DNA from: a virus
DNA: 64,000 nucleotides
Direction: 5' to 3' (one strand)
Virus record (IMG/VR): IMGVR_UViG_3300042197_002147
Coordinates: 64,001 to 128,000 of that record
This document shows, one piece after another, positions 1 through 64,000 of the stretch. The translations under genes and the position numbers were made by a program. The notes below the pieces were generated by a model. The model searched no databases and had not been told where the DNA came from. It saw only the letters and a program-made list of their open reading frames with translations. Position 1 is the stretch's first letter. Every line of letters begins with the position of its first letter.

Positions 1-28
1 AAAAGAAAAATAACTTTAGCAAAATTAT

Positions 29-760
29 ATGAGTGATGAAATTAATCCATATCCAGTAATAGAAAAGCATGACGGTTTTTATGTTGTTCGTGATGATTTG
101 ATTGAAGGCGGATCTAAAACAAGATTTATCCAGACTCTTATCAAAGAATCACAACAAAATGAAATGGTTTATGGATCTTCTCCTGCAACTGGTTATGCAC
201 AAATTGCACTTGCTAGAGTTTGCGAACACTTCAATAAAAAGTGTATATTGTTTATGGCTAAAAGAAAACCAGAGAATCTTCATCCTTACCAGTTGAAAGC
301 AATTAAACATGGTGCTATAATTCATGGTGTAGACAACGGTATGCTTACTGTAACACAGAAAAGAGCAAGAGATTATGTTGCTTTGGACAGCACCAATAGA
401 AAATTATTTCCTATTGGTTTTGATTGTCAAGAAGTAATTTTAGAAATTTGCGAATTAGCAAAGGATCTACCAATAGAACCAAAAGAAGTATGGACAGTTG
501 GTTCTAGTGGAACTTTAACAAGAGGTCTACAGATGGCTTGGCCAGATGCAGAATTTCATTGTGTTTCAGTTGGTCATAAGATGGGACAGAAGGAACTAGG
601 AAGAGCAAAAATGTACAAATGTGAAATTCCTTTCTTTGAAGCAGTTGATGCTGCTGATGCGCCTCCTTTTCCTTCTGCTCCCACTTATGACGCAAAAGCA
701 TGGAAGTTTATAAAAGAATATGCTTCACCCGGTGCATTATTTTGGAATGTGGGCGCATGA
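29..760 (+). CDS. PLP-dependent enzyme, fold type II (D-cysteine desulfhydrase/ACC deaminase-like)
   Basis: VRDDLIEGGSKTRF resembles the KRDD...GGNKxR PLP-lysine motif; VGSSGT phosphate-binding loop; PTYDAKAW C-terminal motif; stop overlaps the next ATG (ATGA 757-760). Confidence 0.7.
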   Translation: MSDEINPYPVIEKHDGFYVVRDDLIEGGSKTRFIQTLIKESQQNEMVYGSSPATGYAQIALARVCEHFNKKCILFMAKRKPENLHPYQLKAIKHGAIIHGVDNGMLTVTQKRARDYVALDSTNRKLFPIGFDCQEVILEICELAKDLPIEPKEVWTVGSSGTLTRGLQMAWPDAEFHCVSVGHKMGQKELGRAKMYKCEIPFFEAVDAADAPPFPSAPTYDAKAWKFIKEYASPGALFWNVGA

Positions 761-2334
761 AACCATTTTATGAAAGAAATGATTATCTTTTAAATCATAA
801 AATCAATGTTCTTTTTGAGGACATTGTTTCTATGAATGACTCGGAGTTTGAACAATGGGTAAAAGATATGCGTAAAGTTGTTCTTTATGCCTGGAATAAT
901 CACAATTGCCCACCCAGAACAGGTAAAAACGAAAATGATATTGTAGAAGAGTTTAACAAACTCACTGGATATCCTATTCACACATTTGAATTTATTGATG
1001 AGTTAACAGAAACAAAAGATGTAGTTATTAACAAATCTCGTCTTGGTGCAGAAGTAGATCAATGGTTTCCAAATATGTACAAGACTAGAATTAACTACAG
1101 TGAAAATGACACTGGTTATTCTATTTACGATTTGTTTGCAGATGACAAATATCTTCCAAGAATGATAAAAGGAACTCGTCGTCATATTCGTAGAGATTCG
1201 CTTTACACATTTGCTTGTTCTGCAATAAAGCATGACACTAAGTATGCAATTGTTTCTGTTGGAAGCGGTGAGGAATGGATGGATGCATACTTTAATAATC
1301 CATCAATTTTTAAGGATCACGATTTTATATTAGATCAGCACGATGATGAAGATGGTGTCAATACTGGTTATTATCAAATTGAACAATCAAAAATTCTTTC
1401 TTTAACAAAAGAACAGTTTTTAAAATGGAAACCAAAATTATCTTATCGTCACTATTCTACTTTTGATTCAGAAAATATTGAAGATGATAAGATTTTTAGA
1501 ATAAGAGTATATGAAAAGGGTCATAGAGTCTTTCCTAAATGTTTTCCTAGTTTTAGGATAGGTTATATTCAACCCGCAGTTAATTTTCCGCCACTAACGG
1601 CAAGGTATCTTTATGAAAAATTTACGGAATCTTTTTACACACAGAATCAAATTGTTATTTTCGATCCTTCTTCTGGCTGGGGTGGTCGCATTCTTGGTGC
1701 CATGTCTGTCAATGACAATCGAAATATTCACTATATCGGGACTGATCCTAACTTGGATAACTTCGATTCTAGTCTTGGTGATTCTGGTAAGTACGGTTGT
1801 GTTGCTGATTTCTACAATACTCGAACTTATAGAGGAAATTCGTTTTTCTCGTCCACAAATACTTACGAAATTTTTAAAGTTGGTTCGGAAGTAATTCACA
1901 AAGAAAACAATTTTCAGAAATATAAAGGAAAGATAGATTTAATTTTTACATCTCCTCCATATTTTAATAGAGAAGCTTATTCTGAAAATGAAAACCAATC
2001 TTATAAGAAATTCGATAATTACGATTCGTGGAGAGATGGATTTCTCAAGCAAACACTACAAACATGTGTTGAGTATTTAAAAAATCAACGCTATCTTTTA
2101 TGGAATATTGCCGATATACAAATTTCTGGTAAATATTTGCCTCTAGAAAAGGACTCTAGAGATATACTTGAAAGTCTTGGAATGAAATATGTTCAAACTA
2201 TAAAAATGGCAATGGAAGGGATGCCTGGTCAAAATCGTTTAGACGAAGATGGCAAACCAAAGTGCAAAAATTTTTGCAAAGTAAACGGAAACTATTTGAA
2301 ATTTGAACCAGTGTTTGTATACTATAAACCATGA
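757..2334 (+). CDS. Orphan amino (N4-C/N6-A)-type SAM-dependent DNA methyltransferase-like protein
   Basis: Motif I FDPSSGWGGR, GTDPN, catalytic FTSPPYF; start taken at the ATGA overlap (757) rather than ORF-track 700. Confidence 0.75.
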   Translation: MKPFYERNDYLLNHKINVLFEDIVSMNDSEFEQWVKDMRKVVLYAWNNHNCPPRTGKNENDIVEEFNKLTGYPIHTFEFIDELTETKDVVINKSRLGAEVDQWFPNMYKTRINYSENDTGYSIYDLFADDKYLPRMIKGTRRHIRRDSLYTFACSAIKHDTKYAIVSVGSGEEWMDAYFNNPSIFKDHDFILDQHDDEDGVNTGYYQIEQSKILSLTKEQFLKWKPKLSYRHYSTFDSENIEDDKIFRIRVYEKGHRVFPKCFPSFRIGYIQPAVNFPPLTARYLYEKFTESFYTQNQIVIFDPSSGWGGRILGAMSVNDNRNIHYIGTDPNLDNFDSSLGDSGKYGCVADFYNTRTYRGNSFFSSTNTYEIFKVGSEVIHKENNFQKYKGKIDLIFTSPPYFNREAYSENENQSYKKFDNYDSWRDGFLKQTLQTCVEYLKNQRYLLWNIADIQISGKYLPLEKDSRDILESLGMKYVQTIKMAMEGMPGQNRLDEDGKPKCKNFCKVNGNYLKFEPVFVYYKP

Positions 2335-3446
2335 AATCTGAAACTGAAGAGATTTTTTACGGCAAGCAACCGAATTGGAAGCATTGGAAGCCGGAAGATT
2401 ATAAAGATGAAGACAAAGTTTATTGGTCTATTGCTTTAGCATTAAATTGGTACAATACAAAATTTACAGACAGGGACTACAAAGCAAGTGTTATCGAATA
2501 CATGGAAAAAAATAAAATTCCAGGCGTCGATATGGTTGCCAAGGTTCCTGTTGATAATTTTACTTTTAGAGTTATTGGAGGAAAGTGTCAGGCAAATCTT
2601 TGTCATTGCATTTTACCAATAAAAATAAAAAATGCTGTAAAAGAAGGAATAGAACAACTAATTATTCTTGGCAAAACTCTAGAAACTACAAATACACCAA
2701 TTGTACCAGTTCGTGAAAGGGTTCGTCAGCAATCTTATGAACTTGGTAGCATTCTTGAACAAAAAATTGATGAATATGAAGAATATATTTTGGGTAAAAA
2801 ACCAAATTATAAACTTTTTAATATTGAAAATTGGATAAACGAAAACGAGCCAAGTGCCATGCATTGCGAGTTTTTACTTGAATGCTTTGAGAGAGGCACA
2901 AATGAATTTAAACTTGTAGTTGATGGAAAGGATGATCAACTAAAAGAAGCATATTCTTTTTTGACAAAAAAGCAAGCACAGAAAATGCACGACTTTTATA
3001 AGTCTATTTGCGATCATTTGAGAGTTCGTATTACTATTGCAAAAAGTAATCGTAAACCAAGAAAGAAAAAGAAAAAGAAACCAGAACAATTAGTCAAAAA
3101 GTTAAAATATTTGGTTAAAGATAACACCACAGGTATAGAATCAATACTTCCAGATTCTATTATTGGTAGTCAGACTGTTATAGTTTTTAACACAAAAACA
3201 AACAAAGCAAGTATGTTTAAGGCCGATTCAAATGGTTCGGGTTTGAGCGTAAAGGGTTCTACTATTATTGGTTTTAGCACCGAGTCAGTAGAAAAGAAAA
3301 TGAGAAAACCAGTTGAATTTATGACAAAGGCAAAAAGTGAAGGAATTCGTAGCATAAATAACTACTGGAAGTCACAAAAAACAAAAGAAAGTCAACCAAA
3401 AGGTAGAATTAACGCTCATACACTTATTCTTAAATCATTCAAATGA
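2331..3446 (+). CDS. Conserved T4-like phage hypothetical protein
   Basis: 371 aa ORF; basic RKPRKKK linker; C-terminal LSVKGSTIIGF...GRINAHTLIL pattern recalled from T4-like phage genes near rnh. Confidence 0.6.
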   Translation: MKSETEEIFYGKQPNWKHWKPEDYKDEDKVYWSIALALNWYNTKFTDRDYKASVIEYMEKNKIPGVDMVAKVPVDNFTFRVIGGKCQANLCHCILPIKIKNAVKEGIEQLIILGKTLETTNTPIVPVRERVRQQSYELGSILEQKIDEYEEYILGKKPNYKLFNIENWINENEPSAMHCEFLLECFERGTNEFKLVVDGKDDQLKEAYSFLTKKQAQKMHDFYKSICDHLRVRITIAKSNRKPRKKKKKKPEQLVKKLKYLVKDNTTGIESILPDSIIGSQTVIVFNTKTNKASMFKADSNGSGLSVKGSTIIGFSTESVEKKMRKPVEFMTKAKSEGIRSINNYWKSQKTKESQPKGRINAHTLILKSFK

Positions 3447-3766
3447 TTAATAAAACAGATAATTTAAGATTTGTTGGACCATATAAAAAATATGACGCGA
3501 ATGGTAAACTTATTGATTATAATATTGGCGATACCGTCGATTTTGATGGTATCTATTATGCCGCAACAAAAGAAATTCTAGGATTAAATCCTTTATCTAA
3601 AAATAGCGGTTGGGAAAAAGTTGGAGACATTGATCCGAATAGATTTTTTTCACAAACAACAGAACCAATTACTAAAAAGGTTGGAGATAGATGGCACAAT
3701 CCATCAACAAGTATAACATATACTTTGATAAAAGATAATAATGGTTATCATTGGGTAGAAATGTAA
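3443..3766 (+). CDS. Hypothetical protein (possible small carbohydrate-binding-like module)
   Basis: 107 aa; YNIGDTVDFDGIYY...W and PxxxxGDRW patterns; overlapping start/stop with the upstream gene. Confidence 0.45.
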   Translation: MINKTDNLRFVGPYKKYDANGKLIDYNIGDTVDFDGIYYAATKEILGLNPLSKNSGWEKVGDIDPNRFFSQTTEPITKKVGDRWHNPSTSITYTLIKDNNGYHWVEM

Positions 3767-3795
3767 TTGACATTTGAAAAAAAAATTGATATAAT
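3767..3795 (+). promoter_or_regulatory. Sigma70-type promoter for rnh (leaderless)
   Basis: TTGACA(3767-72)-17 bp-TATAAT(3790-95), perfect consensus; ATG at 3803. Confidence 0.85.
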
Positions 3796-3802
3796 TTTAA
3801 AT

Positions 3803-4648
3803 ATGATTTTGCTAGACAACAACCAAATAATTTTGGCAAACCTATTTCACACCGTGAAAACTAATACAGACATTAGTGAGGATTTGCTTCGCCATATGGT
3901 ATTGAATTCTTATCGTCTTCTTAGAAAACATTTCAAAGATGAGTACGGAGAACTCGTGATTTGTCATGATTCTTCGAATTCTTGGAGAAAGCAATATTTT
4001 CCACATTATAAGGCAAATAGAGCAAAGGCACACGCAAAGTCTGAATTTGATTGGGATGTAATTTATCAGACTTTGACAAAAATCCGCGATGAAATTCGTG
4101 ATGTTTTTCCATACAAAAACATGAAAATTGATCACACAGAGGCAGATGATATTATTGCAGTTTTGACTAAGAAATATCACGATAGAGAAAAAATTCTCAT
4201 TATTTCGAATGATAAAGATTTTCAACAACTTCAAAGATATCCAAATGTCTTTCAATATAGTACATTTAAGAAGCAATTGCTGAAGTGCGATAAACCGGAA
4301 TCATTTCTAATGGAGCACATTCTTCGTGGTGATTCCGGTGATGGGGTTCCTAATATATTGTCAGACGATGATGCTTTTGTTAACGAAGATAAGCGACAAA
4401 ACAGACTTACTCAAAAAGTAATGGAAGACATCGAAAGAAATATTTCTGTAATTTCTTCTACTAAACATGCAAGAAATTGGGATAGAAATAGAACTTTAAT
4501 TGATTTTGAAATGATTCCAATTGAAATTGAAGATAAAATTTGCGAAGAATATCTTAAACCATCGGTTGTAACAGATAGGTCCAAGGTTCTGTCCTATATG
4601 ATTACAAATCGTTTAAAGAACCTAATAGAGAATATAGAGGAGTTTTGA
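3803..4648 (+). CDS. rnh: T4-like RNase H / 5'-3' flap exonuclease
   Basis: MILLD start, WRKQYFPHYKANR, EADDIIA, ISNDKDFQQL, GDSGDGVPN motifs. Confidence 0.93.
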   Translation: MILLDNNQIILANLFHTVKTNTDISEDLLRHMVLNSYRLLRKHFKDEYGELVICHDSSNSWRKQYFPHYKANRAKAHAKSEFDWDVIYQTLTKIRDEIRDVFPYKNMKIDHTEADDIIAVLTKKYHDREKILIISNDKDFQQLQRYPNVFQYSTFKKQLLKCDKPESFLMEHILRGDSGDGVPNILSDDDAFVNEDKRQNRLTQKVMEDIERNISVISSTKHARNWDRNRTLIDFEMIPIEIEDKICEEYLKPSVVTDRSKVLSYMITNRLKNLIENIEEF

Positions 4649-4649
4649 T

Positions 4650-4838
4650 GTGAAAAGAGACTTTCACGAAAAAGACAATAGAGATCACACACCAAGAAAG
4701 GATCGTGGTTTTGTCCAAAGACAAAAGAAGTCAAAAAAGAATCAAATGAAAAATGATTTAAAGAATATAGTTGACAATATGAATTCTGGCAATTATAATG
4801 ACTACGATCTTGATTATCAAGATGATGAATGGAACTAA
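4650..4838 (+). CDS. Small hypothetical protein (basic N-term, acidic C-term)
   Basis: 62 aa GTG-start ORF filling the gap between rnh and gp45. Confidence 0.5.
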   Translation: MKRDFHEKDNRDHTPRKDRGFVQRQKKSKKNQMKNDLKNIVDNMNSGNYNDYDLDYQDDEWN

Positions 4839-4839
4839 T

Positions 4840-5529
4840 ATGACTACTACTACAAACGAAATTACATTAAGCAAAACAACACTTTCGATTCTTAAGAATT
4901 TTTCTACGCTCAATTCTAACATTCTAGTAAAGCCTGGTAATGTTCTTCAAACTATTACGCCTTCCAAGAATGGAATGGCAGAAGCAACTATTGAGGAGAC
5001 ATTTGATGTTGAATTTGGTATTTGGGATCTTAGTAAATTTTTGGGAGTTGTTAGTCTTTTCGCAACCCCGAAATTTGAGTTTGGTGAGAAGTCGGTTGTT
5101 ATTCACGGTGGTAATGGTTCTCGCGTTACTTACTTCTACTCTGAACCAAGACTCCTAACAACGCCTTCAAAGAAGGTAAATATGCCAAATATTTCACTTT
5201 CTGTTGATATTAGCGAAAAGACTTTTGCAGAACTACAAAAGGCTTCAGCAGTTCTTCAACTTCCTGATCTTTCATTTGTAAATGAAGGAGATCGCGTTAT
5301 GGCTGTTGTTTCGGATTTGCAAGATCCAACAACAAACAACTATAAGGTTGATGTTGGTGAAAATAAGTCTAGTTCAGATTTTAGTCTGAATTTTAAGATG
5401 GAAAACATCAAGATTCTTCCCGGAGATTATACAATTGAATTTTCAAAGAATATCGTTGGTCAATTTACCAATGAAACTCTGGATTTGAAGTATTGGTTTG
5501 CAATGGAGACTAATTCAAAGTTTAATTAA
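4840..5529 (+). CDS. gp45: Sliding clamp (T4 gp45)
   Basis: LSKTTLSILKNFSTLNSNILVKPG, FGIWDLSKFL, FKMENIKILPGDY; synteny with gp44/gp62/regA. Confidence 0.93.
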   Translation: MTTTTNEITLSKTTLSILKNFSTLNSNILVKPGNVLQTITPSKNGMAEATIEETFDVEFGIWDLSKFLGVVSLFATPKFEFGEKSVVIHGGNGSRVTYFYSEPRLLTTPSKKVNMPNISLSVDISEKTFAELQKASAVLQLPDLSFVNEGDRVMAVVSDLQDPTTNNYKVDVGENKSSSDFSLNFKMENIKILPGDYTIEFSKNIVGQFTNETLDLKYWFAMETNSKFN

Positions 5530-5530
5530 T

Positions 5531-6478
5531 ATGCAACACAAACAGAATGAATTTTTGTGGGTTGAAAAGTACCGACCCCAAACAATTAAAGATTGCATTC
5601 TCCCCGTGTCCTTGAAGAAAACTTTCGAGGACATGGTTGCTAAAGGAGAACCACAAAATCTTTTACTATCGGGTTCTGCTGGAACTGGAAAGACTACAGT
5701 TGCCAGAGCATTGTGTAATGATATTGGTGTGGATAATATCATAATCAATTGTTCAGAAAATGGTAATATTGATACACTACGAACTGATATTAGACAGTTT
5801 GCAAGTACAGTTTCTTTGTCTGAATCAAAGAAAACTGTTATTCTAGACGAGTTTGACTACAGCAATGCACAAAGTATCCAACCCGCACTTAGAGGTGCAA
5901 TTGAGGAGTTTTCAAATAACTGTAGATTTATCATTACTTGTAATTACAAGAATAGAATCATTCAACCGATTCATTCTAGATGTACTTGCATAGACTTTTT
6001 AATTAGCTCTGCTGATAAACCAGAGATTGCAAAACAACTTTTGGGTCGCTGTGAGTATATTTTAGACAACGAAAAGGTAAAGTATGATAAAAAGGTACTT
6101 TCCCAGCTAATTATTAAGCATTTTCCTGATTTCCGAAGAATAATCAATGAACTTCAAAGATATTCGGCATCTGGAGTGGTTGATGCTGGAATTTTAGCAA
6201 ATCTTAAAGACATAGAAATAAAGACCCTTATATCTGCAATGAAGATAAGGGACTTTTCTGGCGTTCGTAAATGGGTAGTAAACAATCTAGACAACTCTCA
6301 AACAGAACTGTTTAGAAAGATCTACGACAGTCTATACGAGTCCCTAGCACCATCAAGCGTCCCTGAAGCGGTTCTAGTGCTTGCAGAGTATCAATACAAA
6401 GCAGGGTTCGTAGCAGATCAGGAGATCAATACTGTTGCTTGCCTAACTGAATTGATGATGCGTTGTGAGTTTAAATAA
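5531..6478 (+). CDS. gp44: Clamp loader large subunit (T4 gp44, AAA+)
   Basis: LWVEKYRP, Walker A GSAGTGKT, Walker B ILDEFD, HSRC motif, FPDFRRIINELQ. Confidence 0.96.
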   Translation: MQHKQNEFLWVEKYRPQTIKDCILPVSLKKTFEDMVAKGEPQNLLLSGSAGTGKTTVARALCNDIGVDNIIINCSENGNIDTLRTDIRQFASTVSLSESKKTVILDEFDYSNAQSIQPALRGAIEEFSNNCRFIITCNYKNRIIQPIHSRCTCIDFLISSADKPEIAKQLLGRCEYILDNEKVKYDKKVLSQLIIKHFPDFRRIINELQRYSASGVVDAGILANLKDIEIKTLISAMKIRDFSGVRKWVVNNLDNSQTELFRKIYDSLYESLAPSSVPEAVLVLAEYQYKAGFVADQEINTVACLTELMMRCEFK

Positions 6479-6870
6479 TGGAACTTAAAGACTTTCTAAA
6501 TTCTATAAACCAGAATAAAAAGAATCTAATGGAAGAGGATCCTAATTGTGAGAGGGAATATCTTCCATATATTACGAATAGATGTCTTTCGTATTTCAAT
6601 GACACTATTTTTTATGCTAACCAAATGAATATTTTTAGTTATTTGGATAAAAGAATGCAATATGATTATTTACGATCAAAAATTGCAAAAAAGAATAGAT
6701 TTAGCAAGTGGCATAAAGCAGAAGAAAACTCAGATATTGATTTGGTAAAGGAATATTATGGATATTCCACTCAAAAAGCTAAAGATGCTTTGCGAGTTTT
6801 GTCAAAAAAAGATATCGAACAGATCAAAGAATTATGCAATAAAGGCGGCGCAAAAAAGGGAAAATCATAA
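6478..6870 (+). CDS. gp62: Clamp loader small subunit (T4 gp62)
   Basis: YLPYITNRCLSY...MQYDYL...RFSKW...VKEYYGYS; position after gp44. Confidence 0.92.
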   Translation: MELKDFLNSINQNKKNLMEEDPNCEREYLPYITNRCLSYFNDTIFYANQMNIFSYLDKRMQYDYLRSKIAKKNRFSKWHKAEENSDIDLVKEYYGYSTQKAKDALRVLSKKDIEQIKELCNKGGAKKGKS

Positions 6871-6873
6871 ATA
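6866..6873 (+). promoter_or_regulatory. T4-type late promoter-like box upstream of regA
   Basis: CATAAATA, one mismatch from TATAAATA. Confidence 0.5.
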
Positions 6874-6895
6874 TTATCAAAGATAGGGTAATATT

Positions 6896-7291
6896 ATGAT
6901 TGATGATATTTTTTCTGGGTTGGGAGTAGAAGTCAATTTAAAAAATAAAGAAGACTTCCTAAAAGTAAAAGAAACATTAACAAGATTGGGAGTTTCTTCA
7001 AAGAAAGAGAAGAAACTTTACCAATCTTGTCATATATTGCATAAGCGCGGAAGATATGCTATAATGCATTTCAAGGAAATGTTTATTCTTGATGGCCTTG
7101 AAAGTGATATTACATTAGAAGACATTCAAAGAAGAAATACAATTGTAAATCTTTTGAACGATTGGGGTCTTTTAGAACCAATTGATTCATCAAAATATGA
7201 AGACAGATTAAGTTTGGCTAGAATTAAAATTTTATCACACAAGGAAAAGAAAGACTGGGAACTCGTACCTAAATACCATATAGGTAAGTGA
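6896..7291 (+). CDS. regA: Translational repressor RegA
   Basis: DFLKVKETLTRLG, LYQSCHILHKRGRYAIMHFKE, WELVPKYHIG. Confidence 0.96.
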   Translation: MIDDIFSGLGVEVNLKNKEDFLKVKETLTRLGVSSKKEKKLYQSCHILHKRGRYAIMHFKEMFILDGLESDITLEDIQRRNTIVNLLNDWGLLEPIDSSKYEDRLSLARIKILSHKEKKDWELVPKYHIGK

Positions 7292-7316
7292 AATTTTTAA
7301 AGTGGAGATTTATATT

Positions 7317-8156
7317 ATGGAAAAAATGCAAGCTATTGGTGCCCCGTTTCCGATTGAATACTCATCCTGTTCGGATATAAAACCAAAATTATTCGAATGG
7401 ACGGAAAATAATTGTGATATAAAAGTTTTTATTGATGGTGCAATAGCACAAAATTTAAATTACAAGAAAAAAACAAACGAAAAGAAAATTGCGTGGGTTT
7501 GTGAATCCAGAGCAATATTTCATTCGTGGATGTTTCCAGAAGATCTATGGGAAAAAAATATCCAAAGAATTTCAAATTCTTTTGATACAATATATGTTTC
7601 TGATCGTCGGTGGTGCAAATATGCAGATAATATAAAGTTTGCATTTGCTGGTAGTAATGTTCCGTGGACAAAAGACAAAAAAGTTCATCATAAAACTAAA
7701 TCTACATCAATGATTGCTTCTCCAAAAATTATAACATTTGGACATAAGTTAAGACATGCGATAGCAACAAAACACGCCGATAAAATTGATGTATTTGGTG
7801 GAGCAAATGGTTCTAAAAGATTTGGAGATGGTGTTTGGCCAAACAAAGCAGAAGCAATGAATGATTATATGTTTTCGGTTGCAATCGAAAATGATAGTTA
7901 TACCACATATTTTACAGAAAAAATAACAGATTGTTTTGCTAGCGGAACAGTGCCAATTTATTGGGGAACTCCTGATATTGGTAACTACTTTGACAAAGAT
8001 GGTATCATAGAACTAACTCCAGATTTTGATTTTTCTTCATTGACAGCAGATCTTTATCAAAGTAAAATTTCAGCAATTAAAAATAATTTTGAAAAAGTAA
8101 TGACTATGGAACTTGCAGACGATGTTTTATTTAAATTAATTACCAATGAAAACTGA
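7317..8156 (+). CDS. Glycosyltransferase, GT10 (fucosyltransferase)-like
   Basis: YMFSVAIEND...YFTEKITDCFASGTVPIYWG motif. Confidence 0.8.
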   Translation: MEKMQAIGAPFPIEYSSCSDIKPKLFEWTENNCDIKVFIDGAIAQNLNYKKKTNEKKIAWVCESRAIFHSWMFPEDLWEKNIQRISNSFDTIYVSDRRWCKYADNIKFAFAGSNVPWTKDKKVHHKTKSTSMIASPKIITFGHKLRHAIATKHADKIDVFGGANGSKRFGDGVWPNKAEAMNDYMFSVAIENDSYTTYFTEKITDCFASGTVPIYWGTPDIGNYFDKDGIIELTPDFDFSSLTADLYQSKISAIKNNFEKVMTMELADDVLFKLITNEN

Positions 8157-8817
8157 AATTATTTCATTTTATTGTGATATAGATGGTTCAACATACTATA
8201 GTGATAATGCATCTCGTATTATCAATGAATGCGTTGACCTCAAGATACCATTTGATTTTAGAAAAATAAATTCACATGGTGATTATAGATTAAATTGCTT
8301 GCGAAAACCAAAATTTATACTAAGTGTTTTAGAGGAAAAAAAGAAACCAATAGTTTGGTTAGATATTGACTCTAAATTACACAAGACACTTGATGTTTTT
8401 GATAAGTTTGCGGAAATGAATGTTGATCTTGGTTTTGCATATTATGAAACTCAAAAAGAAAAAATAAATGTATTGCAACCAAAAGCATCACCCATATTTT
8501 GCAACTATAACGAAAAAGTAATTAACTTTTTAAAAACATGGTTGAATAAATGCGAAGAAACATTAAAATCTGAGGAGAGATTCTTTGATCATGAAATTTT
8601 AATGTTTAGAGTTTTACCTTTTTTTGTTAATCAACTTAAAATTGGATGTTTACCTTTGGCTTATTGTGTTTGGCCTGGTAGATGTCCCGTTGAAATAGAT
8701 CCATATATAACAATGGGTATTGCTGATGGGAAGTCAAAAGAAAAAAATATTCGTGAATTGGCCAAAAAAATTGGCATGAATGAAGATGGAATTTTATTGA
8801 ATTTGAACAGGATTTAA
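8146..8817 (+). CDS. Nucleotide-diphospho-sugar transferase-like (GT-A)
   Basis: KPKFIL...IVWLDID (DxD) and FFDHEIL motifs. Confidence 0.65.
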   Translation: MKTEIISFYCDIDGSTYYSDNASRIINECVDLKIPFDFRKINSHGDYRLNCLRKPKFILSVLEEKKKPIVWLDIDSKLHKTLDVFDKFAEMNVDLGFAYYETQKEKINVLQPKASPIFCNYNEKVINFLKTWLNKCEETLKSEERFFDHEILMFRVLPFFVNQLKIGCLPLAYCVWPGRCPVEIDPYITMGIADGKSKEKNIRELAKKIGMNEDGILLNLNRI

Positions 8818-8820
8818 AAT

Positions 8821-10380
8821 ATGAAAGCAATTATACAAAATGGAAACTATTTTTCAGATGAAATGAATTTTGATTTTCCATGTGAAGTTCATTTTACCAG
8901 ATTTGGTTTAAATTGGCATAGAGGGAAACCATTAAGAATAGCAAAAAGAGATGAAAGAAGAAACCAAGCACAAATAGATTTTGAGAACAATAATTCTTTT
9001 AAAATTTTTGTTTGTTCAAATGAACCTAGCTCATCTATGGCTAGAGAATTAAATGATGTAATAATTGATAACGCACACCAATATGATTTAATTCTTACAT
9101 GGGAATCAAATATAATTGAAAATACAGATAACTCTGTATTTTTTCCATATGGTGGAACATGGTTAAATAAAAAACAAAATTCACACGAAGACTCTCTTGG
9201 GTCGTTTGATGAATCTATTTTAGAAAAAGTTAAAAATAAAAAATTTGGAACTACTTTTTTAACTACGCATTTAATGTTTAAAGAAGGTTATGAAATTAGA
9301 AAAAAAATATGGAATTCTAGAGATAGCATACAAATTCCAACAAAATTTTATTCAAGTTCTAGAATGCCGACAAATGATGCAACTTCATATGACACAAAAA
9401 ACAAATATCTTTTTTCCAATACAGTACATGATGGTTTTTTGGAAAACGATGACAAAATAAATTTATTTGATCACCAATTTAATATCACCGTAGAGAGCAG
9501 CAAAGAAAATTCTTATTTTACTGAAAAACTAATAGATCCTCTGTTAACTAAAACTGTTCCAATTTATTGGGGTTGTGATAATTTAGATGAATTTTTTGAT
9601 ATAAGGGGAATAATAACTTTCAAAACATATGAAGAATTTTTGGAAAAAATTAATAAAATTGACGAAAATACCTATGAATCAATGAAACCATATATTGAAA
9701 AAAATTATAAATTAGCTCAAGAATATGGTAAATCATATTTTTCAAGAATAGAAAAAGAAATTGAAAGGCAGTATGATTTTTATTTTAATAAGAAAGATAT
9801 TCTATGGACAATAGGAATACTTACTGTCCCGGAAAGAAAAGATAAATTGAAAAACTTGTTAGAAAAAATTAATACAACTATTCCTTATTCTTTTAAACAC
9901 AGAATTGAAATTCTAATAAATGAGGATGAAAAAGAAAAAAGTGTCGGTGCAAAAAGAAATGAAGTATTATTGAAAGCAAATGGAAAATATGTTTCATTTA
10001 TAGATGACGACGATATGATCTCAAGTACTTATATTCCAAAAATTTGTAGAAAATTGGATAAAAATTTATATGATGGTATTGGATTTTGGGGTCTATATTA
10101 TGTAAATGAACAACCAACAATGTTTTTTAATCACGCTCAAAAAAATAATGGTCATTATAAAGATAGAACTGGTAAACAATACAGACCATTAAATCATTTA
10201 AATCCAGTTAAAACCGAAATAGCAAAACAAATAATGTATCCAGAAAAAAATTATGGAGAAGATTCTGATTATTGTGACAAATTACTATATTCTGGTTTAA
10301 TTAAGAGTGAATATAATTTTGAAGAAGTTATGTATCATTATTTGTGGTCCCAAGAATTAACTTTAACGCAAAAAGGATAA
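8821..10380 (+). CDS. Two-domain glycosyltransferase (GT10-like + GT2-like fusion)
   Basis: N-domain FNITVES...YFTEKLID...VPIYWG; C-domain GAKRN...YVSFIDDDD...GEDSD. Confidence 0.8.
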   Translation: MKAIIQNGNYFSDEMNFDFPCEVHFTRFGLNWHRGKPLRIAKRDERRNQAQIDFENNNSFKIFVCSNEPSSSMARELNDVIIDNAHQYDLILTWESNIIENTDNSVFFPYGGTWLNKKQNSHEDSLGSFDESILEKVKNKKFGTTFLTTHLMFKEGYEIRKKIWNSRDSIQIPTKFYSSSRMPTNDATSYDTKNKYLFSNTVHDGFLENDDKINLFDHQFNITVESSKENSYFTEKLIDPLLTKTVPIYWGCDNLDEFFDIRGIITFKTYEEFLEKINKIDENTYESMKPYIEKNYKLAQEYGKSYFSRIEKEIERQYDFYFNKKDILWTIGILTVPERKDKLKNLLEKINTTIPYSFKHRIEILINEDEKEKSVGAKRNEVLLKANGKYVSFIDDDDMISSTYIPKICRKLDKNLYDGIGFWGLYYVNEQPTMFFNHAQKNNGHYKDRTGKQYRPLNHLNPVKTEIAKQIMYPEKNYGEDSDYCDKLLYSGLIKSEYNFEEVMYHYLWSQELTLTQKG

Positions 10381-10385
10381 AATTT

Positions 10386-11060
10386 ATGACAATAGTATAT
10401 AAAGAAAAAAACGGTTATGATGTTATTTCGAGAGATGTTGAAGAAAATTTTCACAAGTATATAAATAAAAACAAAGATGATATAAAAACTATTGTCATAG
10501 TTGGTGGTTATCATTGTTGGGAAGCGCAAAAGTATTTACAATTGTATAAAAATGCTAAAATTTACATATTTGAACCAGTCAGAGAATTTTTTAACATAGT
10601 AAAACAACAATATGGATTAAATCCAAGATGTGAATTACATAATTTGGCAATAACAAGTATAACCGGAGAAATTGATTTTTATAGAACATCTTCTCCGGGT
10701 TCGGATTCAATATATCCAGTAATAGAAAATAATAATAGTGGTTATTCCTTTAAGAGTGTGCAAAAAATAAAAGTAAAATCAGACAAATTATCAAATATTG
10801 TCAAAGAAAATATAGATCTACTAAGTATTGATGTTCAGGGGGCAGAGTTGGAAGTACTTAAAGGAACAAATTTAGAAAATGTTTCTTGTATTTTTGCAGA
10901 AATACAAATGTCACAAAATAAAAATAATCAAGTTTATGATGGTCAATGTTTTTCTGATGATTTAAAAAATTACTTATCCGAAAAATTTGATTTACATTCT
11001 TTAGGTTTGGACAATGAATTAAATAATGGAACTGGTAATAGTTTTTGGATTAAAAAATAA
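10386..11060 (+). CDS. FkbM-family methyltransferase
   Basis: IYIFEP, NLAI, IDLLSIDVQGAELEVLKG. Confidence 0.85.
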   Translation: MTIVYKEKNGYDVISRDVEENFHKYINKNKDDIKTIVIVGGYHCWEAQKYLQLYKNAKIYIFEPVREFFNIVKQQYGLNPRCELHNLAITSITGEIDFYRTSSPGSDSIYPVIENNNSGYSFKSVQKIKVKSDKLSNIVKENIDLLSIDVQGAELEVLKGTNLENVSCIFAEIQMSQNKNNQVYDGQCFSDDLKNYLSEKFDLHSLGLDNELNNGTGNSFWIKK

Positions 11061-11732
11061 ATGAATAAACTTGCTGTAATAGTTCCCTATAGGAATAGAA
11101 AATCTCATTTAGATCAATTTATTCCATATATGAATGATTATTTATTTAAAAATATTGGCAATAATTTTTATATTGTTGTTGTTGAACAATTAAATAAAAA
11201 TTTATTCAATAGAGGAACTTTAATAAACATTGGTTTTGAATTAGAAAAAAACAATTGCGATTATATTTCTCCCCACGATGTTGATTTATTACCAGAAGAT
11301 GCAGATTATTCCATACCAACAATTCCAATTCATTTAGCTGCTTATAGATCACAAAAAAATTATATATTAGAATATGAAAACTTTTTTGGAGGAGTTAATT
11401 TATTTTTAAATGAACATTTTTTAAAAATAAACGGATTTTCTAATTTTTATGCAGGATATGGTGCAGAAGATGATGATTTGCGTCATAGATGTGTTGTTTC
11501 TGGTTTAAGTCCGCAAAGAAGATTTGCAAGATATACATCTTTACACCATGAACCAGTTTCTTCTGCAACAAAAGAAAATGAAACTCTTTGGTTCGATATT
11601 CAAAGAGGAAGCATGAATACCACAATGAATTTTGATGGTCTTTCTACGATAAAGTACAAAACAGTAAAAAAAGAAACTAAAGATTTTGTGCATTATTATG
11701 TTGATTTTGAAAACGAAAGATATACAAAATGA
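11061..11732 (+). CDS. GT7 (beta-1,4-galactosyltransferase-like) glycosyltransferase
   Basis: LAVIVPYRNR, FNRGTLINIG, HDVDLLP, FFGGV, INGFSN...GYGAEDDD. Confidence 0.9.
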   Translation: MNKLAVIVPYRNRKSHLDQFIPYMNDYLFKNIGNNFYIVVVEQLNKNLFNRGTLINIGFELEKNNCDYISPHDVDLLPEDADYSIPTIPIHLAAYRSQKNYILEYENFFGGVNLFLNEHFLKINGFSNFYAGYGAEDDDLRHRCVVSGLSPQRRFARYTSLHHEPVSSATKENETLWFDIQRGSMNTTMNFDGLSTIKYKTVKKETKDFVHYYVDFENERYTK

Positions 11733-12556
11733 GTGATAAAATTTGTGTTTTAGTTGTAAGCCATAATTTTCCAGAACTGACAGATTCTTTGTGTGATTCG
11801 ATAGTTTCAAGAACAAAAAATATAGACTATGATCTACATGTAGTAGAAACTGGTTCAGAGATTACAAATTGTTCAAAATATGCAACTATGTGGGTTAAAG
11901 ATGGTTGTAGAATGACTAGAGGATTTAATCTTTTAAAGCAATACGCAGATGCAGTAAATAAATACAATAATAAAAAAGAATATTCTGCATATATGTTATT
12001 TGTAAATGACGCAAAATTTATAGATGACAAAGATTTAATTTCTATTCTTTACGAGGAAATGAAAAATAAACCAGATTGTGGTCAAATACATCCCTATCAG
12101 AGTAATATTTATTTTCCTCATATGAGACTGGGAAAACTTTCAGAAGATTTAACAAGAAAAGAAAGTTTTTCTGAAATAGTATGTCCCATGATATCAGCAA
12201 AGGCATGGAATGTATGTGGTGAAAATTTTTTAGATAATAGGTTTTATTATGGATGGGGACTAGATTATGATATGCCATATCAGTTACATTTGAATGGTTT
12301 TCGTACTTATATAACAGATAAAGTTGGTATTTTTCATGATCCATTTACATCTTATAAAAATAAAGAAAAAACAAAAGAAAAATTAAATGTAAACGAATTT
12401 GCAAATATAGCAAGAAATAACATGCATCAAGGTTTTTGCGAAAAATATGGGAATAATTGGATGCAAAGTTTAATGGATGGAGTCCCAAATGATGTTTCTA
12501 AAGAAAGTTTGTATTTGTGGTTACACCACAATGATGGATATAATGGTAACAAATAA
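11729..12556 (+). CDS. GT2-like glycosyltransferase
   Basis: VVETGS, FVNDA, FLDNRFYYGWGLDYD pattern; island context. Confidence 0.7.
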   Translation: MSDKICVLVVSHNFPELTDSLCDSIVSRTKNIDYDLHVVETGSEITNCSKYATMWVKDGCRMTRGFNLLKQYADAVNKYNNKKEYSAYMLFVNDAKFIDDKDLISILYEEMKNKPDCGQIHPYQSNIYFPHMRLGKLSEDLTRKESFSEIVCPMISAKAWNVCGENFLDNRFYYGWGLDYDMPYQLHLNGFRTYITDKVGIFHDPFTSYKNKEKTKEKLNVNEFANIARNNMHQGFCEKYGNNWMQSLMDGVPNDVSKESLYLWLHHNDGYNGNK

Positions 12557-13170
12557 TGAAAAATAATATTATTTTTGATTTAGATGGAGTTTTAGTCGAT
12601 GCATGTGACTGGCACTATGAGTCTTTAAATAGAGCTTTAGTTGAATACAATAAAAAACCAATTTCTAGGGAAGATCATTATAAAACTTTTAATGGTTTAC
12701 CTACAAAAATCAAATTGGAAATGCTAAAAATAGACAAAAAAGAAGCAGAAGAAATAAATCGTCTAAAACAAAAACACACTTTAGATGTAATTGAAAATTT
12801 TGGTAAAGTAATGGAAGAAAAAATAGAACTACATAGGTTTTTAAAGCAAAATAATTTTCAAATATCTTGTGTTACAAATTCAATAAAGGAAACAGCATTA
12901 AAAATGCTTAAAATTACTGGTCAATATGATTATATTGATTTATTGGTTACAAACGAAAATGTAAAAAGAAACAAACCACATCCAGATTGTTACATATATG
13001 CAATGGAGATTATGAAAACTACTCCAAATGATGTTTTTTGTGTAGAGGATTCTGATATTGGAGTAAAATCTGCAATGAATGCAAATATTAAAAATTTATT
13101 AATTGTTAAAAATACAAAAGAAGTTAATTTCGAAAGTATTAAAAAATTTATAAATGGAGTTAAACAATGA
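12556..13170 (+). CDS. HAD-family phosphatase
   Basis: FDLDGVLVD, VTNS, KPHPD, VEDS motifs. Confidence 0.9.
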   Translation: MKNNIIFDLDGVLVDACDWHYESLNRALVEYNKKPISREDHYKTFNGLPTKIKLEMLKIDKKEAEEINRLKQKHTLDVIENFGKVMEEKIELHRFLKQNNFQISCVTNSIKETALKMLKITGQYDYIDLLVTNENVKRNKPHPDCYIYAMEIMKTTPNDVFCVEDSDIGVKSAMNANIKNLLIVKNTKEVNFESIKKFINGVKQ

Positions 13171-13883
13171 ATATATTAATACCAATGGCCGGCGAAGGCA
13201 GTAGATTTGCAAAAGAAGGTTATACCTTTCCAAAACCTTTAATTGATGTTTCCGGTAAACCAATGATTCAACAAGTGGTTGAAAACTTAAAATTTGATGC
13301 TAAGTACATTTTTTTGGCAAGAAAAGAGCATTTAGAAAAATATAAAGGTCTTTATTCAACTTTAGATAGAATTACTAATGGAAATTTTGAAATAATTGAA
13401 GTAAATTCTTTAACAGAAGGTGCTGCATGTACCGCTTTGTTGGCTAAACAATTTATTAACAATGAAGAAGATTTATTAATTGCAAATTCAGATCAAATTA
13501 TAGAATATTCTTCCTTAAATTTCAGTTATTTAAAAACTTTTTCTTCAGTAGATGGCATAGTTTTTTGTTTTAATGCGGTTCATCCAAAATGGTCTTTTGT
13601 TGAATTAGATTCTTTTGGGATAGTAACTAAAGTTGCAGAAAAAAATCCAATTTCAAATATAGCAACTTGTGGAATTTATTGGTATCGTAGGGGATCTGAT
13701 TTTGTTTCATGTGCTGAAGAAATGATACAAAAAAATATAAGAGTCAATAATGAATTTTATATTGCACCAGTATACAATGAATTAATAACTAAAAATAAAA
13801 AATTAATTCCATTCTATGTAAACAAAATGTATGGAATAGGAACTCCGGAAGACTTAAACTATTATTTGAAAGTTAAAGAATGA
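13167..13883 (+). CDS. Sugar-phosphate nucleotidyltransferase (NTP_transferase family)
   Basis: IPMAGEGSRF...PKPLI, TEGAACT, VAEK, GTPEDL. Confidence 0.88.
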   Translation: MNILIPMAGEGSRFAKEGYTFPKPLIDVSGKPMIQQVVENLKFDAKYIFLARKEHLEKYKGLYSTLDRITNGNFEIIEVNSLTEGAACTALLAKQFINNEEDLLIANSDQIIEYSSLNFSYLKTFSSVDGIVFCFNAVHPKWSFVELDSFGIVTKVAEKNPISNIATCGIYWYRRGSDFVSCAEEMIQKNIRVNNEFYIAPVYNELITKNKKLIPFYVNKMYGIGTPEDLNYYLKVKE

Positions 13884-14668
13884 AAGATTTAACAATTGCA
13901 ATACCTTTGGGAGTTTCTACGCCAGGAACTCCTGTATTGAGACATCTTAAAAAATGTGTAGATTCTATTAAGAATCAAAAAACAAATTATTCTTATGATA
14001 TTATGTTTGCATGTGATGAGAATGTTTCAGAAGAAATAAAAAATTATTTAGAATCTACTAATTGCTTTATTAAATGGTATGATCCATTTTATTTTTTCAG
14101 AAAAGGTAGTATATGGAAAAAAATATTTGATCAATGGGTTAATAGTGATTCAAAATATATTGCATTTTGTCACTATGATGATATTTGGCATGAAAATAAA
14201 ATACAAACTCAAATTTCTTTCATGGAAAATAATAATTATGATTTGTCTTGGTCTTCAGTTTATGTAATAAACGAAGAGGATTCTGTAGTTTCTAGTGATG
14301 CTGCTTGTTACACAGAATTGAATAAGCACACAATAACACAACCACAATCATACGCTTTTTCTCATTCTTCTATGATGAATAAAGATAAATTCTTAAAAAC
14401 AGGTATAATGGATGTATTGAATGAATCCTCTAGAATTTACGAAGAAGTTCATTTTGTTTTTTGTCACAAATTAGTAGGTAAAAAAAGTAATGATTCTATC
14501 TTCTACCATAGAAATCATTCGAATAGTATTAGTAGTAATTTTAATAAAGATAGTGAAATAATAAATTCACAAAGAAAATTAACAAATTATTCCTTAGAAG
14601 AAGAATATGAAGATGCAAAAAAAATAAACATTAAAAAAATAATTACAGAAATACAAACTACTTTATGA
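13880..14668 (+). CDS. GT2-family glycosyltransferase
   Basis: CVDSIKNQ, YIAFCHYDDIW...KIQTQ, YHRNH. Confidence 0.75.
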   Translation: MKDLTIAIPLGVSTPGTPVLRHLKKCVDSIKNQKTNYSYDIMFACDENVSEEIKNYLESTNCFIKWYDPFYFFRKGSIWKKIFDQWVNSDSKYIAFCHYDDIWHENKIQTQISFMENNNYDLSWSSVYVINEEDSVVSSDAACYTELNKHTITQPQSYAFSHSSMMNKDKFLKTGIMDVLNESSRIYEEVHFVFCHKLVGKKSNDSIFYHRNHSNSISSNFNKDSEIINSQRKLTNYSLEEEYEDAKKINIKKIITEIQTTL

Positions 14669-15111
14669 AAATTATTTCGCATAGAGGAAATCTTTCTGGT
14701 ATAGATTTAAATAGAGAAAATAAAAAATGGGCAATTAATGAATGTTTACTATTAAATTTTGATGTAGAAGTAGATATTCATTATCATAAAAATCAAATTT
14801 TTCTTGGTCACGATTTACCAGAAGAAAAAATTGATATTGAATATTTAATAAAAAATAAAAACAAACTATGGTTACACTTAAAAAATATAGATTCTGTTTG
14901 CTTTTTCCTAAAAAATAAAATAAAATTTAATTGGTTTTGGCATCAAAAAGATGATTTAACTTTAACTAGTTTTGGTATACCGTGGTGTTATCCAGATAAA
15001 TATATTGAATGTGGAGTAACTGTAGTCAAAAATATTAAAAAAGAAATACCAAAAGTTTATGGTATTTGTACAGATTATCCTTTAGAATGGAGAAAATATA
15101 ATGAGTTCTGA
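14665..15111 (+). CDS. PLC-like/GDPD-like phosphodiesterase
   Basis: ISHRGN...EN...FDVEVDI...LGHD...WLHLKN...GICTDY. Confidence 0.8.
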   Translation: MKIISHRGNLSGIDLNRENKKWAINECLLLNFDVEVDIHYHKNQIFLGHDLPEEKIDIEYLIKNKNKLWLHLKNIDSVCFFLKNKIKFNWFWHQKDDLTLTSFGIPWCYPDKYIECGVTVVKNIKKEIPKVYGICTDYPLEWRKYNEF

Positions 15112-15724
15112 TGTCACAAAAACCTTTAGAAATAGTCATGGTGGTTATTCACAGCAAACAGAAGATTTAGAATTGCAAAAAATACTACCAAAATCTGGTT
15201 ATTTTCTTGAAATTGGTTCATATTGTCCTTACACCTTTTCAAACACTAGATTTTTAGTAGAAAGGGGGTGGAAGGGGTGTTATGTTGATGGTTGCTCGTA
15301 TGCTATTAGCAGATTCATTGATGTATATAAGGACAATAATGATATTTCAATAGTTCATGCACTTATTGGAGATAAAGATGATTTTGTTGAGTTTTATAAT
15401 AGCATAGCCGACGCTGTTTCTACAACAGATCAAAATTTTATGAATATGTGGAAATCTGGTGGCCACGCATTTAAGAAAATGTATACATCAATGATAACTT
15501 TTAAAACTTTGCAAAAAATTTTACCACAAAATGTAGATTTTATAAACATTGATGTTGAGGGACAGTCAGCATATTTGTCAACAATAATTGATTATGATAT
15601 TTTAAATACAAAATTTGTGTGTGTAGAACATGATAATAAAATACAAGAGCTAAAAAATAATTTTGCTAATAGGGGATTTGAGCATTATTGGAATAATGAT
15701 ACAAATATAATATTTAAAAGGTAA
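15101..15724 (+). CDS. FkbM-like methyltransferase
   Basis: YSQ, FLEIG...SNT, GWKG, FINIDVEG, CVEH. Confidence 0.8.
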   Translation: MSSDVTKTFRNSHGGYSQQTEDLELQKILPKSGYFLEIGSYCPYTFSNTRFLVERGWKGCYVDGCSYAISRFIDVYKDNNDISIVHALIGDKDDFVEFYNSIADAVSTTDQNFMNMWKSGGHAFKKMYTSMITFKTLQKILPQNVDFINIDVEGQSAYLSTIIDYDILNTKFVCVEHDNKIQELKNNFANRGFEHYWNNDTNIIFKR

Positions 15725-15729
15725 TTTCA

Positions 15730-16380
15730 ATGAAAACTTTAGTTTATGTTGGGGCAAATGCTGGCTACGGTTTATATAATACACTTATGAATTCTTCTAT
15801 AAGGTTTGATAAAATTTATGCATTTGAGCCAGATCCAGAAATCTACAAAATATTAAAAGAAAATTTTAAAAATTTTTTAAATATTAATACTATAAATGCT
15901 GGATGTTCAGATCAATCGGGGACTAAAACTCTGTATGTAACAGAAAATAGAGTTTCTAGTTCTCTTGCAGATGTGAACATGAATAATCAAAATGAAGTCG
16001 GTGGTCATTCTGGGGGTAAACCAGCTTTTAAACAAGTAGATGTCAATATAATTAATCTTTACGATTTCTGTGAACAAAATAATATAAAAGAAATAGATTT
16101 ACTAGTAACAGATTGTCAGGGAAGTGATTATACTATATTAAAAACTATGGAACCTTTATTAAAGGAAAGAAAAATAAAAAATCTATTTTGCGAAACACAT
16201 AGAGATGGGTTTGAAATTTATAATGGATTGGATAATTCTTTTTCTAAATTCAAAGAATTATTAAATGAAAACTATGAAATAGATTTTTTTATGGCAGACA
16301 TTAATTATGTTGATAAAAACAATACAGAAGAATTGTTCAAACATATAGAATGGGACACCATGTGGAAACTTAAGTCATAA
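15730..16380 (+). CDS. FkbM-family methyltransferase
   Basis: YVGANAG, YAFEPDP, IDLLVTDCQGSD. Confidence 0.85.
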   Translation: MKTLVYVGANAGYGLYNTLMNSSIRFDKIYAFEPDPEIYKILKENFKNFLNINTINAGCSDQSGTKTLYVTENRVSSSLADVNMNNQNEVGGHSGGKPAFKQVDVNIINLYDFCEQNNIKEIDLLVTDCQGSDYTILKTMEPLLKERKIKNLFCETHRDGFEIYNGLDNSFSKFKELLNENYEIDFFMADINYVDKNNTEELFKHIEWDTMWKLKS

Positions 16381-16414
16381 ATAAATAGTATAGACTTAAA
16401 GGATAAATAAAAAT

Positions 16415-17608
16415 ATGAAAAAACTAGCATTATGCATGATCGTGAAAAATGAATCTCACATTATTCGTGAGTGTCTGAATTCTGTTGCAAATATCGTAGA
16501 CTATTGGGTTATTTGTGACACTGGTTCTACTGACGGTACTCAAGAAATAATTAAAACCTTTTTTCAAGAAAAAGGAATACCCGGAGAACTACACGAAAGA
16601 GAATGGAAAGGTTTTGGTCATAATAGAACCGAAGCATTTAAATTATGTGAAGGTAAAGCAGAATATGCTTTTGTCATAGATGCTGATGATTATGTTGATG
16701 GAAATTTGGTTATTCCAAAAAACATGACTTCTGATGCGTATGCAGTTCGCATGGGTAGACCAGAATTTTCTTGGTGGAGAAATCAAATATTTCGTTTAGA
16801 TGCTAAGTGGAGTTATGTTGGTGTTCTTCACGAATATGCTGCATGTGAAAAGCAAAATCCAATAGTACAAAAATTAGAGGGAAACTATAGAGTGGTTGCT
16901 CGTACTCTTGGAGCAAGAAACAAAGATATAACACCAATAGAGAAATACAAGAAAGATGCTGAAGTTCTGGAAAAAGCATTAGTTGATGAACCAACAAATT
17001 CAAGATATCAATTCTATCTTGCACAAAGTTATTTTGACTCTCAACAATATGACAAAGCAGAAACAGCGTATATTAAAAGAGCAGAAATGGGTGGATGGGC
17101 CGAAGAAGTCTATTATTCAATTTATAGAGTTGCAATAGCAAAAGCACTTCAGAATAAACCATGGCCGGAAGTTCAACAGACATTTTTAGATGCGTACAAT
17201 TATCGTCCAACAAGAGCAGAACCACTTTATCATATTGCTCAGGTTTATAGACAAAAATTTAATATGCCAGTTTTAGCTTATATGTTTGCTAAAGCGGCAA
17301 TGGATATACCTTTCCCGGAACAAGACATATTGTTTGTTCCTGACATAGTATACAATTTTGGTATTTTGGATGAAATTTCTGCTACGGCATTTTATGCTGG
17401 ACATCCTATGGTCGGTTACATAGCAACGGAAAAATTGTTAAAGAGTGGAAAAATACCCCCAGACGAGTTACCAAGAATTCAAAAGAACTTTGAACAGTAT
17501 CAAAAAGTAATAGATCAAATGGTAGAACAGGGATTGTTGGAAAACCCACAGAAAAATCAACCATCTCCTATCAAAAAGAAAACATTTAAGAAGAGAATAA
17601 AAGCATAA
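16415..17608 (+). CDS. GT2 + TPR protein (putative protein glycosyltransferase)
   Basis: LCMIVKNE...CDTGSTDGT...IDADD...GVLHE, followed by TPR-like helices (FYLAQSY, PTRAEPLY). Confidence 0.85.
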   Translation: MKKLALCMIVKNESHIIRECLNSVANIVDYWVICDTGSTDGTQEIIKTFFQEKGIPGELHEREWKGFGHNRTEAFKLCEGKAEYAFVIDADDYVDGNLVIPKNMTSDAYAVRMGRPEFSWWRNQIFRLDAKWSYVGVLHEYAACEKQNPIVQKLEGNYRVVARTLGARNKDITPIEKYKKDAEVLEKALVDEPTNSRYQFYLAQSYFDSQQYDKAETAYIKRAEMGGWAEEVYYSIYRVAIAKALQNKPWPEVQQTFLDAYNYRPTRAEPLYHIAQVYRQKFNMPVLAYMFAKAAMDIPFPEQDILFVPDIVYNFGILDEISATAFYAGHPMVGYIATEKLLKSGKIPPDELPRIQKNFEQYQKVIDQMVEQGLLENPQKNQPSPIKKKTFKKRIKA

Positions 17609-17611
17609 ATA
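17604..17611 (+). promoter_or_regulatory. Late promoter-like box for the tail-fibre island
   Basis: CATAAATA followed by GGGAG RBS and ATG 17631. Confidence 0.55.
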
Positions 17612-17630
17612 TGTCTATAGGGAGATACAA

Positions 17631-18062
17631 ATGCCAGCATCAAAATATGACATTTATGCAGAACAGGGTTCAACTTTTAAGTTACATCTAGATTACAAAT
17701 ATAAAGGTGGCACTGGTATAGATTTGAGCACCTTTACTGGAGAAATGCAAGTCAGAAGATCAGAAAAAGATTCTCAGGCTGTTTTGTTTCTTACACATTT
17801 AGGTGTCACTGGCGGAGGTTCTACTGGAGAATTTACTATTGGAGTTGATGGTGTTGCTGGAATTGGTGGTATTAGTTTCAATACATCAACAAATGGAACA
17901 GTTGGTTATACTGGTGGAATAATGTTCAGAGTCGATAAAACTACAATGAAAAATATTCCAGCTGGTAAACATTTTTATGATTTTGAAATTACAAATAGCG
18001 TAGGTGAAACATATAGATTGGTGGAAGGATCATTTGAGGTATCAAGAGAAATCACAAGATAA
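17631..18062 (+). CDS. Virion structural/tail-fibre adaptor-like protein
   Basis: IYAEQGSTF...MQVR...YDFEI...RLVEGSFEVSREITR pattern common ahead of phage fibre genes. Confidence 0.6.
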   Translation: MPASKYDIYAEQGSTFKLHLDYKYKGGTGIDLSTFTGEMQVRRSEKDSQAVLFLTHLGVTGGGSTGEFTIGVDGVAGIGGISFNTSTNGTVGYTGGIMFRVDKTTMKNIPAGKHFYDFEITNSVGETYRLVEGSFEVSREITR

Positions 18063-18065
18063 AAG

Positions 18066-19811
18066 ATGTCAAACTCAAATGATAATGTTTTATTAATTAT
18101 TACAACATTTAGAAATCAGAGCGAAGTAAGTGCTTCTGGTACTAATGTTAATAATTTAATTCCATCTTCATTACAATCAACTAAAATAGAATACGCAGGA
18201 AATAGCGTAAATAATATTATAGTAAATCCTGCTCAATCCGCAGAGATAACTGTAACTCCCTTCGTTAATTCAACGAATATAATTGCAACAACAGAGAAAA
18301 CTACTGTTTTGGTTGCAACTCCCCTTGGTCCTTCTATTCCTGGCGCAGCAGGTCCGGCCGGAATTGCCGGAGCAACTGGTAATACTGGTGCAACTGGACC
18401 AACTGGTCCTGTTGGTGATTATGTCATATCATTGAATGGATTAACTGGAATTATTGGTATAAGTGCCGGAACAAATGTAATAATTACAAGTTCTGGAAAT
18501 GACATCATAATAGGTTCTTCTGGTGGATCTGGTGTTCCCGGTGGAAATAACACACAAATACAATTTAACAACAATGGTGCTTTCGGTGGTTCTAGTAATT
18601 TAACATGGCAAGAATCTGCGCCTGCTGGATCTGGTAAAACTGCTTCTTATGTTGAATTTAAAAATAGGTCTGGAATAAAGTTATATGAAAAATCAACATA
18701 TGGTAATAATTTTATCAGTTTTGTTGCTCCAGAGATCATTGATGATACAAGTGGATCGGTATATGTATTTCCTTCCGGTCTTTGCGGTCCAGTAAACAGT
18801 TATTTGTCATTGACTAATAAAAATAACGGAATATATCAACTAAGTTGGGTAAAAAACATTTATTTGGAGCTTTTGGATACTTCTGCTGTCAACACCGATA
18901 CACTAACTGTTGGTTCTTTGATAACTTTTGCAGATGGAACTACTCTTTCTTCAGCAGATACAATTGTTGGTGCTACAGGCGCAACTGGTGCAACTGGTGC
19001 TACTGGTTCTCAAGGTGTTCAAGGAATTCAAGGACCAACTGGTTCTACGGGCGCAACTGGTGCTACTGGTTCTCAAGGTATACAGGGAAATACAGGACCA
19101 ACAGGTGCTACTGGATCACAGGGTATTCAGGGACCTCAAGGAACTACTGGTGCTACTGGTTCTCGCGGAACAACTGGTTCGTCTGTTTTAAATTTTTCAA
19201 TACTTGATGGTTATTTGGAATATCAAATACAAAATTTTAGTCCAGATGTTATTTTAAATGGAAATGCTGGTTATGTAGTTGGTTCTATTGGACCAACTGG
19301 TCCTACTGGTGCTACTGGTTCTCAAGGCATACAGGGAAATACAGGACCAACAGGTGCTACTGGTTCTCAAGGCATACAGGGAAATACAGGATCAACAGGT
19401 GCTACTGGATCACAGGGTATTCAGGGACCTCAAGGAACCACTGGTGCAACTGGTCCGACAGAAGATAATATAACACTTTTTATTGATGGAACACCGGATG
19501 AAATATCTACAGGTAATAAGGGTTATAAGCAAATACCATATGATTGCTCTATATTGGAATGGTACATTTTGGCAGGACAAACTGGATCAATACAATTCGA
19601 TATTAAAAAATCTTCGTTTAATAATTATCCATCAACTTCTTCTATAGTCGGAGGAGATTATCCAAATTTGTCATCTCAATTAAAAAATTCAAACACCGGA
19701 GTAACACTTTGGTCTGGTATATCTGGTGGAGATATGATTGATTTTGTGATAAATAGTAACACAGGCATAGAAAAAGTAGGTTTATTCATTAAAATACGGA
19801 GAACTTTATGA
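18066..19811 (+). CDS. Collagen-repeat tail fibre protein
   Basis: Three G-X-Y tracts ([13 protein letters not shown]...), VISLNGLTG and [17 protein letters not shown] fibre motifs. Confidence 0.85.
19059..19452 (+). repeat. Near-identical collagen-coding direct repeats
   Basis: GGTGCTACTGGTTCTCAAGGyATACAGGGAAATACAGGAyCAACA unit occurs at ~19059, ~19308 and ~19353; the CAGGGTATTCAGGGACCTCAAGGAAC tail is also duplicated. Confidence 0.8.
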
Positions 19812-22258
19812 GATCAGCGGTAGAACATCATTTTACAGGTTTGACAGCAGGATTTACTGGTGGGCTTCCAGCTGTAGGCGTTACTGCTGGATATGATTCA
19901 ACAAAAACATTAATTTCTTCTTTGTTGCGTCAAGCCACGGGATCAAACTACGAAGACAAGTACATCTCCGCAAAACCATCTACTATTGTCAACATCCCCG
20001 AAGTGTTTACTTCAGGTACACAAGCATACCCGTTTGTGTATAAATGGTCTGACAACATTTATTGGGTATTCACGGCATCAAATGCTACTGCCGCCGCTAC
20101 GAGAACTATTGCCCTTACCGAATTCAACTCAACAAATTCAACCCTGACATACAAGGGGTTCATCACGCTACTCGGAACTACAGTTTCGGGTAGCAAGACT
20201 GTTCGTTCTTTACGAGCAATGGTCTACAAGCACACAACAGGAACAGTTTCAACAAGCGGTTCATCCACCACAATTTCAGGATCTGGAACGGGGTTTACGG
20301 ATGAACGAATTGCTGTGGGAGCAAGAATCGGTTTTGGAACCACCGATCCAACCGCAGTTACTACATGGTATGAAATCACGGCAATCACGGATAACACCAC
20401 TCTAACGATAAATGCACCCGTAACACTTTCAGCAGGAACTTCGTATGCCATAGAGGAGATTCGCATTGCTCTTGCCTGCACTCAATCAGGTACGGGTACT
20501 GTAGTTCTCAACAGCGGTTTGCATTACATCAAGGGATTAAACTATAGCACATTTACAAACGGTGGAACTAACATCCCAGAGGCAACAACCGTAGACAACA
20601 TTCGTGCCTCGTATCTCCTGACCGATGCAAGAATCAACGGAGATGATATACAGACATTTACGGTTACGATTGCTTCACCCGCAGTAGTGACTTGCAACAG
20701 CCACGGATTGAGAAATGGCGATGTCGTAATTCTCACGACAACTGGTGCATTGCCAACAAACTTGACTGCATCACCTACTACTGCTGCAACTCCATATTTC
20801 GTTATCAACGCATCCACAAACACATTTAATCTCTCAACGACACTCAACGGCACGGCAATCAATACAAGCGGTTCTCAGAGCGGAACTCATACTCTGCACT
20901 CCCATGCAAAAAATGTAAGCGCAACTTTGGCAATAGATGATGAGGTCAGCAAAACAGACCACAGCATCTACATGGTTTCTACATATGGCACGGCTTGTTC
21001 TATAACAGAGTATAATCTACGAGCAGCACTTACTGTTGGTGCAATGGGATCGTTTATAACCGCAGGAACTTCAACAAGTGCATATGTGCTATCTACCACA
21101 ACACAAGCGGTTACGGGAACACCTTCACAGGTAAATTCTGGAAGAATATTTACAGTAAACCACGGCTCTGCGTCAGGAGTAAAGTCTTTGTGGTTTGTGA
21201 CAACAACGAGAGTATATCGTGTTCCTGACGCAAACATAACCGATGGTTCTGTAAACTGGCTTGTGGATGCAATGCTTGAAGTTCCACCTGGAGGTAGCGT
21301 TACATACACTGCTCTTAGTAATATGTCTCAGGTGGATTATTCCTCCACAATTGATCGTTTGTTTGTCACAAACGCGAGTGGTCGTTTTGGTGTTTATATT
21401 ACGCCATATACAACTGATGGAAGTCAGTTTGAAAAATATATTGGTGCAAACCTTAACAGATTAAAACTTACCACAACACCAAGTGGTGCAAGTGATGGGT
21501 TGTTTCCGCAGACTACGCTTACACTTTGGACAGAAGACGGATGGATGTTTGTTATTCCAAACTCAACTACCTCGGGACAAAACTGGTTATATGTGTTCCC
21601 CTTTGGTACGGATGCTTACTACAACAGCACAACAAACCAACACATCATCACACCCAAACTTGCAACCACGGGTGCGACCAAACTGTATCACGCCTATGTT
21701 GACCACATGGAATACGCAGGAGATTACGGGCTTGGATTCCCCGTTGAGTCCTACAAGTTGTGGTATCGCACAAGCGGCATAGACGACAATAGCGGTGCGT
21801 GGACGGAAGTTCCCGTTGGAGCGGACTTGGACGCTGCTGCGGTGGGCGACTACATTCAATTCAAGATTGCATTTGACATTTTGGGCGAGATTTGCGCTCC
21901 AACACGCATCTACTCCATAGCAGCAACATACGAGGACAACTCGCAGGATTCGCACTATCAGCCTTCCTTGGCGAAGTCATCCACGGCAAGCAAGATATTC
22001 GCATGGAGACAGGTCGCAGCATGGGGATCGAACATCCCGAACCTTCGCATTCGGCTCTATGATGCAACGACAAACAACGAGTTGCTGAACGATACCGTGA
22101 CGAACTCTTCCTACGGAACATGGCAGTATTCCACGGATGGAACCAACTGGTTGTCGTGGAGTTCTTCTGCGGATGCAATCGGAAATTACATTCGCTATAC
22201 CGCAACCAACTTCGGCTACAGCGGAGTCACCGTCAGGGCATTGCTGACACAGGCATAA
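19808..22258 (+). CDS. Tail fibre/receptor-binding structural protein
   Basis: 816 aa Thr/Ser/Gly-rich beta protein with [11 protein letters not shown]...HGL...YFV module; higher GC than its flanks. Confidence 0.65.
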
Positions 22259-22259
22259 A

Positions 22260-22400
22260 ATGGACGATATCATATTTTACAGCGCATATTTCTACTTTGA
22301 GATGCCGGTATTAGATCCGGGTACTATTAATTTAATTGAAGCACAAAGCACATACTACACTCTGAGACTTGCTTTACCAGAAAGAATAAGTATTTCATAA
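22260..22400 (+). CDS. Small hypothetical protein (46 aa, not in ORF track)
   Basis: ATG 22260 to TAA 22400 (MDDIIFYSAYF...RISIS) exactly fills the intergenic gap. Confidence 0.55.
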   Translation: MDDIIFYSAYFYFEMPVLDPGTINLIEAQSTYYTLRLALPERISIS

Positions 22401-22401
22401 T

Positions 22402-25185
22402 ATGTCCAATTTTCCTTCCAATCCATCAACTGGAGCAACCTTTAATGTGTTGGGTAAAGGTTGGATATATGATGGATACGGTTGGGCGGCATTAGACGAT
22501 ATTATCGGAATTTCTGCTGGAAATCAGATTGCAATAACAATAACTGGTCAGGCTCCAGCAGGACCAACATATACAATAGATGTAATTGATGGTGCAACCA
22601 GTGATTTACATGCTGGTGTGGTTTATGGTGTTTCTGGAAGCATTTATGCATCTAGTCTTGCAACTGGTCTTTTGCACGGTGGCATTATTACAATAAATGC
22701 AGGAAATAGTGCTGCTTTTGATATTACATCTGGTAGTGGTCAAATTCATAGTTCTGGATCTACATACACAGCAGATCCACAACCAACATATCAATATGTT
22801 ACATGGCCAGCACAAACTGGAATTACTTTACAATACCTTTCTTCTTCGGATACAACTTGGATTTACATAGACTCGTCTGGTACTGTGCAACAAAGATCAT
22901 CGTACTATACTGATAATCAATTAGAAGAAAATATAATCATAGGACAGCTGGTTCACCCGTCAAGAACTTTTATTAATCTTGCAAGAACAAATCCAAATGT
23001 TGCATATGCAACAGACAAACAGTATGAACAATTTATTCGTATTTTTGGACCAGTAAAGGGATCTGGTCATACCATACAACCAAACGGAGCAAATCTGAAA
23101 TTAAACAGGACTTCAGGTACGGCTTTCAGTCTTGGAAGAAACTGGATCAATGACACAAATAATCCGAGTGTGGTTTCGGATGGTGCATATACTGATTGTA
23201 TTTTCTATCGTTACTATCGTGGTGCTACTGCTGGAACATTTATCACCGTACCAAATCAAACTGCAATTGATCCTACAAATTATGATGATGGAAGCGGAAC
23301 ACTTCAATCGCTGCCTGGTGGTAAATATAGTATTCAAAGAATATTTTATTACCCAAATACACCAAGTCTTTTGGGTGTATATTACGGAAGAGCACAATAT
23401 ACAAGTTTGGCCGAAGCAGCAGCAAATATTAATTTTGAAGATTTTACAGAAATTGAAAATACAAGAACAAATGCAATTTTCGTTGCAACATTAATAGTCA
23501 AATCCGGTGCTACCGATTTGACAAACACGAATGATGCTTTAATACTACAAGCCGGTGCTTTTAGAAGCACAATTAGTGGCGGTGGTTCTGTTGCAACTAA
23601 ATTCGATGATTTAACTGATGTCGTAATTACGGGCGTACAGGATGATCAAATAATAATATACAACAGTGCAACATCACAATGGGAAAATACAAATTCCTCT
23701 CATGTTTCTGTTACATCCTACAATGGTCGTACTGGTGCTGTTCAGGGTGTTTCGGCGGCCGCGGCCGGATCTGGTATTAGTGTTTCTGGTGCAACAGGTG
23801 CTGTGACTATAACAAATACTGGTGTTCAAAGTTTTAATGGATCTACCGGAACAATCACGGGTGTTTCCAGTATCCGTGGATTAACTGGTGCCGTAGGAAT
23901 CACCAACGGCAGTGGAATAGGTCTGAGTGTTTCTGGTCAAACAATGACCTTTAGCAACACCGGAGTTTTGAGTATTGACGGTGGCACTGGTGCGATTACA
24001 TATGTTGCCCGTACAAATGTTGCAAATACTTTTACTGCTAGTCAGACTATAGAAGGTTTAGGAAGAGTATTATCAATAAACGACGCAAACGCAAATATAT
24101 TTACAGCATATTCAAGTCAATTAGAATGGTATAATGATCTTTCGAGCACAAGTCAATACTGGGTTCCTTCTCCAGGACCAAATCCGAGCACAATTACTTT
24201 TCCAAACGAAAATGGTACAATAGCACTTACAAAAAATGTGGTTAGTTCTTTTAATGGTCTGACGGGTGCAATTGTCGGTGTTAATAGTGTCCGTGGTTTA
24301 ACTGGTGCAGTAGGAATCACCAACGGCAGTGGAATCGGTCTGAGTGTTTCTGGTCAGACAATGACCTTCAGCAATACTGGTGTTTTGAGCATTAATGGTA
24401 GCACTGGTGCCATTACGAATGTTGCTAGAACTAATGTAGACAATTTTTTTAATGCAAGTCAAACAATAAGCGCAGCAAATGCTGTTCTGGCAATTGTGGA
24501 TTCCTCTTCCTTCAACGAAGTATCATTTCAGGGAGAATTTAACAGGTTATACTTTTATAATGATCTGTCTGGTGGAGAGGTATTTTTTCAACCAACTATT
24601 GCACCAGCAAGCACAATAACCGTATCTCTTCCAGATTACAGCACAACCCTAGCAGGACTTGCAGGCACACAAATTTTTACAGGAACAAATACTTTTAGTG
24701 CTCTTACAAACTTTCCCAGTGGTATTAGTGCTGCTGGTGCAACCTTCAGTTCACTTGTAAGATTTAATGCAGGAATCTCTGCATCTGGTGGCATTACATT
24801 TAATAGTGATGTTACTATAAATTTATCAAACAATCTTAATGTTGGTGGCATACAATCTAACAAATCTGCATTGGAAATAGATACAGCCAGAGTAGATTCC
24901 AGAGTTGCAATGGGTGATTACACTGCACTTGGAAATTCAACTTTTATTTATCTTAGAAATGCTACAAGTGAATTACAATTAAGCAATCCTTTTGGTGTCA
25001 TAACTATAGGTGATCCGGATGGTTATAATAGCGGTTATTTTATTGGTTATGATGCAAGCAATGGTAATTTATATGGTAATGCTTCAGTAATAAGTGATTT
25101 TAGTACAATAAGTTCTAATAATGGATTTTATGAAACTGCAAATTCAATCAGAGTGACAAACAATGCTAGGAGTTGGTTTTTATGA
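22402..25185 (+). CDS. Tail fibre protein with internal repeats
   Basis: N-terminal FPSNPSTG...WIYDG.GW; repeated V(S/T)S(F/I)NG.TGA fibre motifs; DDLTDV motif. Confidence 0.8.
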   Translation: MSNFPSNPSTGATFNVLGKGWIYDGYGWAALDDIIGISAGNQIAITITGQAPAGPTYTIDVIDGATSDLHAGVVYGVSGSIYASSLATGLLHGGIITINAGNSAAFDITSGSGQIHSSGSTYTADPQPTYQYVTWPAQTGITLQYLSSSDTTWIYIDSSGTVQQRSSYYTDNQLEENIIIGQLVHPSRTFINLARTNPNVAYATDKQYEQFIRIFGPVKGSGHTIQPNGANLKLNRTSGTAFSLGRNWINDTNNPSVVSDGAYTDCIFYRYYRGATAGTFITVPNQTAIDPTNYDDGSGTLQSLPGGKYSIQRIFYYPNTPSLLGVYYGRAQYTSLAEAAANINFEDFTEIENTRTNAIFVATLIVKSGATDLTNTNDALILQAGAFRSTISGGGSVATKFDDLTDVVITGVQDDQIIIYNSATSQWENTNSSHVSVTSYNGRTGAVQGVSAAAAGSGISVSGATGAVTITNTGVQSFNGSTGTITGVSSIRGLTGAVGITNGSGIGLSVSGQTMTFSNTGVLSIDGGTGAITYVARTNVANTFTASQTIEGLGRVLSINDANANIFTAYSSQLEWYNDLSSTSQYWVPSPGPNPSTITFPNENGTIALTKNVVSSFNGLTGAIVGVNSVRGLTGAVGITNGSGIGLSVSGQTMTFSNTGVLSINGSTGAITNVARTNVDNFFNASQTISAANAVLAIVDSSSFNEVSFQGEFNRLYFYNDLSGGEVFFQPTIAPASTITVSLPDYSTTLAGLAGTQIFTGTNTFSALTNFPSGISAAGATFSSLVRFNAGISASGGITFNSDVTINLSNNLNVGGIQSNKSALEIDTARVDSRVAMGDYTALGNSTFIYLRNATSELQLSNPFGVITIGDPDGYNSGYFIGYDASNGNLYGNASVISDFSTISSNNGFYETANSIRVTNNARSWFL
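23873..24410 (+). repeat. ~120 bp direct repeat pair inside the fibre gene (~23873-23992 and ~24290-24409)
   Basis: TCCGTGGwTTAACTGGTGCmGTAGGAATCACCAACGGCAGTGGAATmGGTCTGAGTGTTTCTGGTCArACAATGACC... present twice. Confidence 0.85.
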
Positions 25186-26894
25186 GAACAAGGTCAAATC
25201 GCTTAAATAATGGTTATATTGGAGATTATACTGCTCACGATGATGTAACAGGTGTAGTTAGTTTAAATAAAAAGTATCTTGTAAACGATTATAGTGCCGA
25301 AACTACTTGGGTTAGACCGTCACAGTGGAGACAAGGACCAAGTGTTTCTGAGGGTGAACAAAAAATTGTAATCACAAATGCAGTGTATAACACGGATAAT
25401 AATTTTACTGCATTTACAATGAGTGGAAATTTTGCAGTAGATTGGGGTGACGGTACTACAGGAGCTTTTACTTCACTTAATACTGCATCAAAAAATTATG
25501 ATAAAACTACCTATGCTGGTCTTACCAGTGATGTTTTTAGAGGATATAAGACTTTAAACATCGTTATTACACCACAGGCTGGAGCTACATTCAACGGTCA
25601 ATTAAATTTGGCAGTAAAACATCCACAGTCAGGATTACAAAGTTATTATTCTAATGGATATCTTGAAATAATAATGTCCGCACCATTTATGACCGGACCA
25701 ATTACAATTTCAGATACAACATTTAACAACAGATCAGCTTCTAGATTATTGGAACATTTTAGATGGATCGGAAATTCAAGTTTAACTTCAATAGGTGCAT
25801 CTTTTATTGGTTGCAATAATCTTAAAATTATAAGTGCATTTCCTTCAACTAGAAATTGTACAGATTTTCAGAGTTTGTTTCACAGTTGTCACAGCTTAGA
25901 ATGGATACCACCAACTATATGTGAAACTGGAAATGCTACAGTTTTAGCATTTATGTTCTATTTGTGTACAGCTTTAAAAAGAGTTCCCGGAACATTTAAC
26001 ACAAGCAAGGCAACTTCAATGACACAGTTGTTTCAAGATTGTACAATGTTAAAAAGAATACCAGCAATCGACACATCAAAAGTTACAGGTTCAAATATGG
26101 CTGGATTGTTTGCTGGTTGTTTTTCTATAGAAACAATACCGGGAGAAATTAATGCTCAAAATGCAACAGCTTTAAATGCTTTGTTTCAAAATTGCAATAA
26201 TTTAAGAAAATTACCTAAAATAATAAACACCTCCAATGTAACTAATTTTTCAGCAATGTTTAATGGAACTAGAGCAATAGATGTTATACCTTACTTCGAT
26301 ACAAGTAAAGGAACAGATTTTTCTAGTATGTTTTCTGTTACTGGTGCTCGAAAATTTGATGATGCATGGGGCCTTACATTTAACATGCCCCAAGCAACAA
26401 GAACTGATAACATGTTTAGATTTACTAGAACTTTAGAAAGAGTACCCAATACATTTGTTACTGGTGCAACTCTTACAAACTGTTCAGAAATGTTCTATGA
26501 GTGCTATTCATTAACAAATTGTCCCACTATTACAAATATTTCAAATTGCACAAACTTAACAGGAATGTTTTATAATTGTCGTGCAATTAAGGAAATTCCA
26601 ACAATGACTATTTCAAATAATGCAAACAATTATGGTGGAACGGCTACTACTACTAGAATGTTTTATCAAAATTGGAACTTAAGTTCATGTGGATTAACAG
26701 GATTTACCGGAGCAAATGTTTCATTTGAAGCTTGTTCTCTTGGTGCTACAGCCTTAAATGATATTTATAGAAGTTTAGCTGTTGTTGGTGCTTCTGGTGC
26801 TGGTGTGCGTACTATTACTGTAACTGGAAATTGGGGAACCGCAGCAGATGATACTATGATTGCAATAGCAAAAGGATGGGCAGTATCGGGGTAA
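25182..26894 (+). CDS. BspA/DUF285-like leucine-rich repeat surface/adhesin protein
   Basis: VDWGDG motif followed by ~24 aa repeats (DTSK.T...MF..C..L..IP). Confidence 0.8.
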   Translation: MRTRSNRLNNGYIGDYTAHDDVTGVVSLNKKYLVNDYSAETTWVRPSQWRQGPSVSEGEQKIVITNAVYNTDNNFTAFTMSGNFAVDWGDGTTGAFTSLNTASKNYDKTTYAGLTSDVFRGYKTLNIVITPQAGATFNGQLNLAVKHPQSGLQSYYSNGYLEIIMSAPFMTGPITISDTTFNNRSASRLLEHFRWIGNSSLTSIGASFIGCNNLKIISAFPSTRNCTDFQSLFHSCHSLEWIPPTICETGNATVLAFMFYLCTALKRVPGTFNTSKATSMTQLFQDCTMLKRIPAIDTSKVTGSNMAGLFAGCFSIETIPGEINAQNATALNALFQNCNNLRKLPKIINTSNVTNFSAMFNGTRAIDVIPYFDTSKGTDFSSMFSVTGARKFDDAWGLTFNMPQATRTDNMFRFTRTLERVPNTFVTGATLTNCSEMFYECYSLTNCPTITNISNCTNLTGMFYNCRAIKEIPTMTISNNANNYGGTATTTRMFYQNWNLSSCGLTGFTGANVSFEACSLGATALNDIYRSLAVVGASGAGVRTITVTGNWGTAADDTMIAIAKGWAVSG

Positions 26895-26897
26895 AAT

Positions 26898-27119
26898 ATG
26901 GATAGAGGACCAGGATTTTATAAAAACGATAACGGAGACTTATTACACGGACCAAATTATGTTTTGGCCGGAAGTTATAGTTTATTTAAAGAAGAAAAGG
27001 ATAACTACATCTATCCAATAGGTGGATGGTATTGGTTTGACACAGAATCTTCAGCCAGAGTATTTTTTAACCTTCCAGAATTACAAATAAATATAGAAGA
27101 AGGATATCCTTATGCCTGA
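26898..27119 (+). CDS. Small virion-associated hypothetical protein
   Basis: 73 aa, GFYK...LLHGPNYV...YPIGGWYWFD pattern. Confidence 0.6.
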   Translation: MDRGPGFYKNDNGDLLHGPNYVLAGSYSLFKEEKDNYIYPIGGWYWFDTESSARVFFNLPELQINIEEGYPYA

Positions 27120-27432
27120 AACATATAAAAGTGTTGGTACTATAGTTGGTGTTACCGCCGCAACCACAGTTTACAATGGAGTCGTTGGAACTGCACTTGT
27201 TAATTCTATTAATATAAGTAATACTGATGTGAACAATACAAATTATGTTACATTGGAACTTATAAAAGGAGCAACTGCTTATTCATTAATAACTGGAGCT
27301 CAACTTCCATCAAGAACAAGTTTTCAAGCACTAGATGCACCATTAGCACTTGAATCTGGAAATACATTAAGATATACTTCTGGATACACCTTTGGAACAC
27401 ATGTTGTCGTTTCTGTGATGGAAATTACTTGA
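27112..27432 (+). CDS. Small structural hypothetical protein
   Basis: 106 aa beta-rich; PLALESGNTL...VVSVMEIT pattern. Confidence 0.6.
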   Translation: MPETYKSVGTIVGVTAATTVYNGVVGTALVNSINISNTDVNNTNYVTLELIKGATAYSLITGAQLPSRTSFQALDAPLALESGNTLRYTSGYTFGTHVVVSVMEIT

Positions 27433-27456
27433 CATTTTTTAATTTCGTGTTATACT
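27429..27456 (+). promoter_or_regulatory. Sigma70-type promoter for dUTPase (leaderless)
   Basis: TTGACA(27429-34)-16 bp-TATACT(27451-56) with extended TGn; ATG at 27464. Confidence 0.75.
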
Positions 27457-27463
27457 TTTTGTC

Positions 27464-27895
27464 ATGTTAAAAATATATCGAATTCAAGAAAATGCAGTTT
27501 TTCCAAGATTTGCAACAGAGCAATCTGCTTGCTTTGACATTTCTGCACACGGAAATCATTTTATACCAGCACACCATTCTATGGCGATTCCAACTGGACT
27601 AATTTTAGATATTCCAGTTGGTCACTCGGTTAGAGTTCACCCAAGATCTGGTTTGGCATATAAAAAGGGAATTACACTTTTAAATGCTGAAGGAATTATT
27701 GATTCAGATTACACAGATGAATTAAAAATTATATTATTCAATACTTCAAATTTGGATTTTGTCATAAATCACGGAGATCGTATTGCTCAAGGAGAATTAG
27801 TGAAAAGTCTTGACTATACGATTGAAGAATGCTATACTGCGCCAACCCAAAAAACCGACAGAGTTGGTGGTTTTGGTAGCACAGGCGTTCAATGA
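27464..27895 (+). CDS. dut: Trimeric dUTPase
   Basis: SACFDI, PRSGLA, GIIDSDY, GDRIAQ, RVGGFGSTG motifs I-V. Confidence 0.96.
   Translation: MLKIYRIQENAVFPRFATEQSACFDISAHGNHFIPAHHSMAIPTGLILDIPVGHSVRVHPRSGLAYKKGITLLNAEGIIDSDYTDELKIILFNTSNLDFVINHGDRIAQGELVKSLDYTIEECYTAPTQKTDRVGGFGSTGVQ
27810..27838 (+). promoter_or_regulatory. Internal sigma70-type promoter within dut, upstream of the second methyltransferase
   Basis: TTGACT(27810-15)-17 bp-TATACT(27833-38) with TG extension. Confidence 0.55.
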
Positions 27896-29181
27896 ATAAT
27901 ATAGAAAAAATAGTAAAAGAGTTTTCTGATTCCGCAAATGTAGATGGAGTTCCTGATCTATCTACGGATAAATGGAAAGCTTTAAATACAGACTATACCA
28001 AGCAAGAAATTAAAGAGAGTCTTGCTTGGTATATTATTAATCATAAACCAAAATTTCCATTTAGAAAAATTGAATTATCCACGGTAAAAAATAAATTTAA
28101 ATCTCTATCCAAAGAAGATTTATCTCACTACATCATAACGCCGGACAAAGATAAAGTAGTAGAGAAATATAATGATTACAAATATCCTTACTCAAAACAT
28201 GGTTTGTTTTTGATTGAAGGTGGTCATTATTATAATGACATTAGTAATTATTTTCAACAAGAAAACAGATTGTCTTGCCCATCTTATGGATTTGCTTCAC
28301 CAATTGATATATGGAATGATTATGATCTTTTGATGAAAATGAACTGGATTTTTTGGAGAATGGGTACAACCACAATTAATGAAACAAACATTCGTGGGTC
28401 TTTTCGTTTAGGCGCATATGTTGCAACACAATTCAAACCACATGTTGCAACAGTCGTTTATGATTTGAGAGATTCAAAACATGTTTTGGATTTAAGCATG
28501 GGGTGGGGAGATCGTTTGGCTGGGTTTTATGCGTCAAATGCTACACATTATTACGGATGTGATCCGAATCCCCAGTCATTTGAATTGTATAAGCAACAGA
28601 TAATTGCATATGAAAGTTTTTTAGGAAACTCTAAATCTTTCTTTCAACAAATTGACGAAAACACATGGTTATATGAAGGAATAAAAACTGTCTATATGCA
28701 AAATCTTCCTGCCGAAGATAGCAATGTATTTGATCAAGCAGAAATGGATTGCGTTTTTACATCTCCTCCATACTACTCCACTGAACTTTACAATAAGGGA
28801 GGGGAGAAAGAAGAAAATCAATCATGGCATCGTTACCCTGATTATAGCGATTGGTTAAACAAATTTTATCTACCAGTGATGAAACGAGCATATGATTGTC
28901 TTTCTTGGCGTGGCATGATGATGATTAATATCATGGATCCAACAATAAAAGGAAAGCGTTATAGAACTTGTGATGAAATGGTAGATTATATCACATCAAT
29001 TGGTGGTAATTTTATTGGTCAGATTGGGATGAAGATAAAGCAAAGACCAAAGAAGATGGAAAAGGAAGAATTGTTGGAACATTTGGCAGCAGATTTTATT
29101 GAAAATATTTGGTGTTTTTCAAAAACACAATATAAGTGGATACAAAAGAAGAGAGCAACGCTCGAAGATTTAATGGAGTAA
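27892..29181 (+). CDS. Second orphan amino-type DNA methyltransferase-like protein
   Basis: TQFKP, LDLSMGWGDRLAG (motif I), GCDPN, FTSPPYY; same architecture as 757-2334. Confidence 0.75.
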   Translation: MNNIEKIVKEFSDSANVDGVPDLSTDKWKALNTDYTKQEIKESLAWYIINHKPKFPFRKIELSTVKNKFKSLSKEDLSHYIITPDKDKVVEKYNDYKYPYSKHGLFLIEGGHYYNDISNYFQQENRLSCPSYGFASPIDIWNDYDLLMKMNWIFWRMGTTTINETNIRGSFRLGAYVATQFKPHVATVVYDLRDSKHVLDLSMGWGDRLAGFYASNATHYYGCDPNPQSFELYKQQIIAYESFLGNSKSFFQQIDENTWLYEGIKTVYMQNLPAEDSNVFDQAEMDCVFTSPPYYSTELYNKGGEKEENQSWHRYPDYSDWLNKFYLPVMKRAYDCLSWRGMMMINIMDPTIKGKRYRTCDEMVDYITSIGGNFIGQIGMKIKQRPKKMEKEELLEHLAADFIENIWCFSKTQYKWIQKKRATLEDLME

Positions 29182-29185
29182 TATT

Positions 29186-29539
29186 ATGACAAGAGATGAA
29201 TTATTGGCTTATCATTCGGAATTGTGTGCAGATGCAAAGGCATTAATGAGTTTAAAAAATAAAGATTATGCTGGAAACGAAGGCATAGAACCATTTGCAA
29301 ATTTTACAAGAGTAGAGGCAATGGGCATTTGCAAAACAGAACAAGGATTTATGGTCAGACTCACCGATAAGATGAGTCGTCTTTCTTCCTTTATTCGTGC
29401 AGGAAAAATGCACATAAAGGACGAATCGTTCAAAGACACTTGCATTGATGTAATCAACTATATGGTTCTTCTTGCCGCATATTTAAAAGATAAAGAGCAA
29501 TCTGACAAGAATAATATTGGTACAACAAATAAATCTTGA
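29186..29539 (+). CDS. Nucleotide-modification-associated domain 1 (Nmad1/DUF1599-like, MazG-like helical fold)
   Basis: KNKDYA...PFANF...VRLTDKMSRL...ESFKDTCIDVINY. Confidence 0.75.
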   Translation: MTRDELLAYHSELCADAKALMSLKNKDYAGNEGIEPFANFTRVEAMGICKTEQGFMVRLTDKMSRLSSFIRAGKMHIKDESFKDTCIDVINYMVLLAAYLKDKEQSDKNNIGTTNKS

Positions 29540-29545
29540 TATAAT
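29517..29545 (+). promoter_or_regulatory. Sigma70-type promoter for gp43A (leaderless)
   Basis: TTGGTA(29517-22)-17 bp-TATAAT(29540-45) with TG extension; ATG at 29553. Confidence 0.65.
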
Positions 29546-29552
29546 AACTTTC

Positions 29553-31031
29553 ATGTCTTTTTATACTAGTGTATTTTCTTATGGTAACAAAATTCTTTAC
29601 AGAGAACGAAACGAAAAGGGTTCTGTAAAGGATGAAATTTATTTCAAACCATGTCTTTATGTAAATACTGACAAAGAAACAAAGTATAAAAGCATTTATG
29701 GTAAAAGTCTTGAGCGAGTAGAATTTGAAAGCAAAGACGATTACATGAAATTTATAGAAAGATACTCCGATGTGTCTGGCTTTGAAATACATGGTGAGAT
29801 GCAGGCGGAGTATCAATTTATCAGAAACAAGTATGGAGACATAAAACCAAATTTTGATCTTCTTGATATTGCTTATATTGATATCGAAACTACTTGTGAT
29901 GTTGGTTTTCCAAAGATAAACCAACCTGAAGAAAAAATACTTGCAATTACCATCAGTAGAAAGAATGAAGAACCTGTTGTTTTTTGTCTTGGTGATTATA
30001 TTGCAAAAAATAACGAAACAGTATTTACATTTGATAATGAAGATAATCTTCTGTATAAGTTTTTAGAGCACTATTCAACAAGATGCCCAGATATCATCAG
30101 TGGATGGAATGTTAGATTTTTTGATATTCCTTATCTTTATAACAGAATGAGAATGCTTTTGGGGGAAAAAATTGCGAAGAAACTTTCGCCTTGGAACATT
30201 ATCAAGGAAAAGAAGGTTCTTCGGAAGAAAACAGGTCAGGAAGAAACTGTGTTTGAAATTGTTGGTGTTGCTACTTTGGACTATATGGAACTTTATCAAA
30301 CATTTACATATGTCAATAGAGAATCATATAGTTTAAATTACATTTCATACATAGAATTGGGGGAGAAAAAACTTGATTATACTGAATACGAGAGCATTCA
30401 AGAATTTTATCAAAAGAACTTCCAAAAGTTTATTGAATATAACATCAAAGATGTCAAATTGGTTGAACAGCTTGACGATAAGCTCCAACTGATGAAGTTG
30501 GCAGTTTCTCTTGCCTATTCTGCCGGAGTGAATTTTAATGATGTATTTTCTCAAGTAAAAACTTGGGATGTTATTATTTACAATTATCTGGCAAAAAGAA
30601 ACATTATCATTCCTTCCAAAAAGAAATCAAGAAAAGACGAACAATACATTGGTGCATATGTAAAGGAACCAATAGTTGGTATGCATAAGTGGGTTGTTTC
30701 TTTCGATCTTAATAGTCTTTATCCACATCTGATTATGCAATATAACATTTCTCCAGAAACACTTACGGCAGATGGTATGCGTGGGACAGTTTCGCCAGAT
30801 GGAGTTTTGAAAAATGGTTTAGTATCAAATGGTTATTTGAAGGAAAACAAAGAAAAAGATTTATCAACTGCCGCAAATGGTACGACATATGTAAAGAATC
30901 GCCGCGGATTTTTGCCAGATTTGATGAATGAAATGTACAAAGATCGTAAAATGTACAAATCAAAAATGATTGAGGCAGAAAAACAACTTGAGGCAGTTAA
31001 TAATGAGTTAAAGCAAAGAGGTATTGGTTGA
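29553..31031 (+). CDS. gp43A: Family B DNA polymerase, N-terminal half (gp43A: exonuclease + palm motif A + first finger helix)
   Basis: YIDIET (ExoI), GWNVRFFDIPY (ExoII), YNIKDV (ExoIII), SFDLNSLYPH (motif A); ends after RKMYKSKM with a true stop. Confidence 0.93.
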   Translation: MSFYTSVFSYGNKILYRERNEKGSVKDEIYFKPCLYVNTDKETKYKSIYGKSLERVEFESKDDYMKFIERYSDVSGFEIHGEMQAEYQFIRNKYGDIKPNFDLLDIAYIDIETTCDVGFPKINQPEEKILAITISRKNEEPVVFCLGDYIAKNNETVFTFDNEDNLLYKFLEHYSTRCPDIISGWNVRFFDIPYLYNRMRMLLGEKIAKKLSPWNIIKEKKVLRKKTGQEETVFEIVGVATLDYMELYQTFTYVNRESYSLNYISYIELGEKKLDYTEYESIQEFYQKNFQKFIEYNIKDVKLVEQLDDKLQLMKLAVSLAYSAGVNFNDVFSQVKTWDVIIYNYLAKRNIIIPSKKKSRKDEQYIGAYVKEPIVGMHKWVVSFDLNSLYPHLIMQYNISPETLTADGMRGTVSPDGVLKNGLVSNGYLKENKEKDLSTAANGTTYVKNRRGFLPDLMNEMYKDRKMYKSKMIEAEKQLEAVNNELKQRGIG

Positions 31032-31056
31032 CATAAATAAAATGTCGTGATATACT
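31028..31056 (+). promoter_or_regulatory. Sigma70-type promoter for the SPOUT methylase/tRNA operon (leaderless)
   Basis: TTGACA(31028-33)-17 bp-TATACT(31051-56) with TG extension; ATG at 31064. Confidence 0.85.
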
Positions 31057-31063
31057 TCTCTTT

Positions 31064-31615
31064 ATGGAAACGAGAAACATCATTGACCATTACCATTATT
31101 GGAACCATGATGCAATACTTGCCGATCTGGATACGAAAAGAAATAATTTTACTGTCTGCTGTTGTAATGTTGGAAACGACTTTAATATTGCAACAATTAT
31201 TCGGAACGCAAATGCCTTTCTTTCTAAAGAAGTTTGGATTTATGGCCGAAAGCAATATGACAGGCGCGGAACAGTAGGAACACACCTTTACACTAAGTTT
31301 AGGCATGTAAAGGAAATTGAAAGTCTCACTAATCAAATTGAAAATCTAAAGCAGACTTATAACTGCGTTAAAGTAATAGGAGTAGATAATGTTACTGATG
31401 GAACAAGAATTTGCTTGCCAATTGACTACTACACTTGGGATTCTGAGTGTCACCATCTCATAATTTTTGGTCAAGAACAAATTGGAATTCCAAAAGAAGT
31501 TCTTGACATTTGCGATGATGTTGTCTATATTAGACAACTCGGTTCGGTAAGAAGTTTGAATGTTGGTACTGCAAGTGGAATTGTGATGTACGATTATTGT
31601 AGTAAAGTTCTTTGA
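31064..31615 (+). CDS. SpoU/TrmH/TrmL-family (SPOUT) RNA 2'-O-methyltransferase
   Basis: NIATIIRNANAF, IIFGQEQIGI, VRSLNVGTASGIVMY knot motifs; single-domain size. Confidence 0.9.
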   Translation: METRNIIDHYHYWNHDAILADLDTKRNNFTVCCCNVGNDFNIATIIRNANAFLSKEVWIYGRKQYDRRGTVGTHLYTKFRHVKEIESLTNQIENLKQTYNCVKVIGVDNVTDGTRICLPIDYYTWDSECHHLIIFGQEQIGIPKEVLDICDDVVYIRQLGSVRSLNVGTASGIVMYDYCSKVL

Positions 31616-31622
31616 TATTTTG

Positions 31623-31705
31623 GCCTCGGTGGCGGAACAGGCAGACGCAATAGATTCAAAATCTGTCGTCCTATGGACATGAGGGTTCGATTCCCTCCTG
31701 AGGCA
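31623..31705 (+). tRNA. tRNA-Leu(CAA)
   Basis: Acceptor GCCTCGG/CTGAGGC, anticodon arm ATAGA-TTCAAAA-TCTGT, long variable arm, GGTTCGATTCC; no encoded CCA. Confidence 0.92.
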
Positions 31706-31706
31706 C

Positions 31707-31777
31707 TGCCTTGTGGTGAAATGGTATCACAGGAGACTTTGAATCTCTTTTTCTTGGTTCGAGTCCAAGCGAGGCAA
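31707..31777 (+). tRNA. tRNA-Gln(TTG)
   Basis: TGCCTTG/CGAGGCA acceptor, GGAGA-CTTTGAA-TCTCT, CTTGG-TTCGAGT-CCAAG. Confidence 0.92.
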
Positions 31778-31781
31778 TTTT

Positions 31782-31855
31782 GGCGCGGTAGACCAATCGG
31801 CAGAGTCGATAGACTTAAAATCTGTGTAGTGTGGGTTCGAGTCCCACCCGCGCTA
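31782..31855 (+). tRNA. tRNA-Leu(TAA) with short variable loop
   Basis: GGCGCGG/CCGCGCT acceptor, ATAGA-CTTAAAA-TCTGT, 5 nt variable loop, GTGGG-TTCGAGT-CCCAC. Confidence 0.85.
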
Positions 31856-31862
31856 TTTAAAT

Positions 31863-32007
31863 GTACGGTGTCTGTTAAGCAGACTAGGACAATCGGCTGG
31901 CCAGCGGTTTGTCTGAAAAAACAGAGTTTGAGGTCCAATAAACGGGTAAGCGAGGGTCGTAGACCTCACCTCATACGGTTGAATGGATGCAAGTTCCTCG
32001 CCGTACT
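31863..32007 (+). ncRNA. Putative ~145 nt tRNA-like structured RNA
   Basis: Ends pair (GTACGGTG/CGCCGTAC); T-arm-like GGA-TGCAAGT-TCC; internal hairpins GTCTG/CAGAC and GAGGGTC/GACCTC; lies between tRNAs. Confidence 0.55.
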
Positions 32008-32014
32008 AAATATT

Positions 32015-32086
32015 GCGGATGTAACTCAATGGTAGAGTGCTAGCCTTCCAAGCTTGCTGTTGAGGGTTCGAGTCCCTTCATCCGCT
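32015..32086 (+). tRNA. tRNA-Gly(TCC)
   Basis: GCGGATG/CATCCGC acceptor, CTTCCAA anticodon loop, GAGGG-TTCGAGT-CCCTT. Confidence 0.93.
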
Positions 32087-32108
32087 TTGAAGTAATAGGA
32101 TAATTGAT

Positions 32109-32906
32109 ATGAATAAAGATAAAACTATAATTAGATGGATGTTAGAAGAAAATCCCGAAGGAAAATGTCCTTATATTGTATCTTTACCGGGAAAAAAAAG
32201 AGAATGGATGGATGTCAACAATGGTCATGCATATCGTTGCTTGCCTTTAAGTGTTGCAAATAGTTTTGGTTGGGAAATTTTAAATCCAATATCTTTTAGC
32301 GCAACATGGAATGGAAATATTGGAAATCAAAATGCCATTAAATTTGATTTCTGTGTAGAAAGTGAAGAAGATAATACCTTCATCAAAAAAAATAATATAA
32401 GTTCACACTTCGGAAATGGTATAATAACATTTTCGTATCTTGGATTTATTTTTAGAACATCCGAGGGGCACAACCTATTTGTAAAAGGTCCAACAAATCA
32501 TTTTAAGCATGGCGCGCAAGCACTTGAGGCAATAGTTGAAACTGATTGGCTTCCTTATACATTTACATTGAATTGGAAACTGACAAAACCCAACGAAACT
32601 GTCCAGTTTTTTAAGGGAGAACCACTGGCTACAATTTTTCCAATTCCAAGATATTATCTTGAATCATTCGATGCAGTAGATCAAAGAGAAGATCCAAACT
32701 CTGATTTTGCAAAAGAACATAGAAGTTGGGCAAAAAAGAGAGAAGAAATTAAGTATAGTGAAAACTCTAATCATTCCCTATATACTAAGGGTATTCAGAG
32801 TATGGATTCAAAGAAAAAATTTGAAAACCATCAAAGATCAATAAATGCGTGTCCCTTCCATAGAAAGGAAATAGATAATGGAACAATTTCAAGCGAAAAC
32901 AATTAA
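32109..32906 (+). CDS. DUF6065-like protein
   Basis: REWMD...AYRCLPL.VAN..GW, SHFGNG, KGPTN, VETDWLPYTFTLNW motifs. Confidence 0.75.
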   Translation: MNKDKTIIRWMLEENPEGKCPYIVSLPGKKREWMDVNNGHAYRCLPLSVANSFGWEILNPISFSATWNGNIGNQNAIKFDFCVESEEDNTFIKKNNISSHFGNGIITFSYLGFIFRTSEGHNLFVKGPTNHFKHGAQALEAIVETDWLPYTFTLNWKLTKPNETVQFFKGEPLATIFPIPRYYLESFDAVDQREDPNSDFAKEHRSWAKKREEIKYSENSNHSLYTKGIQSMDSKKKFENHQRSINACPFHRKEIDNGTISSENN

Positions 32907-33447
32907 TGGATTTTTAAGTAAGAGTGAATGTGAAACACTATTAAATTATGCAAAAACCACAGATATGTGGAAACCGATTCCAAATGATTTTTGGGACAAA
33001 AGAACTATAAATTATAGAGATTTGCCAAAAAACATTAAAGAGTTGTGTGAAAAAATTATTTTAAGACTACAAACAACACTTCACAGTGAATATAATTTGG
33101 AAGAAAAAATATATCCAGATACTATAGATGTTGTTCGTTGGTTTGATGGAATGAAACAAACTCCACACTGTGATGATATGTCTGATAATGAAGAACAGCA
33201 TAAGAGATTTGGTGAAAGATATTTTGGTTGTGTAATTTATTTAAACGACGATTATCAGGGTGGTAAAACATACTACCCGGAACACAATTTCGAAATAACA
33301 CCAAAAGCAGGAACAGTTGCAATGCATTTAGGCGATTGCAATCACAGACACGGTGTTACCGAACTAAAAGGAAATACTAGATATACTATTGCCAGTTTTT
33401 GGGGTTTCAACAAAAACAAAGCTTTACCGGATATTGAATATGTCTAG
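32878..33447 (+). CDS. 2OG-Fe(II) oxygenase (prolyl-4-hydroxylase-like)
   Basis: PHCDD (HxD), IYLNDDYQGG, HGV...G.RYT. Confidence 0.88.
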   Translation: MEQFQAKTINGFLSKSECETLLNYAKTTDMWKPIPNDFWDKRTINYRDLPKNIKELCEKIILRLQTTLHSEYNLEEKIYPDTIDVVRWFDGMKQTPHCDDMSDNEEQHKRFGERYFGCVIYLNDDYQGGKTYYPEHNFEITPKAGTVAMHLGDCNHRHGVTELKGNTRYTIASFWGFNKNKALPDIEYV

Positions 33448-33568
33448 AGAACATTCTGCTGGAAAAGGTGATTCTTATCGTAAAGTAGATAAAAAACAAT
33501 ACGATAAAAATTACGAAGCAATATTTGCCAAAACAAAAATAAAAACTTCAAAAAGGAAGAATAAGTAA
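33440..33568 (+). CDS. Small phage protein (42 aa, not in ORF track)
   Basis: MSREHSAGKGDSYRKVDKKQYDKNYEAIF...; GKGD..R.VD...Y..NY..IF pattern recalled from small phage proteins. Confidence 0.6.
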   Translation: MSREHSAGKGDSYRKVDKKQYDKNYEAIFAKTKIKTSKRKNK

Positions 33569-33576
33569 TTAATTGT

Positions 33577-33649
33577 TCCTCTGTAGCTCAGTTGGTAGAG
33601 CAGAGAGCTGTTAACTCTCGGGTCACTGGTTCGAATCCAGTCGGAGGAG
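33577..33649 (+). tRNA. tRNA-Asn(GTT)
   Basis: TCCTCTG/CGGAGGA acceptor, GAGAG-CTGTTAA-CTCTC, GGTTCGAATCC. Confidence 0.95.
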
Positions 33650-33654
33650 TTTGT

Positions 33655-33988
<334 letters not shown>

Positions 33989-33991
33989 TTT

Positions 33992-34684
33992 ATGAAAAAC
34001 AATTTGTTTGTGGATAAAGAATGGGAATTTTTGTTAATTGATAATATTTGTAAAACAATTAGACAAAAATTTACAACAAAAAATGTTGGCATTTTGCAAC
34101 TAAGTTATGAGTACTCTGGATTAATGGCTCAATTGGTTGCACACAAGTTGTCAACAAAAAATGAACCACTAGATATAGAACCAATTAATATTCCATACAC
34201 AAATGAGTTTGATGTAGTGATACATCCAAATCATTTAGATCCTTATGAAAATTTAATAGTATTGGATTCGGGGTGTCTTTCTGGTAATAATTTTAAAAAA
34301 GTAGAAAAAATATTATTAGATTATGGTTTTAGTAGAAATAATTTATTTTTTACTTGCGTTGCGAGTGATTTAAATTCAATATTTGTTCCAGATTATTGTC
34401 CTTTGTGGTTTAATGGAACAAAAGACATGATTCATTTTTGGTGGGAAACAAAAACAAATAAATTTGAAAGGAATAAAATGCAAAACTACACGCCTGGTCA
34501 GGGATATAAAGATGGTTACAGAGATCGTGAAGAAGGAAAAGCAAATATGGCTGCCGTCGGTCGTGTGACAGAAAACCATGTTTATTGGGATGAATATAAT
34601 CTCGGATGGTCTGAGGCGGATAGAAGAATTATTGACGAAGCAAGAAATAACACTAGCACCGGCAAGAAATTTTTGGTAGACTAA
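33992..34684 (+). CDS. Phosphoribosyltransferase-like protein with an appended C-terminal small domain
   Basis: LIVLDSGCLSGN resembles the PRPP-binding loop; internal RBS+ATG at 34478. Confidence 0.55.
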   Translation: MKNNLFVDKEWEFLLIDNICKTIRQKFTTKNVGILQLSYEYSGLMAQLVAHKLSTKNEPLDIEPINIPYTNEFDVVIHPNHLDPYENLIVLDSGCLSGNNFKKVEKILLDYGFSRNNLFFTCVASDLNSIFVPDYCPLWFNGTKDMIHFWWETKTNKFERNKMQNYTPGQGYKDGYRDREEGKANMAAVGRVTENHVYWDEYNLGWSEADRRIIDEARNNTSTGKKFLVD

Positions 34685-34688
34685 GTAC

Positions 34689-35285
34689 ATGATTTGGTTT
34701 ACAAGCGACACACACTTCAGTCACAACAATATTCTTCACTATACAAACAGAGAACAATATTTTAAAAATGTGAACGAGATGAATAAGGCGCTTATTCACA
34801 ATATAAATGATTGTGTTTCCAAAAAAGACACACTATATCATTTGGGTGATATTTCTTTAGGTAAGGGAAAACACTGGACATCCAGTATTAATAATATTTT
34901 TTCTAACATAAAGTGTGAAAATGTTCACATTGTGCTTGGAAATCATGATCCTTCGATTCGTTCAGATCATGTTAATAATAAGAATTTTAAGTCAATACAA
35001 CACTATCTTGAAATAAATATTGGTGGTTATGTGGCAAAGGCACTTAAAAAATTCAATGTATGCATGTATCACTACCCGATGACTACATGGAACAAAAAAT
35101 GTCCGATACATCTTCATGGACATTGCCATGGAAAATTGGGTTTTGTTACTTCCCCGTATAAAGAGGGTTATATTCGTTATGATGTTGGTGTTGATTCTGA
35201 GGGCCTAAATTATAGACCAATTTCAATAGTTCAACTGATGAGTCACTATACAAGTCAAATACCAAAGGATAACGAAAATGTTTGA
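34689..35285 (+). CDS. Calcineurin-like metallophosphoesterase
   Basis: FTSDTHF, HLGD, GNHD, HYP, HLHGHCH, DVGVD. Confidence 0.92.
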   Translation: MIWFTSDTHFSHNNILHYTNREQYFKNVNEMNKALIHNINDCVSKKDTLYHLGDISLGKGKHWTSSINNIFSNIKCENVHIVLGNHDPSIRSDHVNNKNFKSIQHYLEINIGGYVAKALKKFNVCMYHYPMTTWNKKCPIHLHGHCHGKLGFVTSPYKEGYIRYDVGVDSEGLNYRPISIVQLMSHYTSQIPKDNENV

Positions 35286-35481
35286 AACTGCACAAATTAT
35301 TCTAACATCTGCTGTTTGTTATGGAATTTATAAAATAGCTTATGAAAGAGGTTATGATGCAGGACATCATATTGGTTTTACTGCCGGATTATGGAAAAGT
35401 TCTGAGAGAAAAAATATTCAAAAACAAATAGTAAGACCATCAATAAGAAAAGTAGAAAAACAATATAGTTTGGTTGACTAA
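35278..35481 (+). CDS. Small membrane-anchored hypothetical protein
   Basis: 67 aa; hydrophobic N-term followed by AYERGYDAG. Confidence 0.55.
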   Translation: MFETAQIILTSAVCYGIYKIAYERGYDAGHHIGFTAGLWKSSERKNIQKQIVRPSIRKVEKQYSLVD

Positions 35482-35502
35482 TATATTTGTTTGTGTTAAA
35501 AT
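35474..35502 (+). promoter_or_regulatory. Sigma70-type promoter for gp43B (leaderless)
   Basis: TTGACT(35474-79)-17 bp-TAAAAT(35497-502) with TG extension; ATG at 35509. Confidence 0.75.
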
Positions 35503-35508
35503 ACATTT

Positions 35509-36624
35509 ATGAACTTGCGTGAACTAACAGACAAACAACTGTTGGATCTTAAGCGTAAACTGGAATATGATATCTCGGAATATCACAACTTTCAGTTGGT
35601 TAAAAAGATTCAATTAAATTCTGCATATGGTGCAATTGGTAATGAATTTTTTCGTTACTATAGCACAGAGATTGCAGAGGCAATTACCCTGTCGGGACAG
35701 CTTTCGATTCAGTTTATTATGAACGAATTGAATGCTTTTGTTAACAAAACTCTAGAAACAAAGGACATTGATTATGTCATTGCATCAGATACTGATTCTG
35801 TTTATCTCAATTTATCTGGGTTCGTTGATAAGTTCATCTCTAAGCAAAAGTCAACACAAGATGTTGTTGCCTTACTCGACTACCTCTGCGAGAATGTCAT
35901 TTCTCCTTTCATTAAGAAAAGGTATGATGAACTTGCTCAAAAGATGAATGCATATGAAAATAAAATGGCAATGGGTCGTGAAGTTATTGCCGACAAGGGA
36001 ATCTGGACTGCCAAGAAGCGTTATATGTTAAATGTGTGGGACAGCGAAGGTGTTCGTTATACTAAACCAAAACTCAAAATTAAGGGTATTGAAACCACAC
36101 GAAGTTCTACGCCAGAAATAATTCGAGAACATCTCAAAACCGCAATTGATATTATTCTAAACAAAGATGAGGATGCTCTAATAGAATTTACTGATAAGGT
36201 TAAATTGGAGTTTTTCTCTCAACCAGTAGAAAAAATTGCATTCCCACGAAGCGTAAATGGATTGGATAAGTATAAAGACAATTATTATATCTACAAGAAG
36301 TCAACTCCAATTCATGTGAAAGCGGCATTAATTTATAACTTTCACATAAAAAAGAATGGATTGGAAAAGAAATACAAACTAATCAATGAAGGTGATAAAA
36401 TCAAATACTTTCATTTGAAGAAACCAAATCCATTTGGTGGTGTTAAGGGCGAAGATCATGTTGTTGCATTTTCTACTTCTATGCCAAAGGAGTTTAATTT
36501 AGAAGCATATGTAGATTACGCAACACAATTTGAAAAATCATTTCTTGATCCACTTTCAAATATACTAAATGTAATTGGTTGGAATTACGAAAAGAAAAAT
36601 ACACTTGAGAGCTTATTTTCATAA
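35509..36624 (+). CDS. gp43B: Family B DNA polymerase, C-terminal half (gp43B)
   Basis: KKIQLNSAYGAIGN (motif B), ASDTDS (motif C), AKKRY, KIKGIE, C-terminal clamp-binding TLESLF. Confidence 0.94.
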   Translation: MNLRELTDKQLLDLKRKLEYDISEYHNFQLVKKIQLNSAYGAIGNEFFRYYSTEIAEAITLSGQLSIQFIMNELNAFVNKTLETKDIDYVIASDTDSVYLNLSGFVDKFISKQKSTQDVVALLDYLCENVISPFIKKRYDELAQKMNAYENKMAMGREVIADKGIWTAKKRYMLNVWDSEGVRYTKPKLKIKGIETTRSSTPEIIREHLKTAIDIILNKDEDALIEFTDKVKLEFFSQPVEKIAFPRSVNGLDKYKDNYYIYKKSTPIHVKAALIYNFHIKKNGLEKKYKLINEGDKIKYFHLKKPNPFGGVKGEDHVVAFSTSMPKEFNLEAYVDYATQFEKSFLDPLSNILNVIGWNYEKKNTLESLFS

Positions 36625-36633
36625 GGAGAAATT

Positions 36634-37686
36634 ATGAGCGATTTTCTAAAAACATTTATTAAAGAGTCTGGTAATCAATTTGCATCTTTGGTCGATGACG
36701 GACTAGAGGGAAGTGATGTTAAGTCTTATGTTGACACAGGGTGCTATATTCTAAATGGTCTTGTTTCTGGCGATATCTTTAAAGGATTTCCAGACAACAA
36801 AATCATTGCACTTGCAGGAGAACAGGCAACTGGTAAGACATATATCACAATGGGAATGATTTCTAAGTTTTTGAATGACAATCCAGAAGCAGTAGTTCTG
36901 TATTTTGATTCTGAACAAGCAGTTACCTCCGATATGTTCCGGTCGCGTGGAATTGATCCTAAGCGAGTTGCTGTCTTTCCAGTATCGACTGTTGAGGAAT
37001 TCCGTCGTCAAGCAATTACAATTGTTGACAAGTATCTTGAGATGCCAGTAGAGAAGAGAAAAAAGACAATGATGGTTCTTGATTCTCTTGGAATGTTGTC
37101 TACCTCGAAAGAAATGAATGACACTGCCGAAGGTAAAGAAGTTCGTGATATGACCCGAGCACAAGTTATCAAGTCAACTTTCCGTGTTCTCACTGTAAAG
37201 CTTGGAGTTGCACACATTCCGATGATTTTCACAAATCATACCTATGATGTTGTTGGTGCTTATGTTCCTACTAAGGAGATGGGTGGTGGTGCTGGTCTGA
37301 AGTATGCTGCATCAATTATCGTTTATCTTTCAAAGAAAAAGGATAAGAATGCAGATGGTGAGGTAGTTGGTAATATCATTCATTGCCGTCTAAACAAAGG
37401 AAGATTTACCAAAGAGAATAAGATGGTTGATGTTCGCTTGAACTATGAAACAGGTCTTGATCCTTACTATGGACTTATTGACTTGGCAGTTGAGCATGGT
37501 ATACTTAGCAAAACCGCAGGAAGAGTTGAACTTCCAAATGGTAGCAAAATTTTTGAGAAGCAGATGTATGAAACACCTGAAAAATATTTTACAGAGGAAC
37601 TTCTTAACAAGATTAATGAGGCAGCAGTTAAAGAATTCTGTTACGGTACATCCGAGACTGAAGAAGATAATAAGGATAATGAATGA
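36634..37686 (+). CDS. uvsX: RecA-like recombinase UvsX
   Basis: GEQATGKT, FDSE, LDSLGML, DMTRA, NHTY, MGGG. Confidence 0.95.
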   Translation: MSDFLKTFIKESGNQFASLVDDGLEGSDVKSYVDTGCYILNGLVSGDIFKGFPDNKIIALAGEQATGKTYITMGMISKFLNDNPEAVVLYFDSEQAVTSDMFRSRGIDPKRVAVFPVSTVEEFRRQAITIVDKYLEMPVEKRKKTMMVLDSLGMLSTSKEMNDTAEGKEVRDMTRAQVIKSTFRVLTVKLGVAHIPMIFTNHTYDVVGAYVPTKEMGGGAGLKYAASIIVYLSKKKDKNADGEVVGNIIHCRLNKGRFTKENKMVDVRLNYETGLDPYYGLIDLAVEHGILSKTAGRVELPNGSKIFEKQMYETPEKYFTEELLNKINEAAVKEFCYGTSETEEDNKDNE

Positions 37687-39080
37687 ACAGCATAGAACAG
37701 ATTATACTTCACAATCTGATTAAAAATGAATCTTTCTCTCGTAGAGTGATTCCATTTTTAATTAAGGATTATTTTCATGATCGGTCTGAAAGATTTGTTT
37801 TTGAAACAATTCAAGACTATATTGTGAAGTATAATAGTCTCCCCACCAAGGAGGCACTGTTCATTATCATTGACAAGAATCGTTCTGTAAGTGAAGAAGA
37901 AGTCAAAAAGATATCTGAAATCATTGAAGACATTTCAAAGGATTCTGATCCAGTTGATGTAGATTGGTTAACCAAAGAAACAGAAACTTTTTGCAAAGAT
38001 AAAGCAGTTTACAATGCCATAATGGAGTCTGTAAATATCATTGATGGAAAGTCTCAGCAGAGCGCAGGAGCAATACCAGACATTCTGAGTAAAGCTCTTG
38101 CTGTTTCTTTTGATCCAAACATTGGTCACGATTATATTGAAGATTATTCAAAGCGTTATGACTTTTATCACATTGTGGAAAAGAAGATTCCATTTGACCT
38201 TGAATACTTCAACGCAATTACAAAGGATGGTATTGCTCCAAAAACGCTAAACATTGTAATGGCCGGAACTGGTGTTGGTAAATCTTTGTTTCTTTGTCAT
38301 CATGCTGCTTGTTGTTTGCGTCAAAACATGAGTGTTCTTTACATTACTTGTGAAATGGCAGAAGAAAGAATTGCAGAAAGAATTGATGCAAATTTCTTGG
38401 ACACAAATCTAGATGATCTCAAGGATCTTAGCAAAACTGTTTATGAGAAAAAGGTTGAATCTGCCGCAGCAGGAATTACTGGTAAATTGATTATCAAGGA
38501 ATATCCAACAGGTGTTGCAAATGCCAACCACTTTAGATTTCTTCTAGATGAATTGAAGTTGAAGAAAAAGTTCAAACCAGATATTATTTTTATTGATTAT
38601 TTAAACATCTGCTCATCTTCACGCTTCAAGGGAGCAAAAAATGTCAATTCTTATGAGTATGTAAAGTCCATTGCAGAAGAACTGCGGGGTCTTGCTATTG
38701 AATATAATGTTCCTATTTTTAGTGCAACACAAACAAATCGTGCAGGATATTCAAATACTGATGTAGATCTTGAGAACACATCTGAATCTTTTGGTCTTCC
38801 CGCAACTTGTGATTTTATGTTTGCTCTAATCTCAACCGAGGAGTTGGATGAGTTAAATCAAATAATGGTAAAGCAGTTGAAGAATCGTTACAATGACAAG
38901 GCTAAAAACAGAAAATTCATTGTTGGAATCAATAGAGCAAAAATGAAATTATTTGATGTTCAGAAAGAAGATCAAGGTTACATTGCAGAAAGCGGTCAAA
39001 AGAAAGAAGAAGACTTTTTTGCAAAGGAAAAGAAACAAAACTTTAGAGAACAAAAGAAGTTTGATTCTTGGAAGATATAA
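37683..39080 (+). CDS. gp41: Replicative DNA helicase (T4 gp41)
   Basis: AGTGVGKS, EMAEERIAERID, IDYLNIC, SATQTNR, SESFGLP, KQLKNRY. Confidence 0.96.
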   Translation: MNSIEQIILHNLIKNESFSRRVIPFLIKDYFHDRSERFVFETIQDYIVKYNSLPTKEALFIIIDKNRSVSEEEVKKISEIIEDISKDSDPVDVDWLTKETETFCKDKAVYNAIMESVNIIDGKSQQSAGAIPDILSKALAVSFDPNIGHDYIEDYSKRYDFYHIVEKKIPFDLEYFNAITKDGIAPKTLNIVMAGTGVGKSLFLCHHAACCLRQNMSVLYITCEMAEERIAERIDANFLDTNLDDLKDLSKTVYEKKVESAAAGITGKLIIKEYPTGVANANHFRFLLDELKLKKKFKPDIIFIDYLNICSSSRFKGAKNVNSYEYVKSIAEELRGLAIEYNVPIFSATQTNRAGYSNTDVDLENTSESFGLPATCDFMFALISTEELDELNQIMVKQLKNRYNDKAKNRKFIVGINRAKMKLFDVQKEDQGYIAESGQKKEEDFFAKEKKQNFREQKKFDSWKI

Positions 39081-40090
39081 TGTCTAGTTATATTGATAAA
39101 AAATACATAAACATGGTTTCTCCACTTCTTGAAAAGTTTAAGTGGAAAAAAGATAATCTTGCAAATTGTCGTTGTCCATTGTGTGGTGATTCCGACAGAA
39201 GCAAAATAAAAGCAAGAGGATATTTCTACAAAAAGGGAAATGATTTTTTTTACAAGTGTCATAACTGTGGAATAGGTCACAATCTTCATAATTTTTTGGA
39301 AAAAGTTTCTTTATCATTGTGCAAAGAATATGCACTGGAAAGGTATCGTTCTGGTGAAAATGGCAACTCCAATTACAAGAAACCAGAAGAAAGACAGTTG
39401 TATCCTTTCAAAGAACAAATTAAATTCGACACTCTATCAAATTTTCAGTCTTCAAATGAAATAATTTCTAATTTTGTAAATGAAAGACAAATTCCACAAA
39501 ATCGTTTTGTTGATATCGGATATACTGATGACTTTGGTGCTTTTGCAAAGCAATTTCAAACTGATTACGATTTAGCAAAAGAAGAAAGAATAGTTATTCT
39601 TATTCGTGATGAAAATGGAGATGTAATTGGAGCACAAGGAAGAACTATTTCCAAAATACCAAAAAAGAATGTTCCAAAGTATATCACACTAAGAAAAACA
39701 GAAGACACTAAACTAATTTATGGTATAGATAAATTGAATAAGAAGAAAACCTTTTATGTTGTTGAAGGCCCAATTGACAGCATGTTTATAGATAATTCAA
39801 TTGCTTGTTTGGGTAGTAGTGGTTTTATTGATATGGCTAAAGAATATTCAAAAGGTGTCTTTATTTTAGACAATGAACCAAGAAACAAACAAACTGTTGA
39901 AATTCTTTCAGAACTTGTTAAAATGGGTGTAAAGGTTGTAATTTGGCCTGCATCTTGTAAAGAAAAAGATATCAATGAAGTGATTAAAAAACATGGAAGG
40001 CAATATATGGAAGCAATACTAGAAAATTGTGTTTACAGTGGACTTAAAGCAGTATTGGAATTCCATAGTTGGAAAAAATGCAATGTCTGA
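39080..40090 (+). CDS. gp61: DNA primase (T4 gp61)
   Basis: CRCPLCGDS...CHNC zinc finger, VEGPIDSMF, DNEPRN, KDIN. Confidence 0.95.
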   Translation: MSSYIDKKYINMVSPLLEKFKWKKDNLANCRCPLCGDSDRSKIKARGYFYKKGNDFFYKCHNCGIGHNLHNFLEKVSLSLCKEYALERYRSGENGNSNYKKPEERQLYPFKEQIKFDTLSNFQSSNEIISNFVNERQIPQNRFVDIGYTDDFGAFAKQFQTDYDLAKEERIVILIRDENGDVIGAQGRTISKIPKKNVPKYITLRKTEDTKLIYGIDKLNKKKTFYVVEGPIDSMFIDNSIACLGSSGFIDMAKEYSKGVFILDNEPRNKQTVEILSELVKMGVKVVIWPASCKEKDINEVIKKHGRQYMEAILENCVYSGLKAVLEFHSWKKCNV

Positions 40091-40265
40091 AGGAAGAGAT
40101 GATTATCTAGTCACGAGAGCAGTTGCAGAATTTGGATTAAAGTTTGCAGAATATGTAAATGAAATGGATCCAGAACTATGGAGAAGAGCTCTTGATTATG
40201 CAAAGCATTATACAAAAGTTGATGGTATAGAATTCAGAAGTGTGGATAAAAAAGATGAACAGTGA
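40083..40265 (+). CDS. Small hypothetical protein
   Basis: 60 aa from ATG 40083, overlapping the primase stop. Confidence 0.55.
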   Translation: MSEGRDDYLVTRAVAEFGLKFAEYVNEMDPELWRRALDYAKHYTKVDGIEFRSVDKKDEQ

Positions 40266-40500
40266 ATATAAGTTAAACCCAATTAATGAATTTTGTAATG
40301 TTGAAAATTCAAAATTGCTAAAAAATAGAATATCTGAGATGTCTGTTTTAGAAAGAATAGAATCGGGATCAATGTCTCAAATGTTTTCTTTTTGGCGAGA
40401 AATTCAAGAAATATTGTTTTCGGCAGCAGAGGAAATAAAAAGATTAAATAAAAAAATAGAAGAATTGGAGAATTCTAAAAATGGATCAAACAGTAAATGA
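40255..40500 (+). CDS. Small coiled-coil hypothetical protein
   Basis: AAEEIKRLNKKIEELE coiled-coil; fills the gap before thyX. Confidence 0.55.
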   Translation: MNSEYKLNPINEFCNVENSKLLKNRISEMSVLERIESGSMSQMFSFWREIQEILFSAAEEIKRLNKKIEELENSKNGSNSK

Positions 40501-41206
40501 AAATAAAATATCTGTTATTGATGGAATTGGTTTTGTTCAACTTGTCGATAACATGGGTAGTGATTTGAGTGTGGTAAATGCTGCAAGAGTTTCTTTTAAT
40601 AAAGAAAGCGAGTGGGAAGAGATTGACCATGAAGGTAATGGTGTTCTTGGTGAAAAAGATACAAAACTTATTAATTATCTCGCAAAACACAAACACTGGA
40701 CTCCATTCGCCCATCCACAAATTACATTGAGAATTAAAGCACCAATTTTCGTTAGAACTCAGCTATTTAAGCATAAAGTTGGGTTTGTTGAAAATGAAGT
40801 TTCTCGTCGCTATGTTACATATGAACCAGAAATTTATGTTCCTCGTTGGAGATCCGCTCCAACTAATGGAGCAAAACAAGGTTCAAATGATTTTATGAAT
40901 ATTGATATCGAATATAACGATTGCAATAGAATTTATAATTTTATAGCAAAGGAATCTTTGGATGTGTATAACACACTTTTGAAAAAAGGAGTGGCACCAG
41001 AACAAGCAAGATCTGTTCTTCCACAAGGAACATATACAGAATGGTGGTGGACTGGTTCTCTTTCTGCGTATGCACGAGTTTATCACCAAAGAATTGATTC
41101 ACACGCACAATGGGAAATACAGCAGTATGCAAAGGCAATTGGAGAGTTAATTGCCCCACTTTATCCAGAATCTTGGAAAGTTCTTACTGCCGTTTCTTCG
41201 ACTTGA
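40481..41206 (+). CDS. thyX: Flavin-dependent thymidylate synthase ThyX
   Basis: VVNAARVS, HWTPFAH, NEVSRRY, APEQARSVLP, HAQWEI. Confidence 0.95.
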   Translation: MDQTVNENKISVIDGIGFVQLVDNMGSDLSVVNAARVSFNKESEWEEIDHEGNGVLGEKDTKLINYLAKHKHWTPFAHPQITLRIKAPIFVRTQLFKHKVGFVENEVSRRYVTYEPEIYVPRWRSAPTNGAKQGSNDFMNIDIEYNDCNRIYNFIAKESLDVYNTLLKKGVAPEQARSVLPQGTYTEWWWTGSLSAYARVYHQRIDSHAQWEIQQYAKAIGELIAPLYPESWKVLTAVSST

Positions 41207-41244
41207 TTATAGATATACTTACCAACTTCACAGGAGTTTAAAAA

Positions 41245-43176
41245 ATGAATGATATTAAATTGCCAACTCTTTATCAAGAGTTTATACACCTTTCTCGTTA
41301 CTCACGCTGGCTTGAAACAGAAAAGAGGAGAGAAACATGGCAGGAAACTGTAAGTCGATATTTTAATTTCTTTGAAAGTCACCTCAAAGAAAAGCAAAAT
41401 TTTATATTGACTTCAGAATTAAGAAGTGAATTAGAAACAGCAGTTTTGAATTTAGAAATAATGCCTAGCATGAGAGCATTGATGACTGCTGGAGAGGCAC
41501 TTGACCGCGATAATACCGCAGGGTATAATTGCTCATATGTTGCAGTCAATCGTGTACGAGCATTTGATGAAATATTATACATACTCATGTGTGGCACCGG
41601 CGTCGGTTTCTCCGTCGAAAGACAATATGTTGAAAAACTTCCAACGATTGCGGAGGAATTTACAAACAGTGAAACCACTATTGTTGTCCAAGATAGTAAG
41701 GCTGGTTGGGCTAAGGCGTACAGGGAACTTGTTTCCTTACTTATTGGAGGCCAAATTCCAAAATGGGACATGTCAAAGGTTCGTCCTTCTGGCGCAAGAC
41801 TTAAGACATTTGGTGGCCGTGCGTCCGGTCCGGGGCCATTGGAAGATCTCTTTAGATTCACAACTGACACTTTTAAAAAGGCTTCAGGAAGAAAACTCAC
41901 TTCCATCGAATGCCATGATATCGTCTGTAAGATTGCAGAAGTTGTCGTGGTCGGAGGTGTGCGACGATCTGCACTTATATCACTTAGTAATCTCACTGAT
42001 GAACGGATGCGGGATGCAAAGTCAGGGGCTTGGTGGAACGACAATCCGCAACGCGCATTGGCCAACAACTCAGTTGCTTACAAAGAAAAACCAGACATGG
42101 GCATTTTCATGGAGGAATGGGTTTCTCTCTATAAGAGCAAGAGTGGTGAGCGTGGTATCTTCAATCGTGACGCTTGCAAAAAGACTGTTGCTAAACTAGG
42201 TGATCGTCGTGATGCTGGTTATGAGTTTGGAACAAATCCTTGCTCAGAAATTATTCTTCGTGACCGTGAGTTTTGCAATTTAACAGAAGTTGTTGTTCGT
42301 TCCACAGATACTGCCGAAGATCTTGCTCGAAAAGTTCGTTTAGCAACAATTCTTGGAACATTTCAAGCATCACTCACAAACTTTCCATATCTTTCTAGCG
42401 AATGGAAAAAGAATTGTGAAGAGGAATGTCTCTTGGGTGTGTCTTTAACCGGAATATTAGACAATGAAGACATGACTACGGATGTCATTAATCTAGAAAA
42501 GGGATTGGTAAAACTGAAACAAATAGCAATAGATGTCAACAAGGAATTTGCAAAAAAGATTGGAATCAACCAAGCAGCAGCAATTACTTGTGTAAAACCA
42601 TCAGGAACAGTATCACAACTTGTTGATGCTGCATCGGGAATTCATCCAAGACACAGCCAATACTATGTTAGAACAGTTCGTGCAGATAGAAAAGATCCAC
42701 TATGTCAAATGATGATTGACCTTGGATTTCCACACGAACCATGTGTAATGAAACCCGATTCTGTCATGGTTTTCTCTTTCCCGATGAAATCACCGGATGG
42801 TTGTCTGACAAGAAATGATTTAACCGCAATAGAACATTTACAACTTTGGTTAACTTATCAAAGGTTCTGGTGTGAGCATAAACCAAGCATAACAATCACT
42901 GTTCGTGAGAATGAATGGATGGAGGTTGGTGCATGGGTCTACAAGCACTTTGATGAAATTAGCGGTATTTCATTCCTACCACACAGTGATCATAATTATC
43001 GCCAAGCACCCTATCAAGAGTGCGGAAAAGAAGAACATGATTTACTTTTGGCAAAAATGCCAAACGGTGTGAATTGGTTGGATTTGATTAAATACGAAAA
43101 AGAAGACAAAACATCAGGAACACAAACTTTTGCCTGTAGTGGCGATAAGTGTGAATTAGTAGATATTACTTCTTAG
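41245..43176 (+). CDS. nrdJ: Class II (adenosylcobalamin-dependent) ribonucleotide reductase
   Basis: PSMR, GYNC, GTGVGF, GGVRRSA, GTNPCSEI, TCVKPSGT, C-terminal CSGDKC; no nrdB partner in the window. Confidence 0.92.
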   Translation: MNDIKLPTLYQEFIHLSRYSRWLETEKRRETWQETVSRYFNFFESHLKEKQNFILTSELRSELETAVLNLEIMPSMRALMTAGEALDRDNTAGYNCSYVAVNRVRAFDEILYILMCGTGVGFSVERQYVEKLPTIAEEFTNSETTIVVQDSKAGWAKAYRELVSLLIGGQIPKWDMSKVRPSGARLKTFGGRASGPGPLEDLFRFTTDTFKKASGRKLTSIECHDIVCKIAEVVVVGGVRRSALISLSNLTDERMRDAKSGAWWNDNPQRALANNSVAYKEKPDMGIFMEEWVSLYKSKSGERGIFNRDACKKTVAKLGDRRDAGYEFGTNPCSEIILRDREFCNLTEVVVRSTDTAEDLARKVRLATILGTFQASLTNFPYLSSEWKKNCEEECLLGVSLTGILDNEDMTTDVINLEKGLVKLKQIAIDVNKEFAKKIGINQAAAITCVKPSGTVSQLVDAASGIHPRHSQYYVRTVRADRKDPLCQMMIDLGFPHEPCVMKPDSVMVFSFPMKSPDGCLTRNDLTAIEHLQLWLTYQRFWCEHKPSITITVRENEWMEVGAWVYKHFDEISGISFLPHSDHNYRQAPYQECGKEEHDLLLAKMPNGVNWLDLIKYEKEDKTSGTQTFACSGDKCELVDITS

Positions 43177-43423
43177 TACCTTTTGTTCTACTTCTAATAA
43201 TCTCGCGGATGTCCATCTCTTCATCTTGATGGGCATCCGCTTGTTTATGTAATTTTTCTGCCTTTTCTTGGTTTCCTGCCTCTTTTGCCTTGACAGCATT
43301 ATCACGAACAACACTTACTTTTTTGGAATAAGTGTTTCCGAGTTTTCTTAACTCGCTTGTTGGCAGTTTCATTAATTCTGACTTTGGGTGACTTTCTTTT
43401 AAAAATGATGCGAATGATTTCAT
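43166..43423 (-). CDS. Small putative internal head protein with capsid-targeting-like leader
   Basis: MKSFASFLKE|S leader; CATAAATA on the - strand at 43440-47; GAGGA RBS. Confidence 0.65.
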   Translation of the reverse strand: MKSFASFLKESHPKSELMKLPTSELRKLGNTYSKKVSVVRDNAVKAKEAGNQEKAEKLHKQADAHQDEEMDIREIIRSRTKGTKK

Positions 43424-43464
43424 AGTTTATCCTCAACTATATTTATGTTTTTATTAAATAGGCG

Positions 43465-43472
43465 TATAAATA
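43465..43472 (+). promoter_or_regulatory. T4-type late promoter
   Basis: TATAAATA exact match, 6 nt before the structured element. Confidence 0.7.
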
Positions 43473-43478
43473 TTTATG

Positions 43479-43553
43479 ACCCACGCAACTGTGAGATTAA
43501 CCACCCGAAGTTGATGGGGGAGCTAAGACTCCAATCTCCGCAGTTGCGTGGGT
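43479..43553 (+). ncRNA. Putative ~75 nt structured RNA (long closing stem + two hairpins)
   Basis: ACCCACGCAACTGTGAGATT pairs with AATCTCCGCAGTTGCGTGGGT; inner CCC-GAAGTTGAT-GGG and GGAG-CTAAGA-CTCC hairpins. Confidence 0.6.
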
Positions 43554-43577
43554 AAAGTTTTATGCATAAATATTAGT

Positions 43578-44138
43578 ATGATTATTGCAGGAATTGATTA
43601 TAGTTTAAATGGACCGGCAATTTGTGTAGCCAATACGGATAAATCTTTTTGTTTTGATAATTGTTCTTTTTATTTTCTAACAGATGTAAAAAGAAATGCA
43701 AAAACATTTTTAACAAACATCCATGGCGAAGCATTTGAAGACTACAATGAAGATTGTGAGAGATACGACACATTATCCGATTGGGTGATGCGCGTTTGTT
43801 CTGGTTGCGAACAGATAGCACTTGAGGGTTACGCTTATGGAGCACAGGGTAGGGTGTTTCATATAGCAGAAAATACTGGTTTATTGAAGTATAAAATTTA
43901 TCAAACAAGAACACCATTGACAATTATCCCACCAACAGAAGTCAAAAAATATGCAACCGGCAAAGGAAATTCCGATAAGCAAAAAATGTATAGTTCTTTT
44001 GTTTTGGATACAAATATTTTTCTAAACACAATAATGACACCGGACAAGAAAGAAATTTCAAGTCCGGTGTCAGATATTGTAGATTCTTTTTATATTTGTA
44101 AGATACTTTATAACAAAATTTTAGACTCTTCTTCTTGA
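43578..44138 (+). CDS. RuvC-like Holliday junction resolvase
   Basis: IAGIDYS, IALEGY, PTEVKKYATGKGNSDK, DIVDS; CATAAATA at 43565-72. Confidence 0.85.
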   Translation: MIIAGIDYSLNGPAICVANTDKSFCFDNCSFYFLTDVKRNAKTFLTNIHGEAFEDYNEDCERYDTLSDWVMRVCSGCEQIALEGYAYGAQGRVFHIAENTGLLKYKIYQTRTPLTIIPPTEVKKYATGKGNSDKQKMYSSFVLDTNIFLNTIMTPDKKEISSPVSDIVDSFYICKILYNKILDSSS

Positions 44139-44750
44139 ACTCACTAAAGAAGCAATCGCAAGTAAACCTATAGCACCGGGTGAGGGTATTGCATTGACAC
44201 CAAATCCACAAAAATCAATGAGATTACCCTGTGTGGTTCCACCAGTTGCACTTACTGCTTCGAATGCAAATCTTGTCATATTTCCAATCGAAACTATTGA
44301 ACCAGTATGAAACTGCCATGCAGTCTCGTCTGCACTGAATGTATTTTGATATAGGATTGTGTCATCCCCTCCACCATAGGTCTGATCTGTTCCCAAATCT
44401 ATGATTGAAAGTTGCATAACATCAACACCATATCTTCCTCTGTGTGCAAAATGCCAATTTATTGTATTATTGTCACCCAACCCATTTACATGTTGGTAAA
44501 GTGTAGATGCATAATTTGCATTTAGTTCTGCAAAAGAATTGCCTTCATATGCGGGTGTTCCTAAAAATCCATCAGACCATATTTCTAATGTATTGTCTGG
44601 TGCAGTTGTTGCCCAATTTAGTGTTGGATCTGAACCAGAATAGAAACCATAACCCCAAACAGTAAAATCCTCAAAACCACCATTAACTAGATCTGCCGAG
44701 CATGTTGTAGATAGACTGATAGCCAGCAAAAGTGGTAACTTGTTCATCAA
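44121..44750 (-). CDS. PEP-CTERM-type (PAPG-variant) exosortase-substrate surface protein
   Basis: Signal peptide, DLVNGGFE beta-sandwich start, C-terminal IPSPGAIGLLAIASLVSSRRRV. Confidence 0.85.
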   Translation of the reverse strand: MMNKLPLLLAISLSTTCSADLVNGGFEDFTVWGYGFYSGSDPTLNWATTAPDNTLEIWSDGFLGTPAYEGNSFAELNANYASTLYQHVNGLGDNNTINWHFAHRGRYGVDVMQLSIIDLGTDQTYGGGDDTILYQNTFSADETAWQFHTGSIVSIGNMTRFAFEAVSATGGTTQGNLIDFCGFGVNAIPSPGAIGLLAIASLVSSRRRV

Positions 44751-45466
44751 ACTCTCTTTCTTGTTGAAAATAGTTGCGGAATCGCAAACAATGTCAATGT
44801 ACCAACCGATGGTACATTGTTTTGTGGTAAGTAGAATCCAGTTTCTATGCCGTAATATTCCCCGAACCCATAGTTTGTTCCTAGAGCAATGGTCGTAGAG
44901 TATTCGTCAAATGGCAATGCACTTGGCGTAAAGAAAAATGTATGCATGTCTGGGTTGACTGCTTGAATAGCGGGTACAAAATCTTGAGGCACTATATTTT
45001 TTGTAATCAATTGTGCAGGATTTATTTTAACTTGTTGTGTTTCTTCTACAAGTGTTGGTTCTTGCGGTTTTATTTCATCTTTAAATCTTGCAACTTCGTC
45101 CTCAAGACGATATGGCCTTGTTTCCTCTTTTTGATCAATTTTCTTTTTTGGAATATAAGCAAATTGTAATTTTTGAAAAGGAGCAAGTGCTTGTTTATTT
45201 TTTTCTTCTGCTTTTTCTTCTTCTTTTGTTTCTTCTAATTGTGTTTTTTGTAACTCTTTTGCAGAAGAAACTACAGAACCAAATGAAGAAATGTAAGAAG
45301 CAGCATTCTTTATTATTTGTTCGCCGGCCAATGTTAAAGAAACACTCATTACTATTGTCATAGTATGCAGTGATTTCTCTAATTGTTTTACTTTTTGTTT
45401 TGCGTCGTCACATGCCTTTGCACATGTTGTACAACCGCTGTGTTTTTGTTCCGATACTTTAGCCAT
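44747..45466 (-). CDS. Membrane protein with degenerate PEP-CTERM-like tail
   Basis: N-terminal CxxCxxxC + coiled coil + hydrophobic segment; C-terminal VPSVGTLTLFAIPQLFSTRKRV; strong AAGGGGAGGA RBS. Confidence 0.6.
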   Translation of the reverse strand: MAKVSEQKHSGCTTCAKACDDAKQKVKQLEKSLHTMTIVMSVSLTLAGEQIIKNAASYISSFGSVVSSAKELQKTQLEETKEEEKAEEKNKQALAPFQKLQFAYIPKKKIDQKEETRPYRLEDEVARFKDEIKPQEPTLVEETQQVKINPAQLITKNIVPQDFVPAIQAVNPDMHTFFFTPSALPFDEYSTTIALGTNYGFGEYYGIETGFYLPQNNVPSVGTLTLFAIPQLFSTRKRV

Positions 45467-45508
45467 GTCATCCTCCCCTTAAAGATGAACATAACGAAGA
45501 TTACTATA

Positions 45509-45835
45509 TTATGTATTTAATTGTTCTGGTTTGTTTGGTTTATTTTGAGTTGAATCGTCAATTCCATCACCATCTCTGTCTTTTTCATCTTTGATTAGAC
45601 CATCTTCACAAATCATTGGTTTTCGGATGAATTCTCTCCAAGCCCAAAGCAATGATATTAAAACAACAGGAGCATACCAAAGAGTCCATCCATAGGATGG
45701 TTTGGAAGCACCTTCTTGTGCAATTTCATCTTTAATTGCCATGAGAACAACATTGTCACTGGTATTATCTGGTACTATAAATGGAGTTGTGCATCCTGCT
45801 AGTAATAAAAGTGGTATATATTTTAAGTATTTCAT
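45509..45835 (-). CDS. Lipoprotein with an additional TM helix
   Basis: Lipobox LLLAGC; TM WTLWYAPVVLISLLWAW; DRDGDGID loop. Confidence 0.7.
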   Translation of the reverse strand: MKYLKYIPLLLLAGCTTPFIVPDNTSDNVVLMAIKDEIAQEGASKPSYGWTLWYAPVVLISLLWAWREFIRKPMICEDGLIKDEKDRDGDGIDDSTQNKPNKPEQLNT

Positions 45836-45844
45836 TGGTACTCC

Positions 45845-46291
45845 TTATGATTTGCTTGGCGTTGCTGCTGCTGTACCGAAATAGAATCCTACTATGCTTA
45901 ACAATATTTCTCTATTTTCGGATGACCAGAAAAATCCATTTATTTCAACGAAACTTTTTCTAGCAGTTTCTGGTATCAAACCAAATAATCCTTCTGGATT
46001 TTTTACATCAACCTCAACGAAGGTAGGAACACCAAAGAAAGGAAGGATAAATGGAGCAGCAAATGCACCAAATAAGACTGTAAGAACTATAATTTGTCTT
46101 ACAAATTTACCGGCATCAATACTTACTCTCTGGACTGCTTTATCTTGGTTTTCTGTTGTTTGTTGGTTTGCTTTGATCAATTGCTCGAACATTTGCTTTT
46201 GATCTGCACTTTTTTGTGCCATGAATTTGAACAAAAATCCAGTGACACCTCCTCCAACCATGCTAATTAATTCTGGTGAAAACATATTCAA
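45845..46291 (-). CDS. Holin-like multi-TM membrane protein
   Basis: Hydrophobic segments; C-terminal ILLSIVGFYFG motif typical of 3-TM holin-like proteins. Confidence 0.6.
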   Translation of the reverse strand: MNMFSPELISMVGGGVTGFLFKFMAQKSADQKQMFEQLIKANQQTTENQDKAVQRVSIDAGKFVRQIIVLTVLFGAFAAPFILPFFGVPTFVEVDVKNPEGLFGLIPETARKSFVEINGFFWSSENREILLSIVGFYFGTAAATPSKS

Positions 46292-48219
46292 TCCTCCTTT
46301 TTATATGCGTTCTTTTTCAAAAACTTTTTCAACATTTTAACGAATTCTTTTGGTTGTTTTGCTTCCTGCCTGTCCTCTGCGCCACCAAGAGCAGCTAAAA
46401 ATTTTCCCATGTTTAGTCTGTTTGCTGGCAATTCATCATCATCTTCTTCTGATGTTTCTCCACCGTCATCTTCGTATAGAGTTCCAGATACATTTTCTCT
46501 CTTTTTTACTATATTAGACAACAGATTATTCAATATATCTAAATGCTTTTCTGAATAATTTTTTGGTTCGTATTTTATTATTTCTGGTTTTTGTTCTTCT
46601 TCCTCATCACCTTGTCTCTTAGTTTCTGGTTCAACATCCAAATAGCGCATATAGTTTGAAATATCTGGTTTTTTTGCGTATGGTGTATAATTTTTTGCTT
46701 CTTTTAATTTTTTTGGTTTCATTGTGCTTCCTCTTTTAAATTTGTCTTTTTGACCTTTATTTGCTATGGTAAATTCTGGTGGAACAAATTTTACCTGTCC
46801 CATTCCCGGCAATTCAGAAACAATTCCTTCGTGACTGCTTCCTTCATGTGGGGTTAATGGCATTTGTTCTGATGTCACGGTATCAAATATTATTTTTCTT
46901 GCTCTATCAATATGTTCATGTGCCCTGAGTGTTTTTGACAATGCTTTTTTATTTTTTAGTCCATATTCTAAATGACTTTGCAATCTTGCTTGTTGCTTTT
47001 TATTTTTTTCTTTTGCTATTTCAGCCTGTGAAAAAGCAACAAACCCTTTAATGTTTCTCGGGTGTCTTTTTTCTTGAACTGCTTGTCCAAATCTTTTAAA
47101 ATGCAATCTTCTTGCACCAGATTTACTAGTTGGATCTTCGTGTTTTGCAATTTCATCTAAAAAAGTTGTCAAACTTTTATCAGAAAGTATTGATCTTGCT
47201 TTTTTGATATGGGATCCTAATTTAGCACTTTTAACTGGATTTATTGAAAATTTTCTTTTGTTTAAGGACAATGGAGCAAAATGGTTTTCTTCTGTGCTCA
47301 ATCCAGACAAATCTGGATTTGATCCTATTTTTTTACCAGTGTCTGTATCTATTTCTGAATGAACTGCAAATGTACTTTGTGCCTTTGGACTTGGTAATTT
47401 ATAGCGAAGCAAATTACCTTTCATTGTTCCTTCTGTGTCTCTAAGAATTGCATCTGCTTGGTATGATCTATTTGGTGCGATACCAGTATGACTTGCTGCT
47501 CTTAAAGCTGAAGTAAATGGCGTTACCAAATGTGGCTTGTTTGATTGAGAAGCATAGTCTGTTATTTCTTTTTCACTAAAGAAAGCAGGAGCATTTGCTC
47601 CTTTGTATTGAACAAAGGGTCTTCCTTGATGTTTTCCAAAAACAAGAGACACACTTCCGTCTGCTTTATAGGACAAATTATGACCTTGTACTGGCTTACC
47701 CTTCAAAAGACTATGTGTTGCGTCTAAGTGTTCCAAAGCATGACTTCCCATTCCTCTGTAGAGTAATTCACCAACATGTTCTAGATGACCTGTTGTTTCT
47801 GCTTTTGGTTTTTCTTTTTTTGTTTGCTCTTCGATGTAGGAATCTAAATCTATTCCTTGTTCATTAAAATATTCAACAATAGAGTCAAAAACTTCATATG
47901 GATCTGCTCCATATTTTTCAGATTCTTCTGCTAATAGTCCTATTCCTGTTGTTAAGTATCTTAATTGTGATTTTATTCTTGGATCTGGTATTTTATCCAA
48001 CAAAACCTTTAAGTTAACAATTAATCTGTCAAATGGTGTTATGATTCCAATTGGGTTTTTTAAATAGTTTCCTTTGGCATCTATAACACCTAAGCGAAAT
48101 GCATCCATATCAGTATATTGTGTGGTAATTGCTTTTACAAATTTATAAATGGTAAAAGAGCTGACAACTCTATTTAATTCTTTTGAAGTAATTGTTCTTC
48201 TAAATGGTTTTGGTTTCAT
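46288..48219 (-). CDS. Multi-domain protein: conserved T4-like N-domain + DUF6267-like (KxDG ligase/nucleotidyltransferase-like) domain
   Basis: AFRLGVIDAKGN N-domain; HLEH...YKADGSVSLVFG...YQAD...HEGIV...KFV; acidic tail. Confidence 0.6.
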   Translation of the reverse strand: MKPKPFRRTITSKELNRVVSSFTIYKFVKAITTQYTDMDAFRLGVIDAKGNYLKNPIGIITPFDRLIVNLKVLLDKIPDPRIKSQLRYLTTGIGLLAEESEKYGADPYEVFDSIVEYFNEQGIDLDSYIEEQTKKEKPKAETTGHLEHVGELLYRGMGSHALEHLDATHSLLKGKPVQGHNLSYKADGSVSLVFGKHQGRPFVQYKGANAPAFFSEKEITDYASQSNKPHLVTPFTSALRAASHTGIAPNRSYQADAILRDTEGTMKGNLLRYKLPSPKAQSTFAVHSEIDTDTGKKIGSNPDLSGLSTEENHFAPLSLNKRKFSINPVKSAKLGSHIKKARSILSDKSLTTFLDEIAKHEDPTSKSGARRLHFKRFGQAVQEKRHPRNIKGFVAFSQAEIAKEKNKKQQARLQSHLEYGLKNKKALSKTLRAHEHIDRARKIIFDTVTSEQMPLTPHEGSSHEGIVSELPGMGQVKFVPPEFTIANKGQKDKFKRGSTMKPKKLKEAKNYTPYAKKPDISNYMRYLDVEPETKRQGDEEEEQKPEIIKYEPKNYSEKHLDILNNLLSNIVKKRENVSGTLYEDDGGETSEEDDDELPANRLNMGKFLAALGGAEDRQEAKQPKEFVKMLKKFLKKNAYKKED

Positions 48220-48593
48220 CTGATTTCACTCAATATTTTGTCTATCCTGTGGTCTGTCTGAATTAAACTGATGTTTACTTCTGGTATTGATTTTGGTAAA
48301 TAGTTTAAATAGTTCAAGAATGATTTTAGTTGTGGATGTAGGTCTTTTCCTAACTTAAAAAACAAAATCCTACAACAAGCTTCTGCTCCAAAAACATTTT
48401 GTAAGATTATTATGTGATTTAAGATTAATCTTTCTTTTAATTCTCCACCTTTTCTGAATCGCAGTAGTAATCTTTTCACATATTTAATTTTACTTAAATC
48501 TTCATAAAATTCATCTATACCACCTGAACTCGGATTGGAATACATTTTAGTAGCAAATAATAAAAAATTATCAGAGTTCAATGCATTTTTCAT
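48216..48593 (-). CDS. Conserved T4-like hypothetical protein
   Basis: NFLLFATKMYSNP...EFYEDL..IKYVKRL...ERLILNHIIIL.NVFG. Confidence 0.75.
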   Translation of the reverse strand: MKNALNSDNFLLFATKMYSNPSSGGIDEFYEDLSKIKYVKRLLLRFRKGGELKERLILNHIIILQNVFGAEACCRILFFKLGKDLHPQLKSFLNYLNYLPKSIPEVNISLIQTDHRIDKILSEIR

Positions 48594-48619
48594 AATTTAA
48601 ATAACACTTTTATTTTTAT

Positions 48620-49474
48620 TCAATCAATGTGACTTTTAAAATTTCTAACCAAATCGGTGACTACCCTTGACTTTTCTTTTTGTGTCAGAGATATTTTTTT
48701 ATCTCCAGAGTTCATTTTTCGCATTGCTGTGTTTACGACAAAATATAATTCTTTTCTTGCATCGTCTAAACTCAATTTACCTTTTTTCTTTTTTTGCTTC
48801 AAATGATTATAAACTGGCATAAGAACTTTATTTTTTACTTCATTATTACGCATGATAAAATGCATGACTGATCTTGCTGGATCTTTTTCCTCTTGGAGAT
48901 GATCTACACTTTCATCTAATTTAGCAATTTTTTTTGCTTTTTCTTTTGTCGAAAGTGATCTTTTCTTTTCTGGTTCTTTAACCATGGCTTCTTGAACTGG
49001 TGCTGGTGCCATTTTTGACAACTTACCAGACATTGAGTACAAGCAAGTTCCTTCGTTGTATTCTACATTGACAACCAAAGCGAGTTTTGGTAAGTCTTCT
49101 CCTCTATTGAATCCCTTTGAGAGATCAGTTGTTGGAGTTGTTCCGAATGCACCTCCATGTAGTTCAACTGGAAATACATTTTGCCCCGGATTTAGTGGAG
49201 TTTTCATGTTAAACTTAAAATCTAAACCAGCGTGATTTAGTCTAGTTCTTAGTTCTACGAGAGCGGCGGCCGCTTCTTCCTGCATATACTCACCGGCCAG
49301 GAATTTATGAATAAACGCATTTATTCTGGAAATTGAACCACCTTCTCCTATACGGTGAATACCAAAATCGTTAAAAGCGGTTCTGTTTGGATACTCAGAG
49401 AAACCATTAAATACAGAACCACCTACTGCGTAACTTTCTGCTAGTTTAGATAATATTTGTTTGAACTTTTTCAT
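48620..49474 (-). CDS. Putative internal head protein
   Basis: MKKFKQILSKLAE|S leader; late promoter at 49492-99; AGGAG RBS. Confidence 0.6.
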   Translation of the reverse strand: MKKFKQILSKLAESYAVGGSVFNGFSEYPNRTAFNDFGIHRIGEGGSISRINAFIHKFLAGEYMQEEAAAALVELRTRLNHAGLDFKFNMKTPLNPGQNVFPVELHGGAFGTTPTTDLSKGFNRGEDLPKLALVVNVEYNEGTCLYSMSGKLSKMAPAPVQEAMVKEPEKKRSLSTKEKAKKIAKLDESVDHLQEEKDPARSVMHFIMRNNEVKNKVLMPVYNHLKQKKKKGKLSLDDARKELYFVVNTAMRKMNSGDKKISLTQKEKSRVVTDLVRNFKSHID

Positions 49475-49491
49475 TTTTTCTCCTGCTATTC

Positions 49492-49499
49492 TATTTATA
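49492..49499 (-). promoter_or_regulatory. T4-type late promoter
   Basis: TATAAATA on the - strand upstream of ATG 49474. Confidence 0.65.
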
Positions 49500-49500
49500 A

Positions 49501-51510
49501 TTACTTTTTCTTCTTCCCGCCTCTAGCGCGAAGGGTTAAAAATGTGGCAATTCTGTGTTTTGATTCTTCTTCTGTGTCACCTTTTATTGGTTTTGCCTTT
49601 ACTTTTTTTGCAGTTCTATCTCTTTTTCTTATTTCTCCCTTTGTCATCGTGCCAGCATTTGATGAATTTACTATTTCTTCTTGTACAAATTCTTCATTTG
49701 CCATTTTTTTGGCATCTCTGGTTGCGATTGCATAAATTATATTTTTTGCTCTTGGACCATATCTTAATTTGAATTTACCTATGTGTTTTTTAAGTTCCTT
49801 CACTCTTTGCTCTTTTGCTGCTGTTTCTTCTGGAGACAAAACTTTTTCTGCTAGTCTTCTTCTTTTAAACATTTTTATAGCGTCTTTTACAGATTTAGAT
49901 GATTTTGGTGTTGGTGTTATAACATCAGGTAATGCCATCATTTTTGTATTAAAGTGCATTATTGGGTCATATCCTGCTAAGTTTGGATTTACCTCATCTC
50001 CAACCTGTCCTGTTGCAAAATTTCCACCCATAGACATTACTTCACCCAACATTGCTTTGTTGCAATCTTGACATGCCTCTTCGCATCTGCATCCCCAAAC
50101 GCGAAGTGCTGCGTTTATTTTACTCTTTGGATCTCTTGCAGTTTTTGCGCTTGTTCTCTTTCTTTTCATTCCACACATTCTTCCACAAAAAGACTTTCTT
50201 CTTTTTTGTGTTTTTCCTGAAAGTTTGCTAAAACCGCCCTTCTTCTTTGCTTCATCTTTTGTTTCGATTCCGGCATGAATTCCTTGGCGTCTTGCTTCTG
50301 CTCTGGAAAGACCACCCTCTGGATGGTTTTTACCTTTTTTAAATCCTTTATATGGTTTTGCAGATTTTTTTGCTTCCATTATCACTGATATCATGTCTTT
50401 TATAATTGATTCTTTCATGTGTTTTCCTCTAAAAGTTACTAATCTTCTTAATGTTTCTGTATGTTCTGGTTTTAAATCGGAATATCTCCCTACATGAAGT
50501 CCAGTTATTGAACTTATTGGATTTTGCACTGGACTTCCATGTTTTGCTGGTGATCCACCCGCACCAACAGGGTGACCAGTTAGCATCTTTCCTTTTCTAT
50601 CTATTCCTGTTATTCTCATACCTTGGGCGTGTTGCTCACTGCCTTTTAGCATAACTCTCGCTACAACTGGAATATTTCTTCCATATTCCTTTGATAATTT
50701 TTCAGCATATGCGAGTGCTCCATGAATACGGTCGTGTGTATCCATGTCTGCTATATCTCCTCTGTGAATTTTGTCTAATAGTCTTTTTCTGTAATTTTCT
50801 TGAGATTCTTCTCTTCTTTGGGCCATTTCACGAATGAATCTCTTGGTTTTTATATTTTCAACTGCCTCTTTTACCGATTTCCAACCACCGCCCTTACTCT
50901 TATACCACTTAGCAGCCCATCCATTTGCATATGCAGATGGATAAACATCAAATTTTGATTTTGCTGCCGCTTTTGCTCTTGCCCACAATTCTGGATTTGT
51001 TGGTTTATTTTTCTCGAATAGTTGTTGAACAGATTCGGATATTTTTCCTTTTCCAAAATTGGAAACATTTACAGGTTTTCCACCTTTTCCCTTGCGATTT
51101 GCTACGGGATCATGCTTTCTTTTTGCCGCCACAGCCGCAGCCCGTTCCTTTTTTGTCAGTTGGCTTCTTTTCTTGTTTGACATACATTTTGGTTTGGGTT
51201 CCCCCGGTTTTCTCGCGCATGGTCCTACCGCCTCTCCCTTTGAGTTGATTCTTTTCCATCCACCATCCGGGTGTTTTGGATTGAACCAATTTCTTAAATC
51301 TTCTTTCATTTCTACTTTTTTCAGTCTAGAGTAATAATCTGGTAATTCACCAAGATGATGTAATGCAATCATTTTGGCGATATTTGCTTTGGTGGTGTGT
51401 TCCTTTTCTATTTTTTTACCCATTGCAAGTTGTTTCATTATTGTTTCTAATGACACATCGTGTTTCTTTGCAATGTTTTTTGGCGATTCTGGTTTTTTAA
51501 AGTTTTTCAT
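49501..51510 (-). CDS. Basic multi-module polyprotein (DUF5661-, DUF5872- and DUF6321-like modules)
   Basis: EKEHT...IALHHLGELPDYYSRL; PSAYANGWAAKWYKSKGGGW; RRKSFCGRM...ALRVWGC; modules separated by (L/I/M/V)xE linkers. Confidence 0.7.
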   Translation of the reverse strand: MKNFKKPESPKNIAKKHDVSLETIMKQLAMGKKIEKEHTTKANIAKMIALHHLGELPDYYSRLKKVEMKEDLRNWFNPKHPDGGWKRINSKGEAVGPCARKPGEPKPKCMSNKKRSQLTKKERAAAVAAKRKHDPVANRKGKGGKPVNVSNFGKGKISESVQQLFEKNKPTNPELWARAKAAAKSKFDVYPSAYANGWAAKWYKSKGGGWKSVKEAVENIKTKRFIREMAQRREESQENYRKRLLDKIHRGDIADMDTHDRIHGALAYAEKLSKEYGRNIPVVARVMLKGSEQHAQGMRITGIDRKGKMLTGHPVGAGGSPAKHGSPVQNPISSITGLHVGRYSDLKPEHTETLRRLVTFRGKHMKESIIKDMISVIMEAKKSAKPYKGFKKGKNHPEGGLSRAEARRQGIHAGIETKDEAKKKGGFSKLSGKTQKRRKSFCGRMCGMKRKRTSAKTARDPKSKINAALRVWGCRCEEACQDCNKAMLGEVMSMGGNFATGQVGDEVNPNLAGYDPIMHFNTKMMALPDVITPTPKSSKSVKDAIKMFKRRRLAEKVLSPEETAAKEQRVKELKKHIGKFKLRYGPRAKNIIYAIATRDAKKMANEEFVQEEIVNSSNAGTMTKGEIRKRDRTAKKVKAKPIKGDTEEESKHRIATFLTLRARGGKKKK

Positions 51511-52139
51511 TTTTCCCTCGACTGTTCATCAAGATAAACTTCTATTTGATTTCTTGCGTTTGTTATTTCTTTAGCATATTTTTCTGGATCAGACATGACA
51601 TTTTTTGCTTTTTGAGGACTGCACCACTGAGACATAATATAACCACAAATCATGTTTTTGTGGTGTATTGGAAGAACGCAGTAGCAATGAATGTTTGCAG
51701 ATTCAAACGAGTGTTTTCCAAAACTATCTTTTTGATTTTTTACCAAACATGGCAGTGGGGAATTTTTTGTTACATCTTCAATAAGTGGAGTAAATAGAGA
51801 TATCAAGAGATTGTTTATTTTGTCTCCTTGTGCAGACACACCCTTTGACACGGATTCATGTGTGCAAGACATTTTTCTCATTGAAACTCCATCCATAAAA
51901 TACTCTCCATTGTGGAACTGAACCAGTTGAACTCTTGCAGCATCCGTCAAAACTCTTAATTCTGTCAGACATTCATGAATGTTTCCATGAACACTCCAAA
52001 TGTCTGTTATGAATTTTTTGTTTTTTATTTTGATGTTTGTTAAAAATTTATAAACAAATGCTCCAAAAACAGCAAACAAGGCAATTCCCAATTCAATCCA
52101 GTAATTAAAACTTACTTCTGGTAACGGATCTGACATCAA
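51507..52139 (-). CDS. Single-TM protein with GAF-like domain (T4 holin T-like architecture)
   Basis: N-terminal TM (ELGIALFAVFGAFVY), then LTELR...RVQLVQFHNG...SCTHE...LPI...CGYI. Confidence 0.55.
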   Translation of the reverse strand: MMSDPLPEVSFNYWIELGIALFAVFGAFVYKFLTNIKIKNKKFITDIWSVHGNIHECLTELRVLTDAARVQLVQFHNGEYFMDGVSMRKMSCTHESVSKGVSAQGDKINNLLISLFTPLIEDVTKNSPLPCLVKNQKDSFGKHSFESANIHCYCVLPIHHKNMICGYIMSQWCSPQKAKNVMSDPEKYAKEITNARNQIEVYLDEQSREK

Positions 52140-52143
52140 ATTC

Positions 52144-55062
52144 TCACTTCTTAGACCTGTTATGACTCTTGCTTACAACTCTAAGATTTTTCATTGAGTT
52201 GTTGTTTGGATTGCCGTCTTTGTGGTCAACATCTCGGCCATCTCCCTTACGAATACGCCCCAAGCGTTTCATAAGACGGTTTACTTTGTTTCTTTTTGCT
52301 CTATTCTTTTTTTGTTTTTCTGTTCCTTGATAATTATCATATTCTTTTCTGTAATTTCTTTTCTCTGCTACAAAGTTTTTTGCAAAGGAAATATAGAACT
52401 CTTGTAAATTCTTTTCTACTGGAATTTCGTGTTCTGTATTTCCAATTTTTACTGTGTTGTAGAAACCAGATTCTACTTTACCAAATTGAGTAAAGTCTAT
52501 GTCTTGTGTGGAAATCATTTCTGGTTCAAGTTCTAAAAATTGCATCAAAGAGTAAATGTCTCCACCTATTTCATTTTGAATTCCGTCCAGTAATTGTGAT
52601 GTTTCTATGGAACTTATTACATTTTCTGTTATTAAACCAGACAACACTGGATTATGAGAAAATGATTCCTTTGCTATTTTCTTGGGATTCAGAACCATTG
52701 ATATTACACTCCAGTATGAGTAAACTTTTCTTCCGGTTTTTCTTCTTATTGCTTCTGCTTCAGATGATTTAACAGAACTGCTCTTAAATCTTATGACAAA
52801 ATTTAAAGCATCTGCAACTTTATCTGCATACTCTGGTGTTATTTGTGATAATGATGTTTCTGTTCCATCCTTGTTCAATGAAAGAACATACTGAGCAACA
52901 GCGGGACTAATTTTTTTCGGATTTCCTGTATCGAATTTTGCCATTCCGGTAAGTGCTTCAAATACAAATGCTTTTCGGAAATCTTTACTTTGAACGAGTA
53001 GATCTTGTAATTCTTTTCTTGCTTCTTTGTGTAGTTTGTCATATTTAATAATTTCTTTGTCTTGTCCTTCCAATTCACCACCAGTAAGGAAATCCGTTAT
53101 GTCTCCTCCTGCGGTTCTTCTTGGAGAATTGATCAAATTCTTTAATGATTTAATTAGCGATTCTGCTCTTTTCTTTATTTTTGGTTCTAATTTTTTCTTA
53201 TCCATTCCTTCAAGAGCAGCATAAATTGTTGCGGTTGCCTCGCCTCCTGCTTTACCGGACATCAACTGAGATGGTCCGCATTTTACGGAGACACCGACAA
53301 CTTGACCAGAGTTCATGTCTCTGAACAATATGTCAGACTTTGGAGTATTATCAACTCCTCCATAGTTGGTCCAGAACTTACTTAATTTTTCTGATTTATT
53401 TGCACCATAATGAATTGCAGCAAAATTTGCTCCGGGATAACTTGTAGAGAGTTGTTCTGAAATTGCTTGTAAAGTTCTTTGGGAAGATTCACCCAAAGTT
53501 GTGCTATTTGCCAAATATTCTGCTGCTTCCGGGGAAATAAGTCCCTCTTTGACTTGTTTTTCTAGAGGAATGCCCATTGCCTCGTTGAATGCGGCAACAA
53601 CACCGAATTCCATGTCAACCGCGGCGTGATCTGAGTCTGGGTAAGTAGATTTACCAGTAGATCTTGTTGGTGGTGGTTTTTGTGGAACCATTGCTGCCTG
53701 AACGGCTTGATCTTTTTGCGTTTCTTGTGCTTCTGCTTTTTTATTTCTTTTTTCTTTTCCAGAATCAGCACCTTCTACTTTACCGAACAACTCAATAGAT
53801 GTTGGTGTGTTTACAAAGTCTTCATCCTGTAAAATTTGCTCTGCTGCACTTTGTGTCATCTTGTCTGGTGGGACCAATATTCTATGGTTTGCTTGCAGAG
53901 ATGTTTTTCTTATTATCATTTTGTTTTCATCATCATCCTGAACAATCAAAACTTGACCAGAGAAAGGATTTGATTGTCTAACTGCATCATCTTTTGCTCT
54001 TTGTTTTCTTTTTCTTGCATTTTGATCTCTTCTTTTTTCTTGTTGAGATTTTTGTTCAATTAACATTTTAAAAGCATGAAAAAGTGGACTTTCTCTAAGT
54101 GGTGTTTTTCTGTTCATTTGTGCAAGTCTTTTTGATTCACCAGAAACGACTTTCGGTAAAATTTGTTTTACCATTCTTGTTAGGATTGGTCTTCTTTTGT
54201 TTATTGCTGTGTCGATTCTTGCTCTTTGAGCATATGATAACTTTTTCCAATTTCCCTTAAACAGTCTTTTTCTGAGAGTTGTTTTTATTTGACTTGTTGC
54301 TCTTTTCTTGAGTTGTTTGATATTTCTTCTTCTCTTTTTTCTTAACTTTCTCAGAAATGCTCTTCTTTTTGCTGTTCTTCTTGCAGACCTTGCAAGTTTC
54401 ATTCTTCCCTGTGCCGAAACAGTTTCAGTCAAAACTTCTTGATTGTTTGCAAATTCTTGAATTTCTTCAAATGTAAATGAAGGAAGAGAAACATAATCTT
54501 CCTTAAGTTTCATTCCTTTTCTTACATCTTTGAATAATTTTGTTGCTTGTGTTTTTGTGACATGACCGGGTAATCCCATCCTAAATGCCTCAAAATTTCC
54601 CTCAGCAGCAGCTTTTCTTTGCTTTGTTGCAGACATTCCAGCAAGACCTTTTGCTTGCTCTCCTCTTTCTCCTCCAGCAGTTACTACCTTAAAATTTTTG
54701 AATTTGAAATCACCTTTTTTCTGGTAGTGCGGAACTTTATCGAATATAGATTCTCTGTCAGAACCAGTGACTACTGTAACATCTTCATATCCTTGATCAC
54801 TAACATGTTTTAAAGCATGAAATGGTGATATGATATCATCCGAAACATGAACATTCGGTGTCCCAAGAACAGATGCCATGTGCTTTGCTTTTGTTTTTGG
54901 ATCTAATGGATTTTTCTTTGGATCTTGACTTCTGCTACCATAAATTCTGTGTTCAGAACCAGTTTGTGAAGCTAATTCCATAACTTTCTGAGCAAGCAGA
55001 TGATGACCAGATGTTGGTGGGTTGAATCTTCCAAATGTTATTACAATTGATTTTTTTGCCAT
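52144..55062 (-). CDS. Polyprotein: HxGH nucleotidyltransferase + basic linker + PD-(D/E)xK-like nuclease + C-terminal HNH
   Basis: FGRFNPPTSGH, GSDR, MSATKQR; TPKSDIL...VSVK..SQLMSG; DVDHKDGNPNNN..NLRVVSKSHNR. Confidence 0.75.
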   Translation of the reverse strand: MAKKSIVITFGRFNPPTSGHHLLAQKVMELASQTGSEHRIYGSRSQDPKKNPLDPKTKAKHMASVLGTPNVHVSDDIISPFHALKHVSDQGYEDVTVVTGSDRESIFDKVPHYQKKGDFKFKNFKVVTAGGERGEQAKGLAGMSATKQRKAAAEGNFEAFRMGLPGHVTKTQATKLFKDVRKGMKLKEDYVSLPSFTFEEIQEFANNQEVLTETVSAQGRMKLARSARRTAKRRAFLRKLRKKRRRNIKQLKKRATSQIKTTLRKRLFKGNWKKLSYAQRARIDTAINKRRPILTRMVKQILPKVVSGESKRLAQMNRKTPLRESPLFHAFKMLIEQKSQQEKRRDQNARKRKQRAKDDAVRQSNPFSGQVLIVQDDDENKMIIRKTSLQANHRILVPPDKMTQSAAEQILQDEDFVNTPTSIELFGKVEGADSGKEKRNKKAEAQETQKDQAVQAAMVPQKPPPTRSTGKSTYPDSDHAAVDMEFGVVAAFNEAMGIPLEKQVKEGLISPEAAEYLANSTTLGESSQRTLQAISEQLSTSYPGANFAAIHYGANKSEKLSKFWTNYGGVDNTPKSDILFRDMNSGQVVGVSVKCGPSQLMSGKAGGEATATIYAALEGMDKKKLEPKIKKRAESLIKSLKNLINSPRRTAGGDITDFLTGGELEGQDKEIIKYDKLHKEARKELQDLLVQSKDFRKAFVFEALTGMAKFDTGNPKKISPAVAQYVLSLNKDGTETSLSQITPEYADKVADALNFVIRFKSSSVKSSEAEAIRRKTGRKVYSYWSVISMVLNPKKIAKESFSHNPVLSGLITENVISSIETSQLLDGIQNEIGGDIYSLMQFLELEPEMISTQDIDFTQFGKVESGFYNTVKIGNTEHEIPVEKNLQEFYISFAKNFVAEKRNYRKEYDNYQGTEKQKKNRAKRNKVNRLMKRLGRIRKGDGRDVDHKDGNPNNNSMKNLRVVSKSHNRSKK

Positions 55063-55080
55063 ATTCACATTCCTGTATCA

Positions 55081-55088
55081 TATTTATA
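55081..55088 (-). promoter_or_regulatory. T4-type late promoter
   Basis: TATAAATA on the - strand upstream of the polyprotein. Confidence 0.7.
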
Positions 55089-55092
55089 AATG

Positions 55093-55121
55093 AAAAAAAC
55101 CGGAAAACATCCGGTTCTTTT
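55093..55121 (-). terminator. Intrinsic terminator
   Basis: AACCGGA-AAACA-TCCGGTT hairpin with U-tract on the - strand. Confidence 0.75.
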
Positions 55122-55142
55122 GGTAAATGTGCCTTTTATCTT

Positions 55143-55523
55143 TTATTCTTCTATTATTAGGTCTTCGAACACTTCACCGACATAAGTATGTCCTTTATAT
55201 GATTTTCTTTTTCCATTGATAACTTCATACATTGCTGCTCTGGAATAATCATTTTTTCTGCAAAAATCAGTCATATTGTGAACTTTGACCGTTGCATTTT
55301 CTTTCAAAAAGACAAAGAATTTGGTATTTGGAACTACTGTTTTTTTCTTTTCTATTGGTTTTTGCACTTCTTGCCAAGTCCAATGTCTTTGCTTAACAAA
55401 TTCTCCACCAAAATCATTTATAAATTGCTGTCTCCATATTGAGGATCTTGCATCATCATTACAAGCGACCCATGTTGGTGTGTTTACTCTATTTACATGC
55501 TCTTTGATAAGATTTTTTCTCAT
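55143..55523 (-). CDS. Hypothetical protein with NUMOD-like DNA-binding motif
   Basis: NMTDFCRKN...AMYEVINGKRKSYKGH. Confidence 0.6.
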   Translation of the reverse strand: MRKNLIKEHVNRVNTPTWVACNDDARSSIWRQQFINDFGGEFVKQRHWTWQEVQKPIEKKKTVVPNTKFFVFLKENATVKVHNMTDFCRKNDYSRAAMYEVINGKRKSYKGHTYVGEVFEDLIIEE

Positions 55524-56185
55524 TTTGTTTCCCTTTCATATAAATCAATTGCATCTTTTAAATTAGAAACATAATTTATTACAGGTTCTTCAAATATCTG
55601 AAGTATTCCATCCTCCGATGCTATTAATATTTTCAATTTTTTAATTTTTTCACCAGTCATTTCTTGCCACATTAAAGAATATGCAGTTGCTTGTAAAAAA
55701 TAATTGTCAATATCTTCTTTTCTTTTTGGTCGTGTGCTTCCCTTAAAATCAATAATAGATAATTCTCTATCGTGTTCCGCAATGCAGTCAACTCTTCCGG
55801 CTAATCCTAAAGTTTTGCTCCAGAGAGGTGTCTCTATGCATCTTATGTTGTTTATTTTATCTACTTCTGGTTTTATTGTAAGAAATAGATCTTTTAAATT
55901 ATCATCAAAACCAGATCCATTTAAATCTATTTTTACATTTAAGAGATAGGTTTCAACAAGAGAATGTAATTTTGTTCCGCGAGAGCAAACTCTTGCAGAC
56001 TCTTCTGGATTATTTTTTCTCCACTCAGCAAAGAATTTTCTTTTTGACCACCCTGTTACTGTTGTAACTGAGGGAAAATTTCCATCGGGAGTGTTATAGT
56101 ATCTTTTACCGGATACTTCTTTGCTTTCGATATCTAGAGATGGAATTATTGGTTCTAAATGTTTAAAATTACCACAAACAATCAT
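55520..56185 (-). CDS. PD-(D/E)xK exonuclease (Cas4-like/exonuclease A of T4-like phages)
   Basis: FPSVTTV, RGTKLH, AGRVDCIA...IIDFK, YFLQATAY. Confidence 0.88.
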   Translation of the reverse strand: MIVCGNFKHLEPIIPSLDIESKEVSGKRYYNTPDGNFPSVTTVTGWSKRKFFAEWRKNNPEESARVCSRGTKLHSLVETYLLNVKIDLNGSGFDDNLKDLFLTIKPEVDKINNIRCIETPLWSKTLGLAGRVDCIAEHDRELSIIDFKGSTRPKRKEDIDNYFLQATAYSLMWQEMTGEKIKKLKILIASEDGILQIFEEPVINYVSNLKDAIDLYERETK

Positions 56186-56191
56186 TGTTAA

Positions 56192-56220
56192 ATTGTATCA
56201 CTTTCTTTATTATCAATCAA
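56192..56220 (-). promoter_or_regulatory. Sigma70-type promoter for the exonuclease (leaderless)
   Basis: - strand TTGATT-17 bp-TACAAT with TG extension; ATG 6 nt downstream at 56185. Confidence 0.65.
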
Positions 56221-57262
56221 CTTTTTTTACAATAGAATTTACTTCGGATTTTAACTTTGCACCTTTTCTAGATTTTAGAAATTTGTTGACATGTCTGTTG
56301 ACCATTGAATTTAGATTATTTTCTGCTAAACCATATCCAATTGGTCTAAACATTTGTTGTGCTCCATAATAACCAAAGGCCGGATCTATTGGTTCTCTTC
56401 TTCTTTGTGACATGGTTGGTTGTGTGCTTTGACCCACCAAGTTTGATCTAGTTTCTGCGCCAACTGCACCCAAATATTCTGGTTCTCTTATTCTTATTGG
56501 TCTACCGGAACCATCATCATCAGAACCAAGTAACTTACTGGCTCCGTAACCCAACAAAGCAAGTCTTCCGTATTTTCCTAGTTTTCCTAGTCTTCCTGTT
56601 TTTGCCATTTTGTCTGTTACCCTTACTCTCTGTATTGCTTTTTGTATAGCAGTTTTTTGTGGTCTTGCTATTTTTGTTTGTGGATACTTTGGAGGCAATT
56701 GCATATTACCTTCTCTATAACTAGATGCCATTCTTTCATTTCTTGATCGTGCAATGTTTGCTCTTACTGTTTTTTGTATTTCTGCTTTTGCTTTTGCGGC
56801 AGCAGAAACTGCTTGGGCTCCTTGAGTTCCTGCTTTTGCCGCATCAACTGCATTTGATGTTGTTTTTGCTGCTGTGGCAGCAGCGTCAGTTGCTTTTGCG
56901 GCAGTTGAAAGTCCTTTTGCTGCTTTTCCTAATTTTGCCGCACCTCCAGCAAATGGAATTACACTTGCGGCAGCCATTCCACCTCTCATCGCAGCATCAC
57001 CATATTGTCCTTGTACGACATCAACCGCTCCACTGGCAAGATCCATCACAGCACCAACTCCCTGACCAACTACTGGAATAAAACTTGCACCCGCAGATAC
57101 AACATCTGCATAATTTTGAATTGTGTCAACTATACCTCCATCTTCTTCATCGTCTTCTGCGGAAGCTATGAATTTATATTCTTCAAGGTTTTTGCTCTCA
57201 CTCAAGTAATTTTTTTGAGTGTTTGCTTGTAACCAGTAAAGATATGTTTCTTTGTTATTCAT
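56213..57262 (-). CDS. Putative virion/ejection protein with pre-toxin-like hydrophobic hairpin
   Basis: SFIPVVG...SVIPFAGG motifs, Ala/Lys-rich helix, LSE/LEE/LAE sites. Confidence 0.55.
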   Translation of the reverse strand: MNNKETYLYWLQANTQKNYLSESKNLEEYKFIASAEDDEEDGGIVDTIQNYADVVSAGASFIPVVGQGVGAVMDLASGAVDVVQGQYGDAAMRGGMAAASVIPFAGGAAKLGKAAKGLSTAAKATDAAATAAKTTSNAVDAAKAGTQGAQAVSAAAKAKAEIQKTVRANIARSRNERMASSYREGNMQLPPKYPQTKIARPQKTAIQKAIQRVRVTDKMAKTGRLGKLGKYGRLALLGYGASKLLGSDDDGSGRPIRIREPEYLGAVGAETRSNLVGQSTQPTMSQRRREPIDPAFGYYGAQQMFRPIGYGLAENNLNSMVNRHVNKFLKSRKGAKLKSEVNSIVKKVD

Positions 57263-57562
57263 TCAACCTCTCCAGAGTCTGCCAGTGTTTGTTTTTGTTT
57301 TTTCTAGTTTACCGTGATACTTTTTGGACAAACCAGATTTCATTTTGTTCATTAGTTCTGACCATCTTCCTCCAGTTGCTTTGTCTGGAGACATTGTTGC
57401 ATCGCTTCCAAGACCCGGTAACAATGTTGAAAAATCTTTGTTTATTTTCTTTTTGTTACATTTTGGGCATTTATCTTTTGTGGGCAAATCTCTTTCACTT
57501 ATTTTTAAAACTTTTTCAAATTTATAATCACACGCTTCACAAACATAACCATAATTTGGCAT
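57263..57562 (-). CDS. FmdB-family zinc-ribbon protein
   Basis: MPNYGYVCEACDYKFE...CPKC. Confidence 0.85.
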   Translation of the reverse strand: MPNYGYVCEACDYKFEKVLKISERDLPTKDKCPKCNKKKINKDFSTLLPGLGSDATMSPDKATGGRWSELMNKMKSGLSKKYHGKLEKTKTNTGRLWRG

Positions 57563-57564
57563 TT

Positions 57565-57831
57565 TTAACCCTCTTGTGCTTTCTGCTGAGCTCTTTGTAC
57601 TCTTCTTTCCAAATCTCTATCAATTGTGTTCATTTCCGGTGGAACTTGTTGTCTACCGAAACCATTCATTCTTCTGTCAAATGTAGATTGACGAGCTTTT
57701 CCTATTGCATTATTTCCTTCTGGAACATTTACTGCAAATGGACCGCCTTGTCTCCTTGCAAGAAGTCTTTCCTTTTCGTTTTGCACTGCGTTTCTTCCAA
57801 CATTTGTTGGTGTGAATCTTTGATTGGCCAT
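57565..57831 (-). CDS. Hypothetical protein
   Basis: 88 aa, AGAGG RBS, co-oriented in the late operon. Confidence 0.6.
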   Translation of the reverse strand: MANQRFTPTNVGRNAVQNEKERLLARRQGGPFAVNVPEGNNAIGKARQSTFDRRMNGFGRQQVPPEMNTIDRDLERRVQRAQQKAQEG

Positions 57832-57834
57832 TTG

Positions 57835-58203
57835 TTACCTCTTTTTCTTTAATCTTTTTCCGATTATGTCTCTTACTCTATTTCCCAAGATTCTCATGTT
57901 TGTGCTTTTTTGTGCGCCATATATTTTGCCTGCTTCTTCGGATGGACTCACACGGCGACCAGTTTTGCTGCTTTGACCCCGAACTGTAGATGTGAACATA
58001 TCTTTCATTGCATTTAGGGCGCGAGCGGAATGTTGTGGGGATTTTGCATTTACCACTCTTTCCATTGAGTTGTGTAACAAACCTATGTGCCTTTCGGCAT
58101 CCATCATATTTTCTTTATGTTTTGTTCTCAATGCACGAATTTTTTGGTTTGCTATATCAACAACTTTTTGTGCATGTCCTCTACAAATATCTGGTATTGC
58201 CAT
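57835..58203 (-). CDS. Basic hypothetical protein
   Basis: 122 aa; GAGGA RBS and late promoter upstream. Confidence 0.6.
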   Translation of the reverse strand: MAIPDICRGHAQKVVDIANQKIRALRTKHKENMMDAERHIGLLHNSMERVVNAKSPQHSARALNAMKDMFTSTVRGQSSKTGRRVSPSEEAGKIYGAQKSTNMRILGNRVRDIIGKRLKKKR

Positions 58204-58221
58204 GATCTTATCCTCTTGGTA

Positions 58222-58229
58222 TATTTATA
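58222..58229 (-). promoter_or_regulatory. T4-type late promoter
   Basis: TATAAATA on the - strand. Confidence 0.7.
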
Positions 58230-58264
58230 AAAGAAAATGCGCCGATTTACCATCGGCGCATTTC
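58229..58264 (-). terminator. Intrinsic terminator after the HNH gene
   Basis: AAATGCGCCGAT-TTACC-ATCGGCGCATTT hairpin with U-tract on the - strand. Confidence 0.8.
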
Positions 58265-58310
58265 CCACCCACATATATTCTATTGTCCATTGCCGTTTAT
58301 ATCTATGTTT

Positions 58311-58820
58311 TTAAACATTTACCCAACGATTCCATAAAACTAACTCATTTTCGTGTAAATGCTCTATTTGATAACCAATTGCATAAACTGGTTTTGGTTG
58401 TACCAAAAGTTTCATTTTTGCTTCGTGAGGTGTTCTGCTTCCTTTTTTCCTGTTGCAGTGCAAACAACAACAGACCATATTTTCCCATGTGTTGCCACCT
58501 CCCCTTGACCTCGGAATCACATGGTCTATCGTAGCAGATTTTTCCGATAAAGTAGAGGAACAGTATTGGCATTTTGATCTATCCCTTATTATTAAATTCT
58601 TTTTAGAAGGTCTTATTTCTGCTCTTGGTATGCGAACATACTTATTAAGCATCAATGCACTTGGTAAATAAAATATACCATTAGATGTCATAATCTGGTA
58701 GTCATTTTCATAATTGTATGGTTTTGATGCCTTACCAGACATATAGAGTTGGACTGCGCGAATCCAATCTATTACTTTTATTACTTCTTCTGATGCGTTT
58801 AACAATAACACTTTTCGCAT
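58311..58820 (-). CDS. HNH endonuclease (McrA-like)
   Basis: VLLLNAS, RD..CQYC, TIDHVIPRSRGG..WENMV.CC..CN..KG. Confidence 0.92.
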   Translation of the reverse strand: MRKVLLLNASEEVIKVIDWIRAVQLYMSGKASKPYNYENDYQIMTSNGIFYLPSALMLNKYVRIPRAEIRPSKKNLIIRDRSKCQYCSSTLSEKSATIDHVIPRSRGGGNTWENMVCCCLHCNRKKGSRTPHEAKMKLLVQPKPVYAIGYQIEHLHENELVLWNRWVNV

Positions 58821-58826
58821 AGTGGA

Positions 58827-58855
58827 ATTATAGTAATCAGTTAATTATATGTCAA
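58827..58855 (-). promoter_or_regulatory. Sigma70-type promoter for HNH (leaderless)
   Basis: - strand TTGACA(58855-50)-17 bp-TATAAT(58832-27); ATG at 58820. Confidence 0.85.
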
Positions 58856-60024
58856 ATAGAATTGTTTTTTCTTTTTAAGGAAATCTCGGCTGCCTTCTTT
58901 GCTCTCATGCGAAGAATTTCTCTTGGAGTCATCTGACTTTCTGGTTTTTGAGGCATTGGTCTTTGACCCAATTTTGCAACTATTTGATCGTGGGACATTC
59001 CACCACGATCAGAAAGGCGATCATATTCTGCATCCCATCTTTCCTCTTCTTCTTTGCCTTCATTTATTTTTTTCTTGCGAATCTGCCGTCTTTGGCGATC
59101 CAACATTTTAATTGCATGAAGAAGCGATCCTTCATTTTTCTTTTTACGATCTAAAAAGTAACTTGTGTTTACATGATATGGTCTACTGGCAGAAAAATCA
59201 CCTCTTTCTGGTTTCCAATCTTCATCCTCTACTTTTTGATGTTCGGTGTTAATTGTGTGCGTCTTTGATAATTTTTTGGATAAAAAGTCATATAAACTTT
59301 TTCTAGTATCTCTCAGATCTCCACTTTTAGTTTTTTGCATCTCTTCACTTGGTGTTGAACTGGTAAATATTATTCGATCTGGATTATGTGATTTTAAATG
59401 ATGACGAATTGCAGGCAAAACTGTTCGGAAAATTCCTAAAGACTTGTGACCTTCTTCGTCGGTTTTGCGCGACTCGCCATCAATATCAAAACTGATTTCG
59501 CTTGTGGTTCTTATTCCTTTTCTTTGCAAGGAAGGATGGGATTCTCTGTGATGAATGTAAACATTACCTTCTTTTCCTTCTGGTGTTCTGAAGGAATAAG
59601 TGTGTGATCCTTGTTCTCTGTATTTGGGGCCAAGCATTTCTGCATTTTTTCCGAAAGTGAAATCGGGTCTAAATGTATATGATAAATTATTTGATCCTTT
59701 TATTTTTCCTCGGTATACACGACTATGAGAACTCATTGGATCTAGTACTTTAGTAAAATATGGGTGTTTGCGAATTTTTTCGACAAATTTATCTCTCTCA
59801 TTAACATCATCATCTGTTAATGGTTTTTCTTTTGCTAGTTTAGGAAGTCTTTTGTTTTCCTTGTCTGCTTGTCTTGTTAACTTCACATAATCTTTTAACA
59901 TTTCTCTGCTGACACCTTTAATTGGATAATCTGCATCTCCAACACGAGAATGTTTTGTTGCAAAGAGATTTTGTCTCTTCTTTACTGCTTCATTAAGTTG
60001 ATTGACAAGTTTTTCTATTTTCAT
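58852..60024 (-). CDS. Putative internal head polyprotein
   Basis: MKIEKLVNQLNE|A leader; internal KNE and INE sites; central alpha/beta domain (ISFD...IFRTV...IIFTS...RKSLY). Confidence 0.55.
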   Translation of the reverse strand: MKIEKLVNQLNEAVKKRQNLFATKHSRVGDADYPIKGVSREMLKDYVKLTRQADKENKRLPKLAKEKPLTDDDVNERDKFVEKIRKHPYFTKVLDPMSSHSRVYRGKIKGSNNLSYTFRPDFTFGKNAEMLGPKYREQGSHTYSFRTPEGKEGNVYIHHRESHPSLQRKGIRTTSEISFDIDGESRKTDEEGHKSLGIFRTVLPAIRHHLKSHNPDRIIFTSSTPSEEMQKTKSGDLRDTRKSLYDFLSKKLSKTHTINTEHQKVEDEDWKPERGDFSASRPYHVNTSYFLDRKKKNEGSLLHAIKMLDRQRRQIRKKKINEGKEEEERWDAEYDRLSDRGGMSHDQIVAKLGQRPMPQKPESQMTPREILRMRAKKAAEISLKRKNNSI

Positions 60025-60815
60025 TTTGAATATGTAGGTTCACCTTTCTGATTAAATCCAGACACCTTGCCTTGCCACATGGCGCCTTCCACTGATCTTC
60101 TTCTGACCAAACCAGAACGAACTTGACCACCAGACTTGTTATAAAGGGACATAGCATTTGGTACTTCATGCCACTTTGATGGATCACTTAATTTTCCAGA
60201 TATTGTCTCAAAACCTTTTTTGCCATAAAATCCTGTGCCAAAATTATGAGCAAACGATGTTACTGCTGCTTGCTGGTGTGGTTTCATTTTGTCCCAGTGT
60301 GGTACTGTCTTTGATAATTTGTTTTTCATATCTTCAACATGAGACTCAAGATGTTTGTCTGCTTCTTCTCTTGTGACACTATCACCAAGTTTTACTGGTC
60401 GTCCATCAGCGTGTCTTGTCATCCCCCATCCAATTGTCGGAACACCACTTTTTGTTAATTTATCAGCATAAGCATTTGATCTAAAACCTTCAAAATGTTT
60501 TATCACACCATGCGAGAGATCAGTAAATCCAAGACCATTTGGTTTTGTTGGTTCTTGCTTTTGAACCTCTTTTTGTTTAGGTGCCGGGGATACTTGTGAA
60601 ACAACCCTATTACCAAGAGCATTGGGTTTTTCCTTTTGAGTATGCCCGGCTAGTGATAATGCAATTGGTACGGCTGCAAGACCAGCACCAATTCCTAAAT
60701 TACGAATGAAACTCTTTCCTTTTTTTGAAAAGATTGCTTCGTTTATTTTTTTTGTTTTTTTGGTCTTATACCTACAACCACAAGACTCTTCGTAAAACAT
60801 TGAAAACGATTTCAT
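60021..60815 (-). CDS. GH24 (T4-lysozyme-like) muramidase with capsid-targeting-like leader and hydrophobic segment
   Basis: IKHFEGF...AYAD...PTIGWG, AVTSFAHNFG, GLVRRR..E; MKSFSMFYEE|S leader. Confidence 0.88.
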   Translation of the reverse strand: MKSFSMFYEESCGCRYKTKKTKKINEAIFSKKGKSFIRNLGIGAGLAAVPIALSLAGHTQKEKPNALGNRVVSQVSPAPKQKEVQKQEPTKPNGLGFTDLSHGVIKHFEGFRSNAYADKLTKSGVPTIGWGMTRHADGRPVKLGDSVTREEADKHLESHVEDMKNKLSKTVPHWDKMKPHQQAAVTSFAHNFGTGFYGKKGFETISGKLSDPSKWHEVPNAMSLYNKSGGQVRSGLVRRRSVEGAMWQGKVSGFNQKGEPTYSK

Positions 60816-61192
60816 TCATAAAACTCCGGGTATTCTTTACCATACATTCTTATTAATCTGCCTGCAAGTGCATTTGCTTCATCTTCGTGTGGAGAACCAG
60901 TTGAACCATCTAACATACTAGGGTCATCAATTTCTTCATGTTGTTTTTGATGAACCATTTCATGTGCAATACTTCTGCAAATATCACAAAGAGCGCGGTT
61001 CTTTACATAAATTTTCATTTCACCATTGCCAAGATTATAATTTGCAGTTGTCATTTCTGGTTCACGAACCACCAACAATTTTATTATTGGTTTTCTTTTA
61101 ATACCAAGAACATTTGTTGCAAAGTCAACAAAATGCCCAACTTTAGAATTGAGTTCTGTTGCTTCACGAAGATGTTGTTTGAATTTTTTCAT
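60812..61192 (-). CDS. Zincin-like metallopeptidase domain protein
   Basis: RSIAHEMVH (HExxH)...EDEANALAG; MKKFKQHLRE|A leader. Confidence 0.75.
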   Translation of the reverse strand: MKKFKQHLREATELNSKVGHFVDFATNVLGIKRKPIIKLLVVREPEMTTANYNLGNGEMKIYVKNRALCDICRSIAHEMVHQKQHEEIDDPSMLDGSTGSPHEDEANALAGRLIRMYGKEYPEFYE

Positions 61193-61827
61193 TATGGTTT
61201 TGGTGGTGGTGGTGGAGGTGGTGGCGGTGGAGGTGGTGGGGGAATCACTGGGATAGGGAAAGGAACCGGGAATATATCTTTCGTAGGAGTTCCCCCCTTG
61301 AATGGATATTCATACATTGGTGGTTCGTAAGGTTCACCCGGAAGTTTTGGCCAATGATATGGCCAATCTTTATTCCATTTCCACTTTCCTACGGGACTTT
61401 CATCTCTTATTGCCGGTTTGTAAAATCGGTTTCCCGGAACTGCTGGACCGTTCCACCATTGATCCCATTTTTTTGCCCCCTTGTCAAGAAGACCCCATGG
61501 AATCACTTTTAAAGCTAGCTTCGCCAACCATTGGGACAATGATTCAGTTATATAATTTGCAACTTCATTTTTTTGTTGTTCTGTTATCTGTTGATTTAAT
61601 AAAAATTTATAGTTATTTTTTATAAAATCTTCATCTTGTAACAGACATTCAAATAGAGTAAGAAGTGCAGCATCTTCTGTTGGTCTTTTTCTATTTTTAT
61701 CCTCTAATAAAATTTTATACATTTCTGGTGAATGATAAAGTTCTGTAATTATTTTTGATTTGTTTTCTAAAATAATTATTTTAAGATTTTCTTGAAGAGT
61801 GTATTGTTGTTGTTCAGTTAAATTCAT
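61192..61827 (-). CDS. Pro/Trp-rich protein with poly-proline tail
   Basis: N-half rich in (I/L)xE sites; C-terminal run of ~13 Pro. Confidence 0.65.
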   Translation of the reverse strand: MNLTEQQQYTLQENLKIIILENKSKIITELYHSPEMYKILLEDKNRKRPTEDAALLTLFECLLQDEDFIKNNYKFLLNQQITEQQKNEVANYITESLSQWLAKLALKVIPWGLLDKGAKKWDQWWNGPAVPGNRFYKPAIRDESPVGKWKWNKDWPYHWPKLPGEPYEPPMYEYPFKGGTPTKDIFPVPFPIPVIPPPPPPPPPPPPPPKP

Positions 61828-62024
61828 TTTTTTATATCTCTGATAAATTGTTTCAATGGAACATATTTTTTTATAGAGAAGCCCAATCTGTAAATTTTAT
61901 TTTGAATTTTTTCAATTCCTGTTGGTTCTGGATAACCAGTTGGTGTGTTTAGTGGACCTATTTGTTTTTTTTGACCAGATGCTTTCTGATTTGCTTTAAA
62001 GTTCATTTTGTTTGAGCTTTTCAT
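61824..62024 (-). CDS. Small hypothetical protein
   Basis: 66 aa co-oriented ORF overlapping both neighbours. Confidence 0.45.
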   Translation of the reverse strand: MKSSNKMNFKANQKASGQKKQIGPLNTPTGYPEPTGIEKIQNKIYRLGFSIKKYVPLKQFIRDIKK

Positions 62025-62529
62025 TTAGAATTTGAATGTATCTGTGTCTCAACATTTCTGGTAAATCGACACTTGGTGGTGGTGAGCCTGGTTTAGGTAA
62101 TGGTATTGTCACATGTTTCCAACCTTCTTGTGGGTCAAAGTGCCATGGATTGTTAGCGGGAATTGTTCCCCACCCTGGCCAAAATGGACCAGGATCTCCG
62201 GGATGAAAGTCTGGACCCCATTGACCGGGTGGAACCCAGTCGCCCCAATTTCCACCACCGGGAGTAAATGGCATATTGGGTGGAATATCTGGATTATATC
62301 CTTGCGGTCCGATATCATCGCCCTGTCTTATTATACCTCTTATCCAATCTTTTATTACTCTCCTCAGTTCTGGTGGTATTCTTCCCTCTTTAAGTTCGCC
62401 TGAGTTTTCTAAATTAAAAATTATATAATTTAAGAAACTTTCCTCTAACATCATTTTTTCTATGATGTTTGAGCATTTTTTGTGTTCACTTAAAAATTTT
62501 GTAACTGATTGTTTTAGATTCTTATTCAT
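61996..62529 (-). CDS. Pro/Gly/Trp-rich protein
   Basis: GGGNWGDWVPPGQWGPDFHPGDPGPFWPGWG low-complexity region after an LKE site. Confidence 0.65.
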   Translation of the reverse strand: MNKNLKQSVTKFLSEHKKCSNIIEKMMLEESFLNYIIFNLENSGELKEGRIPPELRRVIKDWIRGIIRQGDDIGPQGYNPDIPPNMPFTPGGGNWGDWVPPGQWGPDFHPGDPGPFWPGWGTIPANNPWHFDPQEGWKHVTIPLPKPGSPPPSVDLPEMLRHRYIQILNEKLKQNEL

Positions 62530-62713
62530 TTTTGTTTAATCTCTCTTTCCTTATTTTGCAACATTTGTCACAATTACACCTTGTAATTTTTTTACCATTT
62601 TTTGACTTATGATTTCTTTTTAGTTTTTTGAATTTGTCTTTTTCTTGTTTTCTTTTTCGATGAATATGCTTTGATTTTTTTAAGTTGTCGAGATATTCCT
62701 CGTATGAATTCAT
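62522..62713 (-). CDS. Small highly basic protein with CxCxxCC motif
   Basis: 63 aa, Lys/Arg-rich, RCNCDKCC. Confidence 0.55.
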   Translation of the reverse strand: MNSYEEYLDNLKKSKHIHRKRKQEKDKFKKLKRNHKSKNGKKITRCNCDKCCKIRKERLNKNE

Positions 62714-62717
62714 TCAA

Positions 62718-63449
62718 CTAAATTCCCTTTTTACTTCTTCTCCATGCTCGAACAAGAGCAATTCTGTTTGCTGCATTGTTCAGATCTTTATAAACATTTC
62801 CCGATGGTTTTACTCCGGCACTTTTAATTGTTGATTTAATTTTATTTTCTGTTGTTGGATCTACTTTGAATCCCATTGCTGTTGAAAAATCTTGTTTTGG
62901 TTTTTTACCTTTAGAAACTTTTTGAGGTTTTTGTTGTGTAGAAACATCTATTTCTTCTTTTACAGTTTCTTGATTTTTCTTTGCAAATCCAACATTCGGA
63001 TCTCTTATTGTATCCAACACCCATTGATTTAGTGGAGAATCTAGCACAGTTTGTGGATTTGCGTTTTGTGAAATTGGGAGTTCTTCAATTCCTGTATCTG
63101 GACTGACAAGACCCATTTGAATTCCCTTTTGCTTTACCATTTGAAGTCTTTCATTTTGTCTTGCTTTATTTAATGCTTGCCATGGTTTTGCTGCTTTATC
63201 AATGTCAACGCCATATTTTTTTGCAACATTTTTTGCAAAATCATAGTCCTTGGAAGTAATTTCAAAACCCATTCCTAGTCTTGTTTCTTTGTTTTTAGGA
63301 TCGAAACCAGCACCAGCAGGATTTTGAACTAATATTTTTCCTTGGTATCCACCTGCAAGCGCCGAAGCAGCACCCAAGTCATCACCAACAGGGGTAATTC
63401 CACCGGGGTCTATTTCTCCAACACTGTATTCTTTTAACAATTTTTTCAT
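62718..63449 (-). CDS. Putative internal head protein
   Basis: MKKLLKE|Y leader; internal VKEE site. Confidence 0.55.
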   Translation of the reverse strand: MKKLLKEYSVGEIDPGGITPVGDDLGAASALAGGYQGKILVQNPAGAGFDPKNKETRLGMGFEITSKDYDFAKNVAKKYGVDIDKAAKPWQALNKARQNERLQMVKQKGIQMGLVSPDTGIEELPISQNANPQTVLDSPLNQWVLDTIRDPNVGFAKKNQETVKEEIDVSTQQKPQKVSKGKKPKQDFSTAMGFKVDPTTENKIKSTIKSAGVKPSGNVYKDLNNAANRIALVRAWRRSKKGI

Positions 63450-63838
63450 TTTAGTCCATTTCTCGTCAGGTTTATAATTTTATTTATCTGAAGATCACAT
63501 TGTGCTATTCTTTGAGCTCCTGGCCAATAAATGTAATCTTTTTCTTTGTTTTTCTTCAGATTTAATAGCAAGGGAACTATATTTTTTTCTAATTCCAATA
63601 GGCGTGCTTTCATCAATTCATCATATTGAGCCTTTACAGCAATTGCACCCTCACAAGTAGAGTTCATTTCTATGATTTGATCTAATTTTGCCTTTATTGC
63701 TGTTATTTCTTCGCTATCGGTTGATGGATTTAATATGGATCCCAACTCATTTTGATCTACTGTACTAAAACCAAAATCAGACCCTTCTTCCATGTATTGT
63801 TTTAAAATGTCGTCTGGAATATTTTCCTGAAATGCCAT
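63446..63838 (-). CDS. Conserved T4-like hypothetical protein
   Basis: DFGFSTVD...IVPLLLNLKKN.EKDYIYWP pattern; AGAGGA RBS. Confidence 0.7.
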   Translation of the reverse strand: MAFQENIPDDILKQYMEEGSDFGFSTVDQNELGSILNPSTDSEEITAIKAKLDQIIEMNSTCEGAIAVKAQYDELMKARLLELEKNIVPLLLNLKKNKEKDYIYWPGAQRIAQCDLQINKIINLTRNGLK

Positions 63839-63854
63839 ATTGTCCTCTTTTTGA

Positions 63855-63866
63855 TATTTATAAATA
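63855..63866. promoter_or_regulatory. Back-to-back late promoters (palindromic TATTTATAAATA)
   Basis: TATAAATA on both strands between divergent genes. Confidence 0.7.
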
Positions 63867-63890
63867 CAAATAAGTAAAGCGGAGACTTAT

Positions 63891-64000
63891 ATGAATCACA
63901 AAATAATTACCGAAAAAGAAAAATATTTAATCTCACAATTCATAAATGAAGAATTAAAAAATTTAGAAAAATTCATACAAACTCAGAGTGTGCTGGAAGA
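63891..64000 (+). CDS. 5' part of a CDS truncated by the window edge
   Basis: GGAG RBS + ATG 63891, open to the end (MNHKIITEKEKYLISQFINEE...). Confidence 0.55.
   Translation, partial: MNHKIITEKEKYLISQFINEELKNLEKFIQTQSVLE

Follow-up and report, generated by a model that had tools for sequence, protein, structure and literature searches.

A coupled gene pair in a T4-like phage

The window, a 64,000-nt stretch of a 156.7-kb phage record with a GC content of 36%, carries on its minus strand two adjacent genes, p2 (44747–45466; 239 aa, ATG start) and p1 (44121–44747; 208 aa from ATG, as in the database copy P0003, or 209 aa from an alternative TTG start one codon upstream). The start of p1 overlaps the stop of p2 as TGATG, with 1 nt in common, and thus the two genes are coupled; p2 itself is preceded by a strong Shine-Dalgarno-like sequence, AAGGGGAGGA (45471–45480, minus strand), 4 nt upstream of its ATG. 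The phage gp43 was 44–46% identical to cyanomyovirus polymerases, which bears out the T4-like assignment made in the initial annotation. psbA was not found in the phage, and thus it is not obviously a cyanophage. Related phages ranged from 36 to 60% in GC content.

Analysis of p1 agreed with the signal peptide and LVNGGFE beta-sandwich start that had been proposed for it. The predicted signal peptide (residues 1–18; 44694–44747, minus strand) has a conserved cleavage context, between A-x-A and DLVNGGFE (TCSA and DLVNGGFE in p1 itself), and is followed by a beta-sandwich domain (residues 19–185; 44193–44693, minus strand) with the invariant motifs NGxFE, AELNA, NWxFAHRGR and TQGNxxD. As expected of PEP-CTERM proteins, there was no transmembrane segment between the predicted signal peptide and the C-terminal tail. 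The structure model was a confident beta-sandwich (pLDDT 84) resembling CBM4, CBM16, CBM22 and CBM61; Foldseek matched it to CBM structures with E-values of 3e-6 to 7e-5 and target TM-scores of 0.6–0.72 (matches included PDB 2y6k, 2zex, 4xun and 2xom), but sequence identity was 13–18%, no Pfam CBM family was matched (nor CBM_4_9 or DUF642), and HpiC1-type cyclases matched the fold as well as the CBMs did. The ESM Atlas neighbours of p1 were PEP-CTERM and DUF642/CBM_4_9 clusters, with CBM_4_9 and DUF642 found in 16–43% of members. The choice-of-anchor C model TIGR04362 (cut-off 120 bits) did not match window p1, and its scores for cellular p1 relatives (14–24 bits) and for the phage homologue L040 (16.8 bits) were all below the cut-off, so that p1 may at best be a distant relative of that family. 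Overall, the models show p1 as a predicted Sec-type secreted, single-domain beta-sandwich protein of the carbohydrate-binding type.

[quoted passage not shown] An N-terminal H-x2-C-x2-C-x3-C motif and a long helix (residues 13–78, including a weakly hydrophobic segment at 36–52) are followed by a disordered and charged mid-region, a conserved block, TPSxLPFDxYSTT..GxNYGFGEYYG, and the tail. Its structure model was poor (pLDDT 52), consisting of the N-terminal helix alone, and a complex prediction for the exported parts of p1 and p2, run without controls, scored 0.00 and has no bearing either way.

Upstream on the minus strand lie two syntenic partners, lipo108 (45509–45835), in which a lipobox (LLLAGC) is accompanied by a second hydrophobic segment, and mem148 (45845–46291; phrog_38283), a membrane protein (three hydrophobic segments) that is 67–90% identical across related phages. 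The latter has no Cys or His and is thus not an exosortase-like enzyme; Pfam returned only DUFs for the neighbouring genes. The p2–p1 pair was present in about 20 of 39 IMG/VR loci. All four products of the mem148-lipo108-p2-p1 block are predicted to be membrane or exported proteins and their gene order is conserved, which would fit lysis or lysis-control machinery (holin, spanin, antiholin-like) in which the tails are ordinary transmembrane domains. The features of lipo108 would fit as well, as would those of p2, whose short N-terminal cytoplasmic part, single hydrophobic segment and large exported part make up a layout loosely similar to that of the T4 holin T. However, none of the four matched holin, spanin or endolysin families in Pfam or PHROGs, the conservation of mem148 would be unusual for a holin, p1 is homologous to bacterial surface cargo rather than to lysis proteins, and several loci carried p1 without p2 or reordered relative to mem148 and lipo108. 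We therefore consider a lysis function very unlikely.

Going upstream along the coding strand, the first exact match to a T4-type late-promoter box is TATAAATA (49492–49499, minus strand), which possibly marks the start of a late unit that ends with p2–p1. Upstream of p2, 7 of 12 related loci had NNTAAATA, where the window has a weaker box, ATTAAATA, at a distance of ~50 nt; this weakly suggests a late box directly upstream of p2. A minus-strand gene block with late-type boxes upstream would also be compatible with p1 and/or p2 being virion structural components, but virion proteins are not built with a cleavable signal peptide together with a membrane helix at the C-terminus, and there was no structural match in PHROGs.

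C-terminal tails of p1, p2 and their relatives

The tandem PEP-CTERM-like tails originally noted on these two coupled genes were confirmed. The p2 tail, VPSVGTLTLFAIPQLFSTRKRV (44750–44815, minus strand), and the p1 tail, IPSPGAIGLLAIASLVSSRRRV (44124–44189, minus strand), each consist of a Pro motif, a hydrophobic helix of ~14 residues and, at the very end of the protein, a basic cluster (GTLTLFAIPQLFST followed by RKRV in p2 and GAIGLLAIASLVSS followed by RRRV in p1). This is the order seen in PEP-CTERM signals, with the difference that Pro-Glu-Pro is replaced by P-S-P (P-S-P-G) in p1 and by P-S-V (P-S-V-G) in p2. When ORFs of at least 60 aa from the whole record were filtered for a Pro, an uncharged 14-mer and a C-terminal tribasic cluster, only 2 of 458 had a C-terminus of this type, and these were the adjacent p1 and p2. 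The likeness of the two tails exceeds chance.

The tail was conserved in >120 p1 homologues and >15 p2 homologues, and related phages carried it on a third family as well (p3). The tails of p1, p2 and p3 aligned without gaps, with an invariant Pro 16–18 residues ahead of the basic cluster. A tail profile recovered the p2 tail in its own genome with an E-value of 3e-11, p2 being itself a row of that alignment. Given this conservation and the rarity of such C-termini in the record, we find it hardly credible that the tail resemblance arose by chance in two hydrophobic C-termini, or that p1 and/or p2 are virion components. Each related phage record had one to four tail-bearing ORFs, from the three unrelated families. 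One tail on several unrelated proteins per genome, two of them in the phage studied here, is a property of PEP-CTERM systems, although bacterial PEP-CTERM genomes have far more tailed proteins, with a median of 8 (PMC1569441).

Among 120 representatives of the p1 family, the first Pro was present in all, the second in 112 and the Gly in 105, and the first dibasic pair followed the Pro at 16–18 residues in 105. The middle residue of the PEP motif was A in 65, G in 18, S in 14, T in 11, C in 6 and E in 1. As aligned, these sequences show that PEP has become [IV]-P-x-P-G in the phage branch, followed by the hydrophobic helix and an RRR cluster. The loss of Glu reads as one inherited event rather than as repeated selection, with the position varying freely among A, G, S, T and C.

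Sorting-signal HMMs from Pfam and NCBIfam gave no match to window p1, p2 or their isolated tails up to an E-value of 10, an outcome that the initial annotation had named first among those that would speak against its reading. A six-frame scan of the phage genome with these HMMs also gave none, and scans of p1, p2 and the isolated tails with Pfam, NCBIfam and PHROGs returned nothing useful. Weak sorting-signal matches were found in 8 of 34 relatives. The curated TIGR02595 cut-off of 16 bits was passed by the phage relatives P0006 (17.3), P0116 (18.5, with a PAPG tail) and the L040 homologue (19.0), and was missed by P0034 (12.8) and p3 (14.1). MYXO-CTERM, the JGI label on some p3 homologues, was rejected, as the tails lack the conserved Cys and scored 12.8–14.5 with TIGR03901 against a cut-off of 20; a Cys inside the sorting motif is described as invariant in MYXO-CTERM (10.1101/2023.06.07.544157).

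The failure of the window tails with every HMM and the loss of the near-invariant Glu (in 119 of 120 p1 sequences) weaken the reading of the tails as sorting signals. They would better fit a relic that now acts as an uncleaved inner-membrane anchor, holding p1 and p2 facing the periplasm for superinfection exclusion or periplasmic sensing without any host exosortase; membrane proteins of the T4 Imm/Sp type provide an analogy for an exclusion role at the inner membrane. The p2 protein weakens the sorting reading further, as it differs from classical cargo in having no signal peptide and a hydrophobic segment before the tail (PMC1569441), and this second segment would anchor it anyway. However, an invariant Pro, a retained P-x-P-G and a fixed spacing across three unrelated families would be needless for a plain anchor, which indicates that the tail is under constraint beyond what anchoring needs, and some PAPG tails still score above the TIGR02595 cut-off. 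We regard the relic anchor as a real possibility, albeit a somewhat doubtful one.

Bacterial relatives of p1 and the search for an exosortase

A p1 profile searched against 1.84 billion representatives retrieved 2835 relatives. Those that stand alone are proteins of ~230 aa, the majority ending in VPEPS..RRR; of 10 tested, 4 passed the TIGR02595 cut-off and 1 passed that for IPTL-CTERM. These bacterial NGxFE...GNFxD proteins of about 200–250 aa carry PEP-CTERM or IPTL-CTERM tails (examples are P0139, P0141, P0148 and P0219) and have choice-of-anchor C (TIGR04362), DUF642 and CBM_4_9 as relatives. They resemble p1 in length, in the order of signal peptide, beta-sandwich and sorting tail, and in the motifs NGxFE, GWxTT, AExNA, FxHRxRxGxD and GNFxD (profile E-values of 1e-40 to 1e-58). 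In the full-length alignment, the phage IPSPG sits under the cellular IPEPS, and the IPEPSS...RRR tails of the cellular proteins line up with the p1 tail in every column. Unlike the bacterial proteins, the phage p1 sequences have a Glu-less tail and form a tight branch with 55–85% internal identity, a single clade among the cellular sequences (SH-aLRT 100). By this full-length homology, tail included, p1 clearly descends from bacterial PEP-CTERM cargo. Thus, the earlier view that the tails are real, conserved and common to unrelated proteins, and that p1 is a beta-sandwich of the carbohydrate-binding type, was supported.

Among 50,697 phage records searched with tblastn, p2 had no match in cultured phages, and the p1-like domain was found in four fragmentary records of 'Listeria phage LM' (30% identity) and in no others. 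The phage p1 branch occurred in only 1 of 185,579 cellular species genomes, a Bacteroidota MAG in which the gene (L001) lies on a 9.5-kb contig. This contig is probably a mis-binned phage fragment. The MAG had no exosortase and no further tail of this type.

TIGR02602 detected no exosortase in the window or elsewhere in the phage record, and PF09721 detected none across 20 related phage records, which extends the original observation made on the window. The lack of an exosortase in the phage, in these related records and in the gene-holding MAG further weakens the sorting reading. The MAG, with no exosortase and no native substrates, favours the relic anchor instead, as does the GC span of the clade, for which a tail independent of host enzymes is the simpler explanation; under the sorting reading the span implies many different hosts, each of which would need a compatible enzyme.

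Against the relic anchor, a cellular protein with an identical tail, VPAPGALALLGLAG, sits among PEP-CTERM-bearing clusters, which suggests that exosortases can recognise PAPG tails as native signals. Searches of IMG/VR for two cellular proteins with PAPG tails, P0323 and P0324, found neither. The Glu-less tail may be an address tag adapted to the phage, either as the signal natively used by an exosortase subtype of some host group that has not been sampled, or as a pseudo-substrate by which the host exosortase is kept busy or diverted; we consider either unlikely. The neighbour clusters of the VPAPGALALLGLAG-tailed protein were dominated by Planctomycetota, and this is the one weak lead for the Planctomycetota host that had been proposed. 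Evidence against such a host came from conflicting MAG labels (Alphaproteobacteria, Bacteroidota, Limnohabitans) and from the phage GC content, which argues against Phycisphaerae. The literature on PEP-CTERM with Phycisphaerae or Limnohabitans yielded nothing on the PAPG variant.

Possible role at the host envelope

PEP-CTERM proteins have been tied to the interaction of the cell surface with polysaccharide and to exosortase-dependent export (Haft 2006, PMC1569441; CrtB of Nostoc, PMC12188702). Compared to this system (EpsH, XrtA/B, cyanoexosortase; TIGR02595, PF07589), the phage proteins share a tripartite C-terminal signal, the signal peptide of p1, the use of one tail on several unrelated cargo families and a p1 domain homologous to bona fide PEP-CTERM proteins. 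They differ in that Glu is replaced, no curated model reaches its cut-off on the window tails, a signal peptide is missing from p2 and the genes lie on a lytic-type T4-like phage without an exosortase. A limited literature search found no description of phage-borne PEP-CTERM cargo or of phage use of exosortase sorting; a PEP-CTERM domain has been noted on a mobile element of Dehalococcoides that has features resembling those of viruses.

On balance we favour, tentatively and with slightly less than even confidence, the interpretation that, in this T4-like phage, p1 and p2 are directed to the envelope and carry a phage-specific PEP-CTERM derivative that is read by a host exosortase, and that they serve in receptor masking. 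After export, the tail would hold p1 and p2 in the inner membrane, facing the periplasm, until a host enzyme of the exosortase family reads it and moves at least p1 onto the outer surface or into the polysaccharide layer. At that site, the lectin-like p1 domain might bind a host glycan late in infection, masking receptors such that superinfecting phages are excluded or progeny are kept off debris. In this scheme p2, tethered to the membrane and mostly disordered, would act as a helper. T5 Llp and T4 Imm/Sp are small phage-encoded envelope proteins that change how an infected cell appears to other phages. The likeness of p1 and p2 to these is a functional analogy only, with no sequence or fold relation, and anchoring is by a lipobox or a plain transmembrane helix in Llp/Imm/Sp, as opposed to a PEP-CTERM-derived tail in p1 and p2. 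The original interpretation, partly supported as a whole, had also suggested that a GT island might glycosylate the two proteins; the island is real (7302–16380), but a link to p1 and p2 was not supported, as nothing connects them.

To our knowledge, the rules of exosortase recognition have barely been tested, although such sorting is widespread in environmental Gram-negative bacteria. This phage clade offers a natural test of which signal parts are essential, since P-x-P-G, the helix and the basic cluster were kept across three unrelated cargo families and the hallmark Glu was dropped. If the tail were a native signal of an unsampled group, that group might be freshwater Planctomycetota, and this would be the first host link for a large T4-like clade; if it were a pseudo-substrate, the phage would rewire the sorting of surface and EPS proteins during infection. 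More generally, lytic phages may use such a tail to deliver a lectin-like protein into or onto the envelope of the host, and this tail variant could mark the hosts of freshwater T4-like phages from a group that is abundant and uncultured.

Genomic setting of the p2–p1 gene pair

The window spans positions 64001–128000 of a linear IMG/VR virus record, 156.7 kb long and estimated to be about 70% complete, which represents a T4-like phage with a GC content of 36%. Its gp43-type DNA polymerase fragment was 44–46% identical to polymerases of cyanomyoviruses and marine single-cell viruses, and tail-fibre, DnaB-like helicase, class II RNR and RuvC-like genes were also present, together with six tRNAs. 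The coupled genes p2 (44747–45466, minus strand; 239 aa) and p1 (44121–44747, minus strand; 208 aa) close a long minus-strand block at its 3' end, and the RuvC-like gene on the opposite strand converges on them. p2 is preceded by a strong AAGGGGAGGA ribosome-binding site, and its stop overlaps the p1 start as TGATG. The C-terminal tails that the initial annotation had described on both proteins read as written, and a filter for such tails (a Pro followed by 14 uncharged residues and a tribasic cluster at the C-terminus) selected p1 and p2 alone among 458 ORFs of ≥60 aa in the whole record.

On the coding strand of the pair, the closest exact copy of the late-type TATAAATA box was at 49492–49499. 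A weak ATTAAATA was located ~50 nt ahead of p2, with no stronger box that near; among 12 related loci, 7 had NNTAAATA ahead of p2. On this basis, late expression of the pair is no more than plausible. Elsewhere, a TATAAATA box (55081–55088) was found immediately ahead of the gene for a 974-aa protein (52144–55068, minus strand) that is cytidylyltransferase-like in its N-terminal part and has an HNH endonuclease motif at the C-terminus. Within the p2 tail codons, ~45 nt before the p1 start, there was an inverted repeat with perfect 10-bp arms around a 5-nt loop (44795–44819; CAATGTACCA..TGGTACATTG), which might influence the coupled translation of p1 or be fortuitous.

The p1 domain and its relationship to PEP-CTERM proteins

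The signal peptide cleavage context of p1, A-x-A followed by DLVNGGFE, was kept in all homologues. AlphaFold, given p1 and a 34-sequence alignment, modelled a confident beta-sandwich (pLDDT 84, pTM 0.78) with the signal and tail helices on either side. In Foldseek this model matched CBM4-2, CBM16, CBM22, CBM61 and a porphyran-binding CBM, with HpiC1-type cyclases equally good (E 3e-6 to 7e-5; TM-score on target 0.6–0.72). More than 260 close homologues were found, all of ~210 aa and 55–85% identical, nearly always from metagenomes; 39 of them were on IMG/VR contigs, whose length reached 150 kb, and no close homologue was present in the cultured-phage collection. Only 1 of 185,579 species-representative genomes, a river Bacteroidota MAG, carried a homologue, on a 9.5-kb contig; as neither an exosortase nor a further such tail was found in this MAG, the contig probably comes from a phage and was binned in error.

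The sole matches to the p1 domain in the cultured-phage collection (30% identity over 80% of p1) were GenBank OR848176, OR846815, OR846807 and OR848137, unannotated records of 12–17 kb named 'Listeria phage LM 4-14-1 / 4-11-1'. Such a match is odd for Listeria phages; environmental contigs may have been submitted under this name. Of 34 phage homologues, 17 showed weak, far sub-threshold matches of the beta-sandwich (44193–44693 in p1) to positions ~1460–1590 of the MARTX_Nterm model (best E 8e-7; one member at 22.7 bits, cut-off 700); these reflect a shared adhesin-type module and provide no evidence of a toxin.

A p1-family profile searched against 1.84 billion representative proteins retrieved 2835 relatives, 199 of them at E ≤1e-30. 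Many were domains within giant proteins of 1000–5400 aa (proteins P0132–P0280), the longest reaching 5420 aa, and others were standalone proteins of ~200–250 aa with the architecture of p1. The C-termini of the standalone relatives were mostly canonical VPEPS...RRR (PEP in 22 of 55, with PVP, PTP or IPTL forms in others); when 10 were scanned, 4 scored above the TIGR02595 cut-off and 1 above that of IPTL-CTERM, at 42 bits. In a full-length alignment, the cellular I-P-E-P-S occupied the same columns as the phage I-P-S-P-G, and the motifs NGxFE, GWxTT, AExNA, FxHRxRxGxD and GNFxD were common to both groups. In a quick maximum-likelihood tree, rooted at the midpoint only, the 41 phage sequences sampled fell into a single clade (SH-aLRT 100) amid the cellular ones; the IMG/VR homologue L040, bearing a canonical IPEPGS tail, grouped with the cellular sequences. 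Among the ESM Atlas neighbours of p1, its own viral cluster came first, and next were clusters with PEP-CTERM plus DUF642 or CBM_4_9 annotation. Together, the tails and model scores of the relatives, the alignment, the tree and the Atlas neighbours show that the p1 tail is homologous to PEP-CTERM, beyond mere similarity. The proposals that the tails resemble sorting signals by chance, or that p1 and p2 are virion components, appear very improbable.

A glutamate-less tail on several cargo families

Among 120 representatives of the phage p1 family, the tail motif was [IV]-P-x-P-G, with the first Pro in 120, the second Pro in 112 and Gly in 105; at the middle position there was A in 65, G in 18, S in 14, T in 11, C in 6 and E in 1. 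The distance from Pro to the first dibasic pair was 16–18 residues in 105 of 120. Because the phage sequences form one clade, Glu was lost in a single inherited event. The only PEPG sequence, P0006, is 81% identical to the window p1 and looks like a reversion, as it is nested beside that copy in the tree. What is informative is the contrast between the former Glu position, which drifted among small residues, and the constancy of P..PG, of the spacing and of the basic cluster.

The initial annotation had suggested checking the tails with PEP-CTERM HMMs, and neither the window p1 and p2 proteins nor their isolated tails gave a match. TIGR02595 matched 8 of 34 relatives weakly. In scores against this model, P0006 (17.3 bits), P0116 (VPAPG tail; 18.5 bits) and L040 (19.0 bits) were above the 16-bit cut-off, and P0034 (12.8 bits) and p3, a third tailed family found in related phages (14.1 bits), were below it. 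The curated models sit right at the boundary of the phage tails. A tail that now serves only as an uncleaved anchor would be in keeping with the missing Glu, the absence of HMM matches to the window tails and the broad GC span of the related loci (36–60%); we regard this, the main rival to exosortase processing, as a serious possibility, if not a probable one.

Homologues of p2 were few (nine in the large database, plus those at related loci). The family has an N-terminal Cys motif (H-x2-C-x2-C-x3-C in the window copy), a long helix with a short hydrophobic stretch (MTIVMSVSLTLAG), a variable middle that is charged or of low complexity, a conserved block (TPSxLPFDVYSTT..GxNYGFGEYYG) and the tail P-x-[PAS]-[GS]-T-[LI]-x-V-F-A...R-K-R. 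No signal peptide was found in p2, and its AlphaFold model was poor except for helix 13–78. Judging from the positive C-terminal cluster, its likeliest topology would be N-in, hydrophobic segment, exported middle, tail helix and C-in. Residues 1–22 (45400–45466, minus strand) carry the conserved H-x(1-3)-C-x2-C-x3-C ahead of the long helix and hydrophobic segment, a layout that recalls membrane-spanning zinc-binding anti-sigma factors, although p2 has no supporting Pfam match. Members of p3, found in the related phages L018 (10665–11345) and L011 (13184–13864), both on the minus strand, are ~226 aa long; they begin with a signal peptide, contain an LDNF motif and end in VPAP[SG]ALALLGLAG..RRRR. 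Some bear the JGI label 'MYXO-CTERM', and the family was absent from the window's phage genome. The tails of p1, p2 and p3 aligned without gaps, and a tail profile found 1–4 tailed ORFs per related phage record, with exactly two in the window's phage. The sharing of one tail by unrelated cargo families is what classically marks a sorting signal.

The order mem148–lipo108–p2–p1, followed by converging RuvC and RNR genes, was repeated in many related loci. In about 20 of 39 loci p2 directly preceded p1, and several loci had p1 alone or p1 ahead of mem148/lipo108. mem148 (45845–46291, minus strand; phrog_38283) has three hydrophobic segments and was 67–90% identical across phages of 36–60% GC; lipo108 (45509–45835, minus strand) has a lipobox, LLLAGC, and a second hydrophobic segment. 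No family or function emerged for either. A lysis role of this four-gene block, which gains no support from family matches, is improbable.

Exosortase, host and proposed role

As the initial annotation had noted, the window encodes no exosortase, and the whole phage record also lacked a match to TIGR02602; none was found with PF09721 in 20 related, partial phage records. mem148, the best-conserved neighbour, contains no Cys or His and therefore cannot be an exosortase-type enzyme. The glycan island that had been proposed to glycosylate the tailed proteins does exist (7302–16380, plus strand; 26–27% GC), encoding GT10 fucosyltransferase-like, GT2 and GT7 galactosyltransferase-like proteins, two FkbM methyltransferases, a HAD hydrolase and an NTP-transferase, but nothing connects it to p1 and p2, which are ~30 kb away on the other strand.

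MAG labels of homologue-bearing contigs were in conflict (Alphaproteobacteria, Bacteroidota and, for a tail-only match, Limnohabitans). Cellular-looking proteins had only the exact tail in common with p3; for one that shares with p3 nothing except the VPAPGALALLGLAG-RRRR tail, the listed Atlas neighbours were only Planctomycetota-dominated clusters, in one of which 55% of members had PF07589. These neighbours are the only lead, and an indirect one, towards the initially proposed Planctomycetota host. Phycisphaerae genomes have high GC, so a host from this group would imply an unusually large GC gap for a phage of 36% GC.

Our preferred reading, to which we give a little less than an even chance, is that p1 is exported through Sec, held by its tail and processed by a host exosortase-family enzyme. 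The analysis establishes the architecture, homology and conservation, and we infer each step beyond export: p1 would be retained in the inner membrane by the tail, be handed to a host enzyme that accepts P-x-P-G and reach the surface or polysaccharide layer, where its lectin-like domain might bind host glycan late in infection, leading to receptor masking or exclusion, with p2 as a putative tethered helper.

PEP-CTERM/exosortase sorting is already known (PMC1569441; PMC12188702; PMC9850573), and a PEP-CTERM domain has been noted on a mobile element of Dehalococcoides that shows virus-like features. Phage-borne cargo of the p1/p2 kind was not described in a limited sample of the literature naming both PEP-CTERM and phage. 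The p1 and p2 tails are of interest chiefly because they offer a natural test of how exosortases recognise their signals and might also serve to indicate the host.
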